A stretch of DNA of 64,000 nucleotides from Lachnospiraceae bacterium (GTDB taxonomy: Bacteria > Bacillota > Clostridia > Lachnospirales > Lachnospiraceae), in NCBI GenBank assembly GCA_015258065.1, contig JABZIZ010000003.1, positions 76,649 to 140,648 of the forward strand, written 5' to 3'. Both the position numbers and the translations under genes were made by a program. The notes under the pieces are model-generated. The model was not told where the DNA came from, did not search any database, and saw only the letters and a list, made by a program, of their open reading frames with translations. Below are positions 1-64,000 of the stretch, piece after piece. Positions within the stretch are counted from its first letter, which is position 1; each line of letters starts with the position of its first letter.

Positions 1-754
1 AACGAACGACCTCCAGAATTCCTTTCTCCATCGCACGAAACAGGGAGAGGATCTGCTCGTTTCCAAGCTCACTTACAGGAAGATCCGGATCTATTTGACT
101 CCTAAAACAGATCTCCTGTGCCAGAATCGGCGAGAGTCCCGTGTAGCTGTTATACAAAGCCTGAAACACCGGTTGGGCTTTGAACCGCAGGCATTCCGAA
201 AAGGTGACGGCGTCCGCCTCCAGCGGATTCTTTTTATCTTGTGTCGAGGGGATAAAATAATCTTTCCCCGGCAAGACCTCTCTGACGGAAGATACCGAGG
301 CAGGCACCCTTCGGATCGCATCCAGAATGCGATTGTTCTCATCTAAGAAAATAATATTGGAGTATTTTCCCATCAACTCGATTAAAAGCGTCTTCCTGCA
401 TAGGTCTCCCATCTCATTTCGATGTTCCACTTCAAAGCGAAGGACACGCTCCAGTCCCGGCTGTGAGACCGATACGATGCGGCCGTTTTGCAAATGCTTG
501 CGAAGCAGCATACAGAAAGAAGGAGCGGCGGGAGGTGCCGCCTTCGTCTCCTCGCAAAGATAGGCAAGCGGTAAAGATGCCTGTGCGGAAAGATAAAGCT
601 TTACCTGTCTGCCTCGTCCCAAATCCTCCGCTGTTTTGATCGTAAAAAAAAGTTCGTCCTTTTCCGTTTGTACAATTTTCTGAATTCTGCCTTCGGTTAA
701 AAAATCTGCCAGTTCCTTCCTCAAGGCAGCAATGGTAAGTCCGTCCAGTGCCAT
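1..754 (-). CDS. rqcH: RqcH/FbpA-family protein, N-terminal part only; the gene continues past the window start
   Basis: Translated by hand from the ATG at 752-754 on the minus strand: MALDGLTIAALRKELADFLTEGRIQKIVQTEKDELFFTIK...LYLSAQASLPLAYLCEET...ELMGKYSNIIFLDENNRILDAIRRVPASVSSVREVLPG, which matches the NFACT-N domain. Absent from the ORF track because it runs off the edge. SD GGAGAA lies upstream. Confidence 0.7.
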   Translation of the reverse strand, partial: MALDGLTIAALRKELADFLTEGRIQKIVQTEKDELFFTIKTAEDLGRGRQVKLYLSAQASLPLAYLCEETKAAPPAAPSFCMLLRKHLQNGRIVSVSQPGLERVLRFEVEHRNEMGDLCRKTLLIELMGKYSNIIFLDENNRILDAIRRVPASVSSVREVLPGKDYFIPSTQDKKNPLEADAVTFSECLRFKAQPVFQALYNSYTGLSPILAQEICFRSQIDPDLPVSELGNEQILSLFRAMEKGILEVVR

Positions 755-766
755 GTATGTTCTCCT

Positions 767-806
767 GAAATATCAAAATAGCCGGCAGACAAGCAGTCTG
801 CCGGCT
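767..806 (-). terminator. Rho-independent terminator after efp
   Basis: 11-bp perfect stem agccggcagac / gtctgccggct (779-790 and 796-806) with loop aagca. On the minus strand it is followed by the U-rich tract ATTTTGATATTT. Confidence 0.55.
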
Positions 807-863
807 ATCATCCTCTTATCTATCTCTTCCGCAAATTTCTCCCATCCGGTATTGATACGGAGA

Positions 864-1421
864 TTATACCCGGCTGAGATATTCTCCCGTACGCGTATCA
901 ATCTTAATCTTATCCCCGGTAGACACAAACAAAGGTACATTCACTTGCGCACCTGTCTCTACTGTCGCAGGTTTGGTTGCGCCCGTTGCCGTATCCCCCT
1001 TGAATCCGGGTTCGGTCTCCGTGATTTCCAATTCTACAAAAAGAGGAGGCTCAATCGCAAAGACATTCCCATTATAGGAATTGACCTTGACCATTTCATT
1101 TTCTTTCACAAATTTAAGAGCATCCCCTACCACATCGCTGTTTAAGGCAATTTGCTCATAGGTTTCCGTATCCATGAAGTTAAACAAGTCACTGTCGGCA
1201 TAAAGATACTGCATGTCCTTCCGGTCCACGCGTGCCTGCGGAAACTTCTCGGTAGGACGGAATGTACGCTCCGTCACACCGCCATTAATAATGTCCTTTA
1301 ATTTGGTTCTGACAAAAGCCGCACCCTTGCCCGGCTTCACATGCTGGAATTCGATAATCTGACAGACATTCCCGTCCAGTTCAATCGTAATGCCGTTTCT
1401 GAAATCACTTGCGGAAATCAT
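864..1421 (-). CDS. efp: Elongation factor P
   Basis: 185 aa and alignable over its full length to EF-P, including the KPGKG loop region ([16 protein letters not shown]). Confidence 0.95.
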
Positions 1422-1533
1422 ATAAACCCTCCTGAAATATCGGTACCTTTTCTTTTTTTGTCTTCTTTAACTAGGATAGTTTAAACGATATCCGCCGTTT
1501 TTTCAACCGTTTTTCATGACCTTTTCTGTAAAT

Positions 1534-1638
1534 CATAGAACCCTGAGTCACGAACCCTTTCTATCAATCACAGATCCCTGAGTCGCAAACCTTTTCTATC
1601 CAATCACAGATCCATGAGTCGCAAACCTTTTCTATCAA
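1534..1638. repeat. Tandem direct repeat of about 35 bp, 3 copies (aatcaCAGAtCCcTGAGTCgCaAACCtTTTCTATC), between the hypothetical gene's stop and efp
   Basis: Read directly from the sequence. Copies begin near 1534, 1569 and 1605 with 2-4 mismatches each. The last copy overlaps the stop codon at 1635-1637. Confidence 0.8.
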
Positions 1639-2051
1639 CCTGATCGCTGTGTGGATCTCCGAATGACAATGCCATCTTCATCATTCACCATGATCTGACC
1701 ATTTTTATTGCCAACGAAATACTGGTATTCGTGTAACATCGTATCTTGTTCCATCCCAGAGATCGCTTTTTTCATTGCGCCACTCGCATAGCCCATTCCA
1801 TGCTTACCACTCAGGATACTTCCCTGTTCACTAAAAGAAATCTGCACATCTCCCGTGACTTCCGCTTCCTCTTTTTGCGGCAGAGAAGAAACTGTGAGAT
1901 CCTCCTGCTCGCCTGCGGATTCCCTGGCATTTTTCTGGGCAACCGGTGGATTCAAACGAAGGGATACAGCGTTATCTTCTGTGAGCGGAATATCATAGGA
2001 GCCGTATCTTGGCGAAAAGCTCGCAAAATTTACTACTTTCTCGATAGCCAT
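1635..2051 (-). CDS. Hypothetical protein, 138 aa, soluble and acidic, no family recognised
   Basis: ORF with a strong SD (GGAGAGGGAG) about 6 nt upstream of the ATG. A sigma-A-like promoter (TTATCA-16-TAGAAT) lies in 2052-2177. No transmembrane segment and no recognisable motifs. Confidence 0.5.
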   Translation of the reverse strand: MAIEKVVNFASFSPRYGSYDIPLTEDNAVSLRLNPPVAQKNARESAGEQEDLTVSSLPQKEEAEVTGDVQISFSEQGSILSGKHGMGYASGAMKKAISGMEQDTMLHEYQYFVGNKNGQIMVNDEDGIVIRRSTQRSG

Positions 2052-2177
2052 TGCTCCCTCTCCTTTCCCTGAAGTTTTCCCTAAAGGGGGATGGATTCTC
2101 CTTCAAAATGATTAAAAATCACTAAACGCTGTAACCATTCTATATATCGGCAATTATTTGATAATATTTAGCGATCT

Positions 2178-2978
2178 TTACGGTTTATCGTTTCTGTTTG
2201 CTCCCCGTATTCCCGCCGATTCCAGCAGTTGAATGGTATAGGGCTCCTGCGGCGTTCGGTAAAGCGTTTTTGTCTGTCCTCCTTCCACCACCCTTCCTTC
2301 TTTCAAAATCAGAATGTCATCGCAGAGCTGATAAAGGACTCGTAAATCATGGGAGATAAAAAGCATCGTCAAATGGAGCTCTTTTTGCAGTCTGGTAAAC
2401 GTTTTTAAAAGCTGCGCCTGAATGGTAACATCGAGTGCGGAAAGCGCTTCGTCGGCAATCAGGAGACGAGGGGAACGCATCAGTGCCATTCCGATCGCCA
2501 CCCTCTGTCGCTGTCCCCCTGATAGTGCCTGTGGAAAACGGGTCAGAATCTCTTTTGGCAATTCCACAAGAGGAAGCACCTCCATCACCCTTTGGCGCAC
2601 TTCTTCCCTCTTCCATTTCCGTCTCGGATCCGTCCGGAGAATTTCTTCCATTAACCAGCCGATTTTTTTTGCAGGATTCAAACTACTGTAAGGGTCCTGG
2701 AATACCATTTGCGGATAAGGGTCTGCACAGGAAATTCTCCCCTCCGTCTCGCGGTTTAACCTTACAATTGCTTTCGCCAGAGAAGATTTCCCACTTCCAC
2801 TTTCTCCCGCAATTCCCAGTACGCTTCCCTCCTTCACTGAAAAAGAGACATCATAGAGCACCTGCTTCTTTTTGGAGGAGAAAAAAAGAAGCGTGCCGCC
2901 TTCCTTGTAATAGACATTCAGATGCTCTACCGTTAACATCTTCTTAGGTTCCGTTCGCATGGTCTTTTGTTCAGTCAT
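2178..2978 (-). CDS. Peptide/nickel ABC transporter ATP-binding protein (OppF/DppF-like)
   Basis: Walker A GESGSGKSSL, ABC signature LSGGQRQRVAIGMAL, Walker B LLIADEALSALD, and the C-terminal oligopeptide-ABC extension. Confidence 0.85.
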   Translation of the reverse strand: MTEQKTMRTEPKKMLTVEHLNVYYKEGGTLLFFSSKKKQVLYDVSFSVKEGSVLGIAGESGSGKSSLAKAIVRLNRETEGRISCADPYPQMVFQDPYSSLNPAKKIGWLMEEILRTDPRRKWKREEVRQRVMEVLPLVELPKEILTRFPQALSGGQRQRVAIGMALMRSPRLLIADEALSALDVTIQAQLLKTFTRLQKELHLTMLFISHDLRVLYQLCDDILILKEGRVVEGGQTKTLYRTPQEPYTIQLLESAGIRGANRNDKP

Positions 2979-3789
2979 CCAGATTCACCACCGGAATCGC
3001 TTCCATTAAATTTTTCGTATACGTTTCCTTTGGAGACCGAAAGATGTCCGCAGTTCTCCCCTCTTCCACAATCCTTCCCCTCTGCATGACGATCACACGC
3101 TCGCAAAGCTGTGCTACAAGGCTCAGGTCATGCGAAATGAACAGGATTGCCGTTCCTCTCTTTTGATGGATCCTTTGCAACAGAAGAAGAATCTGTGCCT
3201 GGATGGTAACATCCAGTGCCGTTGTAGGTTCATCCGCAATTAAAATTTGAGGCTCACCGATCATCGCCGCAGCAATCATCACTCGCTGGCGCATTCCGCC
3301 CGAAAGCTCATGGGGATACATCCGGTAAATTCTTTCCACATCCTGTAACCCCGTTTTCTCCAGCAAAGAAAGTGCCCTTTTTTTACGCTCTCCTCTGGAA
3401 AGTTCCTTATGATGAATCCGCAGACTCTCCTCCACCTGTACTCCGATTTTAAGCAACGGGTTAAGAGAGGTCATCGGTTCTTGAAAGATCATGGAAATTT
3501 CGTTTCCCTGAAACGTCCGCAGCTTCTTTCTGCTACAGGTTAAAAGGTTCTCTCCTGCGAACAGGATTTCTCCCTCCCGTTTCATCAAACCTCGTCTGTT
3601 TAACAGTCCCGCAATGGCAAGCGCACTCATGCTCTTGCCGGAGCCTGACTCCCCCACGATGCCGACCACCTCCCCCGGATACAGAAGGAGATGAAAATCT
3701 TCCACCGCCGTCTCCGGTCTTGCATGATCAAAAAATTCAATATGTAAATTTTTTACTTCTAAAAGAGGTTGCTTCGTCATTTGCTCCAC
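2971..3789 (-). CDS. Peptide/nickel ABC transporter ATP-binding protein (OppD/DppD-like)
   Basis: GESGSGKS, LSGGMRQRVMIAAA, ILIADEPTTALD. Overlaps the previous gene by 8 nt, typical of an operon. Confidence 0.85.
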   Translation of the reverse strand: MEQMTKQPLLEVKNLHIEFFDHARPETAVEDFHLLLYPGEVVGIVGESGSGKSMSALAIAGLLNRRGLMKREGEILFAGENLLTCSRKKLRTFQGNEISMIFQEPMTSLNPLLKIGVQVEESLRIHHKELSRGERKKRALSLLEKTGLQDVERIYRMYPHELSGGMRQRVMIAAAMIGEPQILIADEPTTALDVTIQAQILLLLQRIHQKRGTAILFISHDLSLVAQLCERVIVMQRGRIVEEGRTADIFRSPKETYTKNLMEAIPVVNLDD

Positions 3790-4628
3790 ATTCCTTCCCT
3801 GGCGGATGCGGAAATACCTTCCCCGAGAAAAGAAAACCCAAGGACCATCAAAATCAGCACAACGCCAGGGGCGATGACGTAAAGAGGTATCGACAGCAAA
3901 TACGACTGTGCATCCGAGAGCATCTGCCCAAGCGACGCCCTCGGCGGCTGTGCACCGATCCCCAAAAAACTCAGTCCCGCCTCCGCTAAAACCGCATTAT
4001 TAAAGCCGATCATCAGAGAGGACATCAGAGTCGCAGAGGCATTCGGCAACATGTGCACAAAGAGGATCCGAAGGGTCGGTACCCTCTCCAACCTGGCGAA
4101 TGCGATATAATCTTCTTTCGCAATTTTCTTAAACTCGCTTCTCACAATCCGCGAAAAGCTCGGTATAAAGGCGATTCCCAGTGCAAACGCCACCTGAAAC
4201 GTCCCCGTTCCAAACAGAGAAACAAAGACCAGCGCCAGCAAAAGAGAGGGAAAAGCAAAAAGCGCATCCATCAGACGCATCAGCGTCTCATCCAGCCAAC
4301 CACCCAGATATCCGCAAAAAGCACCAATGAGTGTGCCTACTCCTGCACCAATCGTTACGGTCAGGATGGCGATCAGGAAGGTGATCCGGCTTCCATAGAG
4401 AACACGGCAAAAGATATCTCTGCCAAACTTATCCGTTCCCATCCAGTGACGCAACGATATCCCCTGATGCTTCTCCATGATATTCATTGCGGTCGGGTCA
4501 TACGGCATATAAAAAAAACTGACCAGCACGAACAGCGCCAATATTCCTGTAATCAGGGCTCCTATCCATAGATAGGGATTGATCTTTTGATTCTTACGAA
4601 ACATTTTCACTTTCAAAATATCCCTCAA
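3777..4628 (-). CDS. ABC transporter permease (OppC/DppC-like)
   Basis: Polytopic membrane protein with an EAA-like motif (ASLGQMLSDAQSY) and the N-terminal region typical of OppC. Confidence 0.85.
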   Translation of the reverse strand: MRDILKVKMFRKNQKINPYLWIGALITGILALFVLVSFFYMPYDPTAMNIMEKHQGISLRHWMGTDKFGRDIFCRVLYGSRITFLIAILTVTIGAGVGTLIGAFCGYLGGWLDETLMRLMDALFAFPSLLLALVFVSLFGTGTFQVAFALGIAFIPSFSRIVRSEFKKIAKEDYIAFARLERVPTLRILFVHMLPNASATLMSSLMIGFNNAVLAEAGLSFLGIGAQPPRASLGQMLSDAQSYLLSIPLYVIAPGVVLILMVLGFSFLGEGISASAREGMWSK

Positions 4629-5566
4629 ACATCTACCCGCGGATCCACGGCTCTACCAATCATGTCCACCATGAAATTGACCAGGAGGATGTACAGCGTC
4701 AATCCCATTAGAATTCCCTCGACCACAGGATAATCCCTATTCTGGATGGATGTGATCAGAATCGTGCTGATTCCGGGCAGTTTAAAGATCTTTTCTATCA
4801 CAATGGAACCGGCAACCAAATCACTGAGCGTCATTCCATAAAAATTGATGACCGGTAGAATTGCATTGCGAAGCACATGATGATACAAGACGCCGCTCAC
4901 CGTATTCCCCCTAGAATAAGCCGTTCTCGTATAATCTTTTTTTTCTTCTGAGAGCAAAGAAGAACGAAGCAGCCTTGTAGTCATTGCCGCCCTGGGAAGG
5001 GCCAAGGTAAAGGCAGGCAAAATCAAATATCCCAGAAAGCCGATGAAATTCTCCTGATAGGAGACATAAGCGCCGGGAACAAACCAGTGCAAAACGAGTC
5101 CAAAAAGTGCCGAAAACAGCATCCCGGAGAAAAAAGGAGGAATCGCCATAAACAGTTGTGAAAGCACCATCATGGATTGATCCAACCATCCATTTTCGAA
5201 TCTGGCACAAAGAATCCCAACCGGAAGGGAAAACAGCACCGTCATCCCGAAGGCAAGGAGGGAAAGAAACCCTGTGAGCGGGAGCTTTTCCGCAATGAGC
5301 CCCCCCACCGGTTCATCATAAAAATAGCTCATTCCCATATCCCCGTGCACAAGAGAAAAAAGCCACTCTGCGTACCTTTGCGAAAGTGGCTTCAAAAGAC
5401 CCATTTCCTGCCTCAGCCTATACAACTGTTGCGGTGTTCCCTCCGTCCCCAACTTCCTCAAGGCAGGATCTCCGGGGATCAGTGCAAACACCAGGAAAAT
5501 ACAGGCAGAAACCAAAAGCAGTGTCATCAGCATGACAAGAAATTTTTTGAAAAAAAACGCAATCAT
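4625..5566 (-). CDS. ABC transporter permease (OppB/DppB-like)
   Basis: 313 aa, six predicted transmembrane segments, BPD-transporter fold, 4-nt overlap with neighbouring genes. Confidence 0.85.
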   Translation of the reverse strand: MIAFFFKKFLVMLMTLLLVSACIFLVFALIPGDPALRKLGTEGTPQQLYRLRQEMGLLKPLSQRYAEWLFSLVHGDMGMSYFYDEPVGGLIAEKLPLTGFLSLLAFGMTVLFSLPVGILCARFENGWLDQSMMVLSQLFMAIPPFFSGMLFSALFGLVLHWFVPGAYVSYQENFIGFLGYLILPAFTLALPRAAMTTRLLRSSLLSEEKKDYTRTAYSRGNTVSGVLYHHVLRNAILPVINFYGMTLSDLVAGSIVIEKIFKLPGISTILITSIQNRDYPVVEGILMGLTLYILLVNFMVDMIGRAVDPRVDV

Positions 5567-7116
5567 GATGCCGGTTTAATCCTAGCAATATCTTGTGCAT
5601 AGAGCGGAAAAAAAGTGTATCCCGTAAATTTTTTATTCAGCGCCACATAGGACGGCAAATCCTGTAAATATACATTCGCCGCCTCATCAGAGAGGATGGT
5701 CTCACACTTTTTAAAGTAGGATGTACGCTCCTGCTCTTGTACCGCCGATTCCGCCTTTTGATAGGTTTCATCATAGGAATCGGAATGGAAATTGATAAAA
5801 TTATTCGGTGCACTTGAAACAAAACGCGACAACAGGGAGGAAGCCGATAAAGTGGAAGCATCCACTCCTATGACAGTTGCTTCATACTTCCGATGATTAT
5901 AGACGTCCTCCAGCCAACTGTTCCATTCCACTTCCTGGATATCAGCCTTGATACCCACCTCTTTCAGCTCCTGTGCAATCACCTGTGCTGTTTCGATATG
6001 CTGGTCATAGTTGGAAGCAACGGTAATGGTAAAAGAAAACCCGTTCGGATAACCCGCCTGCGCCAGCAGGCTCTTCGCCTTTTCCGGATCATGCGGATAT
6101 TTGTTTGCCAGTTCCGGAATAAAATATTTGCGAAAAGACGGGTACATACTGGAGCCAATGGGACTTCCCTTCCCGTTGGAAACAAAATCCATGATCTGTT
6201 TCACATCCACCGCATAGCACAGCGCCTGCCTCACCTTCTTGTCTTGAAAAGGCTTGACCGCATTGTTTAAATAGAGGGCCTGAACCAGATTCATGGTTCC
6301 CTCATAGATCTGAAATTGATCCGATAACTGACCAACCTGCTCCGGTGTCAGTCTGGCAAAGAGATCGACGCTGCCCGCTTCCATGTCCATGACAAGGGAA
6401 TCTGCATCCGACTCAATCTTCCAGGTCAAATTTCGAATCGAGGCTGCATGTGTCGGATCCCAATAATCGTCAAACTTTTTCATCACGATTTTTTCCTGAG
6501 GGGATCGGGAAACAAATTGATAAGGACCCGTTCCAATCGGTTGTTTATCCAGTTCCTGGTCCTTCTTCGGTACAATGGCTGCCGTACAGTTGGTAATGAA
6601 ATCCGCATCCGGTTGCTTTAAAACAAGTTCAATATGCCGATTGTCTGGCATCTTCACTTCTTTTACATTAGAAAAAGCCGATACCAACGGTTTCCCCGTT
6701 TTCGTACCGGCACATCTTTCTAAAGAATATTTCACATCCTCTGCCGTTACATTACTCCCATCATGGAATTTCACTCCGTCCCGTAAGGTAAACAAAATGG
6801 TTTTTGCATCTTTCGAGACCGTCCACGCACTGGCAACAGCAGGTTTCAAATCACCGTTTTCATCTGGTTTCACGAGCCCTTCAAAAACATTGAAAAGCAC
6901 TTCTCTTGTTCCTGCCGCCTGCGAAAGATGGGGGTCAAGACTGTCCAAATCCTGAAGAATTCCTACGGTGATGGAAGAAGCATCTGCCTTATCGCCCGAA
7001 TCCTGATGTTTTGATGAAATCGTCTCCTGCTCCGAAGACGAGCCGCATCCATTCAGTGCAATAGCCAGTGTCGTGAACATGGTCAGCAGAAGCATTCGAT
7101 ACGCTGGTTTCCTCAT
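5563..7116 (-). CDS. ABC transporter substrate-binding lipoprotein, solute-binding family 5 (OppA/DppA/NikA-like)
   Basis: Signal peptide and lipobox (LAIALNGCGSS). Start moved to the ATG at 7114-7116, which is preceded by the strong SD AAGGAGG. The longer 7155 start would read through that SD. Confidence 0.85.
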   Translation of the reverse strand: MRKPAYRMLLLTMFTTLAIALNGCGSSSEQETISSKHQDSGDKADASSITVGILQDLDSLDPHLSQAAGTREVLFNVFEGLVKPDENGDLKPAVASAWTVSKDAKTILFTLRDGVKFHDGSNVTAEDVKYSLERCAGTKTGKPLVSAFSNVKEVKMPDNRHIELVLKQPDADFITNCTAAIVPKKDQELDKQPIGTGPYQFVSRSPQEKIVMKKFDDYWDPTHAASIRNLTWKIESDADSLVMDMEAGSVDLFARLTPEQVGQLSDQFQIYEGTMNLVQALYLNNAVKPFQDKKVRQALCYAVDVKQIMDFVSNGKGSPIGSSMYPSFRKYFIPELANKYPHDPEKAKSLLAQAGYPNGFSFTITVASNYDQHIETAQVIAQELKEVGIKADIQEVEWNSWLEDVYNHRKYEATVIGVDASTLSASSLLSRFVSSAPNNFINFHSDSYDETYQKAESAVQEQERTSYFKKCETILSDEAANVYLQDLPSYVALNKKFTGYTFFPLYAQDIARIKPAS

Positions 7117-7175
7117 GTTACGATCCTCCTTATGTGTGTGATATGAAGTTTTCAAGTAATCATCATTTACAATGA

Positions 7176-7199
7176 GGGTGCAATCACAAACGGCACCCC
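7176..7199 (-). terminator. Hairpin directly after the nrdR stop; weak terminator or attenuator ahead of the peptide ABC operon
   Basis: ggggtgc...gcaccc stem. No clear U-tract follows, so termination is probably partial. Confidence 0.3.
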
Positions 7200-7204
7200 G
7201 GACA

Positions 7205-7666
7205 TCAGATTTTTTCTTTGTTAATGACTGCCTTTAGTTCATCCATGAACGTGTTAATATCTTTAAATTCGCGGTACACGGAAGCAAAACGGACATAGGC
7301 GACAGGATCCAAATCATGCATGTGGTTCATCACAATTTCGCCGATATCACGACTGGGAATCTCACGCTCACCCTTATTGAAAATTTCTGTCTCTACCGCA
7401 TCTACCACGTTGGAAATCTGTTCCGCACTAACCGGTCTTTTATGACAGGCCCGAAGAATCCCCGATTCGATCTTGGAGCGGGCATAAGGTTCTCTGTTGC
7501 TGTCCTTTTTGATTACAATAAGAGGAAGCGACTCCACCGTTTCATAGGTTGTAAACCGTTTTCTGCAAGAATCACAGATCCGACGTCTGCGAATGGATGT
7601 ATTCTCATCCGCCGGTCTGGAATCAATGACCCTTGTATCATCTTGCCCGCAATAGGGACACTTCAT
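7205..7666 (-). CDS. nrdR: Transcriptional repressor NrdR
   Basis: MKCPYCG...CDSCRKRF zinc ribbon plus an ATP-cone. 153 aa. Lies 33 nt downstream of ftsZ. Confidence 0.95.
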   Translation of the reverse strand: MKCPYCGQDDTRVIDSRPADENTSIRRRRICDSCRKRFTTYETVESLPLIVIKKDSNREPYARSKIESGILRACHKRPVSAEQISNVVDAVETEIFNKGEREIPSRDIGEIVMNHMHDLDPVAYVRFASVYREFKDINTFMDELKAVINKEKI

Positions 7667-7699
7667 AATGCTTCCCCTTTTAGAATGGTTTCAAGGCTA

Positions 7700-9061
7700 T
7701 TACCTTTTTTGGAGAAAATCCGGTATTTTCAAGTTCTTGGTCTGCACATTGCTCTTCACTTCTTCCGGTCTGCCAAGAACACCAGGGTTTGGTCTTGCCA
7801 CATTCTGTGTCTGAGGCAGAGGGGACACATGAGTCGCCTGCATCTGCTGCATGCTCGGCTGAGGCATCGGCTGTGCCACAGGTGTAGCTATGGGCTGCTG
7901 CGGCATCATCTGCTCCGAAGACGCATAGGAAACACCGGGCGACACCAAAGGTGAGGGAGCCGGACGCTGTCCCATCGCCATCTGCGGTGCCCCGTAAGTG
8001 GCAGAGTAGTTGGTCATCCCTGCATTAGACACTCTTGACTGAGCGGTCTGCATGTGCCCGATCGGGGCACGTCTGCCAATGCTCTTATCGTCAATTCCGG
8101 TAGCAATGACCGTAATCGTGCAGGCATCCGTACGATTCTCATCATATACAGATCCAAAAATAATATTCGCCTTATCTCCGGTGAGTTGTAAAATATAACC
8201 GGTTGCATCGGAAACATCTGCCAACGTAATATCCCCGGAAACATTGACGATCACATCCGTTGCGCCTGTAATAGTTGTCTCTAACAGAGGGGATTCAACC
8301 GCCAACTTCACCGCATCACTGGCCTTATGGTCTCCACTTCCACTACCAATGCCGATGTGTGCGAGCCCCTTCCCCTTCATTGCCGTTTGAATATCTGCAA
8401 AGTCAAGGTTAATCATACCGGGCACATTGATCAGATCCGTGATTCCCTGTACCGACTGCTGCAAGACCTCATCCGCCTTCTTCAGTGCGTCCGGCATAGA
8501 AGTCCGTCTATCCACGATCTCCAACAACTTATCGTTCGGAATGACAATCATGGTGTCTACATTCCCACGCAAATTTTCAATACCGATCAGGGCATTCTGC
8601 ATCCTCGTATGTGCTTCAAAACTAAAAGGCTTTGTCACAATTCCGACCGTAAGAATCCCCATGTCCTTCGCAATACCCGCAATAATAGGGGCTGCTCCCG
8701 TACCGGTACCGCCACCCATACCACAGGTCACAAAGACCATGTCCGCATTTTCGAGTGCCGATTTGATATCCTCTGCACTCTCTTCTGCAGCTTTCTGTCC
8801 TACTTCCGGTTTTGCGCCCGCACCAAGACCCTTGGTCAACTTCTCCCCTATTTGCAGAAGAGTAGGAGCCTTGCAGCGCTTCAAGTCCATCTGATCCGTA
8901 TTGACTCCGATAAATTCGACCCCGGTGATGTCCTCATCCACCATGCGGTTCACTGCGTTATTTCCGGCGCCACCCACCCCGACAACTATGATCTTGGCCC
9001 CGGCTTCCGCTTCATTTGACTTTATCTCCAGCAAAACAGCTCCTCCTTCGCAATTCTGCAA
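7700..9061 (-). CDS. ftsZ: Cell division protein FtsZ
   Basis: GGGTGTG tubulin signature and NTDQMDL motif. Long Pro/Gln-rich C-terminal linker, then the conserved C-terminal peptide (DIPDFLQKR). Confidence 0.97.
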
Positions 9062-9131
9062 TCCATAATAGCTATCATATAATCATTTTACAAAATACGC
9101 AACCCGTTTTTGATGTGTTTTTGTGTGATTT

Positions 9132-10010
9132 TTAAGACGTTTTTTCGTCAAAAGTAATATTTTTTTTGCCAGGTGTATAGTCTTTCATGTGCAGTATTCC
9201 GGATTTTCCCTTGAGTTCCGGCAGAATATGGGATAGCTGTGAAACTTTTTCATTCAGGTAGGAAGAATCTCCCAACTCCACATTCACCCCGTCAAAATAC
9301 AGGTAAACCTGGTAGTTTTTATCAAAAAGCATCCGGTCCGCTGAAAGTTGATACTTGGAAAGCAAATGCGTCATATCCAGAATCTCCGAAAAGACCTTCG
9401 GATCCTTCACCGGCAGTTTCTCGTGCATGACCACACAGTCTACGCCAAGCCCGATCACCTGTGGAATTCCCTTCGTCTTTTTCGAAGAAGCTTCTACGAC
9501 GATGCCTTCCCGATCAAAATAAATGTACTTTCCCAGATAATCAATATATCCTGCCAGCGCCTTTTCATATACTTTTATTTTTACCGTATGAGGGGACAAA
9601 ATATCCACATCCGTCTTTTCGATGAAAGGAATATGATCGATGCTTCTATTTCGGTACCGCAAGGATAAAAGGAGAGAATTATGACAAAAGGGGCCGCTCA
9701 TCACCATGTGGATGATCTCCCGGTCCGAGTAATGCGTATTCCCTTCCACATAAACTTCTGTCACACGATAGTTTTTATAAATAAAATAGGTGAGCCCTGC
9801 CAGCAATGCCAAAAAGATCAGCGGAAAAACAATGACCCAATAATGCGAGTGTCTCTTATCTGTATTTTGTCTGGTTCCCGTTTTCTTTCCTTGCCGAATC
9901 GATCTGATTTTTTCCTTCTTCTTTTTGTGCAGAGTGCTTCCGGCCTTTTTCTTTTTTTTGCTCATGAAATCGATATGCTCATCTCTGATATTCAATCCTG
10001 CGGGCGACAT
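9132..10010 (-). CDS. ftsQ: Cell division protein FtsQ/DivIB
   Basis: Lys-rich cytoplasmic N-terminus, one transmembrane segment, and a POTRA-like region (VTEVYVEGNTHYSDREI). Sits in the division cluster. The true start may be the downstream MSKKKKK at 9965, which would remove the 32-nt overlap with ftsW. Confidence 0.8.
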   Translation of the reverse strand: MSPAGLNIRDEHIDFMSKKKKKAGSTLHKKKKEKIRSIRQGKKTGTRQNTDKRHSHYWVIVFPLIFLALLAGLTYFIYKNYRVTEVYVEGNTHYSDREIIHMVMSGPFCHNSLLLSLRYRNRSIDHIPFIEKTDVDILSPHTVKIKVYEKALAGYIDYLGKYIYFDREGIVVEASSKKTKGIPQVIGLGVDCVVMHEKLPVKDPKVFSEILDMTHLLSKYQLSADRMLFDKNYQVYLYFDGVNVELGDSSYLNEKVSQLSHILPELKGKSGILHMKDYTPGKKNITFDEKTS

Positions 10011-11346
10011 TCATCACGATGCCGACTTCCGCCAGCTGGATTAACACAGCGCTGCCACCGAAGGAAATAAAGGGTAGCGTGATGCCGGTATTGGGAATCG
10101 TATTGGTGACAACGGCGATATTTAAAATCACCTGGATGGCTATATGAGCCATGACACCGACCACGAGCAGGCTCCCAAACAGATCCGGCGCATTATTGGC
10201 AATCACCATCATCCGCCAAAGGAGCATCAAAAACAGCAGTACCAGTGCAATCCCACCAAAGATCCCCATCTCTTCACAAATGATAGAAAAAATCATATCA
10301 TTTTGCGCCTCGGGAAGGAGGGTCTTTTGCATACTCTCTCCCGGTCCCTTCCCGAAAATCCCGCCGGAACCAATGGCATAGAGACTTTGTAAGGTCTGAT
10401 ACGATCCATGTTTTTCCCTCGCATAGTCCTCCGGATGCAGCCAGGCCAGAACTCTCGCAAAGCGGAACGAAGAAGAAGGGTCTGCAACCTTCGTGATATA
10501 GTAGATAGCGGCAAAACCCAGACCTGCTGCGACGACCGTAAAAAGAAGAAATCTTCCATAATCCGGTGTGGCGACAAAGAGCATCACGATTGTGATTCCG
10601 AAAACAATCGCTGCGGACGACAGATTCTGTGTCACTTTATAGATCAGAGCACAGGGCAAAAGAGGGGTTGCAAGAAAAAACCAGAATCCCCTTCCTTTGC
10701 AGATTCTCTTCCGCATCTTACAGATCAGTGCCGCTAAGAAAAGAATCATGGCAACCTTTGCCACCTCGGCGGGCTGTACACTCATGCCTGCGATCTTAAA
10801 CCACCTTTTTGCCCCATGAGACGAGTATCCAAACGGAATGACCATCAGGATCAATGCCAGGCTTCCAAGGTACCCGGGAATGGCGAAATGAGAAAGCAGG
10901 TGATAATCCGGAAAGCGCGAAAGGACCACCATCAGGAGCAGACCCGCCACGACCGATTTCGCCTGGTGCCTCAAAAAATAGGTGGAATCTCCGTATTGCA
11001 GTGCTGCATTATAAGAGCTGGTGGAGAACAGCATCATCAGCCCAAACACACACAGGGTAAAGGTGAGCAGGACAAGACCGGAGTCATTGACTCCGTGAAA
11101 GGTCACTCTTCTGCGATCCCGATTCGCTCTGTCTAGACCTCGAAGATCTTGATACCTCCGGGAAACGGTAATCGGTCTGATTCTTCCGTTTTGAGAATGG
11201 TTCCGACGTGCGTGGGTCACATTTTCCTCACGATTCGTAGGCTCTCCATGAAATTTCCGAATTGTTGATGTCTGCATGTTCTCCTCGCATCGTCCATGAT
11301 CAGTCTCAAACGGAATCCTCCCTGTCCGGTTGATATCTCTTGTCAT
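9979..11346 (-). CDS. ftsW: SEDS-family peptidoglycan glycosyltransferase FtsW
   Basis: About 10 predicted transmembrane segments. Located between murD and ftsQ. Has an Arg-rich N-terminal tail of about 85 aa, so the start codon is uncertain. Confidence 0.8.
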   Translation of the reverse strand: MTRDINRTGRIPFETDHGRCEENMQTSTIRKFHGEPTNREENVTHARRNHSQNGRIRPITVSRRYQDLRGLDRANRDRRRVTFHGVNDSGLVLLTFTLCVFGLMMLFSTSSYNAALQYGDSTYFLRHQAKSVVAGLLLMVVLSRFPDYHLLSHFAIPGYLGSLALILMVIPFGYSSHGAKRWFKIAGMSVQPAEVAKVAMILFLAALICKMRKRICKGRGFWFFLATPLLPCALIYKVTQNLSSAAIVFGITIVMLFVATPDYGRFLLFTVVAAGLGFAAIYYITKVADPSSSFRFARVLAWLHPEDYAREKHGSYQTLQSLYAIGSGGIFGKGPGESMQKTLLPEAQNDMIFSIICEEMGIFGGIALVLLFLMLLWRMMVIANNAPDLFGSLLVVGVMAHIAIQVILNIAVVTNTIPNTGITLPFISFGGSAVLIQLAEVGIVMNVARRIEYQR

Positions 11347-11354
11347 TGATACTA

Positions 11355-11450
11355 ATATACCTTAAACAGAACTGGCTACAGCTGATTCATATATTCCTTA
11401 AACAAATCCGGCTACAGCTGATTCACATATTCCTTAAACAGGTCGCCGCG
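11355..11450. repeat. In-frame tandem repeat of the 3' terminal 36 bp of murD, stop codon included, about 2.5 copies
   Basis: Minus-strand reading: ...ctgtttaaggaatatgtgaatcagctgTAG ccggatttgtttaaggaatatatgaatcagctgTAG ccagttctgtttaaggtatatTAG. The period is 36 nt (12 codons), and each copy ends in a stop codon. Confidence 0.85.
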
Positions 11451-12800
11451 TTGTTCGTAGTTCTCAAACATGCCCCAACTTGCACAGGCCGGAGACAGAA
11501 GCACCGCATCCCCCTCCTTGGCGATTTCGGTACAATGCTTCAGTGCTTCGTCAAAAGTTTCCGCAAAATACAGGGACTTGATTCCGTATTTCTGCGCACA
11601 GGCAGCAATTTGCGGCGCCGTCTGCCCGATCAGAACCAGCTCCTTCACCTTCGGCTTAGCCTCTTTAATCCAGTCATCGTATGAATTTCCCTTATCATAC
11701 CCTCCGGCAATCAGAATCGTCGGTACATCCATGGCGCGAATTCCTTGAATCGCCGCATCCGGATTGGTTGCCTTCGAATCATTATAATAAGAAACACCAC
11801 CCTTTGTGGCTACATACTCGATTCGATGCGGCACAGCGCGAAATTGTCTGATCACCGGCAGCATTTGCTCCTTTTCAACTCCTGCAGCCAGGCAGATAGC
11901 AATCGCAGCCATGATGTTTTCCGCATTGCAAATCCCCACCAGCGTACTTTCAGAAAAACGCATAAAGCATTCACTCTTTCCGTCTTTTGCCAGAATGATC
12001 TGATCCCCATCCAGAAAAAGTCCGTTTTCCAACTTTTCTTGTGATGAAAACAGCACCGTATGCGCAGGACATTCCTTTGCAAACTTCCATGTATAAACAT
12101 TATCCCGGTTGAGCACACAGGTGTCTTCTTTGCTCTCATTCCTCGCGATCTGCTCTTTGCATCCAATATAGTTTTCCATCGTATGGTGTCGGTTGAGATG
12201 ATCCGGCGTGATATTCAGAATGGCGGAGACATCTGCATGAAACGCCTGTACTGCTTCCAGCTGAAAGGAGCTGATTTCCGCCACCGTCACCGATTCGTCA
12301 TCGGTCTCCATCGCCCTCTCCGCATAGGAAAAGCCGATATTTCCAACCAGAAACACCTTTTTACAAACGCTCTTCATGATCGCATAAACCAAAGAGGTAG
12401 TCGTTGTCTTGCCGTTGGTTCCTGTAATTGCCAGCAGCTTTCCCTTCGCAAACCGGAAGGCAAATTCCACTTCCGAGATGATTTCAACGCCTCTGTTTCG
12501 TAAATCGTCCATAAAAGGAGTATCAAGGGCAACCACCGGCGAGGGCACGCAAAGCGCCAGTTGTTCCATCTGCTCGTCTGAGAGTTTCCCGACCACGATG
12601 TCGCAACGCTGACGGTCGCTTTCATGCAGACTGCTTCTGATTTCACTCTCCTTCTTCTGTTCATTCTGCTCCAGGAGAATCGGTTTCGCTCCGATTTCAC
12701 AGGCAAGATGCACGCTTCCGACTCCCGAGAGTCCGGCGCCAATCACAAGGATCTTCTTACCCGCATATTTTTTGATCCATTCTTCTCTATCCATATTCAT
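11412..12800 (-). CDS. murD: UDP-N-acetylmuramoylalanine--D-glutamate ligase
   Basis: Mur ligase domains: ILVIGAGLSG nucleotide-binding motif and GTNGKTTTT. The start is more likely the internal MNMDREEW at about 12800 than the track's 12845. Confidence 0.9.
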   Translation of the reverse strand: MNMDREEWIKKYAGKKILVIGAGLSGVGSVHLACEIGAKPILLEQNEQKKESEIRSSLHESDRQRCDIVVGKLSDEQMEQLALCVPSPVVALDTPFMDDLRNRGVEIISEVEFAFRFAKGKLLAITGTNGKTTTTSLVYAIMKSVCKKVFLVGNIGFSYAERAMETDDESVTVAEISSFQLEAVQAFHADVSAILNITPDHLNRHHTMENYIGCKEQIARNESKEDTCVLNRDNVYTWKFAKECPAHTVLFSSQEKLENGLFLDGDQIILAKDGKSECFMRFSESTLVGICNAENIMAAIAICLAAGVEKEQMLPVIRQFRAVPHRIEYVATKGGVSYYNDSKATNPDAAIQGIRAMDVPTILIAGGYDKGNSYDDWIKEAKPKVKELVLIGQTAPQIAACAQKYGIKSLYFAETFDEALKHCTEIAKEGDAVLLSPACASWGMFENYEQRGDLFKEYVNQL

Positions 12801-12829
12801 CGGTTCGTCCTTTAAAGCCTTCTTCCTTC

Positions 12830-13798
12830 CTACAGCAGCGCCCAATACGCGAACATACAGCCTAAAATGGTTACGGTGGTAAAGGCATTCACCACCCTCG
12901 TCTCACTCCATCCGGACAGCTCAAAATGATGGTGAATCGGGGCCATTTTAAAAATTCGTTTTCCATGCGTTGCCTTAAAATATGTGACCTGCATGATCAC
13001 CGATATCACTTCAAGCGCATAGATGATTCCAAAAAAGGGGATAAGCAACGGGATTTGCAAGGCATAGGCCATGCCGGTTACAAAGCCGCCAATCGCCAAA
13101 GATCCCGTATCGCCCATCATCACCTTTCCCGGATACACATTGAAAAAAAGATATCCCAGAAGGGATCCGAAGAAAGCCGCCGACAAAAAGGCTGCGTCCA
13201 TTCTTCCCTCCCTCCATGCCACCAAAACAAAAAAGGCTGCAATAACGGCTGTCACCGACGCACAAAGTCCGTCTACTCCATCGGTGAAATTGGTTCCGTT
13301 GCTGGTAGCTAGAGCAATGAACATCAAAACAGGGATGGAAAGCCTCCCGAAATTGATCGCGTGATCAGGAAAAAACGGCAACACCATATCCGCATAATTG
13401 ATTCCGGCAAACTGTCCCAGAATAAAAATAAAAAGAAAAGAAGCCAGAAACTCTCCCAACAGTTTCTGCCAGGCACGCAGTCCCAGATTGCGATGTTTCA
13501 CCACCTTAATATAATCATCAATAAAACCGATCAGTCCAAATCCAAACGTAATACTTAACACCGCAGGGATCGTCGCATTCTGTTTGACCTTCGCATAAAT
13601 CAGAGACAGGAGAAGGACCGGTAAAAGAAAAATCCATCCGCCCATGGTAGGAGTGCCCGCCTTTTTTTTATGTGACTGCGGCCCTTCCTCTCTCTCCGTC
13701 TGATCCACCTTCTCTATCGTTAACAAACGAATGACCCATGGTCCCAGCAAGGTCGAGATCAGCCATGATCCGAATGCCACCATGATTACCAGTTTCAC
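12830..13798 (-). CDS. mraY: Phospho-N-acetylmuramoyl-pentapeptide transferase
   Basis: 322 aa, about 10 predicted transmembrane segments, conserved MraY motifs (PTMGG, FIDDYIKV, HHHFE). Confidence 0.95.
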   Translation of the reverse strand: MKLVIMVAFGSWLISTLLGPWVIRLLTIEKVDQTEREEGPQSHKKKAGTPTMGGWIFLLPVLLLSLIYAKVKQNATIPAVLSITFGFGLIGFIDDYIKVVKHRNLGLRAWQKLLGEFLASFLFIFILGQFAGINYADMVLPFFPDHAINFGRLSIPVLMFIALATSNGTNFTDGVDGLCASVTAVIAAFFVLVAWREGRMDAAFLSAAFFGSLLGYLFFNVYPGKVMMGDTGSLAIGGFVTGMAYALQIPLLIPFFGIIYALEVISVIMQVTYFKATHGKRIFKMAPIHHHFELSGWSETRVVNAFTTVTILGCMFAYWALL

Positions 13799-13813
13799 CT
13801 GAATCCATCCTCC

Positions 13814-16075
13814 TTAGTGCGTTTCACTCGCGCCTGCAACTCCGATGTCATCCGGAAGCGCTCCTGCATCACCGAGCTCCGTGTTCTCTCCATTCCCTGC
13901 ATTTTCTCCCTGCGCAGAAGTGGTATTACCCTTCTGAGAGACCGTATTAGCTGACGAAGTGGCGCTTTTACCTGCCTGTGTCTTTGCCTCTCCGTTGTCT
14001 CCGGTCTGAACTGTATTCCCGGTTGACGGGGACGCATCCTCTGATTGGTTCGTTCCTTCCTCTGTGGTGCCTTCTGTATCCTTAGCATCTTCCGTATCCG
14101 CATTGGAATCGGTTTCCGTAATCAGCGACTGCTGCTTCAGTTCCTCCAGCTCCGCCTTTTCTTCGTCGCTTAATGGCTCTGTCATAGGGATATTCAAATA
14201 AGGAAGAGCCTCTGTCAGAATCTGGCGCACAATACGTGTCGCAAATTTGGCGTCATCCTGTCTGGCTGCGTTCGGACGATCCACCACCACATAAATCGCA
14301 ATTTGCGGATGATCTACAGGGGCAAAACCCATAAAGGAAACGACATACCACTTTTTCGTGCTCCTGGGAAGCGTTTCCGCCGTTCCGGTCTTGCCTCCGA
14401 TCATATATCCCGCCGGTCGCGCCGTTTTGCCGGTACCCTCCGGCCCTGCCACGACCTGTTTGCAATATTCCTTGATTTTATCACTTACCGATGCGGAGAT
14501 CGTCTGCTTCAGGATTCGGGGCGAAATGTTTTTCATCACGGCACCGCCGGGAGAAATGATTTGTTTTGCCAGATGCGGTTCATAATAATAGCCGCCGTTG
14601 ACCAGTGACGAAAAGGCACTGATCATTTCAATCATCGTCACATTAAAGCCCTGTCCGAAGGAATTGGTCGCCAGCTCCGCACTACCAAGCTGGTCCGCCG
14701 AATAGGTAAGCCCCTGCGTCCTGGCTTCCCCTGCCGAATCGATTCCCGTTTTTAGCCCAAAGTTGAAAATATTCTGAAATTTGGCAAAGGTTTCCGCACC
14801 GGTTGCTTCGGCAATGTGCATCATGGTGACATTGCAGGAAACCTCAATAGCACGTTCCACGCTCACTTCGTTATGAACGCCGTGACAAGCAATCCGGTGT
14901 CCTCCTACTTCCAGAAACCCTTGGCAGGTATACACCTCGTTACCGGTGATCTTGCCGGCTTCCAGCGCGCCTGCTACGGTAAAAGGCTTTGCCACCGACC
15001 CCGGCTCATAGGTATCGCTGATACAATAGTTTCTCCAAAGGGAATTATATTGTTGTAAAAGAAGATCCCCCTCCAGCGTCCCCAGATTTTCCTGCGTAAT
15101 ATATTCATAATTATAATGCTCATCCCGAACTGGATTGCCCTTCTCGTCGACAAGCGGCCTTCCGATCAATGGTTCCGTATTCTTGGTATCGTTCAGATCA
15201 AACTGCGGATAAGATGCCATGGCGAGAATCGCCCCGGTATTCACATCCATGATGATACAGCCGGTATTATTGGCTCCGTCTCCCTCTCTGACTGCATTCT
15301 CATTTTGCGCATTAAATTCGTTCAGATATTTTTCTGCAATCGATTGCAAATTGCTGTCAATGGTAGACACGACCGTTTTGCCATCGTCAGCAGGAATGAC
15401 CGTTCTCTCCAGATTGGAGTCATCGTCCAGATAACCGTACTCCCTGCCATTTGTCCCGATCAGCGTATCATTATAATACTCTTCCAGTCCATACAGACCG
15501 TTTCCGTCACTCGTGGTAAAACCGATGACATCACTGGCAAGCGTCTTGTTCGGGTAGGTTCTCCGATAGCCATCCTCGAACCATACGCCTTGGATATTTT
15601 TGTTATAATGTTTGCTTTCCGGATTGGTCAGATCCTTGAAGGCCGATATGTCTGCAAATGAAAGCTGTTTCTTTAGAACATAATACCTGGAATCCGGGTG
15701 CTCTTTCACATACTGCCTGATCTCATCTGCGTTCAGTCCCAATTTTTCCGACAATGCACGGATGGTTGGCTCTATATACTCTTTTTGATCCGTCATCTGT
15801 ACGGCATCCAGAATGACATTATACACCTTTTCGCTGGCAGCCAGAACGGTTCCGTTGGTATCCAGGATCTTTCCTCTGCGAGCCGGAATCGGCTTGGAAT
15901 CATAAGCCTGTTGCGAAAGAACCTGCTTCTTATATTTTTCTCCGTCTTTTTTTACAATTCTGTAAAGACGATAACCTAGACCGGAAAACACAATCAATAC
16001 GATAAAGAACAGAACCAGTAATTTTTTCTTCATCCAGATCGTGAAAACCGGTTTTCTTCTGTTAGTATTTCCCAT
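13814..16075 (-). CDS. Class B penicillin-binding protein, transpeptidase (FtsI/PBP2B/SpoVD-like), with a roughly 110-aa low-complexity C-terminal tail
   Basis: N-terminal transmembrane anchor, PBP dimerisation domain, transpeptidase motifs SVAKP (SxxK), SCN and KTGTA. The tail is rich in S, T, N, G and E. Confidence 0.9.
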   Translation of the reverse strand: MGNTNRRKPVFTIWMKKKLLVLFFIVLIVFSGLGYRLYRIVKKDGEKYKKQVLSQQAYDSKPIPARRGKILDTNGTVLAASEKVYNVILDAVQMTDQKEYIEPTIRALSEKLGLNADEIRQYVKEHPDSRYYVLKKQLSFADISAFKDLTNPESKHYNKNIQGVWFEDGYRRTYPNKTLASDVIGFTTSDGNGLYGLEEYYNDTLIGTNGREYGYLDDDSNLERTVIPADDGKTVVSTIDSNLQSIAEKYLNEFNAQNENAVREGDGANNTGCIIMDVNTGAILAMASYPQFDLNDTKNTEPLIGRPLVDEKGNPVRDEHYNYEYITQENLGTLEGDLLLQQYNSLWRNYCISDTYEPGSVAKPFTVAGALEAGKITGNEVYTCQGFLEVGGHRIACHGVHNEVSVERAIEVSCNVTMMHIAEATGAETFAKFQNIFNFGLKTGIDSAGEARTQGLTYSADQLGSAELATNSFGQGFNVTMIEMISAFSSLVNGGYYYEPHLAKQIISPGGAVMKNISPRILKQTISASVSDKIKEYCKQVVAGPEGTGKTARPAGYMIGGKTGTAETLPRSTKKWYVVSFMGFAPVDHPQIAIYVVVDRPNAARQDDAKFATRIVRQILTEALPYLNIPMTEPLSDEEKAELEELKQQSLITETDSNADTEDAKDTEGTTEEGTNQSEDASPSTGNTVQTGDNGEAKTQAGKSATSSANTVSQKGNTTSAQGENAGNGENTELGDAGALPDDIGVAGASETH

Positions 16076-16086
16076 GGTCGCCCATC

Positions 16087-16560
16087 TTACCTGCCCGCAT
16101 CCGGAATATCCGCATTTTGTCTGACATAATCACTGCCTTCCGCATCCGAATATCGAATGACCTGCCCATCGGATGCATAACGCATCCCATATTTTTGAAT
16201 CGCGATTCTCTTAATTTCTTCCAGGTCTATTTTCGTCGTCACCTGATTATAGGCCTCGTCATTCTCCTGCTTCAGCGTATTCAACCTGCTCTTCAACTGC
16301 GAAATCTGCCTGACACTGCTGTTCATCTGCATGCGCAGGGATAAATAACCCGTTAAAACAACACAGCAAATGGTGATTCCTGCCAACATGAGCATCAGGT
16401 GAAAGAAATGTAGCCTATGAAGCTCCCTTCGCAGGGCCTCTCTTTCTTCTCTGATCCTGTGTTCCGGTTCTTCACCAACAAGAGACCTTCTTACGGGGAG
16501 TTCCTTAGGAATCGCAGTTCTCACCGTATTTCCATAAATGTACTTTTGAGTTCTTTCCAT
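16087..16560 (-). CDS. ftsL: Cell division protein FtsL
   Basis: Short bitopic protein with one transmembrane segment (FFHLMLMLAGITICCVVL) followed by a coiled-coil. Located between rsmH and the PBP gene. Start set to MERTQKY so that it abuts the rsmH stop; the longer track ORF overlaps rsmH by 130 nt. Confidence 0.6.
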   Translation of the reverse strand: MERTQKYIYGNTVRTAIPKELPVRRSLVGEEPEHRIREEREALRRELHRLHFFHLMLMLAGITICCVVLTGYLSLRMQMNSSVRQISQLKSRLNTLKQENDEAYNQVTTKIDLEEIKRIAIQKYGMRYASDGQVIRYSDAEGSDYVRQNADIPDAGR

Positions 16561-17519
16561 TATTTCTTCCTCATCTGTCTTTCGAAAATACGTAGTTTTG
16601 CGCTTTTCGCACGCGGGTTGCTTTCTCTCTCCCCCTCCGATGGTAAAATCGGTTTTGTTGTAACGACTCTCCCCATGCTGATTTTCCCACAAACACAGAC
16701 CGGAAATTCCGGAGGACAGGTACAGGGATTCTCATTTTTTCGAAACGCCGATTTCACAATCCTGTCTTCCAGAGAATGGAACGTAATCACACAAATTCTA
16801 CCACCGTCGTCAAGCCTCTCGATCATAGCGTCCAGCGCCCCGGATAAAACCTCCAGTTCTCGATTACAAGCGATGCGAATTGCCTGAAAAGTCCTCTTCG
16901 AGGGATGTCCTCCCTTGATTCTCATTTTCATTGGAATAGAGGACTCAATCATTTCATTCAGTTCAAATGTGGTCTCGATTGGTTTCTGCGTCCGTACTTT
17001 TACAATTTTACCGGCAATTCGGGTGGCAAAACGTTCCTCTCCATATTCCCTTAAAATGAGCGCAAGTTCTTTTTCTGTCCAGGTGTTTATGATTTCTTTT
17101 GCCGTAAGTGACTGCCTGCAGTCCATTCGCATGTCCAAAGGAGCGTTAAAGCGGTAAGAAAACCCCCTCTCCGGATCATCCAGCTGATGAGAGGAAACAC
17201 CGAGGTCTAGCAGGATTCCATCGACCAGACGGATCCCCTCTTCCTTTAATACGAGGGATATGTTCTCATAATTATCCCGAACCAGAGTGACCTGTCTTTC
17301 ATAAGGCCGGAGTTTTTGGGTGGCGGCTTCTATGGCATCCCCATCCTGATCGATGCCAATCAGTTTCCCGACGGGGGACAAACGTTTCACTATTTCGAAA
17401 GAATGTCCCGCCCCACCAAGCGTGCCGTCCACATAAATGCCGTCCGGTTTGATGCATAAACCGTTTAGGACTTCTTTCAGCAGGACAGGAGTATGTGAAA
17501 ATTCCATCTTTTCTCCCAT
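16560..17519 (-). CDS. rsmH: 16S rRNA (cytosine1402-N4)-methyltransferase RsmH (MraW)
   Basis: HTPVLL and [10 protein letters not shown] motifs. Immediately downstream of mraZ. Confidence 0.95.
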
Positions 17520-17953
17520 CAGAATTCGAATCCCAGGTCGGAAGCAAGATCATCAATCTTCTCCATCGACTCCTCATTGCTGCTCCAGCGATCGCTGCTC
17601 CAAATCTCCAATTTATCTCCCACACCGACCACCGTAACATCCTTCGTAATACCTGCATGTTGCAGGAGAGGGGAAGGGATCAGGATTCTCCCCTGTTTGT
17701 CCAGCTCCGGATCCGTTGCGCCTGCCAGAAAAAATCGTTTGATCAGACGAGCATCCTTGTTGTTTAGGGGAAGCGCTGCAAGTTTCTGCTCCAGAGCGTT
17801 CCATCCTTCCTGATCAAACACATAAAGGCAGCCGTCAAAACCCTTGGTGACCACAAAGTGATCTCCAAGTCCTTCCCTGAATTTTGCAGGAATAATCAAT
17901 CTGCCCTTTGCGTCAATCGCATGGCTGAACTCACCCTTAAACGATGCACACAT
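17519..17953 (-). CDS. mraZ: Transcriptional regulator MraZ
   Basis: 144 aa, two SpoVT/AbrB-like repeats ([10 protein letters not shown] and [10 protein letters not shown]). First gene of the division cluster. Confidence 0.9.
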
Positions 17954-17959
17954 TCACTT

Positions 17960-17985
17960 CCACTTTCCACCACTTTTTACCACTT
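17960..17985 (-). promoter_or_regulatory. Putative MraZ operator: three AAGTGG direct repeats on the minus strand, phased exactly 10 bp apart
   Basis: Plus-strand CCACTT at 17960, 17970 and 17980. A fourth, degenerate TCACTT sits at 17954. All lie between the predicted -10 element and the mraZ ATG. Confidence 0.5.
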
Positions 17986-17991
17986 GTTACC

Positions 17992-18020
17992 ATCTTATTC
18001 TATTCTTCGGTAAAAAACAA
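17992..18020 (-). promoter_or_regulatory. Putative sigma-A promoter of the mraZ cluster
   Basis: On the minus strand: -35 TTGTTT, a 17-nt spacer, then -10 TAAGAT. Confidence 0.35.
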
Positions 18021-18042
18021 TGACGGATTAAGGGAATTCCCG

Positions 18043-18077
18043 CAAAAAAAGAGGCCCTGCAGAAGATCTGCAGAGCC
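18043..18077 (-). terminator. Rho-independent terminator after lgt
   Basis: Minus-strand hairpin ggctctgcagatcttctgcagggcc followed by TCTTTTTTTG. Confidence 0.6.
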
Positions 18078-18141
18078 AAAATCCATAGGTTGTGATTCTT
18101 TCTATTCTGAACCACTAGATATTCCATTTTCTCTTCTCTGT

Positions 18142-19056
18142 TCAACTTTTCACAGAATATTCAGACTTCTTTTTCCTTCGTAAATAGAGATCCGCCAGTA
18201 CGGAACAGACAAAAACAAAAAGACCCAAAAACTGAGATACCGCAATCCGGGTTCCCGGCAGGCGAAGCTGATCTGTGCGAAGCTGCTCAATGAAAAAACG
18301 TCCGATTCCATAGCCTCCCAGATAGAACAGCATCATCTCGCCGTCAAATTTCCGATGGCGCACATAAAGCAGCATCAGACAAAGAAGCATCAGATTCCAA
18401 AGACTCTCATATAAAAAAGTCGGATGTACCTGAATATAGTTACTCCCCGCTGCAATATGAGCAGCGATTTTGGCAGTAATCTCATTTTGACGAACCATAT
18501 CCATCGGAAGACGCATGGCAAACAAGCTGTTGGTATAATCTCCAAACGCTTCCCGATTGGTAAAATTCCCCCACCTTCCAATAATCTGGCCGCAAACAAG
18601 ACCAAAAACCAACGTATCTGCAAAACGAAAATAGTTTTCTTTTTTGATTTTGACATAGACGGCCAATGTCGTAAAACCCGCAATGACGCCGCCATAAATG
18701 GCAAGCCCGCCATTTCGAATATAAAGGATGCTGATCGGATCCTCCCTGTATAAATCCCAGGAAAAAGCAACATAGTAAAGACGTGCGCCGATCACAGAAC
18801 ACACGATCAACCATAAGGCAGCATCCCAGACATGATCTTCCTGAACCCCCATGACCTTTGCCATACGAGCAGCCAGAAAAACACCAAGCAACATCCCGCA
18901 TCCGATAATCACGCCGTAGAAGGCAATAGGAAATCCAAAGATAGAAAAAGTTTTTGGTACATGATGGAGATAAATTCCCAGATGAGGAAATGCAATATCC
19001 ATCGATTGCATCATTTCAGGCATAACTATTCTCCATAAGAACAAGAAGAATCCCAA
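18142..19056 (-). CDS. lgt: Prolipoprotein diacylglyceryl transferase
   Basis: Polytopic membrane protein with the Lgt signature region (GRFFIEQLRTD) and Y residues. The start is probably an internal Met (MPEMM or MQSMD). Confidence 0.9.
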   Translation of the reverse strand: MGFFLFLWRIVMPEMMQSMDIAFPHLGIYLHHVPKTFSIFGFPIAFYGVIIGCGMLLGVFLAARMAKVMGVQEDHVWDAALWLIVCSVIGARLYYVAFSWDLYREDPISILYIRNGGLAIYGGVIAGFTTLAVYVKIKKENYFRFADTLVFGLVCGQIIGRWGNFTNREAFGDYTNSLFAMRLPMDMVRQNEITAKIAAHIAAGSNYIQVHPTFLYESLWNLMLLCLMLLYVRHRKFDGEMMLFYLGGYGIGRFFIEQLRTDQLRLPGTRIAVSQFLGLFVFVCSVLADLYLRRKKKSEYSVKS

Positions 19057-19137
19057 ACGATTGTTTGGATCCTCCAGACACCGGTATCGGAAGAACCATA
19101 GACCAGTCCATCAAGCATTGAACCTTAGAGCAGTCCA

Positions 19138-20235
19138 TCAAACATTGAACCGGAACAGGATCACATCCCCGTCCTGAACCACATACTCTTTTCCTTCCAT
19201 CCGAACCAGTCCCTTTTCTCTGGCAGCGGACAAAGAGCCTTCCCTTAGCAGATCCTTATAATGAATCGTCTCCGCCTTGATGAATCCTCTTTCGAAGTCA
19301 GAGTGGATTTTTCCCGCAGCCTGAGGCGCTTTCGTCCCGACCGGAATCGTCCAAGCTCTTGTCTCATCTTCTCCCGATGTCAAAAAGCTCATTAAGCCGA
19401 GCGTCCGGTAGCTCGCCCCAATCAATTTCTCCAGTCCCGATTGATGCAATACCAGATCCGCTAGAAATTCCGCCTTTTCCTCTTCATCAAGCTCAGAAAT
19501 CTCTTCTTCGATCTGCGCACTAATGACAAACACCTCAGAGCCATCTTTTTTTGCCCAGTCCCGCAGTGCCTGCACGTAGGGATTGGATGCACCGTCATCC
19601 GCCAGATCATCATCCTTGACATTGGCCGCATAAATCACAGGCTTCCATGTAAGCAGATTGTAACTTGCAATCCATTTCTGCTCATCTTCGTTTTGGATTT
19701 CCATCCCTCTGACGGCTTGATCAGCCTCCAAGCGTTCCTTGATTCGCTTCAAAAACTCAAATTCTCTTCCCGCTTCCTTATCCATCCTTGCCGTCTTCCC
19801 CACCTTTGCCAGACGACGCTCCAGCACTTCCAAGTCCGAGAAAATCAGCTCCAAATTGATTGTTTCAATATCTCTGACCGGATCCACACTCCCGTCCACA
19901 TGCACCACATTGGGATCGTCAAAGCAGCGTACCACATGGACAATCGCATCGACCTCTCTGATATTCGCCAGGAACTGGTTGCCCAGTCCTTCTCCCTTGG
20001 AAGCACCTTTTACCAGCCCTGCAATATCTACAAATTCAATGGTCGCTGGTGTTACTTTCTTGGAATGATAGAGATCCGCCAGCTCCTTTAACCGCTCATC
20101 CGGAACGGCAACCACACCGACATTCGGGTCAATGGTACAAAACGGATAATTTGCCGCCTCTGCCCCCGCCTTCGTCATCGAATTAAACAAGGTGCTCTTA
20201 CCGACATTGGGTAAGCCAACGATTCCTAATTTCAT
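19138..20235 (-). CDS. ychF: Ribosome-binding ATPase YchF
   Basis: G1 motif GLPNVGKST, a TGS domain at the C-terminus, 365 aa. Confidence 0.95.
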   Translation of the reverse strand: MKLGIVGLPNVGKSTLFNSMTKAGAEAANYPFCTIDPNVGVVAVPDERLKELADLYHSKKVTPATIEFVDIAGLVKGASKGEGLGNQFLANIREVDAIVHVVRCFDDPNVVHVDGSVDPVRDIETINLELIFSDLEVLERRLAKVGKTARMDKEAGREFEFLKRIKERLEADQAVRGMEIQNEDEQKWIASYNLLTWKPVIYAANVKDDDLADDGASNPYVQALRDWAKKDGSEVFVISAQIEEEISELDEEEKAEFLADLVLHQSGLEKLIGASYRTLGLMSFLTSGEDETRAWTIPVGTKAPQAAGKIHSDFERGFIKAETIHYKDLLREGSLSAAREKGLVRMEGKEYVVQDGDVILFRFNV

Positions 20236-20400
20236 CTGTTCTTATATCTCCTTTAATGTTTCATCCTCTACAGTTGTAATGTACACATTCATTGTGATCC
20301 CGATTTTAAACGTTAAAAGATAAAAGAAGCCTAAATACAGTATTTTATACAATACCATATCTAAGCTCTTTTGTGTTGCATTTCTTTATTTTAGCTCGGT

Positions 20401-20436
20401 CTTTGACACATATATCGTAAAATGCAGTAAAATAAG
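20401..20436 (+). promoter_or_regulatory. Putative promoter for the CPBP protease gene
   Basis: TTGACA at 20401 and TAAAAT about 19 nt downstream. AT-rich divergent region shared with ychF. Confidence 0.3.
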
Positions 20437-20478
20437 AAGCAGAGAAATGTAACTACAAAATCAGATCGGAGGTAAAAA

Positions 20479-21294
20479 TTGAATCGTTTGATAAAAGAAC
20501 CCAAAAGAATTTTTTTCTTACTGTTTCCGGCAATTCTCTTATACCTGTATGACAGGGTGGCAGAATTGTTGATTGTGCTCGTTCAGCAGAGCTTTTCGTG
20601 GTTCCATGTTTCCGCTTCCTTTATAAGCACCAGCGCCAGCTTTATGGATGCCACCCTTTCGGTCCTGCTGACAATCCTGCTCGTGATTGTTTATCGGATC
20701 ATGTTCCGGAAAAAAAAGGCAGAAGTCTCCCTTTCTCTTCCGAAGGGCCTGCTGTTTGCCACTGTCATCGGTTTCGGCGCCGGAGGAATCGCAACGATTT
20801 GGCTTGATTTCATTGACTATCTCACCCTCCATTTTCATGTTTTGCAAGAAGAATCCTCTGCTTTCTCCGGAATGTATGACGATCTGGAGCAGGGGCCCTA
20901 CTTGTTCACCTTCCTTGCCATCGTCGCTTTTGGACCAATGGTAGAAGAAATCCTCTTCCGCGGGCTGATCTTCCGCTCTTTTGAAGAAGTAACGTCTCTT
21001 CCCTGGTTTGCCTTTGTCTTGTCGGGTGTTTTATTCGGCATCTGGCACGGCAGTTTTATTCAGGGCGTTTATACCGCGATCATGGGGATCATCCTCGGAT
21101 ATTTTATCAAGAAAACAAGATCTTTTCTCTTTGTCATCTTCGCCCATGCCGTAAACAATTTAAGTGGAACACTCCCCCCTTCCCTGGATACCGATGCGAA
21201 TAACACGCTGATTACATGGCTCTCCTATCTTTGTATACTTCCTGCCCTCGTTATTCTGTTCTATCTGCATCAAAAGAGCAAACAAAAAGCGTGA
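20479..21294 (+). CDS. CPBP-family intramembrane glutamic endopeptidase (CAAX protease/Abi)
   Basis: TTG start with a GGAGG SD. Motifs EEILFRG, FGIWHG and FAHAVNN. Polytopic. Confidence 0.8.
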   Translation: MNRLIKEPKRIFFLLFPAILLYLYDRVAELLIVLVQQSFSWFHVSASFISTSASFMDATLSVLLTILLVIVYRIMFRKKKAEVSLSLPKGLLFATVIGFGAGGIATIWLDFIDYLTLHFHVLQEESSAFSGMYDDLEQGPYLFTFLAIVAFGPMVEEILFRGLIFRSFEEVTSLPWFAFVLSGVLFGIWHGSFIQGVYTAIMGIILGYFIKKTRSFLFVIFAHAVNNLSGTLPPSLDTDANNTLITWLSYLCILPALVILFYLHQKSKQKA

Positions 21295-21321
21295 TGGTTC
21301 TTCCATCACGCCACTTTTCCC

Positions 21322-21759
21322 TTAACGATCCTCTCTGTCATCGTCCGGATCAAAAAGAGCATCATCCTCCCCCTGTCCCTCATGATCGGACATGAATTCA
21401 CGGGCGGACACCCGGTTTCGCACACGCTCTCTTTCCACCTGATCGGAGATCATCTCCTTGACCTCTTCGCTGTTCTTGACATTGATGATATCAAAGCAGC
21501 TCAGATCTTTATCGGAAGAATCAATATGAATCGTCCCCATCCCAAAAATTTTCTGGATCAGCGTCCGTTTCAAACTGACATTCATAATACGGTAAAGGCG
21601 AACCTCCTGTTCCGAAGTATTCAGGAGCCCTTTTTCAACAAACAACCGATCCTCGGACATCCCGTATTTGGTAAAGGTCCAAGGCAGACCACACCATAAG
21701 TGCATTCTGGAATACCATTTCATCTTTTCTTTTTTCATCACATCAGCCTTTCTGTACAA
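21322..21759 (-). CDS. Bacterial PH-domain protein (YdbS/bPH_2-like) with an acidic C-terminal tail
   Basis: 145 aa. The pattern (RLFVEKGLLNTSEQEVRLYRIMNVSLKRTLIQKIFGMGTIHIDSS) fits bPH_2. No transmembrane segments. Confidence 0.55.
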   Translation of the reverse strand: MYRKADVMKKEKMKWYSRMHLWCGLPWTFTKYGMSEDRLFVEKGLLNTSEQEVRLYRIMNVSLKRTLIQKIFGMGTIHIDSSDKDLSCFDIINVKNSEEVKEMISDQVERERVRNRVSAREFMSDHEGQGEDDALFDPDDDREDR

Positions 21760-21892
21760 ATATTACGTCTCTTTCAAGGAGATATCCCCTTTCCTAAACG
21801 ATCAGACCTTTCTGGATATCCAACCGATTGCATGACGCTTCCCCCTCTCCATGACGGTCAAACCTTCAATGAGATCTCCCTCTTCAAAGCGA

Positions 21893-22798
21893 TCAGACCT
21901 TCTTGTATACCGGTCGATTCCCCTTCAATTCTTCATAAAACATCCTGTAATTTTCATAACGAATCCTGGAAATCTCCCCCGCTTCCACAGCTCTCTTAAC
22001 GCCGCAAACCGGTTCCGATAAATGCATGCAACCGGCAAATTTACACTGCTCCAGGTAGGGTTCAAATTCCGGATAATAGTTTTTTAGAGAAGTACTCTCC
22101 ACATCTTTTAAAAAAAGGGAGCTGAAACCTGGTGTATCCATGATCCAGCTGTCCGCTTCCCTCTCATCCCGCAGAATGGGAAAGATCTCCGCATGCCTTG
22201 TCGTATTCTTTCCGCGCTCTATTTTTCTAGACAGAGCGCCGACTTCCATCCCCGCTTGTGGGTGAAGGAGATTGATCAGAGAGGATTTCCCCACACCGGA
22301 GGGCCCGGCAATCACCGTTGTTTTCCCCGCCAGTAAGGATTTCAGTTCATCTATCCCTTCCTCCTTGGCAACGGACAGGAACAGAACCGGATAGCCGCAA
22401 CCGGTGTAGGCCTGCGCAAGGGACTGCCGATCTTCTACAGAAGAAATGTCTCCCTTATTGAAACAGATGAGCACCGGAAGGTTTTGCTGCTTCATCATGA
22501 TCAGAAACCGATCCAGGAGATAAAAGCTCGGGTTTGGCTTCTTGATGGCGAAAACCACCAGCGCCTGATCTACATTTGCCACTGACGGGCGTAGAATTGC
22601 ATTTTTTCTTGGTAAAATACGAGTGAGACTTCCTTCGGCGTCTTGCTCGTGCACTACCTCGAATTCCGCATCATCTCCCACGAGCGGCTTGATTCCTTGT
22701 TTTCGAAAGATCCCCTTGGCACGGCAAATGTATACTCTTCCATCTCCCGCGTCCAGATAATAGAAGCCGGATACTCCCTTTCTTATTTTTCCCTTCAA
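21893..22798 (-). CDS. rsgA: Ribosome small-subunit-dependent GTPase A
   Basis: Circularly permuted GTPase with GPSGVGKSSLINLL and a C-terminal zinc knuckle (CKFAGCMHLSEPVCGV). Confidence 0.9.
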   Translation of the reverse strand: MKGKIRKGVSGFYYLDAGDGRVYICRAKGIFRKQGIKPLVGDDAEFEVVHEQDAEGSLTRILPRKNAILRPSVANVDQALVVFAIKKPNPSFYLLDRFLIMMKQQNLPVLICFNKGDISSVEDRQSLAQAYTGCGYPVLFLSVAKEEGIDELKSLLAGKTTVIAGPSGVGKSSLINLLHPQAGMEVGALSRKIERGKNTTRHAEIFPILRDEREADSWIMDTPGFSSLFLKDVESTSLKNYYPEFEPYLEQCKFAGCMHLSEPVCGVKRAVEAGEISRIRYENYRMFYEELKGNRPVYKKV

Positions 22799-22837
22799 GG
22801 ATTCCTTTCAGATGTTCTGATCACATCACCTTTTTGT

Positions 22838-24838
22838 TCATTCCTTTGTGAAAGACACAGCCCTCGTGACCGTGCGCTGCTCGCTTTTGCCCGGCGTCAC
22901 ATTTCCGTTTGCGTCCACCGTATCCGGCGTCGTTACGGTATAAACCATCTTGATGGCACCGGTAGGCACCTTCAGCCCATGCGCCGTCACCGGGCCATAA
23001 GGGAATTCCGTCGCTGTCGTATTCAGAATGACCGTTCCATCCGAGGCGATAAAGATGATCTGTACCGGTACTCCTGCCGTATAATCAGAGGCCTCCTGTG
23101 AGGTGGGCGCTGCAATGGTTCCGTCAAAATAATAAGAAACCTTTTCCGGGCCGGTGCTAATCTCCAGGTTTACCAGAGAGTTCGGATCCGCCTCTTCTCC
23201 CGCAGCGGGTGCCTGTCTGGAAATGGTATCTGCTTTCACCTCCGCACTACTGACCGGTGTAATGGTACCTACGCGCAGACCTGCCTCAATCAAGGTCGCA
23301 ACCGCCGTATCTTCCGGCATATTGACGACATTCGGTACTTTGACTTTCTGTACCGATGCGGACGCAGATGCAGATGCACTGGAACCGGAAGGTACCGTCG
23401 CCGAAGACGATCCGGCACCATTCCCCGTGGCAACCCTGATCTTCACTTCCGAACCGGATGGTGCAAACGTGCCTGCCGCCGGTTCCTGTCCGGTGACTGT
23501 ATTCCTGCTCTTACCACTCTCTGTGTCATCCTCCTTCACCACCGTAAATCCCTTGCCTTGCAAGATGGACTTTGCCTCTGCGAAAGAGGTTCCGCTAACA
23601 TCCGGAATCTCAATTCCGCTTGCCCCCACAGAGGAATCCTGTCCGGATCCATTCGTTTTATCACCAAAAAATCCCGCCTTGGTGCCGAATACAAAGAGAA
23701 GAATCACCAGCACCAGAATGCCGACGATCACACCAAGAATCAAAGTGACCTTTTCAATTTCCGGTCCCTCTTCCTCCTCCAGATCGTCCTCGTCATGATA
23801 CCTTCTCCTAACGGGATCCTCCTCCAAATCGTCTATTCTACGCTTCTTTCTGCTTCCATTTCCGGAAGTTTCCGATTTCTTTTTCACACGCCTGACCGGC
23901 GGTTCATCCTCATCCGGATACCTTTGGAGCTCTCTGCGCAGTTCTCTGTCTTCTTTCTCTGTGGCGATTCGTGTGGCATTCTCTTCATCCGGATCCACTA
24001 GATGTACAAAATCCTCGTCCGGAGTAATGAGAGACTGTTTCAAATCACGAATCAATTCGGAAGCAGACTGATATCGTCTGTCGGGAGATTTTTGACAACA
24101 CTTCAGTACGATCTTCTCGACACTAAGCGGAATATCCGGTACATATTTGCGCACCGATGGAATTGGCTCCTGAATGTGTTTGATGGCAATGGCAACCGTC
24201 GTATCTCCGTTAAAGGGAACCCTTCCGGTTAACATTTCAAAGAGTGTAACGCCCAGAGAATAAATATCACTCTTGGCATCGGAATAGCCGCCTCTTGCCT
24301 GTTCGGGCGAAGTGTAGTGCACCGATCCCATTACATTCGACGTAATGGTATTGCTGGTTGCAGCCTTTGCAATGCCAAAATCGGTCACCTTCACTTTGCC
24401 TTCCCTCGAGATCATGATATTCTGCGGTTTAATATCCCGATGAATGACGTTATTCCGATGTGCCGCCTCCAGCCCCATTGCTACCTGAATCGTTATGCTG
24501 ACTGCCTCTCTCACCGTCAGTCTGTTTTTTTCTTCAATATACTTTTTCAGAGTGATGCCATCTACCAGTTCCATCACAATATAGTAGACACCGTTTTCGT
24601 CTCCGACATCATAAACATTCACAATATTCGGATGCATTAACCCGGCAGCTGCCTGTGCCTCCGTTCGAAATTTGGACACAAAGTTCTCGTTCTCCGCAAA
24701 CTCCTGGCGGAGAATCTTCATTGCGACCATGCGATTCAGTTTATGATCCTTTGCCCGGTAAACATCGGACATCCCGCCGGTTCCGATTTTCTCCAGAATC
24801 TCGTACCGGTCCCCCATAACGGTTCCCATCTTGATCAT
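22838..24838 (-). CDS. prkC: Ser/Thr protein kinase with PASTA repeats (PrkC/StkP-like)
   Basis: Hanks kinase motifs (VAMK, HRDIKPQN, DFGIA, SPEQ), a transmembrane segment, PASTA domains, and an extra Ig-like C-terminal region. Confidence 0.9.
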   Translation of the reverse strand: MIKMGTVMGDRYEILEKIGTGGMSDVYRAKDHKLNRMVAMKILRQEFAENENFVSKFRTEAQAAAGLMHPNIVNVYDVGDENGVYYIVMELVDGITLKKYIEEKNRLTVREAVSITIQVAMGLEAAHRNNVIHRDIKPQNIMISREGKVKVTDFGIAKAATSNTITSNVMGSVHYTSPEQARGGYSDAKSDIYSLGVTLFEMLTGRVPFNGDTTVAIAIKHIQEPIPSVRKYVPDIPLSVEKIVLKCCQKSPDRRYQSASELIRDLKQSLITPDEDFVHLVDPDEENATRIATEKEDRELRRELQRYPDEDEPPVRRVKKKSETSGNGSRKKRRIDDLEEDPVRRRYHDEDDLEEEEGPEIEKVTLILGVIVGILVLVILLFVFGTKAGFFGDKTNGSGQDSSVGASGIEIPDVSGTSFAEAKSILQGKGFTVVKEDDTESGKSRNTVTGQEPAAGTFAPSGSEVKIRVATGNGAGSSSATVPSGSSASASASASVQKVKVPNVVNMPEDTAVATLIEAGLRVGTITPVSSAEVKADTISRQAPAAGEEADPNSLVNLEISTGPEKVSYYFDGTIAAPTSQEASDYTAGVPVQIIFIASDGTVILNTTATEFPYGPVTAHGLKVPTGAIKMVYTVTTPDTVDANGNVTPGKSEQRTVTRAVSFTKE

Positions 24839-25605
24839 AGTTTACCCTCTTGATGCCTCTTCGTTGCGATATGATCGGAAGCAAACGGCTCAATCAGAAT
24901 GACTGCAATATTGTCTCTGCCTCCCTGATCATTGGCTGCATCTACCAACTTCTGCGCCATCTCCACCACATCCCTCTGTCCGTTTACAATCATGCGGATC
25001 TCTTCGTCTTCCAGCATATTGGTCAGTCCGTCCGAACACATCAGGATCTTATCCTGCTGCTCCAACTCTACATCAAAAAAATCGACATTCACCTCATCAT
25101 CCGCACCCACCGCACGGGTAATGATATTTTTCTCCGCATGGTGTCTGGCCATCTTTTCATCAATACCGCCCATGCGGACCATTTCCTCTACCAGAGAGTG
25201 GTCTTTGGTGATCTGACGAATGCGATCACTGATAATATAAAGTCTGGAATCTCCCACATTGGCGACCAAAAGGTGTCTTCCCACGACCGTGGAAGCTACG
25301 ACCGTAGTTCCCATGCCGAATAAATGCACATCCTTTGCTGCCAGCTCTCTTAACCTGGTGTTTGCACGGGAGATTGCCTGTCTCAAAATGCGCACCGGAC
25401 TTTGCAGGGCACAGTGTGCAATCTCTTCCACCATGGTATCTACTGCAACTTTTGAGGCATATTCCCCTGCGTTCTGACCGCCCATTCCATCCGCAACAAT
25501 AAACACATTGGGCAAATTTCCAATGCGCGTTTCACAGGAATAGACATAGTCCTGATTCAGTTTTCTTTTTTTACCAATATCCGTGATGGAAAAAGTCTTT
25601 ACCAA
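24835..25605 (-). CDS. prpC: PP2C-family Ser/Thr phosphatase (Stp/PrpC)
   Basis: DGMGG motif and full-length fit to PP2C. Overlaps prkC by 4 nt. Confidence 0.9.
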   Translation of the reverse strand: MVKTFSITDIGKKRKLNQDYVYSCETRIGNLPNVFIVADGMGGQNAGEYASKVAVDTMVEEIAHCALQSPVRILRQAISRANTRLRELAAKDVHLFGMGTTVVASTVVGRHLLVANVGDSRLYIISDRIRQITKDHSLVEEMVRMGGIDEKMARHHAEKNIITRAVGADDEVNVDFFDVELEQQDKILMCSDGLTNMLEDEEIRMIVNGQRDVVEMAQKLVDAANDQGGRDNIAVILIEPFASDHIATKRHQEGKL

Positions 25606-25650
25606 AAGAAGAATACTCCCTCAAAAAGAATAAGACAAAAAAGCAGCGCA

Positions 25651-26676
25651 TCAGATCTGCTGCGTCATGACTCTTCGACGAAGCTGTCCACACGCGCCGT
25701 CAATATCCTGCCCCATTTCTCTCCTAATAGTAACATTTATTCCGTTTTTTTCAAGATTTTTCTGAAACAAGAGCGCTGCCCGCCTGGAGCTTGCTTGAAA
25801 ACTTCTTTCTCTCACGGGATTCACCGGAATCAAATTGACCAGGCAATTGAAATCTTTTAACAGATCCGCCAGCTGCTTTGCATCGGAATCCGCATCATTT
25901 TGTCCTGCAATCAAGGCATATTCAAACGTGATTTGACGCCCTGTTTTTTGAAAATATATTTTACAGGCCTGCATCAGGGAAGGAAGATCGTACTTCCTGG
26001 CGACCGGCATCAGCATCTGCCTTTTTTCCTGGGTCGGTGCATGAAGGGAAATCGCAAGATTAATCTGCCGTTTTTCTTCTGCAAAACGAAGAATTCCGGG
26101 GACAATCCCGCAGGTTGAGACCGTGAGGTGCCTGGCCGAAAGATTTTGTCCATGGGGGTCGCAGATCAAAGAAAGAAAGCGCAGCACCTGATCCTGGTTC
26201 TCCATTGGCTCTCCACTCCCCATGATAACCACATGAGAAATCTTCTCTCCCACCTCTCTTTGCACAAGGTACACTTGCTCCAGCATTTCCGATGCACTCA
26301 AATTCCGCACGACGCCTTCCAGGGTGGAGGCACAGAAGGCACAGCCCATACGACAGCCGACCTGGGAGGATATACAAACGCTGCTTCCGAAGCGGTACTT
26401 CATATAAACACTTTCGATCAAATTCCCGTCGTCGAGCGAAAACAGGTATTTTCTGGTTGCATCCTTTTTTGATTTCTGCACCTGAGCGATTTGTAATTGC
26501 ACCAAAGGGGGAAGACTCTCTCTCAATTTCTTAGGAAGATTGGTCATTTGATCATAAGAAGAAGCTGTTTTTTCGTGCATCCAGGAAAAAAGTTGTCTCG
26601 CCCGATAGGCTCCTTCTCCTCTTTCCCTCATATATGCCGTCAGTTCTTCTATGGTCATGGACTTTACATCCGTCAT
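25651..26676 (-). CDS. rlmN: 23S rRNA/tRNA adenine-C2 methyltransferase RlmN (radical SAM)
   Basis: CRMGCAFCAS radical-SAM cluster motif, conserved N-terminal helix (YRARQLFSWMH) and the C-terminal Cys. Confidence 0.95.
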   Translation of the reverse strand: MTDVKSMTIEELTAYMRERGEGAYRARQLFSWMHEKTASSYDQMTNLPKKLRESLPPLVQLQIAQVQKSKKDATRKYLFSLDDGNLIESVYMKYRFGSSVCISSQVGCRMGCAFCASTLEGVVRNLSASEMLEQVYLVQREVGEKISHVVIMGSGEPMENQDQVLRFLSLICDPHGQNLSARHLTVSTCGIVPGILRFAEEKRQINLAISLHAPTQEKRQMLMPVARKYDLPSLMQACKIYFQKTGRQITFEYALIAGQNDADSDAKQLADLLKDFNCLVNLIPVNPVRERSFQASSRRAALLFQKNLEKNGINVTIRREMGQDIDGACGQLRRRVMTQQI

Positions 26677-26682
26677 TCGCTC

Positions 26683-28038
26683 TCACTTCTTTCTGAATTT
26701 GGCAATAAAAAACCCGTCTGTGTCCATTTCTCCCGGCAATAATTGTTTCCGGTACAGACCGGATCCCAACCGGTCAGAAGAAAACAGGTCCCCCTCAAGG
26801 GGTAGATTCTTCAGAATCCAATCCGCATTCTCTTCATTTTCTTTGCGGGAAATCGTGCAGGTACTATACATAAGGACGCCGCCCGGCTTCAGATATTCAA
26901 TCGCATTGCGTAGAATTTTTCGTTGCAGCAAGACAAGAGAATCGATATCTTCTGAGGAAAGACGATACTTGATTTCCGGTTTCCTGCCGATTACCCCCAG
27001 ACCGGAACAAGGCAGATCGCAATATAGGAAATCCGCCTGATTGACCAAATCCGGATAAAATTGTGTGGCATCGCGCGGGGCAATTACAACCTCATGCAAG
27101 CGAAGACGCTCTGCACCTTCCCGGATCTTTTCACATTTCTTCTCGGTCAGATCGTATGCAAACACCTGCCCGCTCTCTTCCTTATGTTCTCCTGCAAGTA
27201 CCGCCAGTCTTGTCGCAGCATGCAGGCTCTTTCCACCCGGTGCCGCACACACATCTACTACTGTGGCATTTCTGGTTAAACCGGCCAGCTCCGTTACCAA
27301 CATCGAACTCACGTCCTGGATCGCAAAAAGTCCCTCTTGATACCCCGGGAGAAAGGAGAGATTATCCGTATGGGATAAGGAGAGGGCATAAGGAAGAAAC
27401 GTCTTTTTTACTTCCGCCTCTTTTTGCAAAAGGGCAATTTCTATTTCCCGTTCTTTGCTGCTTAACCGTTCATCCAGCCGAATCGTCACCGGTCGGGGAC
27501 ACAGAAGCGCCTCACAGATTTGTGCCGTTCTTGCCTGTCCGTATTCCTCTTCCCAAAGATCTACGATCCAACCCGGCATGGAGTATCGAATGGAAGAACC
27601 TGGAAAAGAAAGCACCTCCTTCTGTCTGGCAATCGTCCGGAGTACACCGTTGACAAAACCTCTCAAAGAGGAGAACCCATGCTGCACCGCCAGCTTCACC
27701 GTCTCATTGACTGCGGCGGAATCCGGGACTCGATCCATAAACAGCAGCTGATAAGCCCCCATCCGGAGGAGTTCCCTGATGAGCGGCTTCATCTTGCTCA
27801 CTTTTCTGCTGGCATAGGAATCCAGAACAAAATCAAGCGTGATTCTGCGGTCGATGCAACCGACAGCTACACGCTTGATAAAAGCTTTTTGCTCCGATCG
27901 TAAAAAATCATATTTTTGCAACAGTTCTTTTAAAAGGTCAGAAAAAGGAACTGTACTTTTTTCCTCCTCCAACAGAAGCTGCAAAACCAGTTCTCGTTCC
28001 GTATTCAAATTAGTTCCTTCTCCGGTTTGCCAGGGCAA
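26683..28038 (-). CDS. rsmB: 16S rRNA m5C967 methyltransferase RsmB (Sun)
   Basis: N-terminal NusB-like domain, SAM-binding motif DVCAAPGGKS, and catalytic DLPCSGLGV. Confidence 0.9.
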   Translation of the reverse strand: MPWQTGEGTNLNTERELVLQLLLEEEKSTVPFSDLLKELLQKYDFLRSEQKAFIKRVAVGCIDRRITLDFVLDSYASRKVSKMKPLIRELLRMGAYQLLFMDRVPDSAAVNETVKLAVQHGFSSLRGFVNGVLRTIARQKEVLSFPGSSIRYSMPGWIVDLWEEEYGQARTAQICEALLCPRPVTIRLDERLSSKEREIEIALLQKEAEVKKTFLPYALSLSHTDNLSFLPGYQEGLFAIQDVSSMLVTELAGLTRNATVVDVCAAPGGKSLHAATRLAVLAGEHKEESGQVFAYDLTEKKCEKIREGAERLRLHEVVIAPRDATQFYPDLVNQADFLYCDLPCSGLGVIGRKPEIKYRLSSEDIDSLVLLQRKILRNAIEYLKPGGVLMYSTCTISRKENEENADWILKNLPLEGDLFSSDRLGSGLYRKQLLPGEMDTDGFFIAKFRKK

Positions 28039-28714
28039 GAAGTCTCAATAGCTGTAATACTGAGGAAACCGCCGCCGCCACATAGGTCATTGCTGCAGCA
28101 AACAAAACACTTCTCGCCATCTGTTTCTCATCGCTCCCCAGTATGCCATAATCCCCCAGCATTCGAAGGGCACGGTGAGAGGCATCCAGCTCCACCGGCA
28201 AGGTGACGACCTGAAACAGAACCGCAAAAACGAAGATCCAAATTCCTAAAGAAGTCAAGGCTTGCCCCAATACCCCGCTTCCTAGAAGCAGTCCGATAAA
28301 AACCATCGGAAGACCGAGGTTGGAACCAAAATTAGCCGCAGGCACCAGGGCCGCACGAATTTTCAATGGAATATACCCCGTCTCATGCTGCATGACATGA
28401 CCGCACTCATGTGCCGCAACACCGAGGGCGGCTACCGACGTTTGATCGTAAACGGCATCCGATAAATTCACTGTTTTGCTTCCCGGATCGAAGTGATCGG
28501 TCAGATTTCCCGGAACATGTCTGATTTGCACATCCGTGACATGATTTTGATCAAGGATCCGCTTTGCCACCTGTGCCCCCGTCATCCCGCACATGCTGCG
28601 TATCTTCGCATACTTTCGATAAGTACTTTGCACGCCGAAGCTAGCCAACATACAGAGCCCTGCCCCGATAAAAACCAAAAGATAAGTCGGATCAAAACCA
28701 TAATAATATCCCAT
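28010..28714 (-). CDS. Membrane zinc metallopeptidase, YugP-like (PF04298)
   Basis: HECGH zinc motif, an N-terminal transmembrane segment, and full-length similarity to the YugP family. Confidence 0.75.
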   Translation of the reverse strand: MGYYYGFDPTYLLVFIGAGLCMLASFGVQSTYRKYAKIRSMCGMTGAQVAKRILDQNHVTDVQIRHVPGNLTDHFDPGSKTVNLSDAVYDQTSVAALGVAAHECGHVMQHETGYIPLKIRAALVPAANFGSNLGLPMVFIGLLLGSGVLGQALTSLGIWIFVFAVLFQVVTLPVELDASHRALRMLGDYGILGSDEKQMARSVLFAAAMTYVAAAVSSVLQLLRLLALANRRRN

Positions 28715-29688
28715 TAGTTCTCTCCCTCTTCTCCTAACACACAGTCTGTTCGAATGGAAAACCCGTTGAGAAAATCAGCCGCATCCATCCGCTTCCTGCC
28801 TTCTTGCTGCAATTTTGTGATTTTCAGCGCCTCACTTCCTGTCTGTACCAACAGTTCTCCTTCTTTTCCGGAAATGACCGTGCCCGGAAGTTTATCTGAA
28901 TCCACATGGCTAAGATCCGCCTCCCAAATCTTGAGCAGCTGTCTCTTTGCCCCTCTTCCGTCTCCTCCGGAAACAGGTATAGTCGTAAAGGCTCCCGGCC
29001 ACGGATTTAATCCTCTGATCTGCCTTTCAATTTCCTCCGCCTTCCTTGTCCAGTCAATTCTTCCCATCTCTTTGGTCAGCTTCGGTACCTTGCTCGAAAA
29101 CTCTTCCTTCTGTTTGCGAGGTGTGATCTGCCCTTTTTCCAAAAGGGCCAGTGTCTTTACAATGCAGGTGGCGCCGAGCTCCGCTAATTTTTGAAAAAGA
29201 GTTCCCCCTGTCTCTTTCGGCGCAATCCGGATTGCTTCCTGATAGAGAATGTCTCCGGTATCCATACCGACATCCATCTGCATGATGGTAATTCCCGTTT
29301 CTTTTTCCCCGTCTAAAATAGCCTGTTGAATCGGTGCCGCCCCACGGTATTTGGGAAGAAGGGAAGCATGAATATTAAGACACCCGTAAGGTGGAATCGA
29401 TAAAATCTCTTCGCGCAGAATCTGGCCGAAGGCAGCAACCACGAACACATCCGCCTCCTGTTCTTTTAACAGGGAGACCGCCTCCTGCCCCCGCAACCTC
29501 TCCGGCTGATAGACAGGAATCTCATGAGAGAGCGCTGCTTCCTTTACCGGAGAAAAAGAGACCTCTTTCCCTCTGCCCCTCCTCCGATCCGGCTGCGTCA
29601 CTGCAAGAACCACCTCATGTCCTGCTTCAATCAACGCTTCCAGTGCACCTACCGAAAAATCGGGTGTCCCCATAAACACAATGCGCAA
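28714..29688 (-). CDS. fmt: Methionyl-tRNA formyltransferase
   Basis: MRIVFMGTPDFS start, formyltransferase core, and a C-terminal domain. Confidence 0.95.
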   Translation of the reverse strand: MRIVFMGTPDFSVGALEALIEAGHEVVLAVTQPDRRRGRGKEVSFSPVKEAALSHEIPVYQPERLRGQEAVSLLKEQEADVFVVAAFGQILREEILSIPPYGCLNIHASLLPKYRGAAPIQQAILDGEKETGITIMQMDVGMDTGDILYQEAIRIAPKETGGTLFQKLAELGATCIVKTLALLEKGQITPRKQKEEFSSKVPKLTKEMGRIDWTRKAEEIERQIRGLNPWPGAFTTIPVSGGDGRGAKRQLLKIWEADLSHVDSDKLPGTVISGKEGELLVQTGSEALKITKLQQEGRKRMDAADFLNGFSIRTDCVLGEEGEN

Positions 29689-29689
29689 T

Positions 29690-30196
29690 TTATTCTTCCT
29701 CCGGCTTTTCCTCTTCCAAATCTTCGTTGTTCACCAGCTCGCCCTCCACCTTCTCCACATACATAAGACCGTTCAAATGATCATATTCATGCAGGAGCGC
29801 TCTGGCCAGAAGTTCCTCTCCCTCCACGCGAATCGGTTCCATATTCAGGTCATAGCCCTTCATCACTACATGATTCGCTCTGGTCACAATGCCGCTTTTT
29901 CCGGGAAGACTCAGACACCCTTCGTAGCCCGTCTGTTTTCCATCCGTCTCCTCGATTTCGGGATTGATGATGACAAATGCATCTTCTCCCGTTACATCAA
30001 TCACGAACATTCTCTTGAGAATCCCAACCTGTGGAGCGGCAAGACCAACGCCACCTGCCTCATGCATGGTCTCGATCATATCACTTGCCAACTCCTTGAT
30101 TCTGGGCGTGATCTCTTTAATTTCCTTACACCTCTTCGTGAGAATCTCGTCTCCATATTCACGAATTGTTCGAATGGCCAACTCTCTTACCTCCAA
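29690..30196 (-). CDS. def: Peptide deformylase
   Basis: Motifs GxGLAAPQ, EGCLS and HEYDHL. Has an acidic C-terminal tail. Confidence 0.95.
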   Translation of the reverse strand: MEVRELAIRTIREYGDEILTKRCKEIKEITPRIKELASDMIETMHEAGGVGLAAPQVGILKRMFVIDVTGEDAFVIINPEIEETDGKQTGYEGCLSLPGKSGIVTRANHVVMKGYDLNMEPIRVEGEELLARALLHEYDHLNGLMYVEKVEGELVNNEDLEEEKPEEE

Positions 30197-30202
30197 AAAC
30201 TT

Positions 30203-32506
30203 CTAAAACAAATGGACCGGATCCAAATCAAATTGCATCATGACCTGATTCTCACCGGTCTGCTCCAATTGCATTTTATACTTCTCTTCTAGCGAATCCC
30301 GTAGCGCAAACAAAAGCTCCTTCTGCGTATGCTTCACATAAACAACCATACGATAAATGTCATTCACCCTGGAAACCGACGCATAAGCGGGTCCGATCAC
30401 CACCGGTCGATCATTTGAGTGATTATATAATATTTGAAGCCTCTGTTCAATTGTCGTGCGTACCTTCGCTGCAAAGGAAACTCCCACCTCTTCCTGATGT
30501 GTAAAAATCCGAATCTGTAAAAGGTGCGCCACAGGCGGATACATCATAATCCTGCGGTATTCCATCTCTTCTGTAAAAAAAGCTTCATAGTCCTGTTTTC
30601 GACTGGCCAGAATCGCATAATGATCCGGTTGGTAGGTTTGAATCACCATCGTCCCCGGCTGTGATCCTCTTCCCGCTCTCCCGCTGGCCTGGGTGAGAAG
30701 CTGAAAGGTTCTCTCGGCAGCATGGAAATCCCCTACATTCAATGACAGATCCGCCGCAAGCGCAGAAACCAGCGTCACCCTCGGAAAATCATGTCCCTTG
30801 ACAATCATCTGTGTGCCTACCAGAATATCTGCCTCGAAATTCGCGAAGGCACAAAGAATCTTTTCGTAACTGTTTTTGGTCCTTGTCGTATCCGCATCCA
30901 TCCGGAGAACCCTTGCCTGTGGAAACATCTTCTGACAGGCACGCTCAATCTGCTGTGTTCCTGCACGAAAGGCTGAAAGATAACGGGAGCCGCAGGAGGG
31001 GCAGACAGAAGGAGTTCTCTGTTCATATCCGCAGTAATGACAGACCAGCCTCCCCCCGATATGCTCCGACAACGATACGTCACAATGCGGACATTTAAAC
31101 ACATAACCGCACTGGCGACAGGAAACAAATCCCGCCAATCCCCTGCGGTTCATAAACAGCATGATCTGCTCTTTTTTGGAAAGACGATCCAGAATCTGCT
31201 CGGATAGACAGGAAGAAAAGGGCGTACGGTTTCCCTTTTTTAATTCCCTGCGCATATCTGAAATCACCACTCCGGGAAGTGTCCCCCCTGTCAGTCGCCT
31301 GGTCATCTTGAACAGATGGTATTCTCCCCTCACGGCACGGTCGTAGGCCTCTAAGGAAGGCGTGGCACTCCCCAGCACCACACTTGCCCCTCCCTCTACC
31401 AAACCGGCCAGAGCTACTGCCGCCTCTCTCGTATGATATTTGGGCATGCCTTCGCTCTTATAAGTCGGTTCATGTTCCTCGTCCATGATGATCAGCCCCA
31501 GATTGGGAAAGGGGGTAAAAAGGGCGGACCGCGGGCCGATCATCACATCCACCTCTCCCCTCCTGGCACGTTCAAACTGGTCGTACTTCTCGCCCGGGGA
31601 AAGAGAAGAATTCATCACGGAAACACGGTTGCCGAAAAAATGGTAAAACCTCATCAGAGTTTGAAAGGTGAGCGCAATTTCCGGAATCAGCAAAATCACC
31701 GCTTTCCCTCTTTTTACCATTTCCCTTGTCAAGCGAAAATAGACCTCTGTCTTTCCGCTGCCGGTAATTCCATGAATCAAATAGGTCTTTCGTACCTTTT
31801 CATCATAGTCCTGCAATACCTTTTTTATGATCAAAGATTGTTCGGAACTAAGCGGTAATTCCTCCTGAGAGGGTTTGCAAAAGGCCTCTCCACCGACCCT
31901 TTGTACGGCATCTGCCACCGGATCCCGATAAACACCTTCCTCCTCCAGTAGGATGACGCCCAGGTTGACCAACCCCCGTATCACTGAAGCGCTGACATTC
32001 AGTTTCTGCGTGACAAACGTATATGGCAGACGTACTTCCCTGTGATCCAATAATGCGTTCAGGATACGCGCTCTGGCAAAATGTCCCTTTTCACTGCTCT
32101 TATTCGCAAATGATCTGGCTTCTTCTTCTGTAAACCTCAGAGAAAGGTATTTATGCTTCAGTCCCTTCTTTCTCTGGTGAAGTGGCAGCACGCAACGAAG
32201 CGCCTGTATCATCGTGGAACCGTATTCTCTCCTCATCCAGGCGGCCAGCCTGACATAAGTTGCTTCGACAGGCAGTTCCCCCTCGGCTCTTCCCCTGATT
32301 TCCTTTATCCTGGAGGCGTCATACTCTGTCTCCTCGGAAAAAGAAATGATATAGCCGTTACGAACCGCATCTCCCTTCCCGAAGGGTACCTCTACGCAAC
32401 TTCCTATCTCCAGCACATCTCTCAACTCTTTGGGAACCGCATAACTGAAGGGATGGTCTACCTTGCTGTGTGCAATATCAATGATGATATTCGCATATTC
32501 TTTCAT
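30203..32506 (-). CDS. priA: Primosomal protein N' (PriA helicase)
   Basis: DEAD-box-like helicase motifs (GITGSGKT, DEEH) and the Cys-rich zinc insertion (CRQCGY...CPHCD...CHYCGY...CPSCGS). Confidence 0.95.
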   Translation of the reverse strand: MKEYANIIIDIAHSKVDHPFSYAVPKELRDVLEIGSCVEVPFGKGDAVRNGYIISFSEETEYDASRIKEIRGRAEGELPVEATYVRLAAWMRREYGSTMIQALRCVLPLHQRKKGLKHKYLSLRFTEEEARSFANKSSEKGHFARARILNALLDHREVRLPYTFVTQKLNVSASVIRGLVNLGVILLEEEGVYRDPVADAVQRVGGEAFCKPSQEELPLSSEQSLIIKKVLQDYDEKVRKTYLIHGITGSGKTEVYFRLTREMVKRGKAVILLIPEIALTFQTLMRFYHFFGNRVSVMNSSLSPGEKYDQFERARRGEVDVMIGPRSALFTPFPNLGLIIMDEEHEPTYKSEGMPKYHTREAAVALAGLVEGGASVVLGSATPSLEAYDRAVRGEYHLFKMTRRLTGGTLPGVVISDMRRELKKGNRTPFSSCLSEQILDRLSKKEQIMLFMNRRGLAGFVSCRQCGYVFKCPHCDVSLSEHIGGRLVCHYCGYEQRTPSVCPSCGSRYLSAFRAGTQQIERACQKMFPQARVLRMDADTTRTKNSYEKILCAFANFEADILVGTQMIVKGHDFPRVTLVSALAADLSLNVGDFHAAERTFQLLTQASGRAGRGSQPGTMVIQTYQPDHYAILASRKQDYEAFFTEEMEYRRIMMYPPVAHLLQIRIFTHQEEVGVSFAAKVRTTIEQRLQILYNHSNDRPVVIGPAYASVSRVNDIYRMVVYVKHTQKELLFALRDSLEEKYKMQLEQTGENQVMMQFDLDPVHLF

Positions 32507-32513
32507 ATCTCAA

Positions 32514-34019
32514 TTACTGCTTTTGCTGCGCTTGTTGGTTTTCTTGTAGAATCTCGTGAATCAGTACCCTCTCATCCATCGGGTACTTAACCCCTCGTAT
32601 CTCCTGATAGTCCTCGTGTCCTTTGCCCGCCAAAATAATAATATCGCCTCTCTCCCCCTGCTCCATCGCATAACGAATGGCTTCCTTGCGGTCCGGAATT
32701 TCCACATAGTGTCCGTCTGTTTTCTGAATACCCGTCTCAATATCACGGATGATCTCCATGGGGTCCTCGAACCTGGGATTGTCCGATGTAATAATGGTTA
32801 AATCCGCCAGCTTTCCGCTCACTTCTCCCATCTCGAACCGTCTTTCTCTGGAACGATTGCCGCCACAACCAAATAAACAAATCAGACGATTGGGTCTGTA
32901 ATACCGAAGCGTCGTCAAGAGGCTATGCAGCGCCATGGCATTGTGCGCATAATCAATCATCAGGGTATAATCATCCGAGACTTTAACCATCTCAATTCTG
33001 CCACGCACCCGAACCTTTTTGAGCGCCTCTTCCATCTCCTCTACCCAGCACCCCATCCGATGCGCCACCGCAATGGCACATAACGCATTATAGACGCTGA
33101 ACTTTCCCGGCATGGCAATCTCCGCATGCATGTTCACGATGCCTTTCGTATCGAAGTAGACGCCAAGTTCGCCGGGCTTGTGCATATATGCAAGAGCCTC
33201 CGCCTTTAAATCCGCCCCGTCCCCCAGTCCGAAGGTCGTCAAGTCGCAGGTATGTCCTTCCAGAATCTGAGGCAGATGCTCGTCGTCTGCGTTTACAATG
33301 CCATGCTTGCACTGCTGAAACAAAAGTCCCTTACAATGCATATACTCAGCAAAATCTTTGTGCTCATTCGGACCGATATGATCCGGCTCAATGTTCGTAA
33401 AAATCCCCATGTCAAACAGGAAGCCCTGTGTTCTGTGCATCATCAGCGCCTGAGAAGACACTTCCATCACCACTGCCTTCATTCCCGCATCCGCCATCCT
33501 TCTAAAATCCCTCTGCAAGCTAAGGGATTCCGGAGTGGTATTGCTGGCAGGAAAATGCTCTTCCCCAATGATCATCTCAATGGTTCCGATCAGGCCCGTT
33601 TTGATTCCGGCATTCTCCAGCATATTTTTGACAAGATAGGTGGTGGTCGTCTTTCCCTTGGTTCCGGTAATCCCGATCGTCGTCAGTTCCTTGGCCGGAT
33701 GAGAATAGAAGGCCGCTGCAATAAAGGCCATTGCATAACGGGTATCCTTCACACGAATCACGACCGTCTGCGTGTTCTTTGGAATCTCCACCTCCTCTTC
33801 TACCACGATGGCAGCCGCCTTCCTGGCAAAAGCCTCGAAAGCCTTCGTATGGCCATCGAAATTGCTTCCCCGAATGCAGAGGAACAGGCAACCCTCCTGC
33901 AACTTTCTGGAATCGTTGACCAGTTCCTTCACTTCTGTCTGCATAGCAGATACGCCTTTGTCATCTCCGCCATTTACGATCTCATAGGAAATTTCTTTGA
34001 ACAGCTCTTCCAGTTTCAT
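32514..34019 (-). CDS. murE: UDP-N-acetylmuramoyl-L-alanyl-D-glutamate--2,6-diaminopimelate ligase
   Basis: Mur ligase with GTKGKTTTT and the MurE-specific DNPR motif (DNPRFEDP). Confidence 0.85.
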   Translation of the reverse strand: MKLEELFKEISYEIVNGGDDKGVSAMQTEVKELVNDSRKLQEGCLFLCIRGSNFDGHTKAFEAFARKAAAIVVEEEVEIPKNTQTVVIRVKDTRYAMAFIAAAFYSHPAKELTTIGITGTKGKTTTTYLVKNMLENAGIKTGLIGTIEMIIGEEHFPASNTTPESLSLQRDFRRMADAGMKAVVMEVSSQALMMHRTQGFLFDMGIFTNIEPDHIGPNEHKDFAEYMHCKGLLFQQCKHGIVNADDEHLPQILEGHTCDLTTFGLGDGADLKAEALAYMHKPGELGVYFDTKGIVNMHAEIAMPGKFSVYNALCAIAVAHRMGCWVEEMEEALKKVRVRGRIEMVKVSDDYTLMIDYAHNAMALHSLLTTLRYYRPNRLICLFGCGGNRSRERRFEMGEVSGKLADLTIITSDNPRFEDPMEIIRDIETGIQKTDGHYVEIPDRKEAIRYAMEQGERGDIIILAGKGHEDYQEIRGVKYPMDERVLIHEILQENQQAQQKQ

Positions 34020-34032
34020 TCGTACTCCTCTC

Positions 34033-35850
34033 TTATCCGATTACCTTGTAGTCTTCCATCACCAGTTGAAGACTCTGCCGATTCCCCCATTCGTTCACCT
34101 GTGGATAATAGGCGATCGCAATCTCAAGAACCTTCTCCTCCTGCTCTTTTGTTTTGCAAAGGGGGGACAAAGCGCTTCTTCTCCCGTATAGAGCACAAAG
34201 AGCCGACTCTCCAAAATGCTTCTTTAAAAAGTCATCAAAGCAATCCACCTCCTTAAAACAGAGCAGATCATACCTTCTTCCCGTCTCATCTGTCACCTGA
34301 TATTTACCGACATTTCCCTGTTTCCCCAGCCGCATGCCATGAAGAAGGCGAATCTTTCTGGTGGCAAACAGGGGTTGTTTATTTCCATTCCCATAGGGAG
34401 CCAGCGCCTCCCACTCACGAATCAGCGGGATGGATAAGACAGAAGGCGGAAGTTCCATATCCAAATGCAGGACTTCCTCCAGATCGTCCTTCGTCAGGAG
34501 AGACGCATCATTTAATCTTTTTCTTAGATCTGCAATCCGGTCTTCCTTCATCGAAAAACCAGCCGCCATCGGATGTCCGCCAAATTTGGTAAACAGGTCT
34601 TTTACTGCGGATAAGGCTTCGAACATATTATAAGAAGGAATGGATCTTCCACTTCCCTTCACCCCATCTTCCGACGCCGTAATCACAAGCGTTGGACGAT
34701 GGCTAAATTCCCTGATCCTACCCGCTACGATCCCTGCAATGGATTCATGCAGATGGGGGAGGTAAATCACCAGGATGTCCGGCAGGCTTCCCTCTTTCTC
34801 TTTCTTCATCTCCTCAAGCACTTCTTTGGCCTGCGCAACGCCTTCTCTGGTCAACTCCTTGCGGCTGTCATTTAAAGCCTTTAGTTCATTGGCAAGCTGC
34901 AGGGCTACTTCCTTATTATTTGCACGAAGCAGGTGCAGCCCCCGTTGTGCAAAATCCAACCTCCCTGTAGCGTTCAAACAGGGACCAAGAACAAATCCAA
35001 GGTGATAGGTGCTAATCTTGCTTTCTGAAAGACCGTTCACGCGAACCAGCGCTTCCAGTCCAAAACCTGTGGTCTTATTTGCGAAGCAGCTCAGTCCCCT
35101 CTTAACGATGATTCGATTTTCATCTAAGAGCGGCATGACATCACAGACCGTTGCCAAAGCGGCGAAGGGATAGAGCTTATCCATTTTCGCTTCCTCTTCC
35201 CTTCCCTCTTGGTGTAGAAGCACCTGCATCCACTTAAAGGCAACCACCGCTCCGCAAATATCATGAAAAGGATAGCTGCTGTCCGCCCGTTTGGGATTTA
35301 CCACCGCATCCGCCTCCGGAAGCAGATCCTCTCCGGAACCCTCCTTTGGCACATCATGATGATCGCTCACAATGACCGTCATCCCAACTTCTTTGGCGTG
35401 TTTTACCTGATCCCGTGCGGCGATACCGTTGTCACAGGTCAAAATGGTGTCCACGCCGTCTTTTTTTGCCTGATCCACCAACAGCGTACTGATCCCATAT
35501 CCGTCCCGTATACGATGTGGGAGTACCACATCCACCTCTGCCTGCAGACCGTTCAGAACTTTCCATAAAATATAGGAAGAGCAAATGCCGTCCACATCAT
35601 AATCTCCGATAATGCGAATCTTTTTTTTCTCCCGCAACTTATCCTGCAGAATGGAGACTGCACGCTCCACATCCGGGAGCAGAAAAGGATCCCGCAGACC
35701 CCCTTCCTCGCAGTTCAAATAAGCTGCGATCTCACTTTCCTCCACCAGTCCTCTGTTTCGCAGAAGCCTGGCGGTAATCGGTGAGAGATGGAACGTCTGT
35801 GCGATCCTGTTAAAATCTGCCTTCTTTGCGGAGATCATCCACTTAGACAT
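34033..35850 (-). CDS. recJ: Single-stranded-DNA-specific exonuclease RecJ
   Basis: DHH motifs (GDYDVDG, SDHH), a DHHA1 domain (GGHPMAAG), and an OB-fold C-terminus. Confidence 0.9.
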   Translation of the reverse strand: MSKWMISAKKADFNRIAQTFHLSPITARLLRNRGLVEESEIAAYLNCEEGGLRDPFLLPDVERAVSILQDKLREKKKIRIIGDYDVDGICSSYILWKVLNGLQAEVDVVLPHRIRDGYGISTLLVDQAKKDGVDTILTCDNGIAARDQVKHAKEVGMTVIVSDHHDVPKEGSGEDLLPEADAVVNPKRADSSYPFHDICGAVVAFKWMQVLLHQEGREEEAKMDKLYPFAALATVCDVMPLLDENRIIVKRGLSCFANKTTGFGLEALVRVNGLSESKISTYHLGFVLGPCLNATGRLDFAQRGLHLLRANNKEVALQLANELKALNDSRKELTREGVAQAKEVLEEMKKEKEGSLPDILVIYLPHLHESIAGIVAGRIREFSHRPTLVITASEDGVKGSGRSIPSYNMFEALSAVKDLFTKFGGHPMAAGFSMKEDRIADLRKRLNDASLLTKDDLEEVLHLDMELPPSVLSIPLIREWEALAPYGNGNKQPLFATRKIRLLHGMRLGKQGNVGKYQVTDETGRRYDLLCFKEVDCFDDFLKKHFGESALCALYGRRSALSPLCKTKEQEEKVLEIAIAYYPQVNEWGNRQSLQLVMEDYKVIG

Positions 35851-38074
35851 GAAGTTTTTTGTCCTTCTTTTTCATGTCATACCAAAGCGGAGAGGCGATG
35901 AAAATAGATGAATAAGTTCCACAGATGATGCCTACCATGAGGGGAAGAGCAAAATTGCGAATATCCGTCACGCCAAAAATAAAGAGGGATAGTACCATCA
36001 GGAAGGTAGTTAAGGAAGTGAATAAACTTCTGGACATCGTCTGTGTCACACTCGTGTTGATGAGCTCCTCCTTATTCAGCTTCCCGCGCGCTTTATTTTC
36101 ACGAATACGGTCAAAGGTCACGATGGTATCGTTAATCGAGTAACCGACAATCGTCAATACACTTGCAATGAACGTATTTCCCACTTCAATCCTGGTGACG
36201 ACATAGCAAAGGGTCACGATGACGGCATCATGAGCCAGTGCAATAATGGCAGCAATACCAAACTGCATATCGCTAAAGCGGATTCTCACGTAGAACAGGA
36301 TACAAACCAGAGCAATCAGAACCGATAAGATGGCATCTCTTGACATTTCATCAGAGATCGTTGCCGAAATGGTCTCTGCAGCAATTTTATCCTCCGGTAC
36401 CTTGAACTGATCCTGTAGAGCAGTACTCATCGCCTTTCGCTGTTCTACCGAGAGAGGTATGGTCTTGAAAATGACTTCCTTGGTTCCCGAAACCGTCTGG
36501 GTCTGTACAGAGGAAACACCTGTTGCCTTTCTGATTGCGGGAACTACGTTGGCGTCCAGATCCTGCAACGTATGATTTTCGTTAAAAGTTACTGTCGTTG
36601 ATGTTCCACCCACAAAATCAAGAGAGAAGTTCATCGGCCCTTTTCCAGATGCTGTATTGAAAAGCATCACGATCACGCCGATTGCCATGATTCCGAGGGA
36701 AATCGCATAATAAATCTTGCGGTTCTTAATAATTGAAAGATATTTGATTTGTTCCGGTTTCCCGTACAACTTCTCTCCCTGCAGTCCGATTCCGTACAGG
36801 CAGGCAGAAACCGCCCTTGTAACGAGAAGCGCCGAGAACAGGGAAACCACCGTACCTAAGGTCAAGGTATAAGCAAACCCGCGGATGGTACCTGTTCCGA
36901 AGATCATTAAGACAACTGCTGCGATCAGAGTGGTAATATTTCCATCTAAAATGGCCGAGAGTGCCGCATGATATCCGGATTTCATGGCTTCCTTTACACT
37001 CTTACCTGCCTGCATCTCTTCTCTGATTCTTGCAAAAACAAGGACGTTTGCATCCACCGCCATGCCGATTGAGAGAATAATACCTGCAATGCCGGGCAGA
37101 GTCAAAGTGATCTCCAGCCCGTCCAGCAGGATGACGACCAGGCAGCAATAGAAAGCCAGCGCAATGTCTGCGGCAAGGCCCAGGATCCGGTAAACCAATA
37201 GCATGAAGAGTACCACCATGGCAAAACCGACCAGCGCCGCAATCAGGCTGGAGTGAATCGCCTCTACCCCCAGCTGCGCACCCACCACGTTGGAGCGAAG
37301 CTCTTTTAACTGCAGACTGAGACCGCCGATTCGGATGGTGCTTGCCAGATTCTGCGCCTCTTCCACGGTAAAGGCACCGGTGATCTGCGCTCTTCCGTTT
37401 TTGATTTCACTGTTCACCTTCGGAACCGAGACAAACTTCCCATCATAATAGATGGCGATCGTCTCTCCTTTTTCAAAAGCTCTCTTCGTGGCCTTCGCAA
37501 ACTTCTTCCTGCCGGCGTCCGTCAGCTGTAAGTCAACCATGTATTCTTTCGCACCGGTAGAAGAATCGGTCTGGGCGCCTGCCTGCGCCGTTTTGACATC
37601 GGTTCCTTTCATCACCACGGAACCTTCCATGTCCAGCGCAGCAATATTTTTGGTGAGCTTATACTCGCCGCCCTGAGAAGTATAATTTTCTTCTCCCTTG
37701 GAATTCGTCTGTGCGATGAAATACAGATTTCCCGGCTGCCCCAGTTCTGTAAGAATCTTATCCGCATCATTCACTCCGGGAATCTCAATGCTGATCCGGT
37801 TGGATCCCTCTTTGTAAACCTGCGCCTCCGTACTGTACTGACTGACTCTCTGCTGAAGCTTGTATACGGTATCGCTCATATCCTCGGCAGACGGATTTTT
37901 ATCTCCGACGACCTGATAAGTGATACTGACCCCGCCGGCCAGATCCAACCCGAGATTGATCGAATGAACCGATCCATCCTTCGTTTTACCGATTCCGAAC
38001 CAGGCAATGTACCCCAGACCCAAAAGAGATGCCAGGAGCAAAATCAATGCAACCCATGATTTTGTGCGTTTCAT
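35843..38074 (-). CDS. secDF: Fused protein-export membrane protein SecDF
   Basis: 743 aa with two RND-like six-helix modules and periplasmic domains. Confidence 0.9.
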   Translation of the reverse strand: MKRTKSWVALILLLASLLGLGYIAWFGIGKTKDGSVHSINLGLDLAGGVSITYQVVGDKNPSAEDMSDTVYKLQQRVSQYSTEAQVYKEGSNRISIEIPGVNDADKILTELGQPGNLYFIAQTNSKGEENYTSQGGEYKLTKNIAALDMEGSVVMKGTDVKTAQAGAQTDSSTGAKEYMVDLQLTDAGRKKFAKATKRAFEKGETIAIYYDGKFVSVPKVNSEIKNGRAQITGAFTVEEAQNLASTIRIGGLSLQLKELRSNVVGAQLGVEAIHSSLIAALVGFAMVVLFMLLVYRILGLAADIALAFYCCLVVILLDGLEITLTLPGIAGIILSIGMAVDANVLVFARIREEMQAGKSVKEAMKSGYHAALSAILDGNITTLIAAVVLMIFGTGTIRGFAYTLTLGTVVSLFSALLVTRAVSACLYGIGLQGEKLYGKPEQIKYLSIIKNRKIYYAISLGIMAIGVIVMLFNTASGKGPMNFSLDFVGGTSTTVTFNENHTLQDLDANVVPAIRKATGVSSVQTQTVSGTKEVIFKTIPLSVEQRKAMSTALQDQFKVPEDKIAAETISATISDEMSRDAILSVLIALVCILFYVRIRFSDMQFGIAAIIALAHDAVIVTLCYVVTRIEVGNTFIASVLTIVGYSINDTIVTFDRIRENKARGKLNKEELINTSVTQTMSRSLFTSLTTFLMVLSLFIFGVTDIRNFALPLMVGIICGTYSSIFIASPLWYDMKKKDKKLHV

Positions 38075-38101
38075 CTTGTCTCTTCCCTTCCTTTTCTCAC
38101 C

Positions 38102-39604
38102 TTATTCCGATTCATCCGCCTTTTCATTTGGAGAAGAATCTTCCTCTGCAAGCGCCGCCTGAATCATAATGGCGCATTCCACCCGCTTGCGCTGCAGCTC
38201 ACAGCCAATCGAATAGGTTCCGTTAATATCTCCGGTAAAGTTATAAGCATTGGCTGCACATCCCCCACTGCAATAATATCGTGCAAAACAGTTCCTGCAT
38301 TCCTTCTTCGTGTATACGTTGCAAGCCTTGAATTCACCAACCAGATCCGTCCGGTTCACGCCATGAAACACATCTCCCAAAATGAACTTCTCATTGCCGA
38401 CAAACTGATGGCAGGGATAGAGCTCCCCCCACGGCGTTACCCCCAGGTACTCGCAACCGCTTCCACAGCCGGAAAGCCTTTTGGCCACACAGGGACCTCC
38501 GGTCAAATCAATGTCGAAGTGGAAGAAATGGAAATCTCTGCCTTCTCTGTGGCGTTTCAGCAAAAACTGCGCCAACTGATCGTACTCCTCAAACAGAGCG
38601 GGCAAATCCTCTTCACGAAGGGCATAATCGTCCTCCGGCTTCGCCACCACCGGTTCCACCGAAATCTGCTGAAAGCCAAGGTTTGCCAGCTCTTCCACAT
38701 CCTTGGAAAAGTCCAGATTATATCTGGTAAAGGTTCCCCTGACAAAATAATTCTGTTGATTTCTGCTGTTTGCCGCCTTTAGGAATTTGGGAACAATGGT
38801 GTCATAACTGGATCCTCGTCTTCCCGGAAAAGGACGCATCCGGTCATGCACTTCTCTTCTGCCGTCTATGCTGAGCACGAGGTTTGCCATCTCCCGATTG
38901 GCGAATTCCAGAATCTCATCATTCAAAAGAACCCCGTTTGTGGTCAACGTAAAGCGGAACCTTTTATCATTTTTCTTTTCCAGCTCCCTGCCATAAGCCA
39001 CTATATTCTTAACCACTTCCCAGTTCATCAGGGGTTCCCCGCCAAAGAAATCCACTTCCAGATTTCTACGGTTTCCGGAATGATCCATCAGGAAATCGAG
39101 GGCTGCCTTGCCGACTTCCAGTGACATCAGTCCTCTCTTCCCCCCGTGGTATTGCCCTTCATCCGCAAAGCAATAACTGCACCTGAGATTACAATCATGC
39201 GCTATATTCAGACAGAGCGCCTTTACAACGGTTTCTCTGTCCTGAAACCCGTCCACGTATTCCTCATAAATGTCTTCTGAAAAAAGAAGCTCCTGCGCAA
39301 CCAGCTCCTCAATCTCAGACAAAGCTTCTTCCAGCGTCTTTCTATCATATTTCTCCTGTAAAGCGGCATCTGAAAAAACAGCCTTGCGCATGGCAGAAAA
39401 ATCTCCATCACAGCGCCCGCCTTCCTTGTCACCTGCTTTACAGCTTTCTTTCTCACACCCGGAAGAATGCATGCGGCACTTCTTCTCATAGGCCTTTTCA
39501 CAAACGGGAATCATATCGTAAACCGCACGATCTACCACATGCACGGAACCGCTGTTTACATCCAGGACGATATGATAACCGCCATTTTTATAACAATGAA
39601 CCAT
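38102..39604 (-). CDS. scfB: SCIFF radical-SAM maturase ScfB (SPASM-domain ranthipeptide synthase)
   Basis: N-terminus MVHCYKNGGYHIVLDVNSG is typical of ScfB. Radical-SAM cluster motif CNLRCSYC, C-terminal Cys-rich SPASM region, and position directly downstream of the SCIFF precursor. Confidence 0.85.
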   Translation of the reverse strand: MVHCYKNGGYHIVLDVNSGSVHVVDRAVYDMIPVCEKAYEKKCRMHSSGCEKESCKAGDKEGGRCDGDFSAMRKAVFSDAALQEKYDRKTLEEALSEIEELVAQELLFSEDIYEEYVDGFQDRETVVKALCLNIAHDCNLRCSYCFADEGQYHGGKRGLMSLEVGKAALDFLMDHSGNRRNLEVDFFGGEPLMNWEVVKNIVAYGRELEKKNDKRFRFTLTTNGVLLNDEILEFANREMANLVLSIDGRREVHDRMRPFPGRRGSSYDTIVPKFLKAANSRNQQNYFVRGTFTRYNLDFSKDVEELANLGFQQISVEPVVAKPEDDYALREEDLPALFEEYDQLAQFLLKRHREGRDFHFFHFDIDLTGGPCVAKRLSGCGSGCEYLGVTPWGELYPCHQFVGNEKFILGDVFHGVNRTDLVGEFKACNVYTKKECRNCFARYYCSGGCAANAYNFTGDINGTYSIGCELQRKRVECAIMIQAALAEEDSSPNEKADESE

Positions 39605-39651
39605 GAATCAAACCTTTTTCCAAACAAATTTCATCAACTTACCACATGAAA

Positions 39652-39681
39652 CAGGCAGCGGCATTTCCCGCCCGCTGCCTG
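39652..39681 (-). terminator. Attenuator or partial terminator hairpin between scfA and scfB
   Basis: 10-bp stem caggcagcgg / ccgctgcctg followed by TTTCATG on the minus strand, as is common after RiPP precursor genes. Confidence 0.4.
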
Positions 39682-39705
39682 CAAAACAACCCACCGAGCG
39701 AACAC

Positions 39706-39852
39706 TTATTTCTTGAGCTGTTCGCATTTCTGGTTGCCAACGGTGCAAGAGGTCTTGCAAGCCGACTGGCAGGAAGTCTGGCACTCACCGCAACCACCCT
39801 TCTTCATACTTTCCTTCAAATTCCTGGTCGCCAGAGTTCTGATTCTCTTCAT
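39706..39852 (-). CDS. scfA: SCIFF ranthipeptide precursor ScfA (six Cys in forty-five), 48 aa
   Basis: Hand translation: MKRIRTLATRNLKESMKKGGCGECQTSCQSACKTSCTVGNQKCEQLKK. SD AAGGAGAA lies 8 nt upstream. Too short to appear in the ORF track. Confidence 0.9.
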   Translation of the reverse strand: MKRIRTLATRNLKESMKKGGCGECQTSCQSACKTSCTVGNQKCEQLKK

Positions 39853-39905
39853 TCTCTCTGTTCTCCTTTGCTATAATCAATAAACACCCGCAAAAAACAC
39901 AACTC

Positions 39906-39933
39906 AGTATAGCATGATTCATTTACTTGTGAA
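39906..39933 (-). promoter_or_regulatory. Putative sigma-A promoter for scfA, overlapping the 3' end of hlyC
   Basis: On the minus strand: TTCACA, a 16-nt spacer, then TATACT, about 50 nt upstream of the scfA ATG. Confidence 0.35.
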
Positions 39934-41205
39934 AGTGCCTGATGGATTTTCATTCGATGCCGCAGGAAGTTCCAGCAACACCTTTATAATGCGATGTTGT
40001 CTGAGACCCCGGCAGGTCAGAATCGTTCCATCTGCAAGCGTAATGCTCTCCCTGTTCTGCGGAAGACGATCCAGATGTCCGATCATGAGCCCCCCAATCG
40101 TATCGTAATCTTCCGAAGAGAGGGAAGTGTGTAAGGCATCATTGACATCATCCAGCTTCATCGTACCTTCAATCAGATATTTGCCTTCTCCCACCTGATT
40201 GATCAATCCCTCTTCATCCGAATCGTATTCATCACGGATTTCTCCCACAATCTCCTCCAGCAAATCCTCCATGGTAATCATGCCGGCACAGGCTCCATAC
40301 TCGCTAAGGACAAAAGCCACATTGACCGTCTTTTCCCTCATTTCCATCATTAAGTTGGCTGTTTTCTTAAACTCATAGGTGTAATAAGCATCACGAAGAT
40401 GGTCTTTAACGTGAAAAGGCTGATTCGCTTCTATGAAAAGCATGTCCTTGATGTTCAACATCCCGATCATATTGTCCGGATGATCCTCATAAACAGGAAG
40501 GCGGGTATACATCTCCTCTCTAAAAATCCGCATCACTTCTTCCAACGTGGCGTCTGTAGAAACGCAGGTCATATCGATCCTCGGAATCATGATGTCCTTC
40601 GCCAGTGCATCTCCGAAGTCAAACACATTGTTGATCATGTCTTTTTCTTCGCTCTTAATCACGCCGTCTTCGTGGGACACGTTCACGTAGGTTCGCAGCT
40701 CTTTTTCCGTAATGGTCTGATGCCCTGCGTCCCGGATCCCGAGCACTTTTAATACAAGACCGGAGAGCACATTGATCACAAAAATGAGCGGTGTCAACAT
40801 CTGCATTAAAAACCAAATGGCAGAAGCATATCGAAGAGCCATCTTTTCCGCTGTCGCCTTCGCCGCCGTTTTCGGTGTAATCTCTCCAAAAATAAGCACA
40901 AGAATGGTAAGGATTCCGGTGCCGAGGCCGATCGCAAAAGAGCCAAAAACTTTGGTGACAATGACCGTAGCAAGGGATGAAGCCGAAAGGTTGACCACAT
41001 TATTCCCAATGAGAATCGCTGTCAGCATCTTGGGATAGTTGGCATCTATTTTCAGAACTCTTGCCGCTCTGGTATTCCCTTCCGAAGCCAGCGTCTGGAT
41101 CCTTACCTTATTCACCGTACTCATTGCCGTCTCCGCCGATGAAAAAAAAGCCGACAAAGAAAGCAGTGTAATGAGAATCACAAATTGAATGATGATTTCC
41201 GTCAT
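39919..41205 (-). CDS. HlyC/CorC-family transporter (CNNM/DUF21 + CBS pair + CorC_HlyC)
   Basis: N-terminal DUF21 transmembrane domain, CBS pair, and a C-terminal transporter-associated domain. 428 aa. Confidence 0.85.
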   Translation of the reverse strand: MTEIIIQFVILITLLSLSAFFSSAETAMSTVNKVRIQTLASEGNTRAARVLKIDANYPKMLTAILIGNNVVNLSASSLATVIVTKVFGSFAIGLGTGILTILVLIFGEITPKTAAKATAEKMALRYASAIWFLMQMLTPLIFVINVLSGLVLKVLGIRDAGHQTITEKELRTYVNVSHEDGVIKSEEKDMINNVFDFGDALAKDIMIPRIDMTCVSTDATLEEVMRIFREEMYTRLPVYEDHPDNMIGMLNIKDMLFIEANQPFHVKDHLRDAYYTYEFKKTANLMMEMREKTVNVAFVLSEYGACAGMITMEDLLEEIVGEIRDEYDSDEEGLINQVGEGKYLIEGTMKLDDVNDALHTSLSSEDYDTIGGLMIGHLDRLPQNRESITLADGTILTCRGLRQHRIIKVLLELPAASNENPSGTFTSK

Positions 41206-41248
41206 GAAATCTGTTCCCCTTTGGCATTCCTATGATAGGATAAAAGCG

Positions 41249-41866
41249 ATGATTCGATTCTACTATGCCCACTTAAATGAATATACACCTTCGTCTCCCC
41301 TGCCTCATCCACTGTATCACCATGCCGGACTTTGCCTTCTGGAAAAAGGTTTAAGCGATTTGGGTGTCCCGGGGAATCGGTTTTCCCTTTCCTACGGCAT
41401 CCATGGAAAACCGTTTCTAACGAACGAACCAAATCTGCATTTTTCCATTTCTCATGCCGGTGCTTATGTGGTTTGCGCCCTCAGTGATCAAAACATAGGT
41501 GCAGACATCCTTGATTTTAGAAAAAATCAAAGGATCCTGTCCCTGGCAGAGCGCTTTTTCTCCTCTGAGAACCTCCGGCTTCTACAACAGGCAGCGAAAG
41601 AAGAACGGCCGCCTCTCTTCTTCCGCCTCTTTTGCGCCACAGAAAGTTATACAAAACTGATTGGCGACGGTCTCTCTCAGGGAATGAAAGATTTTTATAT
41701 GGATCAAGCACTTCTGCATGTGTACGATCACCGAAGAGCTTCCTCTGTCTCCGGATATCTGACAGAGCCGTTTGGGCAGGCAGGATATGCTTGCTTTCTC
41801 TGCACGCACATCCCGCTTGCAGAAGACATCTCCTGTATTCCTGTTTTCGTGAGGGATATCCTATAA
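41249..41866 (+). CDS. Sfp-type 4'-phosphopantetheinyl transferase
   Basis: Motifs GKP...HFSISHAG and FCATESYTK (the W/FxxKESxxK box). Start chosen at MIRFYYAHL to avoid an overlap with the divergent hlyC. Confidence 0.75.
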   Translation: MIRFYYAHLNEYTPSSPLPHPLYHHAGLCLLEKGLSDLGVPGNRFSLSYGIHGKPFLTNEPNLHFSISHAGAYVVCALSDQNIGADILDFRKNQRILSLAERFFSSENLRLLQQAAKEERPPLFFRLFCATESYTKLIGDGLSQGMKDFYMDQALLHVYDHRRASSVSGYLTEPFGQAGYACFLCTHIPLAEDISCIPVFVRDIL

Positions 41867-41928
41867 CGGAAGGCTCTTTTAACAGAAAGTTCCTTTAACG
41901 AAAGAATCCTTCTCCGGAAAAGACAACA

Positions 41929-43779
41929 TCAGCCCACTGCTCTGGTTGCCTGCTTCAGCCACTCCTTGATCTCCGGCTCCTCAATAAGCGGCTCTACCTT
42001 GTCATAGACCGCCTGATGATAAGCATTGAGATGATCAATATCTTCCTGCTGCATATACTTCGGATCAATTGCTTCCAGATCAATGGGAGCATAAGTTAAC
42101 ATCCCGAATTTCAAAAACTGTCCGTCGCTGTTCTCCAAATCCTTCTGCACTTCCAAAATATTCTCAATCCGGATCCCGTGACTGCCTTCTTTATACACCC
42201 CCGGTTCATCCGAAACGATCATCCCATCCATGATTTCTGCTGCAACCGATCCCTGTGCACTGCGCCAGGCGATTCTTTGCGGCCCTTCATGCACATTTAA
42301 CATATAACCGATTCCATGCCCGGTTCCGCACTTATAGTCCATGTGATTCTTCCACATCGGCTCTCTTGCAGCCAGATCCAAGGTCACTCCGTTGCTCCCC
42401 TGTAAAAAAATGAGATTCGCCAGGCGTAACATGCTCATCACGCTTAGCGTATAGTGCTTTTTGATTTCCTCACTGATCGGTCCGAGAACGATCGTTCTGG
42501 TGACGTCTGTCGTCCCCCCCATATAGGTTGCACCGGAATCCACCAGGAGCATTCCCTCCGGTTTCAAAGTGGCTGTTTTGTCTTTGGTTGCCTCATAATG
42601 CATCATGGCCGCATTGGCTCCATAGGCACTGATCGTAGGAAAGGATAATTCCACAAATCCCGGGATTTCACTACGCATGTGATCCAACTTCGTTGCTGCA
42701 GAATATTCTGTGATTTCCTGTTTGCCCACATTCTGCTTCAACCAGTAAATAAACCGGGTCAAAACCGCACTGTCTCTGCGATAAACTTCCCTGATATTCT
42801 TTAGCTCCGTTTCATTTTTTACCGCCTTCAGAAGCGTGGTCGGATTCATCTGATCGATCAGGGAAACACCCGCCCTCTTTGCCGCATCCTGTAACAAACG
42901 ATACAGCGTATAACTGATATTTTTCTGGTCATAGAGAATGTCGGAATCGGGATGAAAGGTGCGCAAAAAGTCGACGACCGAATGATAGTCTTCTAAAAGG
43001 ATCCCGTTCTTCCCTGCATAATCCTCTACCTCCGGCGTCAGCGCTCTCTTCTGGAGAAACAGATAAAAACGATCCTCTGTTACCAGGCAGTAGGAAAGGG
43101 CAACAGGATTGCACTCCACATCATCTGCCCTTAAGTTGGTTAACCACATGATATCATCCAGTTTACTGAGGAAATGTGTTTTCGCACCTGCCTCTTTCAT
43201 CTGTTGACGAACCTCCTGGAGCTTCTCCTGAAAGCTCCTGCCACACAACTCATCCGAAAGCAGGTAGACTTTCGTGCAGGGCAGAGCAGGACGATCTTTC
43301 CAGATATCCGCAGCCAGATCCAAATCATAGCGAAAGGTGATCTGCTTTTCTTTCAGCGTCTCTTCAAAATCCACCAGAATGTCGGCCGCATTGACCAGGC
43401 CGTCAAATCCCAGGCATTGCCCTTTCTGCATTTGCTCGCTCAGATATTCCTTGATCGTAGGGACTCCCTTATCCAACATGCGGTAAAGCGTAACTCCTGT
43501 CCCATCTATCTCTCTTTCCGCCTGAATAAAATACCTTCCGTCTGTCCACAGTCCTGCCCAGTTGGCAGAAACGACCAGTGTCCCGTTGGAGCCGGAAAAA
43601 TTGGAAAAAAACTCTCTGACCTTAAAGAAATCCGCCGAATACTCCGAATTATGATAGTCCGAAGTAGGCATCATATAATAATCAATGCCGTTCTCCGCCA
43701 TCTTGCTCCGCAGTTCTTTTAATCTGTCCATGATCATCTGACTCATATCTCCACTCCTTCTTTCCTTCATTTGACTCAA
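41929..43779 (-). CDS. pepP: Xaa-Pro aminopeptidase (M24B, long form with N-terminal creatinase-like domains)
   Basis: M24 metal ligands (HGIGYMLNVHE, DSGA) and about 600 aa of architecture. Confidence 0.85.
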   Translation of the reverse strand: MSQMKERRSGDMSQMIMDRLKELRSKMAENGIDYYMMPTSDYHNSEYSADFFKVREFFSNFSGSNGTLVVSANWAGLWTDGRYFIQAEREIDGTGVTLYRMLDKGVPTIKEYLSEQMQKGQCLGFDGLVNAADILVDFEETLKEKQITFRYDLDLAADIWKDRPALPCTKVYLLSDELCGRSFQEKLQEVRQQMKEAGAKTHFLSKLDDIMWLTNLRADDVECNPVALSYCLVTEDRFYLFLQKRALTPEVEDYAGKNGILLEDYHSVVDFLRTFHPDSDILYDQKNISYTLYRLLQDAAKRAGVSLIDQMNPTTLLKAVKNETELKNIREVYRRDSAVLTRFIYWLKQNVGKQEITEYSAATKLDHMRSEIPGFVELSFPTISAYGANAAMMHYEATKDKTATLKPEGMLLVDSGATYMGGTTDVTRTIVLGPISEEIKKHYTLSVMSMLRLANLIFLQGSNGVTLDLAAREPMWKNHMDYKCGTGHGIGYMLNVHEGPQRIAWRSAQGSVAAEIMDGMIVSDEPGVYKEGSHGIRIENILEVQKDLENSDGQFLKFGMLTYAPIDLEAIDPKYMQQEDIDHLNAYHQAVYDKVEPLIEEPEIKEWLKQATRAVG

Positions 43780-43853
43780 TCAAGATCGTCTGAATGAAAC
43801 CGTACGTTGTGTTCCTGGTCCCCTCCGCCCGGAATCTTTCGCTTGTTCGTCCC

Positions 43854-45380
43854 TTACCCCAACCTCAGAAAATCCATCAGACCCTTTTGCATATCCGAAA
43901 TGGCACAAACAGTGGTATGAAGAATTTCTGCACCCTGCAGAGAGGAAACCGCATCGGGCACGGAACAGGCAGAAAGCTGCGCCAGCTGATTCGCCAGTGC
44001 AAAATCATCTTTTCCTTTGTGTGCTTCTCCCAACGGCTTGTTCTGAATCGCATTCAAAACCGCTCTTGAAAACTTAAAAGGACTGGCGGTAGAGACAATG
44101 ACCGATGGTGTCTGATCGTTTGTTTCACTCCGGTATTTATTATAAACCGCTCGTGCAACTGCCGTATGCGTATCGATTAGATACCCTGTCTTTTCGAACA
44201 AATCCAAAATGGCATCCGCACACTCTTCTTCCGTTGCGTAGTTTCCATAAAAATCCTTCAGCCTTTCCCGCATCTCCTGACTGATTTCATATCTGCCTTT
44301 CCGCATAAGAGCATCCATCAGGGCAGAATCCTCTTCGGTATCCCTGTTTGCCAAATCGAACAGCAATCTTTCTAAATTGGAGGAAATCAGAATATCCATC
44401 GAAGGAGAAGCGGTCAGGATAAAGTCCCGATTCCGGTCATAGACACCGGTCTTGAAAAAATCAAAGAGCACTTTGTTGGAATTGGAAGCACAAATGAGCT
44501 TTCCCACCGGGAGTCCCATTTTTTTTGCATAATATGCCGCCAGAATATTTCCAAAATTGCCCGTAGGGACTACAAAATTGACCGGATCTCCCTCTGCGAT
44601 TCTCCCTTCTCCCAGGAGTCTTGCATAAGCATAGACATAGTATACAATCTGAGGAATCAGTCTGCCGATATTGATGGAATTGGCGGAGGAAAACCGAAGA
44701 CCTGCACCATCCATCTTCCTCTCCAGCTCTTTGTCCGTAAACATCTTTTTAACACCGGTCTGGGCATCATCAAAATTTCCTTCAATCCCGATGACACAGG
44801 TATTTGCCCCCTTCTGGGTCACCATCTGTTTCTCCTGAATGGGACTCACTCCGTGCTTCGGATAAAAGACACAGATGCGTGTCCCCGGGACGTCCGCAAA
44901 ACCTTCCAGCGCTGCTTTCCCCGTATCTCCGCTGGTAGCAGTTAAAATCACAATTTCATGCTTTTCCTTCTGCTTCTTCACCGCTTCCGTCATGAAATGT
45001 GGCAGAATGGAAAGTGCCATGTCTTTAAAGGCAAGCGTTCTTCCATGATAAAGCTCCAGATAATAAGCGCCTTCCGCCTCTACGATAGGAGCGATCACTT
45101 CCGAATCAAACTTATTGTCATAAGCCCTGCAGATACAGTCCCTCAGCTCACTCTCCGTAAAATCTGTCAACAGCAGCTTCATGACTTCGTAAGCGGTCTG
45201 TTGATAATCCATTGCGGAAAACTCCTTCATGGAACGATCCAACCTCGGCAGGCGATCCGGTACAAAGAGCCCTCCATCGTTCGCAAGTCCCTGCAAAATA
45301 GCAACGGAAGCAGGCACTCCTTTTCCCCTTCCTCTCGTTGATTGATAGGTGATCTCATCCCTCATTGTTGCTCCTTCCAT
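43854..45380 (-). CDS. thrC: Threonine synthase (long form)
   Basis: PLP-dependent fold with the lysine motif (FKD), 508 aa, N-terminal MRDEITYQSTRG. Confidence 0.9.
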   Translation of the reverse strand: MEGATMRDEITYQSTRGRGKGVPASVAILQGLANDGGLFVPDRLPRLDRSMKEFSAMDYQQTAYEVMKLLLTDFTESELRDCICRAYDNKFDSEVIAPIVEAEGAYYLELYHGRTLAFKDMALSILPHFMTEAVKKQKEKHEIVILTATSGDTGKAALEGFADVPGTRICVFYPKHGVSPIQEKQMVTQKGANTCVIGIEGNFDDAQTGVKKMFTDKELERKMDGAGLRFSSANSINIGRLIPQIVYYVYAYARLLGEGRIAEGDPVNFVVPTGNFGNILAAYYAKKMGLPVGKLICASNSNKVLFDFFKTGVYDRNRDFILTASPSMDILISSNLERLLFDLANRDTEEDSALMDALMRKGRYEISQEMRERLKDFYGNYATEEECADAILDLFEKTGYLIDTHTAVARAVYNKYRSETNDQTPSVIVSTASPFKFSRAVLNAIQNKPLGEAHKGKDDFALANQLAQLSACSVPDAVSSLQGAEILHTTVCAISDMQKGLMDFLRLG

Positions 45381-45425
45381 TGGTGTAAACCGGTTTTTGC
45401 AGTCATTTCTATCCTATATCTCATC

Positions 45426-46388
45426 TTATATTTTGTGAATCAGCGACAAAGCAAGCATCCCTTCCAGTAAAAGAAAAATAAGGAAGGCAGGCGAACGGAA
45501 AACGGTCCTCCAAAGCCCTTTTGAAGGATGATGCCTGCAGAATCCATTCCATACGACCTTTCTTTTGCAGAACAAAATCCCCAGTCCCAAACTCACAAAA
45601 ACAAGATCTAATCGATACCAAACTTCAGTGAGATCAAGAGCCCCATTCTCCGATACCAGGAAACCAAGGAGACTCCCGAATACAAAATTATTCAAAAAGT
45701 GAAATAAAATCGTATAACCAATGCCATATTCAATTGCAATGTATCCCAGTACCATGCCGATGTAAAGAGCAAAGATACTCTGCGGTAAATTCGCATGCAT
45801 TCCCCCAAACATCATTGCCGAAAAAAGGACGGCAAACCTCTTCCCATACGGCCTTACACTCTGTAACAAAAAGCCTCTGTAAACCATCTCCTCCATGAGA
45901 GGAGCAAAAAAACCTACATAAACCCACATCGGTATCGAAGGATCTACGCTGGTCGCCCTTTCTACACTATCTGCCAGACTGTATCCAAAGAAGCGGAAGG
46001 CTCTGTCCAACATGGCAGCGCTTAAGGAAAAAACCGTCTGTCCACACATGAAGAGCACAAAGAATTGCAAGAAAGTGGACAGATTCATCCTGCGCCCCCT
46101 CTTGAAAATCTGCCTGATAGGGACTCGATCTCTCATCCGGTATGCAAGTATGAGAAACCCAAGCGTAAAACCGATCATGGAACTGAGTGCACCAAAAGAA
46201 GACTCGCCTTGCACGAAGGTACCCGAATCTCCGATCGAGACACCCGCCCTCTGCGTCAGTACCTTCCACAGCGTGCGCAAGGAAGATAACCCGAACACGG
46301 TGGCGAACTGCACCAACTGGTAGAGCAGGAGCAGGAATACAATCTCATTGATTTCTCTTTTGAACCGAGTGCGATCAAGATCAGACAA
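45426..46388 (-). CDS. CPBP-family intramembrane metalloprotease (second copy)
   Basis: Motifs EEMVYRGFLL, FGGMHAN and FHFLNNF. TTG start with a GGATAGG SD. Polytopic. Confidence 0.75.
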   Translation of the reverse strand: MSDLDRTRFKREINEIVFLLLLYQLVQFATVFGLSSLRTLWKVLTQRAGVSIGDSGTFVQGESSFGALSSMIGFTLGFLILAYRMRDRVPIRQIFKRGRRMNLSTFLQFFVLFMCGQTVFSLSAAMLDRAFRFFGYSLADSVERATSVDPSIPMWVYVGFFAPLMEEMVYRGFLLQSVRPYGKRFAVLFSAMMFGGMHANLPQSIFALYIGMVLGYIAIEYGIGYTILFHFLNNFVFGSLLGFLVSENGALDLTEVWYRLDLVFVSLGLGILFCKRKVVWNGFCRHHPSKGLWRTVFRSPAFLIFLLLEGMLALSLIHKI

Positions 46389-46580
46389 ACGAAGACCTAT
46401 CCTATGAATCGTATACGAATTTACAACGCCCTGAAAATCTCATACAACCTACGACGCACGGTCCATCGCATCGTAAACTTAGGCAAGCTTACCTGCAACA
46501 GAGTTTTGGATCGTTTAAATCCACATCATCTTACCATGCACAGGGCACATGCGCAATTCCGGGCAGAAAGACGGGACTTC

Positions 46581-47399
46581 TCATCCTCGCCCGGATGCAA
46601 ATGATCCATGAAGATGCAGAACACGGGGAGAAATAGGAATCCTTCGATAGATTTCCGCATAATCGGAAGCGGAGAGATCCTCCAGATAATTTTGTCGAAA
46701 TTTGGTGGAAATTCCACTTTTCGCAAGAAGATCCGCTGCTTTATTATAGGCAATCGCAGCCTCTTCCTCTGTCTCATAATGTCCAACGACATAATTGCTT
46801 TGCACATGAATCACGGTTTTAAATTTTTGCATGCCGCGCGAAATGTATCTGTGCACGCCCTGGTACCGATTGATAATCTCAATGTTAAGGTAGCGAAGAT
46901 CCGTCTGATCGCCGTTGATAAAACGATAATCCCGGTTCAGAACTGCATGAGAACGGATGCCATAACGATTCAGAATATTGATTTGAGATCCGTAATCGGC
47001 GACAAAAAGATGCTTTCCCCTCTTCATGATTTTATGGGAAGAATAATAAAAGAGATCGTCAATATCGAATTTATAGACAAGCTTACGAGAAAGATAATAA
47101 AGAAAGTACCTCTTTTGCATGTAAATCGGCGTGGGAATATAGATTCCCTTATCTCTGTAGTTGATCAAAATCACATACTTTTCAAATGGAAGTGCTGTTT
47201 TTTTCGGAATCGAATCCATTGTGACTTCCGGGTGGGTAAGCGCATCCATTCCCTCCAGATAAGCCTCATGCGCCCTCTTGCCCGTTTTAAACGAGCCGAG
47301 TGCAATATGCTTCCTCTTCCAGGTAAGAGAAGCCCTGTAGTCGATTGTGCCTCCGTCTACACGCAGGCGCGGATATACCCCCGGCAAATGCGCTTTCAT
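46581..47399 (-). CDS. Protein with two AP2/ERF-like DNA-binding domains; putative DNA-binding protein, low-GC gene
   Basis: C-terminal YQGVHRY...KFKTVIHV...VGHYETEEEAAIAYNKAADLL fits the AP2 consensus (YRGV...W.A.I...LG.F.T.EEAA.AY). The N-terminus GVYPRLRVDGGTIDYRASLTWKRKHIALGSFKTGKRAHEAYLEG is a second AP2-like unit. GC is roughly 42%, against roughly 52% for neighbouring genes. Confidence 0.5.
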   Translation of the reverse strand: MKAHLPGVYPRLRVDGGTIDYRASLTWKRKHIALGSFKTGKRAHEAYLEGMDALTHPEVTMDSIPKKTALPFEKYVILINYRDKGIYIPTPIYMQKRYFLYYLSRKLVYKFDIDDLFYYSSHKIMKRGKHLFVADYGSQINILNRYGIRSHAVLNRDYRFINGDQTDLRYLNIEIINRYQGVHRYISRGMQKFKTVIHVQSNYVVGHYETEEEAAIAYNKAADLLAKSGISTKFRQNYLEDLSASDYAEIYRRIPISPRVLHLHGSFASGRG

Positions 47400-47541
47400 A
47401 TACTCCCTTCTACCTTCATATACTTCGTTCTACCAAAAAAGTCACTCTTCTCCAAAGGAAATGCTTCCTTGGGGAAGAATGACTTCACATGTTAGAATAA
47501 GCAGGACTTTTCGAGAAAGAGCGTCCCTTCTCCACCCATCC

Positions 47542-48366
47542 TTAAGCGGTCTTCGTTCCATCCGCAGCAGATGCATGCGTGGTGAAAATCGCTTTTTTCG
47601 GACACTTTTGTGCACAGGTTCCGCAATGGGTGCATTTCGACTGGTCGATTCTGGCCAGATTCTCTTCTACCACAATCGCCCCCGATGGACAATTCTTTTC
47701 ACAAATATGACAGGCAATGCAACCCACCTTGCAGTATTTGTTCACTTTTGCCCCCATGTCCTTTGACATACAGGAAACCACTTCCGTGTAAGTATAGGGC
47801 ACCAGATCAATCAGATGACGAGGACAGATTTCAATGCACTTCTTACAAGCCTTACAGGCCTCTCTGTCAACGACCGCAACCCCGTTTACCACATGAATGG
47901 CATCAAACGGACAAACTCTCTCACAGCTCCCGCCACCGAGGCAGCCGAACGAGCAGGTTTTTGCACCTCCTCCCGGCGTCTGTTCGATGAGTCGGCAATC
48001 ATTGGTTCCAAAATACTCGTACTTGCTGCTGGCTTTCTCGCAGTCTCCGTTGCAATGTACATAAGCGACCTGCCTGACCGTGCTGCCTGCTTCCACTCCC
48101 ATAATGGCTGCAATCGCATTCCCAACGGGTGCTCCGCCAACCGGACATTGATTCACCGGAGCCTCTCCCTTTGCAATCGCCGCCGCAAGGCCGGAGCAAC
48201 CTGCATAACCGCAGCCTCCACAGTTGTTTCCGGGTAGTGCTTCCAAAATCTGCGCTTCTTTTTCATCCACATCCACATGTAGCTTGATGTTGGCGAATCC
48301 TAACACAAAGCCGATCACGATACCGACAATTGCAACCACCAAAGTTGCCAGTAAAATCGGATTCAT
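47542..48366 (-). CDS. rnfB: Rnf complex subunit B (polyferredoxin)
   Basis: N-terminal transmembrane segment, CGGCGYAGC motif, and several CxxCxxCxxxCP ferredoxin motifs. Confidence 0.9.
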   Translation of the reverse strand: MNPILLATLVVAIVGIVIGFVLGFANIKLHVDVDEKEAQILEALPGNNCGGCGYAGCSGLAAAIAKGEAPVNQCPVGGAPVGNAIAAIMGVEAGSTVRQVAYVHCNGDCEKASSKYEYFGTNDCRLIEQTPGGGAKTCSFGCLGGGSCERVCPFDAIHVVNGVAVVDREACKACKKCIEICPRHLIDLVPYTYTEVVSCMSKDMGAKVNKYCKVGCIACHICEKNCPSGAIVVEENLARIDQSKCTHCGTCAQKCPKKAIFTTHASAADGTKTA

Positions 48367-48383
48367 AGTCCTCTCTCCTTTCG

Positions 48384-48983
48384 TTAAAATGAGATGCCGG
48401 AGAATCCGACAAACGCAATGGCCATGAGTGCGGAAGACAGAAGCACCATCGGCATGCCCTTAAACGATTCCGGAAAATCATTATATTCCATTTTCTCCCG
48501 GATTCCCGCCATCAGCACAATCGCAATGGTAAATCCAATTGCAGTAAACAGACCGGTTACCGTACTCTTGAGAACGAAATGATCTTTAAATCCGGCACTC
48601 ACATTGTTGATTGCAACACCAAGGACAGCACAGTTGGTCGTGATCAGCGGAAGGTAAATTCCAAGCGCCTGATAAAGAGCCGGCATAAACTTCTTTAACA
48701 CCATCTCTACAAACTGCACCAACATGGCGATGACCAGGATAAAGATAATCGTATTTAAGTACTCAAGATCCAGCGGCAAAATCACAAACTGGTATAGGCA
48801 GGCACAGACCAAAGACGCAATCGTTAAGACGAAGGTAAGCGCCATTCCCATGCCAAATGCCGTATCCACCTTTCTGGAAACTCCAAGGAACGGACACAAT
48901 CCCAAAAACTGACTCAAAACGACATTGCTGATCAGGGAAGAAGTGACGGCAATGACGACCAATTCATAGATAGTTTTTCCCAC
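48384..48983 (-). CDS. rnfA: Rnf complex subunit A
   Basis: 199-aa polytopic RnfA/NqrE family protein. Confidence 0.95.
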   Translation of the reverse strand: MGKTIYELVVIAVTSSLISNVVLSQFLGLCPFLGVSRKVDTAFGMGMALTFVLTIASLVCACLYQFVILPLDLEYLNTIIFILVIAMLVQFVEMVLKKFMPALYQALGIYLPLITTNCAVLGVAINNVSAGFKDHFVLKSTVTGLFTAIGFTIAIVLMAGIREKMEYNDFPESFKGMPMVLLSSALMAIAFVGFSGISF

Positions 48984-48986
48984 TTC

Positions 48987-49706
48987 TTATTCTCCTTTCT
49001 CATCAATCGTGCAACAGGATGCCGGCTGACCAAATTTGGAGGTATCTTTGCCTTTTTTCTCCATATCGCACTTGACCTTATTCATAATGGCGATCAGGCA
49101 GGCAAGGACCATGAAGGCTCCGGGCTGCTGTACAAAAATCAAAACAGGTGTGAAGCCCGATATTGCCGTTCCTTCTCCCATAAACTTCATGCTGAAAAAG
49201 GTGCCGGTTCCGATGATTTCACGAATCAGTCCGATACAGGTGATCGCAATGGTAAAACCAAGCCCCATGCCGATTCCATCAAACAGAGAAGGAATGACGC
49301 CATTTTTGGATGCATAAGCCTCGGCTCTTCCAAAAATGATGCAGTTGACAACGATAAGCGGGATATAGACTCCCAGCGTCTTATACATTGCCGGCATATT
49401 GGCATGCATAAACAAATCTACAATGGTCACGAAAGAGGCAATGACCACAATAAATGCCGGAATACGAACCGTATCCGGAACAATCTTGCGGATAGCGGCA
49501 ATGACCGCATTGGAAAGAGCAAGCACGAAGGTCGTTGCAAGCCCCATGTAAATCCCGTTCATGGCGCAGTTGGTAATTGCCAGTGTGGGACACATACCGA
49601 TCATCAAAACCAAGGTCGGGTTTTCTACTATGATGCCGTTCAGGAAGCGCTCAAGCGGGGTGTTAATCCGTAGCCCCAGCGCACCTTTCTTGCTGTCATC
49701 GCTCAT
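48987..49706 (-). CDS. rnfE: Rnf complex subunit E
   Basis: RnfE/NqrD family protein, 239 aa. Confidence 0.95.
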   Translation of the reverse strand: MSDDSKKGALGLRINTPLERFLNGIIVENPTLVLMIGMCPTLAITNCAMNGIYMGLATTFVLALSNAVIAAIRKIVPDTVRIPAFIVVIASFVTIVDLFMHANMPAMYKTLGVYIPLIVVNCIIFGRAEAYASKNGVIPSLFDGIGMGLGFTIAITCIGLIREIIGTGTFFSMKFMGEGTAISGFTPVLIFVQQPGAFMVLACLIAIMNKVKCDMEKKGKDTSKFGQPASCCTIDEKGE

Positions 49707-50365
49707 TTTGCACCTCCCTGCAATAATACTTGATCCATATATTCAATACAGACGTCCACTCCGTTGGTTATCGCCTTGGAGGTAATTGTCGCAGCGGTAA
49801 TCGCCTGAATTTCATGGTTTTCCTTATTGGCATTTTGTTTTTTTACGGAGAAAAGATGCTCGGAATCCGCATTTTTGACATCCTTGAACTGCGGAACCAG
49901 AATGTCGTTTGCATTCATTCCCAGTCCGGGGGACTCACTGTTGCTGATCAGTGAAATTCCGTTTAACGTTCCGTCCTTTGTAAGGCCTACCATGAACTCA
50001 AGGGCATCGGAACTGTAGCCCTTAGATTTCACCTTGAACGCATAACCAATCACGCTGCCGCTTTTATCCTTTGCTTCCTTCACGGACTCCAACTCCACCT
50101 TGCTGTATCCCTTATTGGAAGAAAGAATTTCTGCCGCCTTCGCCGTATCGGTCTTGATATCTCCAAAGCTATCCGCCGAAGGGAAGACCTCCTTCGTTGC
50201 ATTTTCCTCCGCCGCCCTGGTCTGCTCGGCGATGGATGCCTTCGTATTGTCGTATACAAAGCCCAATAAAACTCCCGCGATCAAAGTAATGAGAAAAAGA
50301 ATCATCGCATTTTTGATCATCAAAGAAATCTCATTGTTCTGCGCATTCATCTTCGTTTCACTCAT
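49703..50365 (-). CDS. rnfG: Rnf complex subunit G (FMN-binding)
   Basis: N-terminal transmembrane segment, FMN_bind domain with the conserved S/T flavinylation site (ITAATITS). Confidence 0.9.
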   Translation of the reverse strand: MSETKMNAQNNEISLMIKNAMILFLITLIAGVLLGFVYDNTKASIAEQTRAAEENATKEVFPSADSFGDIKTDTAKAAEILSSNKGYSKVELESVKEAKDKSGSVIGYAFKVKSKGYSSDALEFMVGLTKDGTLNGISLISNSESPGLGMNANDILVPQFKDVKNADSEHLFSVKKQNANKENHEIQAITAATITSKAITNGVDVCIEYMDQVLLQGGAK

Positions 50366-51402
50366 GCCTTTTTCGCCTCCTTCCGAATACCAAATGCTCT
50401 CGGGATCGTGAAGCGTTCAATCAGAGGCACGGTCAAATTCCCGATAATAATGGCATAAGAAACTCCCTCACCGGAGGCTCCCGCCACACGGAATACACCC
50501 GTCAAAATCCCCAGAATCATTCCATAAATATATTTCCCCTTGTTGGTGATCGGACTGGTCGTGTAATCGGTTGCCATATAAAAAGCGCCCAGCATCAACC
50601 CGCCTCCTGCCAGCTGTGCCGTAATATACTGTGTACTCTTATCGGGGCCAAAAAGGAGTAGAAAAATGACAAAGGTTACAATGTAACTGCCCGGGATACG
50701 CAAATCAATGATGCCCGCCAAAATCAGGATACAGGCACCGATCACAATGGCAATCATAGAAGTTTCTCCAATGACGCCACCGATTCCCTTTCCTGTTACC
50801 ATTTCGGAGATATGCGTTTTCCCAAGCATCTCCATCAAATTGCCTGCCGTCTGGCCGGCTTTCAATGCCGTAAGCGGTGTTGCAGTCGTGGTCGCATCTA
50901 CCATCGTATCATTTGCCATCGGCATAAAGTGATTCATCCAAACCGGGAAGGAGATGAGAAGAAAACACCTTGCACCCAGCGCGGGGTTCATGAAGTTCTG
51001 CCCCAGCCCTCCAAACACCATCTTCACCACCAGGATGGCGAAGATACCTCCGATGATCGGCAACCAAAGTCCGCCCATGTACAATACTTTCTTTCCGTCA
51101 TTACCGGCAACGGTGCCGATAATGGTCTGGGCCGGAAGATTCATACCCAGAAGCAGTCCGGTCACAACAGCCGAGAAATCTCCGATCGTCACCACCTTGT
51201 GCATGGCTTTTTCATAAATATATTCCGTTGCGACACAACTTGCGACGGAAAGAATTAACATGATCAGCGCATTCAATCCGAAGCTGTAAACCCCGTACCC
51301 TGCCGGGATTAAAAGAGATGCGGCAACGACCATCATGATTTTTCTGGTTGTCCAGTTGTCTCTCACATGCGGATTGGATGACACATTCCTCATTTCACTC
51401 AT
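50362..51402 (-). CDS. rnfD: Rnf complex subunit D
   Basis: NQR2/RnfD family, polytopic, contains an FMN-attachment Thr region. Confidence 0.95.
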   Translation of the reverse strand: MSEMRNVSSNPHVRDNWTTRKIMMVVAASLLIPAGYGVYSFGLNALIMLILSVASCVATEYIYEKAMHKVVTIGDFSAVVTGLLLGMNLPAQTIIGTVAGNDGKKVLYMGGLWLPIIGGIFAILVVKMVFGGLGQNFMNPALGARCFLLISFPVWMNHFMPMANDTMVDATTTATPLTALKAGQTAGNLMEMLGKTHISEMVTGKGIGGVIGETSMIAIVIGACILILAGIIDLRIPGSYIVTFVIFLLLFGPDKSTQYITAQLAGGGLMLGAFYMATDYTTSPITNKGKYIYGMILGILTGVFRVAGASGEGVSYAIIIGNLTVPLIERFTIPRAFGIRKEAKKA

Positions 51403-51417
51403 CTAGGGACATCCTCC

Positions 51418-52737
51418 TTATTTCTTCTTCATTTTGCCCATCTGAATTTTACGCATTCCTTTGATCAGCTGAGCAAGCTGTCTTCTTGCTGGACAGATAT
51501 AGCTGCAACTGCCGCATTCAATGCACTCCATTCCGTACTGATGCAAAAACTTCTCTTCCTCATTGTGTTCCACCGCATCCGCAAGATTCTTCGGAATGAG
51601 GTGCTCTGGACAGACGTCCACACACCTGGAACAGTTGATACAGGCACTGGGAGCCAGTTCCGCGACCACATCTTCTGTCAGGCAGGTCATGGCCGAGGCC
51701 GTCTTTGTGGTCGGGACATCCAAATCAAACACCGCAAATCCCATCATAGGACCGCCGGATATGATTTTGGCAGGTTCTTTGACAAATCCACCGGCCGCAT
51801 CAATCAGTTCTTTATAATTCGTTCCGATGCGCACCCTGTAATTGCAAGGATCGGTAATGGCATCTCCCGTAATGGTAACGATTCTCTCCATGAGAGGTTC
51901 GCCCCTCATCACTGCCCGGTACACCGCACAAAGCGTATCCACATTGTCCACAATACAGCCGACATCTGCAGGAAGCATACGGGAATTGATGTCTCTTCCG
52001 GTACAGGCGTGAATAATCATACGCTCGCCCCCCTGCGGGTATTTGGTCTGCAGGGCTTTCACCGTGATTTTATCTTCATCCCTTGTCAGTTCCTCCAGCT
52101 TTGCGATTGCCTCCGGCTTGTTATCCTCCACCGCAAGAATACCTCTTGCATTTGGAAAAATACTCACCGCGATTTTCAACCCGCCAATCAGCTGTTCCGG
52201 ATCTTCTATCATTCTCCTGTAATCGGAAGTCAGATACGGTTCACACTCCGCACAGTTGGCAATGACATATTCAATTTTTTCCGGTTCCTTCGGCGCAAAT
52301 TTGACTGCCGTTGGAAAACCTGCGCCGCCCATCCCGACGATACCGGCATTTCGAACAGCCTCAATCTTGTCCTGAGCCGACATCTCTTCATAAGGCTTAC
52401 TCGGCTTCATTTCCACTGCTTCATACTTTCCATCGTTTTCAATGATGATGCTTTGGCACATGCCACCCGTAGCAAGCCGTCTGGGCTCAATCGCTTTCAC
52501 CTTTCCGGAGACCGTTGCATAGATAGGCGCTGATACAAAGCCACCCGCTTCTGCGATCATCTGCCCCGTTAGGACAGAATCACCGACAGCTACTACAGGT
52601 TTCGCAGGAGCCCCTATATGCTGGGACAACGGATAAACCAGATCGCCCTTAGGCAGGACAGGTTTGATGGGCTTATCCATCGTCAGTTCCTTGCCACCGT
52701 AAGGATGGACACCGCCGACAAATGTAGGTTTTGCCAT
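51418..52737 (-). CDS. rnfC: Rnf complex subunit C (NADH-binding, 2x[4Fe-4S])
   Basis: GMGGAGFPT NADH/FMN motif and two CxxCxxCxxxCP motifs at the C-terminus. Confidence 0.95.
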   Translation of the reverse strand: MAKPTFVGGVHPYGGKELTMDKPIKPVLPKGDLVYPLSQHIGAPAKPVVAVGDSVLTGQMIAEAGGFVSAPIYATVSGKVKAIEPRRLATGGMCQSIIIENDGKYEAVEMKPSKPYEEMSAQDKIEAVRNAGIVGMGGAGFPTAVKFAPKEPEKIEYVIANCAECEPYLTSDYRRMIEDPEQLIGGLKIAVSIFPNARGILAVEDNKPEAIAKLEELTRDEDKITVKALQTKYPQGGERMIIHACTGRDINSRMLPADVGCIVDNVDTLCAVYRAVMRGEPLMERIVTITGDAITDPCNYRVRIGTNYKELIDAAGGFVKEPAKIISGGPMMGFAVFDLDVPTTKTASAMTCLTEDVVAELAPSACINCSRCVDVCPEHLIPKNLADAVEHNEEEKFLHQYGMECIECGSCSYICPARRQLAQLIKGMRKIQMGKMKKK

Positions 52738-52916
52738 GTCTTTCCCTTCTTTCCCTAGAATAAATTATGTGATCTTTGTGGATTTTTCACACATACATAT
52801 AATATACTATCAGTTTTTTATAAAATCTACCAAAATGAAGAAAATACCGAAAATTATTCCCATGAATTCCGCTCGCAGGTATGGTAGAATGAGAACATTA
52901 AATTGAGAAAAAGGGT

Positions 52917-54023
52917 ATGATGAAAATTATTGCAGAACAATCCACATCAAAAGCTTCTTCCATGTCCTATCTTCCGGATGACATGAGAGAGAAAAATCTT
53001 CTGTTTTTCGACATTGAGACCACCGGTCTATCTCCTGAACATGCGGAAGTTTTCTTGATCGGCGCCCTCCGTCTTTCGGAGAGCGGCGCAGAGCTTCATC
53101 AATTCTTTGCAGAAACCCAATCCGAAGAAAAAGAAATTCTGGAGGCTTTTTTCTCTTTTGCCGAATCCCATGATCTTCTCATTCATTTCAACGGCAGACG
53201 ATTCGATCTGCCGTTTATCCGAAAGAGATGTGAAATTCTGGGGATTGCAGATCGACTGTCCGGAAAAGAGGACTGTGATCTGTACCAGAGGCTACGGCCG
53301 TACCGGAGCCTCCTCCAGATGCAATCCCTGAAACAAAAAGAAATAGAGGAGCTTGTGGGATTTCCTAGGACCGATGAGCTGAGCGGCTCCGAAATGGTTG
53401 GCATTTACAAGGAATATCTCTCTTCTCCCTCTGATTCGAAGGCGCGCCTTCTCCTTCTTCATAATGCGGATGACGTGAAGGGCATGCCTTTCTGCATGCA
53501 AACCCTTCTCCTTGAAAAATTATTTTCGGGCCGCATTGATTTAGAGGCGGTAAAGGCCCAGGCCAATACCTACCGTGCCCTTAACGGGAGTATCAGAAAA
53601 GAGCTCTTTCTCCATCTAAAGATGCCCTCCCCTCTCCCGTTCCCCCTGCATGCCAGATCAGGCGACTGCTACGTCAAAGCAAACGGCAATATTCTCATCC
53701 TGCGAATTCCTCTGTATGAGGAGGAAATGAAATACTTCTATGCCGGCCATCAAGATTATTATTATCTCCCCGAAGAAGACACTGCTTTACACAAAAGCAT
53801 CGCAAACTTTGTGAACAAAGCATACCGGGTACCGGCCACTCCCTCCACCTGCTACACAAAGAAAAAATCACTCTTTTTAAAAGAATGGTCGGATACCTTT
53901 GTTCCCGTTTTCCGAAGAGATTACAAAGATAAGGAACGTTTCTTTGAAGTAACTCCGGAGGTCCGAAAAGACAGAAAAGCGCTCTCTTCCTACGCAAAGA
54001 TGGTCTTGCAACAGATGCGGTGA
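52917..54023 (+). CDS. YprB-like RNase H-fold 3'-5' exonuclease-domain protein
   Basis: Exo-I-like motif FFDIETTGL near the N-terminus, 368 aa, architecture similar to YprB. Confidence 0.6.
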   Translation: MMKIIAEQSTSKASSMSYLPDDMREKNLLFFDIETTGLSPEHAEVFLIGALRLSESGAELHQFFAETQSEEKEILEAFFSFAESHDLLIHFNGRRFDLPFIRKRCEILGIADRLSGKEDCDLYQRLRPYRSLLQMQSLKQKEIEELVGFPRTDELSGSEMVGIYKEYLSSPSDSKARLLLLHNADDVKGMPFCMQTLLLEKLFSGRIDLEAVKAQANTYRALNGSIRKELFLHLKMPSPLPFPLHARSGDCYVKANGNILILRIPLYEEEMKYFYAGHQDYYYLPEEDTALHKSIANFVNKAYRVPATPSTCYTKKKSLFLKEWSDTFVPVFRRDYKDKERFFEVTPEVRKDRKALSSYAKMVLQQMR

Positions 54024-54073
54024 CGGGATTATCAAAGGCACTTGACTCTTCTATCCTAAGGAAAGCATCAGAA

Positions 54074-54110
54074 AAGCCACAGGGCGATGTTCCCTGTGGC
54101 TTCATTTTTT
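54074..54110 (+). terminator. Rho-independent terminator after the yprB-like gene
   Basis: aagccacaggg-cgatgtt-ccctgtggctt followed by CATTTTTT. Confidence 0.6.
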
Positions 54111-54148
54111 CTATGAGATTTTCTACGAGACCAACCTGACGCACAACT

Positions 54149-54931
54149 CTAAGATTTCGGCTTTTCGTAGTAGAAAGAATTTGCCCTCTGAAACCCGATA
54201 TCCTTATAATTGATAATCTGCTCCGTACTTCCAATAAACAGAAATCCTTCCGGCGCAAGAGATTTGAAGAATTTATTATAGATATCATCCTTCGCTTCCT
54301 CTGTAAAATAAATCATCACATTTCTGCAAACAATGAGATGATAATTCACCGGATAGGGATCTCGAAGCAAATCCGCCTTCTTGAACTGTACACATTTCTT
54401 GATTTCATTCGAAATGCGAAACTGGCTGCCTTCCTGCGCAAAATACTTAGACTTCAAATCGGCAGGAACACCCGCAATATCCTTTGCACCGTACAAACCG
54501 TTCTTTGCCTTCTCGATTGCCAGCGTATCAATATCCGTAGCAAGCACATGAATTTGAGATAAAGGCACATGCCTGGAAAGGAGCATTGCCAGCGTGTAAG
54601 GCTCATCGCCGGTCGAGCAGGCTGCGCTCCATACATCCAGCCGATTTCCGAAACGTTGAATTAAAGTGGGGATCATTTGTTTATCCATCAATTCCCACTG
54701 ATCTTTGTTTCGAAAAAACTCCGAGACATTTATGGTCAGATAATTTACGAATGCATCAAAAACTTCCTTATCTTTTTTGAGCAGATCCACAAATTTATCA
54801 TAGCCAGTCACTTTATACTTGCCAATTAAAGTATCAATTCGACGCTTCATCTGTTTCTCTTTGTAAGCATTCAAATTGATACTTGTAATATTGAAAATCT
54901 GCCCCTTGAACCATTCGTAATCATATACCAT
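54149..54931 (-). CDS. cheR: Protein-glutamate O-methyltransferase CheR
   Basis: CheR N-terminal helical domain plus the SAM-binding site (VWSAACSTGDEPYTLAM). Confidence 0.85.
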   Translation of the reverse strand: MVYDYEWFKGQIFNITSINLNAYKEKQMKRRIDTLIGKYKVTGYDKFVDLLKKDKEVFDAFVNYLTINVSEFFRNKDQWELMDKQMIPTLIQRFGNRLDVWSAACSTGDEPYTLAMLLSRHVPLSQIHVLATDIDTLAIEKAKNGLYGAKDIAGVPADLKSKYFAQEGSQFRISNEIKKCVQFKKADLLRDPYPVNYHLIVCRNVMIYFTEEAKDDIYNKFFKSLAPEGFLFIGSTEQIINYKDIGFQRANSFYYEKPKS

Positions 54932-55014
54932 AGGATTCCGTTCCTCATGCCCTCCTAAAACGGGAGGTATGATACGCTGTTACGGTTGTAAGAATGAAGG
55001 CCAGGACTTCTCTA

Positions 55015-56121
55015 TCAGTTTTCAGTATTGTCTTCCTGTTCCTGATCTGTCTCTGACTTTTCCGGAGAAAGAAGCGCCTTCATGCTCAAACTGATCTTAC
55101 GATCATTCTCATTGAAGTCGACAATCTTTGCAGTGACTTCCTCACCAACCTTCAATACGTCGGAAGGTTTTTCGATATGCTCTCTGGCAATTTGAGAAAC
55201 ATGAAGAAGTGCATCAATTCCGGGCTCCAGTTCGATGAAAGCACCGAAATCTGTCATCCTTGCTACCTTTCCTGTAATAATCTCTCCGATTCTGTATTTC
55301 TCGGAGGCATCCTTCCAGGGATTCTCATCCTCAAATTTACGGGAAAGAGCGATCTTGTTGCCATCAATGTTCTTAATCAGAACCCTGACCGTATCTCCCA
55401 CCTTAAAGGTCTTCTTCGGATTTTCTACACGTCCCCAGGACATTTCGGAAATATGCAGAAGTCCGTCTGCGCCTCCCAGATCAATAAAGGCACCAAAATC
55501 CGTAATATTCTTTACGACGCCTTCTACCACATCGCCGATATGAATGCGTTCGAATAACTCTTTGGCTTTCTCTGCTCTTTCTTCGGCAATCAACACCTTC
55601 CGGTTACCGATATACCGACGTCTCTTGGGATTGTATTCCGTTACAATGAACTGAATATCCTGACCATCGTATTTGGTTAAATCCTTTTCATAGGTATCGG
55701 AAACAAGGCTGGCAGGAATAAAGATTCTGACTTCATCTACCACAACAACCAAGCCGCCGTTCAGAACCTGTACCACCTTGGCCGTGAGGACTTCCTTATT
55801 ATTGAAAGCTTCCTCAATCCTCTTGTTCCCCTTCTCAACTGCCAGTCTCTTATAAGATAAAAGGACCTGACCATCAGCGTCGTTGGTCTTAATGACCTTT
55901 GTTTCCATTGTGTCGCCGATTTTTGCAACTGTTGTCAGATCGAGTGAATTGTCGTTGCTATATTCGTTTCTTGTAAGAATACCGTCGGACTTTCCGCCAA
56001 TATTCAGGATGATCTCATCCGGCTTAACGTCAATAACACTTCCTTCTACTACTCTCCCGACATGAATGGGTTTGAAGGATGCCTCCAGCATCTCTTCAAA
56101 TGTCTGCTCCTGTTCTGACAT
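55015..56121 (-). CDS. rpsA: 30S ribosomal protein S1 (four S1 domains)
   Basis: Repeated S1 OB-fold units. Strong SD GAGGAGG 7 nt upstream of the ATG at 56119-56121, located inside the 3' end of ispH. Confidence 0.95.
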   Translation of the reverse strand: MSEQEQTFEEMLEASFKPIHVGRVVEGSVIDVKPDEIILNIGGKSDGILTRNEYSNDNSLDLTTVAKIGDTMETKVIKTNDADGQVLLSYKRLAVEKGNKRIEEAFNNKEVLTAKVVQVLNGGLVVVVDEVRIFIPASLVSDTYEKDLTKYDGQDIQFIVTEYNPKRRRYIGNRKVLIAEERAEKAKELFERIHIGDVVEGVVKNITDFGAFIDLGGADGLLHISEMSWGRVENPKKTFKVGDTVRVLIKNIDGNKIALSRKFEDENPWKDASEKYRIGEIITGKVARMTDFGAFIELEPGIDALLHVSQIAREHIEKPSDVLKVGEEVTAKIVDFNENDRKISLSMKALLSPEKSETDQEQEDNTEN

Positions 56122-56971
56122 ATGTCTGAACCTCCTCGATAATTTTCTTTGGGGTGGAAGCCCCGGCGGTAATCCCGATCCGTGCCGCGCTCTTGAGCCG
56201 ATGCAGATCTAAATCCCGTTTTGTCTGAATAAAATATGTATGATCACACCGCCTACTGCAGATCTCAAAGAGTTTCCGCGTGTTCGAACTATGTGCACCA
56301 CCAATCACGATCATTGCATCAACATGGGAGGCGATTTTCTCCGCCTCCTTCTGTCGCTCCTCAGTCGCGCTACATATCGTATTCATAATGTCAATATTGT
56401 AACCGTTCTGAGAAAAAATTTCAACTGCTTTTTTAAATTTATTGAAGTTATAGGTTGTTTGCGATACAAGTGTATAAGCGGTATTCTTCGATGCTCTAAA
56501 ATTCACTACATCCTCCAGTGTTTCCAGCACAACCACTTCCCCGCTTGCCCATCCGACAATCCCTTCCACCTCCGGATGCTTCGGATTCCCTGTAATCAGA
56601 ATGGTCCTGCCCTGTGTGGAAGCTTCCTCCACAATTTTATGAATGCGTTTCACAAAAGGGCAGGTGGCATCCACCAGAGCCAGTCCCTGTGCTTCTATCA
56701 TTTCATAAATTTTTTTGCTCACACCATGAGAGCGGATAATCACCGTTCCGCTGGAAAGATGTTTCAGTGTTTCTTCATCCGGGATAATCTCCACGCCTCT
56801 TTTTTCCAGATCCGCTACCACACTCTCATTATGGATAATGGGACCAAACGTATAGATTTTCCCGTTTGCGCTCTCTCCGACCCGAGAGAGCTGATCGTAT
56901 ACCACATTGACCGCCTTCTCCACTCCAAAGCAAAAACCCGCGTGAGAAGCTGTGATTATTTCTCGCTCCAT
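56096..56971 (-). CDS. ispH: 4-hydroxy-3-methylbut-2-enyl diphosphate reductase (IspH/LytB)
   Basis: Conserved Cys ligands (AGFCFGV, ATCPFV, IC.AT) and full-length similarity. Confidence 0.95.
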   Translation of the reverse strand: MEREIITASHAGFCFGVEKAVNVVYDQLSRVGESANGKIYTFGPIIHNESVVADLEKRGVEIIPDEETLKHLSSGTVIIRSHGVSKKIYEMIEAQGLALVDATCPFVKRIHKIVEEASTQGRTILITGNPKHPEVEGIVGWASGEVVVLETLEDVVNFRASKNTAYTLVSQTTYNFNKFKKAVEIFSQNGYNIDIMNTICSATEERQKEAEKIASHVDAMIVIGGAHSSNTRKLFEICSRRCDHTYFIQTKRDLDLHRLKSAARIGITAGASTPKKIIEEVQTYVRTGADI

Positions 56972-57091
56972 TTTCCGTCCTTTCCGGTCAATTCGGTGCT
57001 GTAAAACACGGGATGCAAGTTTCCTTTTCCCGGGTGTTTTCTGAATGAACCGACGAAAATAAATTCCTGGAAAAAAATCCCAAAAAACCGT

Positions 57092-57760
57092 CTATTTTCT
57101 CCGGCTTTGAATCAAATCCAGAATGTTCTGAATCACCTCATCGACCGTCATCATGGACGAATCGATGACCACCGCATCCCCCGCCTGTCTGAGCGGTGAA
57201 GTCTCTCTTGTCATATCTCGATGATCCCGCTCTTCGATATCTCGCTGAATGGTCTTTAAATCTGCTTCGATTCCCTTCTCCTGCAACTCACGATATCTTC
57301 TTTCTGCTCGAACCCTGGAAGATGCAGTCAGAAAGATCTTTAAATCCGCATCCGGCAAAACCACTGTTCCGATATCTCTACCATCCATCACGACGTCGGC
57401 AGACTCTGCCAATTCCCTCTGCAACTGTACAAGGCGTTCTCTGACTCTCGGAACGGCGCTGACTGCACTGGCGGCATTTCCCACTCTTTCTTCCCGGAGA
57501 AAAGCATCTACATTTTCACCGTTCAAAAAGACCGCCTGTTCTCCGTTTTCATAAGAAATATCAATCTGTGCCCGGCTGCATTCTTGTCCGATTTTTTCTG
57601 CATCGTTTAAAGGAATTCCGTTTTGTAACATCAACAGAGACATGGCGCGGTACATCGCACCGGTGTCAATATAAATCAAGTTTTCGCGTCGAGCCACCTG
57701 CTTCGCTATTGTAGATTTCCCCGCCCCTGCCGGTCCGTCGATGGCAATTTTAAATCCCAT
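57092..57760 (-). CDS. cmk: Cytidylate kinase
   Basis: Motifs IAIDGPAGAGKST and IYIDTGAMYR. Confidence 0.95.
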   Translation of the reverse strand: MGFKIAIDGPAGAGKSTIAKQVARRENLIYIDTGAMYRAMSLLMLQNGIPLNDAEKIGQECSRAQIDISYENGEQAVFLNGENVDAFLREERVGNAASAVSAVPRVRERLVQLQRELAESADVVMDGRDIGTVVLPDADLKIFLTASSRVRAERRYRELQEKGIEADLKTIQRDIEERDHRDMTRETSPLRQAGDAVVIDSSMMTVDEVIQNILDLIQSRRK

Positions 57761-57838
57761 GCTCTTCTCCCGTCTGATCCCTTTGTTTTTCTTCCTGAAC
57801 CTTCTCGCAATCTCTTTATAACCCGCTCCCCTGCAATT

Positions 57839-59071
57839 TCAATCAGCGGCGCTTTCCCCCGCCAGATGCCCGGTCGACCAGGCAATTTGCAGATTATAAC
57901 CACCCGTTAGTGCATCCAGATCCACGACTTCGCCCGCAAAATAAAGTCCCCCGACTCGTTTCGACTCCATGGTAGACGGATTGATTTCCCTAAGGGAAAC
58001 TCCTCCTCTTGTAACGACCGCCTCGGAAAACCCTCTGCATCCGGTTACCGTTAACTTTAGATTCTTCATCAGATAGACAAAATGCTTGCGTTCTTCCCTT
58101 GTAATTTCATGCACCCTCTTTTCCGGCGCAATCCCGGATCGTTTCACCATGACAGGAATCAGTTTGGAGGGAAAAAGATGCTGATTCACATTCATGAACT
58201 GCTTATTTTTCGCAGATTCAAATTCACGCAGAATCCTCGCATCCAGCTGTTCATCCGTCAGTCCCGGCTTTAAATCCAGTAGCAACTGCATCTTTTTAGA
58301 CGGATCCCAGTAGGCACTGGCGGAGAGGATCAAAGGTCCGCTGACACCGTAATGTGTAAAAAGCATTTCGCCCAGATCTTCAAAAAGAATCTTTTCATCT
58401 GAGTCGACTGCCTTCAAGGAAACATTTTTCAAAGAAAGCCCCTGCAAGTCTTTGCACCACTCTTCTCTTACGATGAGCGGTGTGAGAGAAGGGGCGCAAG
58501 CGGTAACCTCATGCCCCGCACTTCTGGCAAATTTATACCCATCCCCGGTCGAACCGGTGGAAGCATAGGAGAGCCCCCCTGTAGCCACAATGACTGCATC
58601 AAAAGCAAGTTCTTCTCCACCGGCAAGCCGAATGCCCAGAATCTTCTGTCCGTCTTCAGAAAAAAGCAGTTTCTGCACCTGTGTGTGGAATCTCATTCGA
58701 ACACCGACCCGCTCCATGCCGCGTACCAAGGCTTGAATCACATCGGAAGAATGATCCGAACAGGGAAACACCCGCCTTCCTCTCTCCACCTTCACAGGGC
58801 AGCCATTTTCTGTGAAAAATTCCTTGACTGCATCTTTAGAAAAACCGTAGATGCTACTGTAGAGGAATTTTTTCCCATGTACAACATGAGAAAAAAAATC
58901 TTCCGTCTCACAGTCGTTGGTCAAATTGCATCTACCTTTTCCGGTAATATAGAGTTTTTTCCCCGGCTTTTCATTCTTTTCGAAAATAAAGGTTTCCGCT
59001 CCGCCTGTTGCTGCGGCATAAGCAGCCATCATTCCCGCGGCGCCGCAGCCGATCACTGCCACCCTCTTCAT
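57839..59071 (-). CDS. HI0933/BaiN-family NAD(P)/FAD-dependent oxidoreductase
   Basis: FAD-binding motif VAVIGCGAAGMMAA and the HI0933 signature (GKGRCNLTN). Confidence 0.85.
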   Translation of the reverse strand: MKRVAVIGCGAAGMMAAYAAATGGAETFIFEKNEKPGKKLYITGKGRCNLTNDCETEDFFSHVVHGKKFLYSSIYGFSKDAVKEFFTENGCPVKVERGRRVFPCSDHSSDVIQALVRGMERVGVRMRFHTQVQKLLFSEDGQKILGIRLAGGEELAFDAVIVATGGLSYASTGSTGDGYKFARSAGHEVTACAPSLTPLIVREEWCKDLQGLSLKNVSLKAVDSDEKILFEDLGEMLFTHYGVSGPLILSASAYWDPSKKMQLLLDLKPGLTDEQLDARILREFESAKNKQFMNVNQHLFPSKLIPVMVKRSGIAPEKRVHEITREERKHFVYLMKNLKLTVTGCRGFSEAVVTRGGVSLREINPSTMESKRVGGLYFAGEVVDLDALTGGYNLQIAWSTGHLAGESAAD

Positions 59072-59619
59072 CCTGCAAAGTCCTTATAGCATGATTTCAA
59101 GATCGCCAGACTCTGCTCTTCGTCCAGGTCATAATCGCCACTGACGGCCATGCAGGCTGCTCCATGAATAAAGATCCAAATCTTCATAAAAAGCTGATCC
59201 GGACTCTTCGTACCTCCCTCTCCCGCCTTCCGGATCTGTTCCGTCACTACATCGTCTGCACCATTCACCAATTCGTAGGTGCTTTTGGCATTCTCCTCAT
59301 GCGGCATCAGAAAAAGCAACTCAAACAGTTTTGGCTCCTTCCTTGCAAAGGAGATATAGGCCATGCCAAGATCCACAAATGGAATCTCGTTTCTTTTTTC
59401 GAATGCAGTGTAGAATTCTCCGTAGTAGGAAGCAGCCTTGTCATAAACATCTTTCTTAAGCGCTTCCATGTTTGCATAAAGTCGGAAGATCGGTTGGGTG
59501 GAACATCCCGCTTCTGATGCAAGCTTTCTGGACGTAATCTGCTGAAAGCCTTCTTCTCTGGTAATACGGAAGGCGGCGTCGACAATCTCTTCTTTCGTGA
59601 TCGTAGCTTTTCTGGCCAT
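59068..59619 (-). CDS. TetR/AcrR-family transcriptional regulator
   Basis: N-terminal helix-turn-helix (ITSRKLASEAGCSTQPIFRLY). 4-nt overlap with the downstream flavoprotein gene. Confidence 0.85.
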   Translation of the reverse strand: MARKATITKEEIVDAAFRITREEGFQQITSRKLASEAGCSTQPIFRLYANMEALKKDVYDKAASYYGEFYTAFEKRNEIPFVDLGMAYISFARKEPKLFELLFLMPHEENAKSTYELVNGADDVVTEQIRKAGEGGTKSPDQLFMKIWIFIHGAACMAVSGDYDLDEEQSLAILKSCYKDFAG

Positions 59620-59686
59620 TTTCTTTTGCCCGTATCCTTTTCAAGCATTCATAAAACTGTATTGGTATGTTTAATAGCAAACGTTA

Positions 59687-60814
59687 TCATAGTCGATTTC
59701 CCCCTGCAGTGTCAAGCGTCTCACCATTGTTTTCTATCTGCATTGCAATTCTCAGGTAGACGGAAAAAGCGCTCGGCACCGCATATTTCTCATTCAACTC
59801 TTCTCTTTTGGCCCAGACAAAATCTGCCACAGCAGCCTCCCCTCTCTCCTCTACGAGGAGTAAAGCTCCCTGCATTTCCCATTCCTTATGGGTAAAAATA
59901 TGTTTGCTTTTCACCAGTTCTTTCTTTGATGACAGCAGAAGACCATGAGAGGTAGCCCATATTTCGAGATCCACCGGTGACAAATAACCCTCTTCATTGG
60001 GGAACTCATACATTCCGGCTAACAGTCCCGTTGCAGGGCGCTTCCGAATCAAAAATCTTGCTCCATCCGTTACCAGAAGAATCGTACGCTGCTCTACCTT
60101 CCTCTCTCTTCGTGAAGATTTGACGGGAAAATACATTTCCTTCCGTCCGGCATGAGACCGGCAGTTTTTCTGAATCGGACACAGAGCACACCTGGGAAGA
60201 CCGCCTGGGAGACAGATCGTTTCGCCCAGTTCCATCAGCGCCTGGTTAAACTTCCCGCAGTCTTTTGCAGGCGGCAACTGGTCTTCTAACTCCTTTCGGA
60301 TTCTATCTCTTGTGTCCTGTCTCGCAATATCACCCTCGTCCGCAAAAAAACGTGTGAAAACCCGGAGCACATTGCCATCCACAACGGGAACCCTTTCCTG
60401 AAAGGCAATGGAAGCAATGGCGCCCGCCGTATAAGGTCCGATCCCCGGCAGGCGAATCAGTTCCTCATAGTGGGCAGGCAGATTCCCCCCATGCTCCCTG
60501 ACTACGATTTCAGCCGCCTTTTTCAAATTTTTTGCCCGGGAATAATAGCCAAGCCCCTCCCATAGTTTCATGAGCTCATCTTCCTCCACTTCCGCCAATG
60601 CAAAAATATCCGGAAGGCGCTTAAGGAACCTGGCGTAGTATTCTTTCACTGCCTCAATCCTGGTTTGCTGCAACATGATTTCGGAAATCCAAACGTGATA
60701 AGGGGTCGGGCTAAGGCGCCAGGGAAGGGGACGCTCCACTTGTAAATACCAACGTATGAGCGCTTCCGAAGGAATTTGACGCTTTTTTTCCACCCGGCTG
60801 TTGGAAGGATTCAA
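59687..60814 (-). CDS. mutY: A/G-specific adenine DNA glycosylase MutY
   Basis: HhH-GPD fold with the 4Fe-4S cluster loop (CLPGGLPRCALCPIQKNC) and a C-terminal NUDIX-like domain. Confidence 0.9.
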   Translation of the reverse strand: MNPSNSRVEKKRQIPSEALIRWYLQVERPLPWRLSPTPYHVWISEIMLQQTRIEAVKEYYARFLKRLPDIFALAEVEEDELMKLWEGLGYYSRAKNLKKAAEIVVREHGGNLPAHYEELIRLPGIGPYTAGAIASIAFQERVPVVDGNVLRVFTRFFADEGDIARQDTRDRIRKELEDQLPPAKDCGKFNQALMELGETICLPGGLPRCALCPIQKNCRSHAGRKEMYFPVKSSRRERKVEQRTILLVTDGARFLIRKRPATGLLAGMYEFPNEEGYLSPVDLEIWATSHGLLLSSKKELVKSKHIFTHKEWEMQGALLLVEERGEAAVADFVWAKREELNEKYAVPSAFSVYLRIAMQIENNGETLDTAGGNRL

Positions 60815-61299
60815 GGAAGCTCCTTCTGCAAAATGGCCAACTTCCCTGTACCATCCTCGATTTCCATCACTGCGTAGGAAGGGTGACTCCCGCCTCTTGG
60901 TCTGACCGGGCTTCCCGGGTTAATCACCGTCACACCTTCTTCCTCTGTCACCTCGGGAACATGCGTATGCCCGTACATTGCGATATCGCAGCCGTTTTGC
61001 TTCGCCATTCGTACAAGGTTTCGATTATCTCTCCTGACGTTCAACAGATCTCCATGAGAAAGATAGACCCGGTGATAGTCTCCCAGTAAAAATACCAGTT
61101 CCTTAGGCAGATTTCCCTCATAATCGCAGTTTCCCCCAACTGCCCTCAGATGATAGTCCCGACTTTCTCCCAGCGCATACCGAAACTCTCCGCATATATC
61201 TCCGCAATGAACCAGTACATCAAAGGGCCTCTCGGCAGCAATGATTTTTTTCAATTCGTAAAAACTTCCGTGTGTATCGCTCACGATCACTACTTTCAT
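60811..61299 (-). CDS. YfcE/MJ0936-family metallophosphoesterase
   Basis: Motifs VSDTHG, HCGD and GHTH. 162 aa. Confidence 0.85.
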   Translation of the reverse strand: MKVVIVSDTHGSFYELKKIIAAERPFDVLVHCGDICGEFRYALGESRDYHLRAVGGNCDYEGNLPKELVFLLGDYHRVYLSHGDLLNVRRDNRNLVRMAKQNGCDIAMYGHTHVPEVTEEEGVTVINPGSPVRPRGGSHPSYAVMEIEDGTGKLAILQKELP

Positions 61300-61305
61300 G
61301 ATTTA

Positions 61306-61349
61306 CTCCAAAAAGTAGGGTGCAGGTGAATCACTGCCTACCTGCACCC
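61306..61349 (-). terminator. Rho-independent terminator after tpiA
   Basis: On the minus strand: gggtgcaggt-(12 nt)-acctgcaccc followed by TACTTTTTGG. Confidence 0.55.
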
Positions 61350-61391
61350 TTCTTCTTTTATGTTTTCCCGTCCTCTACGATCGCCGAATGA

Positions 61392-62138
61392 TTAGTAATT
61401 GACAATCTGACCGAATTCTTCCTTTAGAGAGGCACCGCCTACCAGTCCTCCGTCGATATTCGGTTTTGCAAATAAGTCTGCAGCGGTCTTCGCATTGACA
61501 GATCCGCCGTACTGGATACGAATGGCTTCTCCCGTCGCTTCTCCGTAAATTTCACGGATGCATTCCCTAATCGCAGCACAAACCTCTTCCGCCTGATCGC
61601 TGGTCGCCGTTTTTCCCGTACCGATCGCCCAGATCGGCTCGTAGGCGATGACCGCTGTCTTAGCCTGGTCTGCCGATACTCCCTGGAAAGCGATCTTAAT
61701 CTGCTGGCGGATAAAATCAATGGTGATTCCCTGCTCTCTCTGCTCCAGCGTTTCTCCACAGCAGATGATCGGGGTAAGTCCATGTTCAAACGCTTTCAAT
61801 ACCTTTTTATTGACGGTTTCATTGGTCTCCGCAAAATATTGTCTTCTCTCGGAGTGCCCGATGATGACATATTTCACACCTGCTTCCGTCAACATGTCCG
61901 GTGCGATTTCTCCGGTGAAAGCGCCCTTCTCTTCAAAGTACATATTCTCGGCACCGATTGCAATGTTGCTTCCCTCTGCCGCCTGCACCGCGGGAATGAT
62001 ATCAATCGCGGGAACACAAAAGACTACATCCGCATTCTCCGACTTTACCAGTGGCTTTAAGCGCTGAATGAGGTCAACCGCCTGCTTCGGTGTCATGTTC
62101 ATCTTCCAGTTACCGGCAATAATCATTCTTCTTCCCAT
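61392..62138 (-). CDS. tpiA: Triosephosphate isomerase
   Basis: Motifs AGNWKMN, IGHSERR and [11 protein letters not shown]. Confidence 0.95.
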
Positions 62139-62154
62139 AGGAAATTCTCCTCTA

Positions 62155-63378
62155 TTATTTATCGTCTGCAGCTACAACGCCCGGCAGTGCCTTACCTTCC
62201 AGAAACTCCAGAGAAGCGCCGCCGCCTGTGGAAATATGAGACATTTTGGATGCGTATCCCAGCTGGTTTACCGCCGCCGCAGAGTCTCCACCACCAATGA
62301 TCGTTGTGGCATCTGTCTGCGCAAGCGCTTTTGCAACTGCCTTGGTTCCCTCTGCCAGAACCGGATTTTCAAACACGCCCATCGGTCCGTTCCAGACAAC
62401 CGTCTTTGCATTCTTCACCGCTTCCGCATACAGTTCACGCGTCTTTTCTCCAATATCCAGCCCTTCTTTATCCGCCGGAATCGCACTAGACGCACATGTC
62501 TCTACTTTGATATTGGCGTCGTCAATCGGATTCGGGAAAGAATCCGCAACCACCGTATCTACGGGCAGGAGGAGGGTTTTACCAAGCTTCTGCGCCTTCT
62601 CCATCATTTCCTTACAATAATCCACCTTCGTATCGTCTACCAGAGATTTGCCGACCTCATAGCCTTTTGCCTTTAAGAAGGTGAAGGCCATTCCGCCTCC
62701 AATGATGAGCGTATCGCACTTCTCCAGAAGGTTGTTGATGACATTTAATTTATCAGCAACCTTCGCTCCGCCCAGAATCGCCACAAAAGGTCTGACCGGG
62801 TTCTCGACCGCATTGCCCAGGAAATCAATTTCCTTCTGCATCAGATAACCGACTGCACAGGAACCGCCTTTTTCACGCACGAACTTCGTGACCCCTTCTA
62901 CCGAACAATGCGCTCTGTGAGAAGAACCGAAGGCATCACACACATAATCATCACAGAGATCCGCAAGCTCTTTGCTGAACGCTTCGCCGTTCTTTGTCTC
63001 TTCCGGACGGAATCTGGTGTTCTGTAGCAAAATGACGTCGCCGTCTTTCATCTCCGCTACCGCCTTCGTTACCTCCGGCCCGGTGACGGTATCCAGCGCC
63101 ACAAACTTCACTTCTTTTCCCAGCTTTTCCGAAAGACGCTCCGCTACAGGGCGAAGAGACTCTCCCTCATTAGGGCCATTCTTCACCTTGCCCAGATGGG
63201 AGCAGAGAATAACCTTCCCGCCATCCTTCATCAGCTTCTCAATGGTAGGCAGCGCTGCTACAATACGGGTTTCGTCGGTGATTTTTCCGTCCTTTAACGG
63301 CACATTAAAGTCACAGCGGCACAGGACTCTTTTGCCTTTATATGCCACATCGTCGATTGATTTTTTATTCAGAGCCAT
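62155..63378 (-). CDS. pgk: Phosphoglycerate kinase
   Basis: Start set to MALNKK, which has a GGAGG SD 7 nt upstream. Motifs RCDFNVP and GGGA. Confidence 0.95.
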
Positions 63379-63406
63379 AGATAAACCTCCTTCGTTCATG
63401 AAAGAA

Positions 63407-63428
63407 GTCCGGTCCAAGTGGACCGGAC
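63407..63428 (-). promoter_or_regulatory. Intercistronic stem-loop between gap and pgk
   Basis: 9-bp perfect stem gtccggtcc / ggaccggac with loop aagt. No U-tract follows, so it is a candidate processing or attenuation site. Confidence 0.35.
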
Positions 63429-63466
63429 CTCCTGTTAGATCACGTTGGTTGTGGTCGTCCGTCTGA

Positions 63467-64000
63467 TTATTTGTTAATCAGAGAGCCAAAGTGCTTGATG
63501 GTGCGTACCATCTGGCTGGTGTAGCTGTTCTCATTGTCATACCAGGAAACCACCTGTACCAGTGTCTTATCTCCCATCGGCAGAACCTTGGTCTGGGTTG
63601 CATCAAAGATGGAACCTGCGGTGCTGTTAATGATATCGGAAGAAACGATCTCATCGGTGTTGTATTCGAAGGACTCGGTCTCTTCTTTCTTCATCTGCTC
63701 GTTTACCTGGTCTGCTGTCACCTTGCCGTTTACGACTGCATCCAGAATCGTGGTAGATCCGGTTGCGGTAGGAACACGCTGTGCCGCTCCGTTCAATTTG
63801 CCATCCAGTTCCGGAAGAACAAGGCCGATTGCCTTGGCAGCGCCGGAAGAAGAAGGAGTAATGTTCATTGCGCCAGCTCTGGAGCGACGAAGATCTCCCT
63901 TTCTCTGCGGTCCGTCCAGGATCATCTGATCGCCGGTATACGCATGTACGGTGGTCATAAAGCCGGACTCAACCGGGCAAAGATCATTCAGAGCTTTTGC
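63467..64000 (-). CDS. gap: Glyceraldehyde-3-phosphate dehydrogenase, C-terminal part; the gene continues past the window end
   Basis: ...[19 protein letters not shown]...WYDNE... matches the GAPDH catalytic domain. Confidence 0.9.

Follow-up and report, generated by a model that had tools for sequence, protein, structure and literature searches.

Does the DNA studied here carry a complete SCIFF ranthipeptide system with a precursor gene that automated annotation misses, and does any part of it go beyond what is known of this family? SCIFF, a family curated since 2011, occurs in most Clostridia. The window (the whole stretch of DNA that was analysed, 64,000 nucleotides) very probably contains a standard two-gene SCIFF ranthipeptide system amid housekeeping genes, with chemistry and attenuation that we infer. 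The locus is a textbook, ordinary and already annotated SCIFF pair, confirmed in every detail, and the conserved hairpin between scfA and scfB is its only detail that is mildly new. The pair and its associated elements are as follows (positions are those of the window).

39906–39933, minus strand: promoter-like site of scfA, TTCACA-16-TATACT, 10/12 match
39863–39867, minus strand: Shine-Dalgarno sequence AGGAG of scfA, 10 nt to the ATG, read from the sequence
39706–39852, minus strand: scfA, 48-aa SCIFF precursor with six Cys, matching TIGR03973 and PF13165
39652–39681, minus strand: intercistronic RNA hairpin, stem CAGGCAGCGG/CCGCUGCCUG, tail UUUCAUGU
38102–39604, minus strand: scfB, 500-aa radical-SAM/SPASM SCIFF maturase, matching TIGR03974 and CteB
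39362–39505, minus strand: Cys-rich insertion in ScfB, residues 34–81, about 35 aa longer than CteB

The small minus-strand ORF that the first-pass annotation had placed at 39706–39852 translates exactly to MKRIRTLATRNLKESMKKGGCGECQTSCQSACKTSCTVGNQKCEQLKK. This peptide has cysteines at positions 21, 24, 28, 32, 36 and 43 and threonines at 34 and 37, and it contains the six-Cys pattern of SCIFF peptides (GGCGECQTSCQSACKTSC..C); its leader (residues ~1–20) ends in an invariant GG, and the core starts from Cys21. We ran the proposed search against TIGR03973, which gave 87.3 bits (cut-off 50, covering model positions 1–43 of 43), and the peptide also matches PF13165 with 88.2 bits (cut-off 27, 1–44 of 44). 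Residues 19–41 match the near-invariant core consensus of 80 loci, and protein-level conservation of the SCIFF frame extends to 589 confirmed loci. Using the peptide to search the PDB, we found it in register with the CteA 1–21 fragment of 5WGG; the two leaders align 1–21 to 1–21, and Cys32, Thr34 and Thr37 have equal numbering in CteA and ScfA, while the C-terminal tail of ScfA (..KCEQLKK) differs. Beyond the CteA fragment, the PDB search returned solely a non-significant match to the ferredoxin-like QueG (E=0.067). We note this weak likeness of the ScfA core to a ferredoxin-type Cys motif as a mere curiosity. In other taxa, there are SCIFFs without Cys32, the sole experimentally mapped donor.

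The same DNA can be read in other frames. A plus-strand ORF at 39646–39876, which had been called spurious, is indeed in the ORF list (76 aa) and has no significant family match. Five public metagenome contigs whose DNA is identical here have, as their recorded genes, a 45-aa and a 58-aa ORF that are both out of frame. We see next to no chance that the DNA at 39608–39922 encodes the plus-strand 76-aa ORF or the minus-strand 45- and 58-aa ORFs and not a SCIFF peptide: all three ORFs exist and the latter two are actual calls in public data, but none has a significant Pfam match (best E-value 0.14), whereas the SCIFF frame reaches 87–88 bits on two curated models and is conserved in the 589 loci, with a conserved Shine-Dalgarno sequence. 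The alternative frames, without family support, are effectively refuted. The expectation that automated annotation misses scfA is borne out for these five contigs, which carry the wrong frames, but not for HMM-guided calls, which name the peptide. Exact copies of both proteins are already in NCBI (ScfA as 'six-cysteine peptide SCIFF' and ScfB as SCIFF maturase, from Lachnospiraceae MAGs), so the locus adds no new family member. NCBI assigns these identical proteins to Lachnospiraceae bacterium MAGs, and the host is thus within Clostridia.

The expression signals described for scfA are present as well. The Shine-Dalgarno sequence AGGAG is found at 39867–39863, and an SD-like motif occurs within −20..−4 of scfA in 80/80 related loci, although these 80 comparison loci are those with the most similar peptides, so that this and the other conservation figures are inflated and biased to Lachnospiraceae (the nearest loci are from Butyrivibrio, Acetatifactor and other Lachnospiraceae). 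The putative promoter consists of a −35 element TTCACA (39933–39928), a 16-nt spacer and a TG-extended −10 element TATACT (39911–39906), and it shares nucleotides with the final codons of the CNNM gene upstream. Sites scoring at least 10/12 upstream of scfA are found in 48 of the 80 related loci as compared to about 5% of shuffles, and several related loci have TTTACA-16-TATACT at equal distance from scfA.

scfB starts 101 nt downstream of scfA on the same strand, and it is found directly after scfA in 80/80 related loci. As the first-pass annotation had it, its product begins with MVHCYKNGGYHIVLDVNSG and contains CNLRCSYC. The suggested search of ScfB against TIGR03974 gave 728.3 bits (cut-off 425), with the model covered from position 1 at the N-terminus; the exception model NF040492 ('not_ScfB') gave 572.9 bits, under its cut-off of 855. 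The radical-SAM CX3CX2C motif (C138-N-L-R-C142-S-Y-C145; PF04055, 48.2 bits) and the SPASM cysteines (C372, C380, C398, C436, C439, C445, C449 and C468) show no variation across 117 homologues, all SPASM cysteines align to CteB, and residues 380–463 match TIGR04085 with 56.7 bits (cut-off 27). Among known systems, the closest comparison is CteA/CteB (thermocellin, Clostridium thermocellum, 5WGG/5WHY), with which ScfB aligns over residues 82–483 (E=1e-173 against 5WGG), including all cluster Cys. Tte1186a/Tte1186 of Caldanaerobacter subterraneus belongs to the same family and is likened here by reported positions (its Cys32-Thr37 positions are also in ScfA); Tte1186a was the first SCIFF characterised in vitro and is from another order of Clostridia than this host. 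PapA/PapB (freyrasin) and QhpD represent related radical-SAM/SPASM thioether-forming enzymes, and ScfB scores below the cut-offs of both the PapB model (267.7 bits, cut-off 340) and the QhpD-type model (246.9 bits, cut-off 453). The precursor of PapB is a different one and receives six Cys-X3-Asp S-C(beta) links (PMC8172795), and ScfA, unlike PapA, is without Cys-X3-Asp repeats. Judged by their sequences, scfA is a canonical SCIFF precursor gene and scfB encodes a canonical ScfB/CteB-type maturase with all cluster-binding Cys.

ScfB differs from CteB mainly in its N-terminal part. The AF2 model of ScfB (mean pLDDT 85.4) has strands at residues 2–7, 10–15 and 20–24 followed by helices, and the N-terminus aligns weakly to CteB 6–38 (E=0.12), the domain being interrupted by an insertion; we predict it to be an RRE-like domain. 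The insertion is a Cys-rich loop (residues 34–81 against CteB 39–51, with Cys35, 43, 50, 55 and 65) between helices 1 and 2 of this domain. In the homologue comparison it is found only in the species cluster of this ScfB and in one 90%-identical relative, and other ScfBs have a variable loop without Cys at this site. Residues 41–70 have pLDDT values of 44–64, to be read with the limit that the structure predictor works without metals, and the insertion is predicted to be disordered. A folded metal-binding module is an unsupported interpretation of this insertion, given that a single species cluster and one relative have it and that its pLDDT is low; in one cluster member, moreover, one of the Cys is replaced by Ser. 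We likewise considered Cys384 of ScfB (His in CteB; Thr, Cys or Ser among homologues) as a fourth ligand of auxiliary cluster I, and rejected it because the position is naturally variable among the 117 homologues (Thr in 73, Cys in 43, Ser in 1).

For the chemistry we rely on homologues. By analogy with CteA/CteB and Tte1186a/Tte1186, the predicted RRE-like N-terminal domain of ScfB would bind the ScfA leader (residues 1–20), and Cys21 of ScfA would ligate the open site of auxiliary cluster I, as in CteB, where the open site of the auxiliary cluster is filled by a peptidyl cysteine (PMC8326336, PMC8172795). The radical-SAM cluster would then cleave SAM to give a 5'-deoxyadenosyl radical, this radical would abstract H from a core threonine (Thr37 or Thr34) at its gamma-carbon, and the threonine gamma-carbon would be joined to the sulfur of Cys32 in an S-C(gamma) thioether. 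In CteA/Tte1186a-type homologues an S-C(gamma) linkage was found between Cys32 and Thr37 in vitro and between Cys32 and Thr34 in E. coli (PMC8326336, PMC8172795), and the literature is split on the acceptor (Thr37 vs Thr34) and on the number of cross-linked Cys, out of six, in the native product (PMC8326336). Mature ScfA may accordingly be expected to carry one or more Cys-to-carbon (non-alpha) thioether links.

The genes around the pair form a run on the minus strand (CNNM - scfA - scfB - secDF - recJ - murE), and the two that follow scfB are listed here as context.

35843–38074, minus strand: secDF (fused, 743 aa), begins 27 nt past the scfB stop
34033–35850, minus strand: recJ (605 aa), TIGR00644 458.8 bits vs cut-off 396.9

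The 27-nt gap between scfB and secDF and the 8-nt overlap of recJ with the end of secDF fit read-through co-transcription, and secDF is probably co-transcribed with scfB. SecDF is encoded on the same strand within 1 kb downstream of scfB in 53/71 related loci, and RecJ is found within 1 kb past SecDF in 25 of 47 loci. The SCIFF-secDF-recJ order, described in the first pass as a recurring arrangement, does recur in related loci; the linkage to secDF is a feature of loci of the Lachnospiraceae type and was absent from the more distant ones sampled.

The 10-bp-stem hairpin reported between scfA and scfB was recovered, with arms of 10 nt at 39652–39661 and 39672–39681 that are 100% complementary. 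It lies 24 nt past the scfA stop codon and 47 nt ahead of the scfB start, and its GCAGCG core begins 27 nt past the scfA stop. As RNA its stem lengthens to about 13 pairs, interrupted by a single bulge (dG −23 kcal/mol, z −3.7 vs shuffles), and only this local hairpin is significant: the whole 111-nt spacer folds no better than shuffles (z −0.86). A simple terminator scan of 37800–40300 returned no sites; this silence is uninformative for the hairpin because its perfect stem has a 10-nt loop, which exceeds the scan's loop limit of 8. The tail UUUCAUGU has 5 U in 8 and is a weak U-tract, 34/77 orthologous spacers have at least 5 T in the 9 nt past the stem, and clear U-runs are seen past many orthologous hairpins (e.g. 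L014, ...CGCUGCUUUUUUUUG).

Comparison across loci indicates that the structure is conserved. The median perfect stem in scfA-scfB spacers is 8 bp; it is 4.9 for shuffles and 5 for the scfB-secDF spacers used as controls. In 42/77 spacers the stem is matched by at most 1 in 100 shuffles. In about half of the related hairpins the stem has the same GCAGCG/CGCUGC core, flanked by pairs that covary; the invariance of this core was partly imposed by how the hairpin set was selected. Butyrivibrio proteoclasticus is one example of a cultured relative with a GCAGCG hairpin. In the hairpin alignment, 94.9% of the cells are paired, compensatory changes are found at 5 pairs, and 0/500 shuffles reach the covariation score; 28 cells are G-U/U-G, which become mismatches if read on the antisense strand. 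The core motif has one match in the window (0.03 expected), 34 of its 38 matches in 981 kb are inside scfA-scfB spacers, and it is about 800 times denser in these spacers than in the rest of the same loci. Covariance-model matches are all in scfA-scfB spacers, with sense scores above antisense scores. Rfam gave no match for the whole window (gathering thresholds) or for the spacer (E<=1), which leaves the hairpin outside the described RNA families, and the literature searched contained no description of a hairpin at SCIFF loci.

From its anatomy and the comparison, the hairpin is probably a leaky terminator or a 3'-end stabiliser. Acting in one or both of these ways, it would yield a short abundant scfA transcript, while part of transcription would read through into scfB-secDF-recJ, leaving precursor in excess over enzyme. 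Attenuator hairpins between precursor and maturase genes are known from RiPP/lantibiotic operons, and the arrangement here is similar: a stable hairpin follows a short precursor gene with its own promoter-like site and precedes a modification gene. Unlike these general attenuators, the SCIFF hairpin has a six-pair core that is invariant across many Lachnospiraceae. This raises the alternative that the hairpin is not a terminator but a sequence-specific recognition or processing element (an RNase cleavage site, a stabiliser or a regulatory-protein site), with a factor that would read the GCAGCG/CGCUGC core and tune SCIFF output vs scfB-secDF-recJ. We consider this alternative improbable. It would account for a core that is identical across genera in which ScfB is only about 60–65% identical and in which neither spacer length nor loop sequence is constant, for the concentration of the motif in scfA-scfB spacers, and for the weak U-tract of the window hairpin and the lack of an Rfam family. 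However, a GC-rich stem with a U-rich tail has the look of an ordinary intrinsic terminator, and many orthologues have strong U-runs. Loci beyond the clade have unrelated stems at the equivalent place, suggesting that sequence counts for less than structure and position; the L057 hairpin has its core altered by a compensatory pair (GCAGUG/CACUGC), and the invariance of the core is in part a selection effect. A leaky terminator or stabiliser is our preferred reading, and we hold it quite unlikely, more so than a recognition element as such, that the hairpin is an undescribed SCIFF-specific cis-regulatory RNA, read sequence-specifically by a protein or RNase and coupling SCIFF output to scfB-secDF-recJ. 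If that were true, it would hint at a physiological link of SCIFF to protein export, as opposed to a free-standing natural-product cluster.

As for the product, the first-pass annotation had stated that the mature peptide has no established function. The statement omitted a quorum-sensing or regulatory role that is proposed for SCIFF in solventogenic clostridia (Chen et al. 2020 via PMC8326336, PMC8102284). The best available proposal is that the product serves as a signal, intercellular or regulatory (quorum sensing). Family searches of the neighbourhood found no protease or exporter gene near scfA-scfB, which is awkward for a secreted signal and would suit a SCIFF product that is intracellular and housekeeping, e.g. 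a Cys-/metal-binding or redox peptide tied to export or the envelope. Such a role is also in line with the position of the pair amid essential housekeeping genes (with secDF next in most related loci), with the likeness of the core to a ferredoxin-type Cys motif (the QueG match, not significant) and with the wide distribution in Clostridia, which a review takes to argue against an antimicrobial role (PMC8326336). Against it, knock-outs in C. beijerinckii altered sporulation and agr expression, which was interpreted as quorum sensing (PMC8102284). Adjacency is no evidence of shared function, and the secDF linkage is absent in more distant loci. GG before the core is a typical leader-cleavage motif, and the invariant GG ahead of the ScfA core likewise speaks against a housekeeping role, which we regard as unlikely; the signal remains the proposal that we favour.

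The scfA-scfB pair itself adds nothing to the knowledge of the SCIFF family, and what the locus offers comes from its by-products (the mis-called precursor, the hairpin and the natural variants), which have modest practical value. Metagenome gene calls that replace a 48-aa RiPP precursor matter for precursor counts in such catalogues. The locus-specific hairpin provides a handle on the precursor-to-enzyme ratio and could help find scfA genes, and natural variants, i.e., the Cys-rich insertion in the putative leader-binding domain of ScfB and the SCIFFs without Cys32, could inform which cross-links matter.

The first-pass annotation had read this locus as a SCIFF precursor gene followed by its maturase gene, and both the observation and the interpretation are correct. 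The features of the locus, with positions in the window, are as follows:

39919-41205, minus strand: CNNM/CBS/CorC transporter-type gene, upstream of scfA, its last codons overlapping the scfA -35 hexamer
39933..39906, minus strand: promoter-like site of scfA, TTCACA-16-TATACT, 10/12 matches with a TG extension
39867-39863, minus strand: Shine-Dalgarno AGGAG, separated from the scfA ATG by 10 nt
39706-39852, minus strand: scfA, 48-residue ORF
39652-39661 / 39672-39681, minus strand: inverted repeat (hairpin arms of 10 nt, 100% complementary)
38102-39604, minus strand: scfB, 500-aa ORF starting MVHCYKNGGYHIVLDVNSG and containing CNLRCSYC
35843-38074, minus strand: fused secDF (743 aa), starting 27 nt past scfB
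34033-35850, minus strand: recJ, overlapping secDF by 8 nt (35843-35850)
32514-34019, downstream: murE, 13 nt after recJ

The translation of scfA is identical to the peptide proposed before, and has cysteines at positions 21, 24, 28, 32, 36 and 43. Using the profile search that the first-pass annotation had suggested as a check, we found that ScfA covers the whole of TIGR03973 ('six-cysteine ranthipeptide SCIFF') with 87.3 bits (cut-off 50), and it scores 88.2 bits against Pfam PF13165 (cut-off 27). ScfB, checked in the same way, scores 728.3 bits against TIGR03974 ('thioether cross-link-forming SCIFF peptide maturase'; cut-off 425) and 572.9 bits against NF040492, the exception model for ScfB-like orphan enzymes, which is below the cut-off of 855. 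Both proteins are already named in NCBI: the identical 48-aa sequence is 'six-cysteine peptide SCIFF [Lachnospiraceae bacterium]' (MBF0994103.1 and others; on 367 contigs), and the identical 500-aa sequence is 'thioether cross-link-forming SCIFF peptide maturase' (MBF0996733.1). The nearest solved structure to ScfB is CteB, the SCIFF maturase of Clostridium thermocellum (5WGG/5WHY; E = 1e-173, residues 82-483). In an alignment of 117 homologues, from which members of the window's own species cluster were left out, the radical-SAM cysteines C138/C142/C145 and the SPASM-region cysteines C372, C380, C398, C436, C439, C445, C449, C468 and C477 are invariant. ScfA residues 19-40 (39730-39795, minus strand; core GGCGECQTSCQSACKTSC) also resemble the ferredoxin-type cluster motif of epoxyqueuosine reductase (5D6S), but weakly and without significance (E=0.067).

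The prediction that the precursor would escape automated annotation holds only in part: NCBI's HMM-guided pipeline calls the SCIFF gene, but the gene calls on five metagenome contigs do not include it. All five public metagenome contigs that were fetched with identical scfB (L081-L085) also carry identical scfA DNA, and on 5/5 the SCIFF frame is absent from the recorded calls; two out-of-frame ORFs stand instead between the CNNM gene and scfB (3683-3997, corresponding to window 39608-39922, minus strand). The competing ORFs are:

39785-39922, minus strand: 45-aa ORF, recorded metagenome gene call, in another frame than SCIFF
39608-39784, minus strand: 58-aa ORF, recorded metagenome gene call, in another frame than SCIFF
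39646-39876, plus strand: 76-aa ORF across scfA, in the mechanical ORF list

The family search gave no support for the 45-aa and 58-aa ORFs and no significant match for the 76-aa ORF, which the first-pass annotation had called spurious.

For comparison, a species-representative scan (one genome per species) yielded at least 589 confirmed SCIFF loci, and the 80 with the most similar SCIFF peptides, mostly from Lachnospiraceae, were used in the comparative tests. The top peptide among the matches listed for these 80 loci is 89% identical, which means that this set does not include the species of the window. In these best 80 of at least 589 loci, scfA is always followed by scfB (80/80), and the core of the SCIFF alignment has no gaps. 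An SD-like motif precedes scfA in 80/80 loci. The promoter-like site, found here independently by a consensus scan, has counterparts: in 48/80 loci a site with at least 10/12 matches precedes scfA, a score that about 5% of shuffled sequences reach. It lies in most cases 30-60 nt before the ATG, and several loci have TTTACA-16-TATACT at the window's distance.

The neighbours of the SCIFF pair are housekeeping genes. Given the secDF/recJ overlap and murE only 13 nt on, the pair heads a closely packed essential-gene run; farther upstream of scfA are a phosphopantetheinyl transferase gene (opposite strand), an M24 aminopeptidase gene and thrC, and no protease or exporter gene was found among the neighbouring genes. 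In 71 loci scfB is complete and followed by 1.5 kb of sequence or more; 53 of them have SecDF within 1 kb downstream of scfB on the same strand (median gap 47 nt), and in 4 more RecJ takes its place. RecJ is found within 1 kb past SecDF in 25/47 loci. None of the more distant loci L052, L054, L056, L058, L060, L068 and L070 has SecDF near scfB, so the arrangement called recurring in the first-pass annotation recurs in a family-level clade only, not in SCIFF loci overall. In 35/80 loci the 7 kb upstream of scfA contain a CNNM/CBS/CorC-type gene, as a rule on the opposite strand; it is co-oriented with scfA in the window, in Butyrivibrio (L003-L005) and in a few others (L009, L017, L041, L078). 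The best sigma-70-like match of the region is inside scfB (TTGTCA-17-TATAAT, 11/12; 38717-38745, minus strand). It precedes secDF by about 640 nt and may be an internal secDF-recJ promoter or a chance match.

The hairpin between scfA and scfB, described before as having a 10-bp stem, has fully complementary arms and folds as RNA at -23 kcal/mol (z = -3.7 vs dinucleotide shuffles). Almost all scfA-scfB spacers (median 115 nt) contain a strong hairpin: the longest perfect stem has a median of 8 bp, compared with 4.9 for dinucleotide shuffles and 5 for the control spacers between scfB and secDF, and in 42/77 spacers the stem length is reached by at most 1/100 shuffles. A core GCAGCG-loop-CGCUGC is common to 35/77 spacers, including that of the window. 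We aligned 34 of these 35 and scored the five flanking pairs, which lie outside the selection criterion; all five show compensatory changes (e.g. pair 8-34: AU 27, GC 6, GU 1, none unpaired; pair 15-27: AU 19, GU 6, GC 5, UA 2, UG 1, one unpaired). Overall, 94.9% of cells are paired vs 87.0% in shuffles, and 0/500 shuffles attain the observed pairing or covariation score. The 28 wobble cells, which would be mismatches if read on the opposite strand, and the covariance model, which scores sense above antisense at every locus, point to a structure in scfA mRNA.

The motif is specific to the locus. It occurs once in the 64-kb window (0.03 expected), 34 of its 38 occurrences in the loci (981 kb) fall inside 10 kb of spacers, and every covariance-model match at E <= 1 in 1.04 Mb is in a spacer. 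These include L057 (737-781), outside the training set, in which the otherwise invariant core carries a compensatory pair (GCAGUG/CACUGC). Loci beyond the core-sharing clade have unrelated stems at the same position, often with clear U-runs; the tail in the window, UUUCAUGU, is moderately U-rich. The hairpin has no match in Rfam, and was not flagged by a simple terminator scan, whose loop limit excludes it. We infer that it is probably a leaky intrinsic terminator, a 3'-end stabiliser or both, which would keep the precursor mRNA more plentiful than the enzyme and let part of transcription run on into scfB-secDF-recJ.

ScfB of the window differs from the 451-position model in its length of 500 aa. 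Its residues 34-81 (39362-39505, minus strand) match CteB 39-51, giving an insertion of about 35 aa that holds five cysteines (VCEKAYEKKCRMHSSGCEKESCKAGDKEGGRCDGDF). Homologues have a cysteine-free loop of highly variable length at this site; the Cys-rich loop is limited to the window's species cluster (one member has Ser for one Cys) and one relative of 90% identity. In an AlphaFold2 model (mean pLDDT 85.4) the insertion lies in the N-terminal domain, flanked by its first long helix (26-47) and the helix that follows (70-78), and residues 41-70 are of low confidence (10-residue block means of pLDDT 44-64). We regard it as a flexible loop, specific to the lineage, in the predicted leader-binding domain.

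In vitro, CteB and Tte1186, the maturase of Caldanaerobacter subterraneus, each form one thioether from Cys32 to Thr37. When CteB was co-expressed with its precursor CteA in E. coli, Cys32 was joined to Thr34 instead, at the threonine gamma-carbon, the reason why SCIFF peptides were moved from sactipeptides to ranthipeptides; CteB has one auxiliary cluster with an open site that a peptidyl cysteine fills on substrate binding (PMC8326336, PMC8172795). The residues of this chemistry are all present in ScfA and ScfB of the window: the gapless core places Cys32, Thr34 and Thr37 at the same positions, and residues 1-21 of the CteA fragment co-crystallised with CteB align to ScfA 1-21. PMC8326336 and PMC8102284 list 'quorum sensing' as a proposed function of SCIFF, after Chen et al. 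2020; according to PMC8102284, disruption of the pair in C. beijerinckii lowered the expression of sporulation genes and raised that of agr. A variant SCIFF with Cys32 and Thr37 both replaced by Ser is encoded in L045 (scfA at about 2313-2456), L054 (665-808) and L052, L058 and L060 (each 7001-7144), with an extra Cys at leader position 13 that keeps the number at six. As Cys32 is the sole experimentally mapped donor, the mapped link is impossible in these five.

The locus is an ordinary, already annotated member of the well-known SCIFF family. Its only novelty lies in the hairpin, which is conserved and specific to the locus, in the wrong gene calls recorded over scfA in metagenome catalogues, and in two natural variants: the Cys-rich insertion of ScfB and the SCIFF peptides that lack Cys32.
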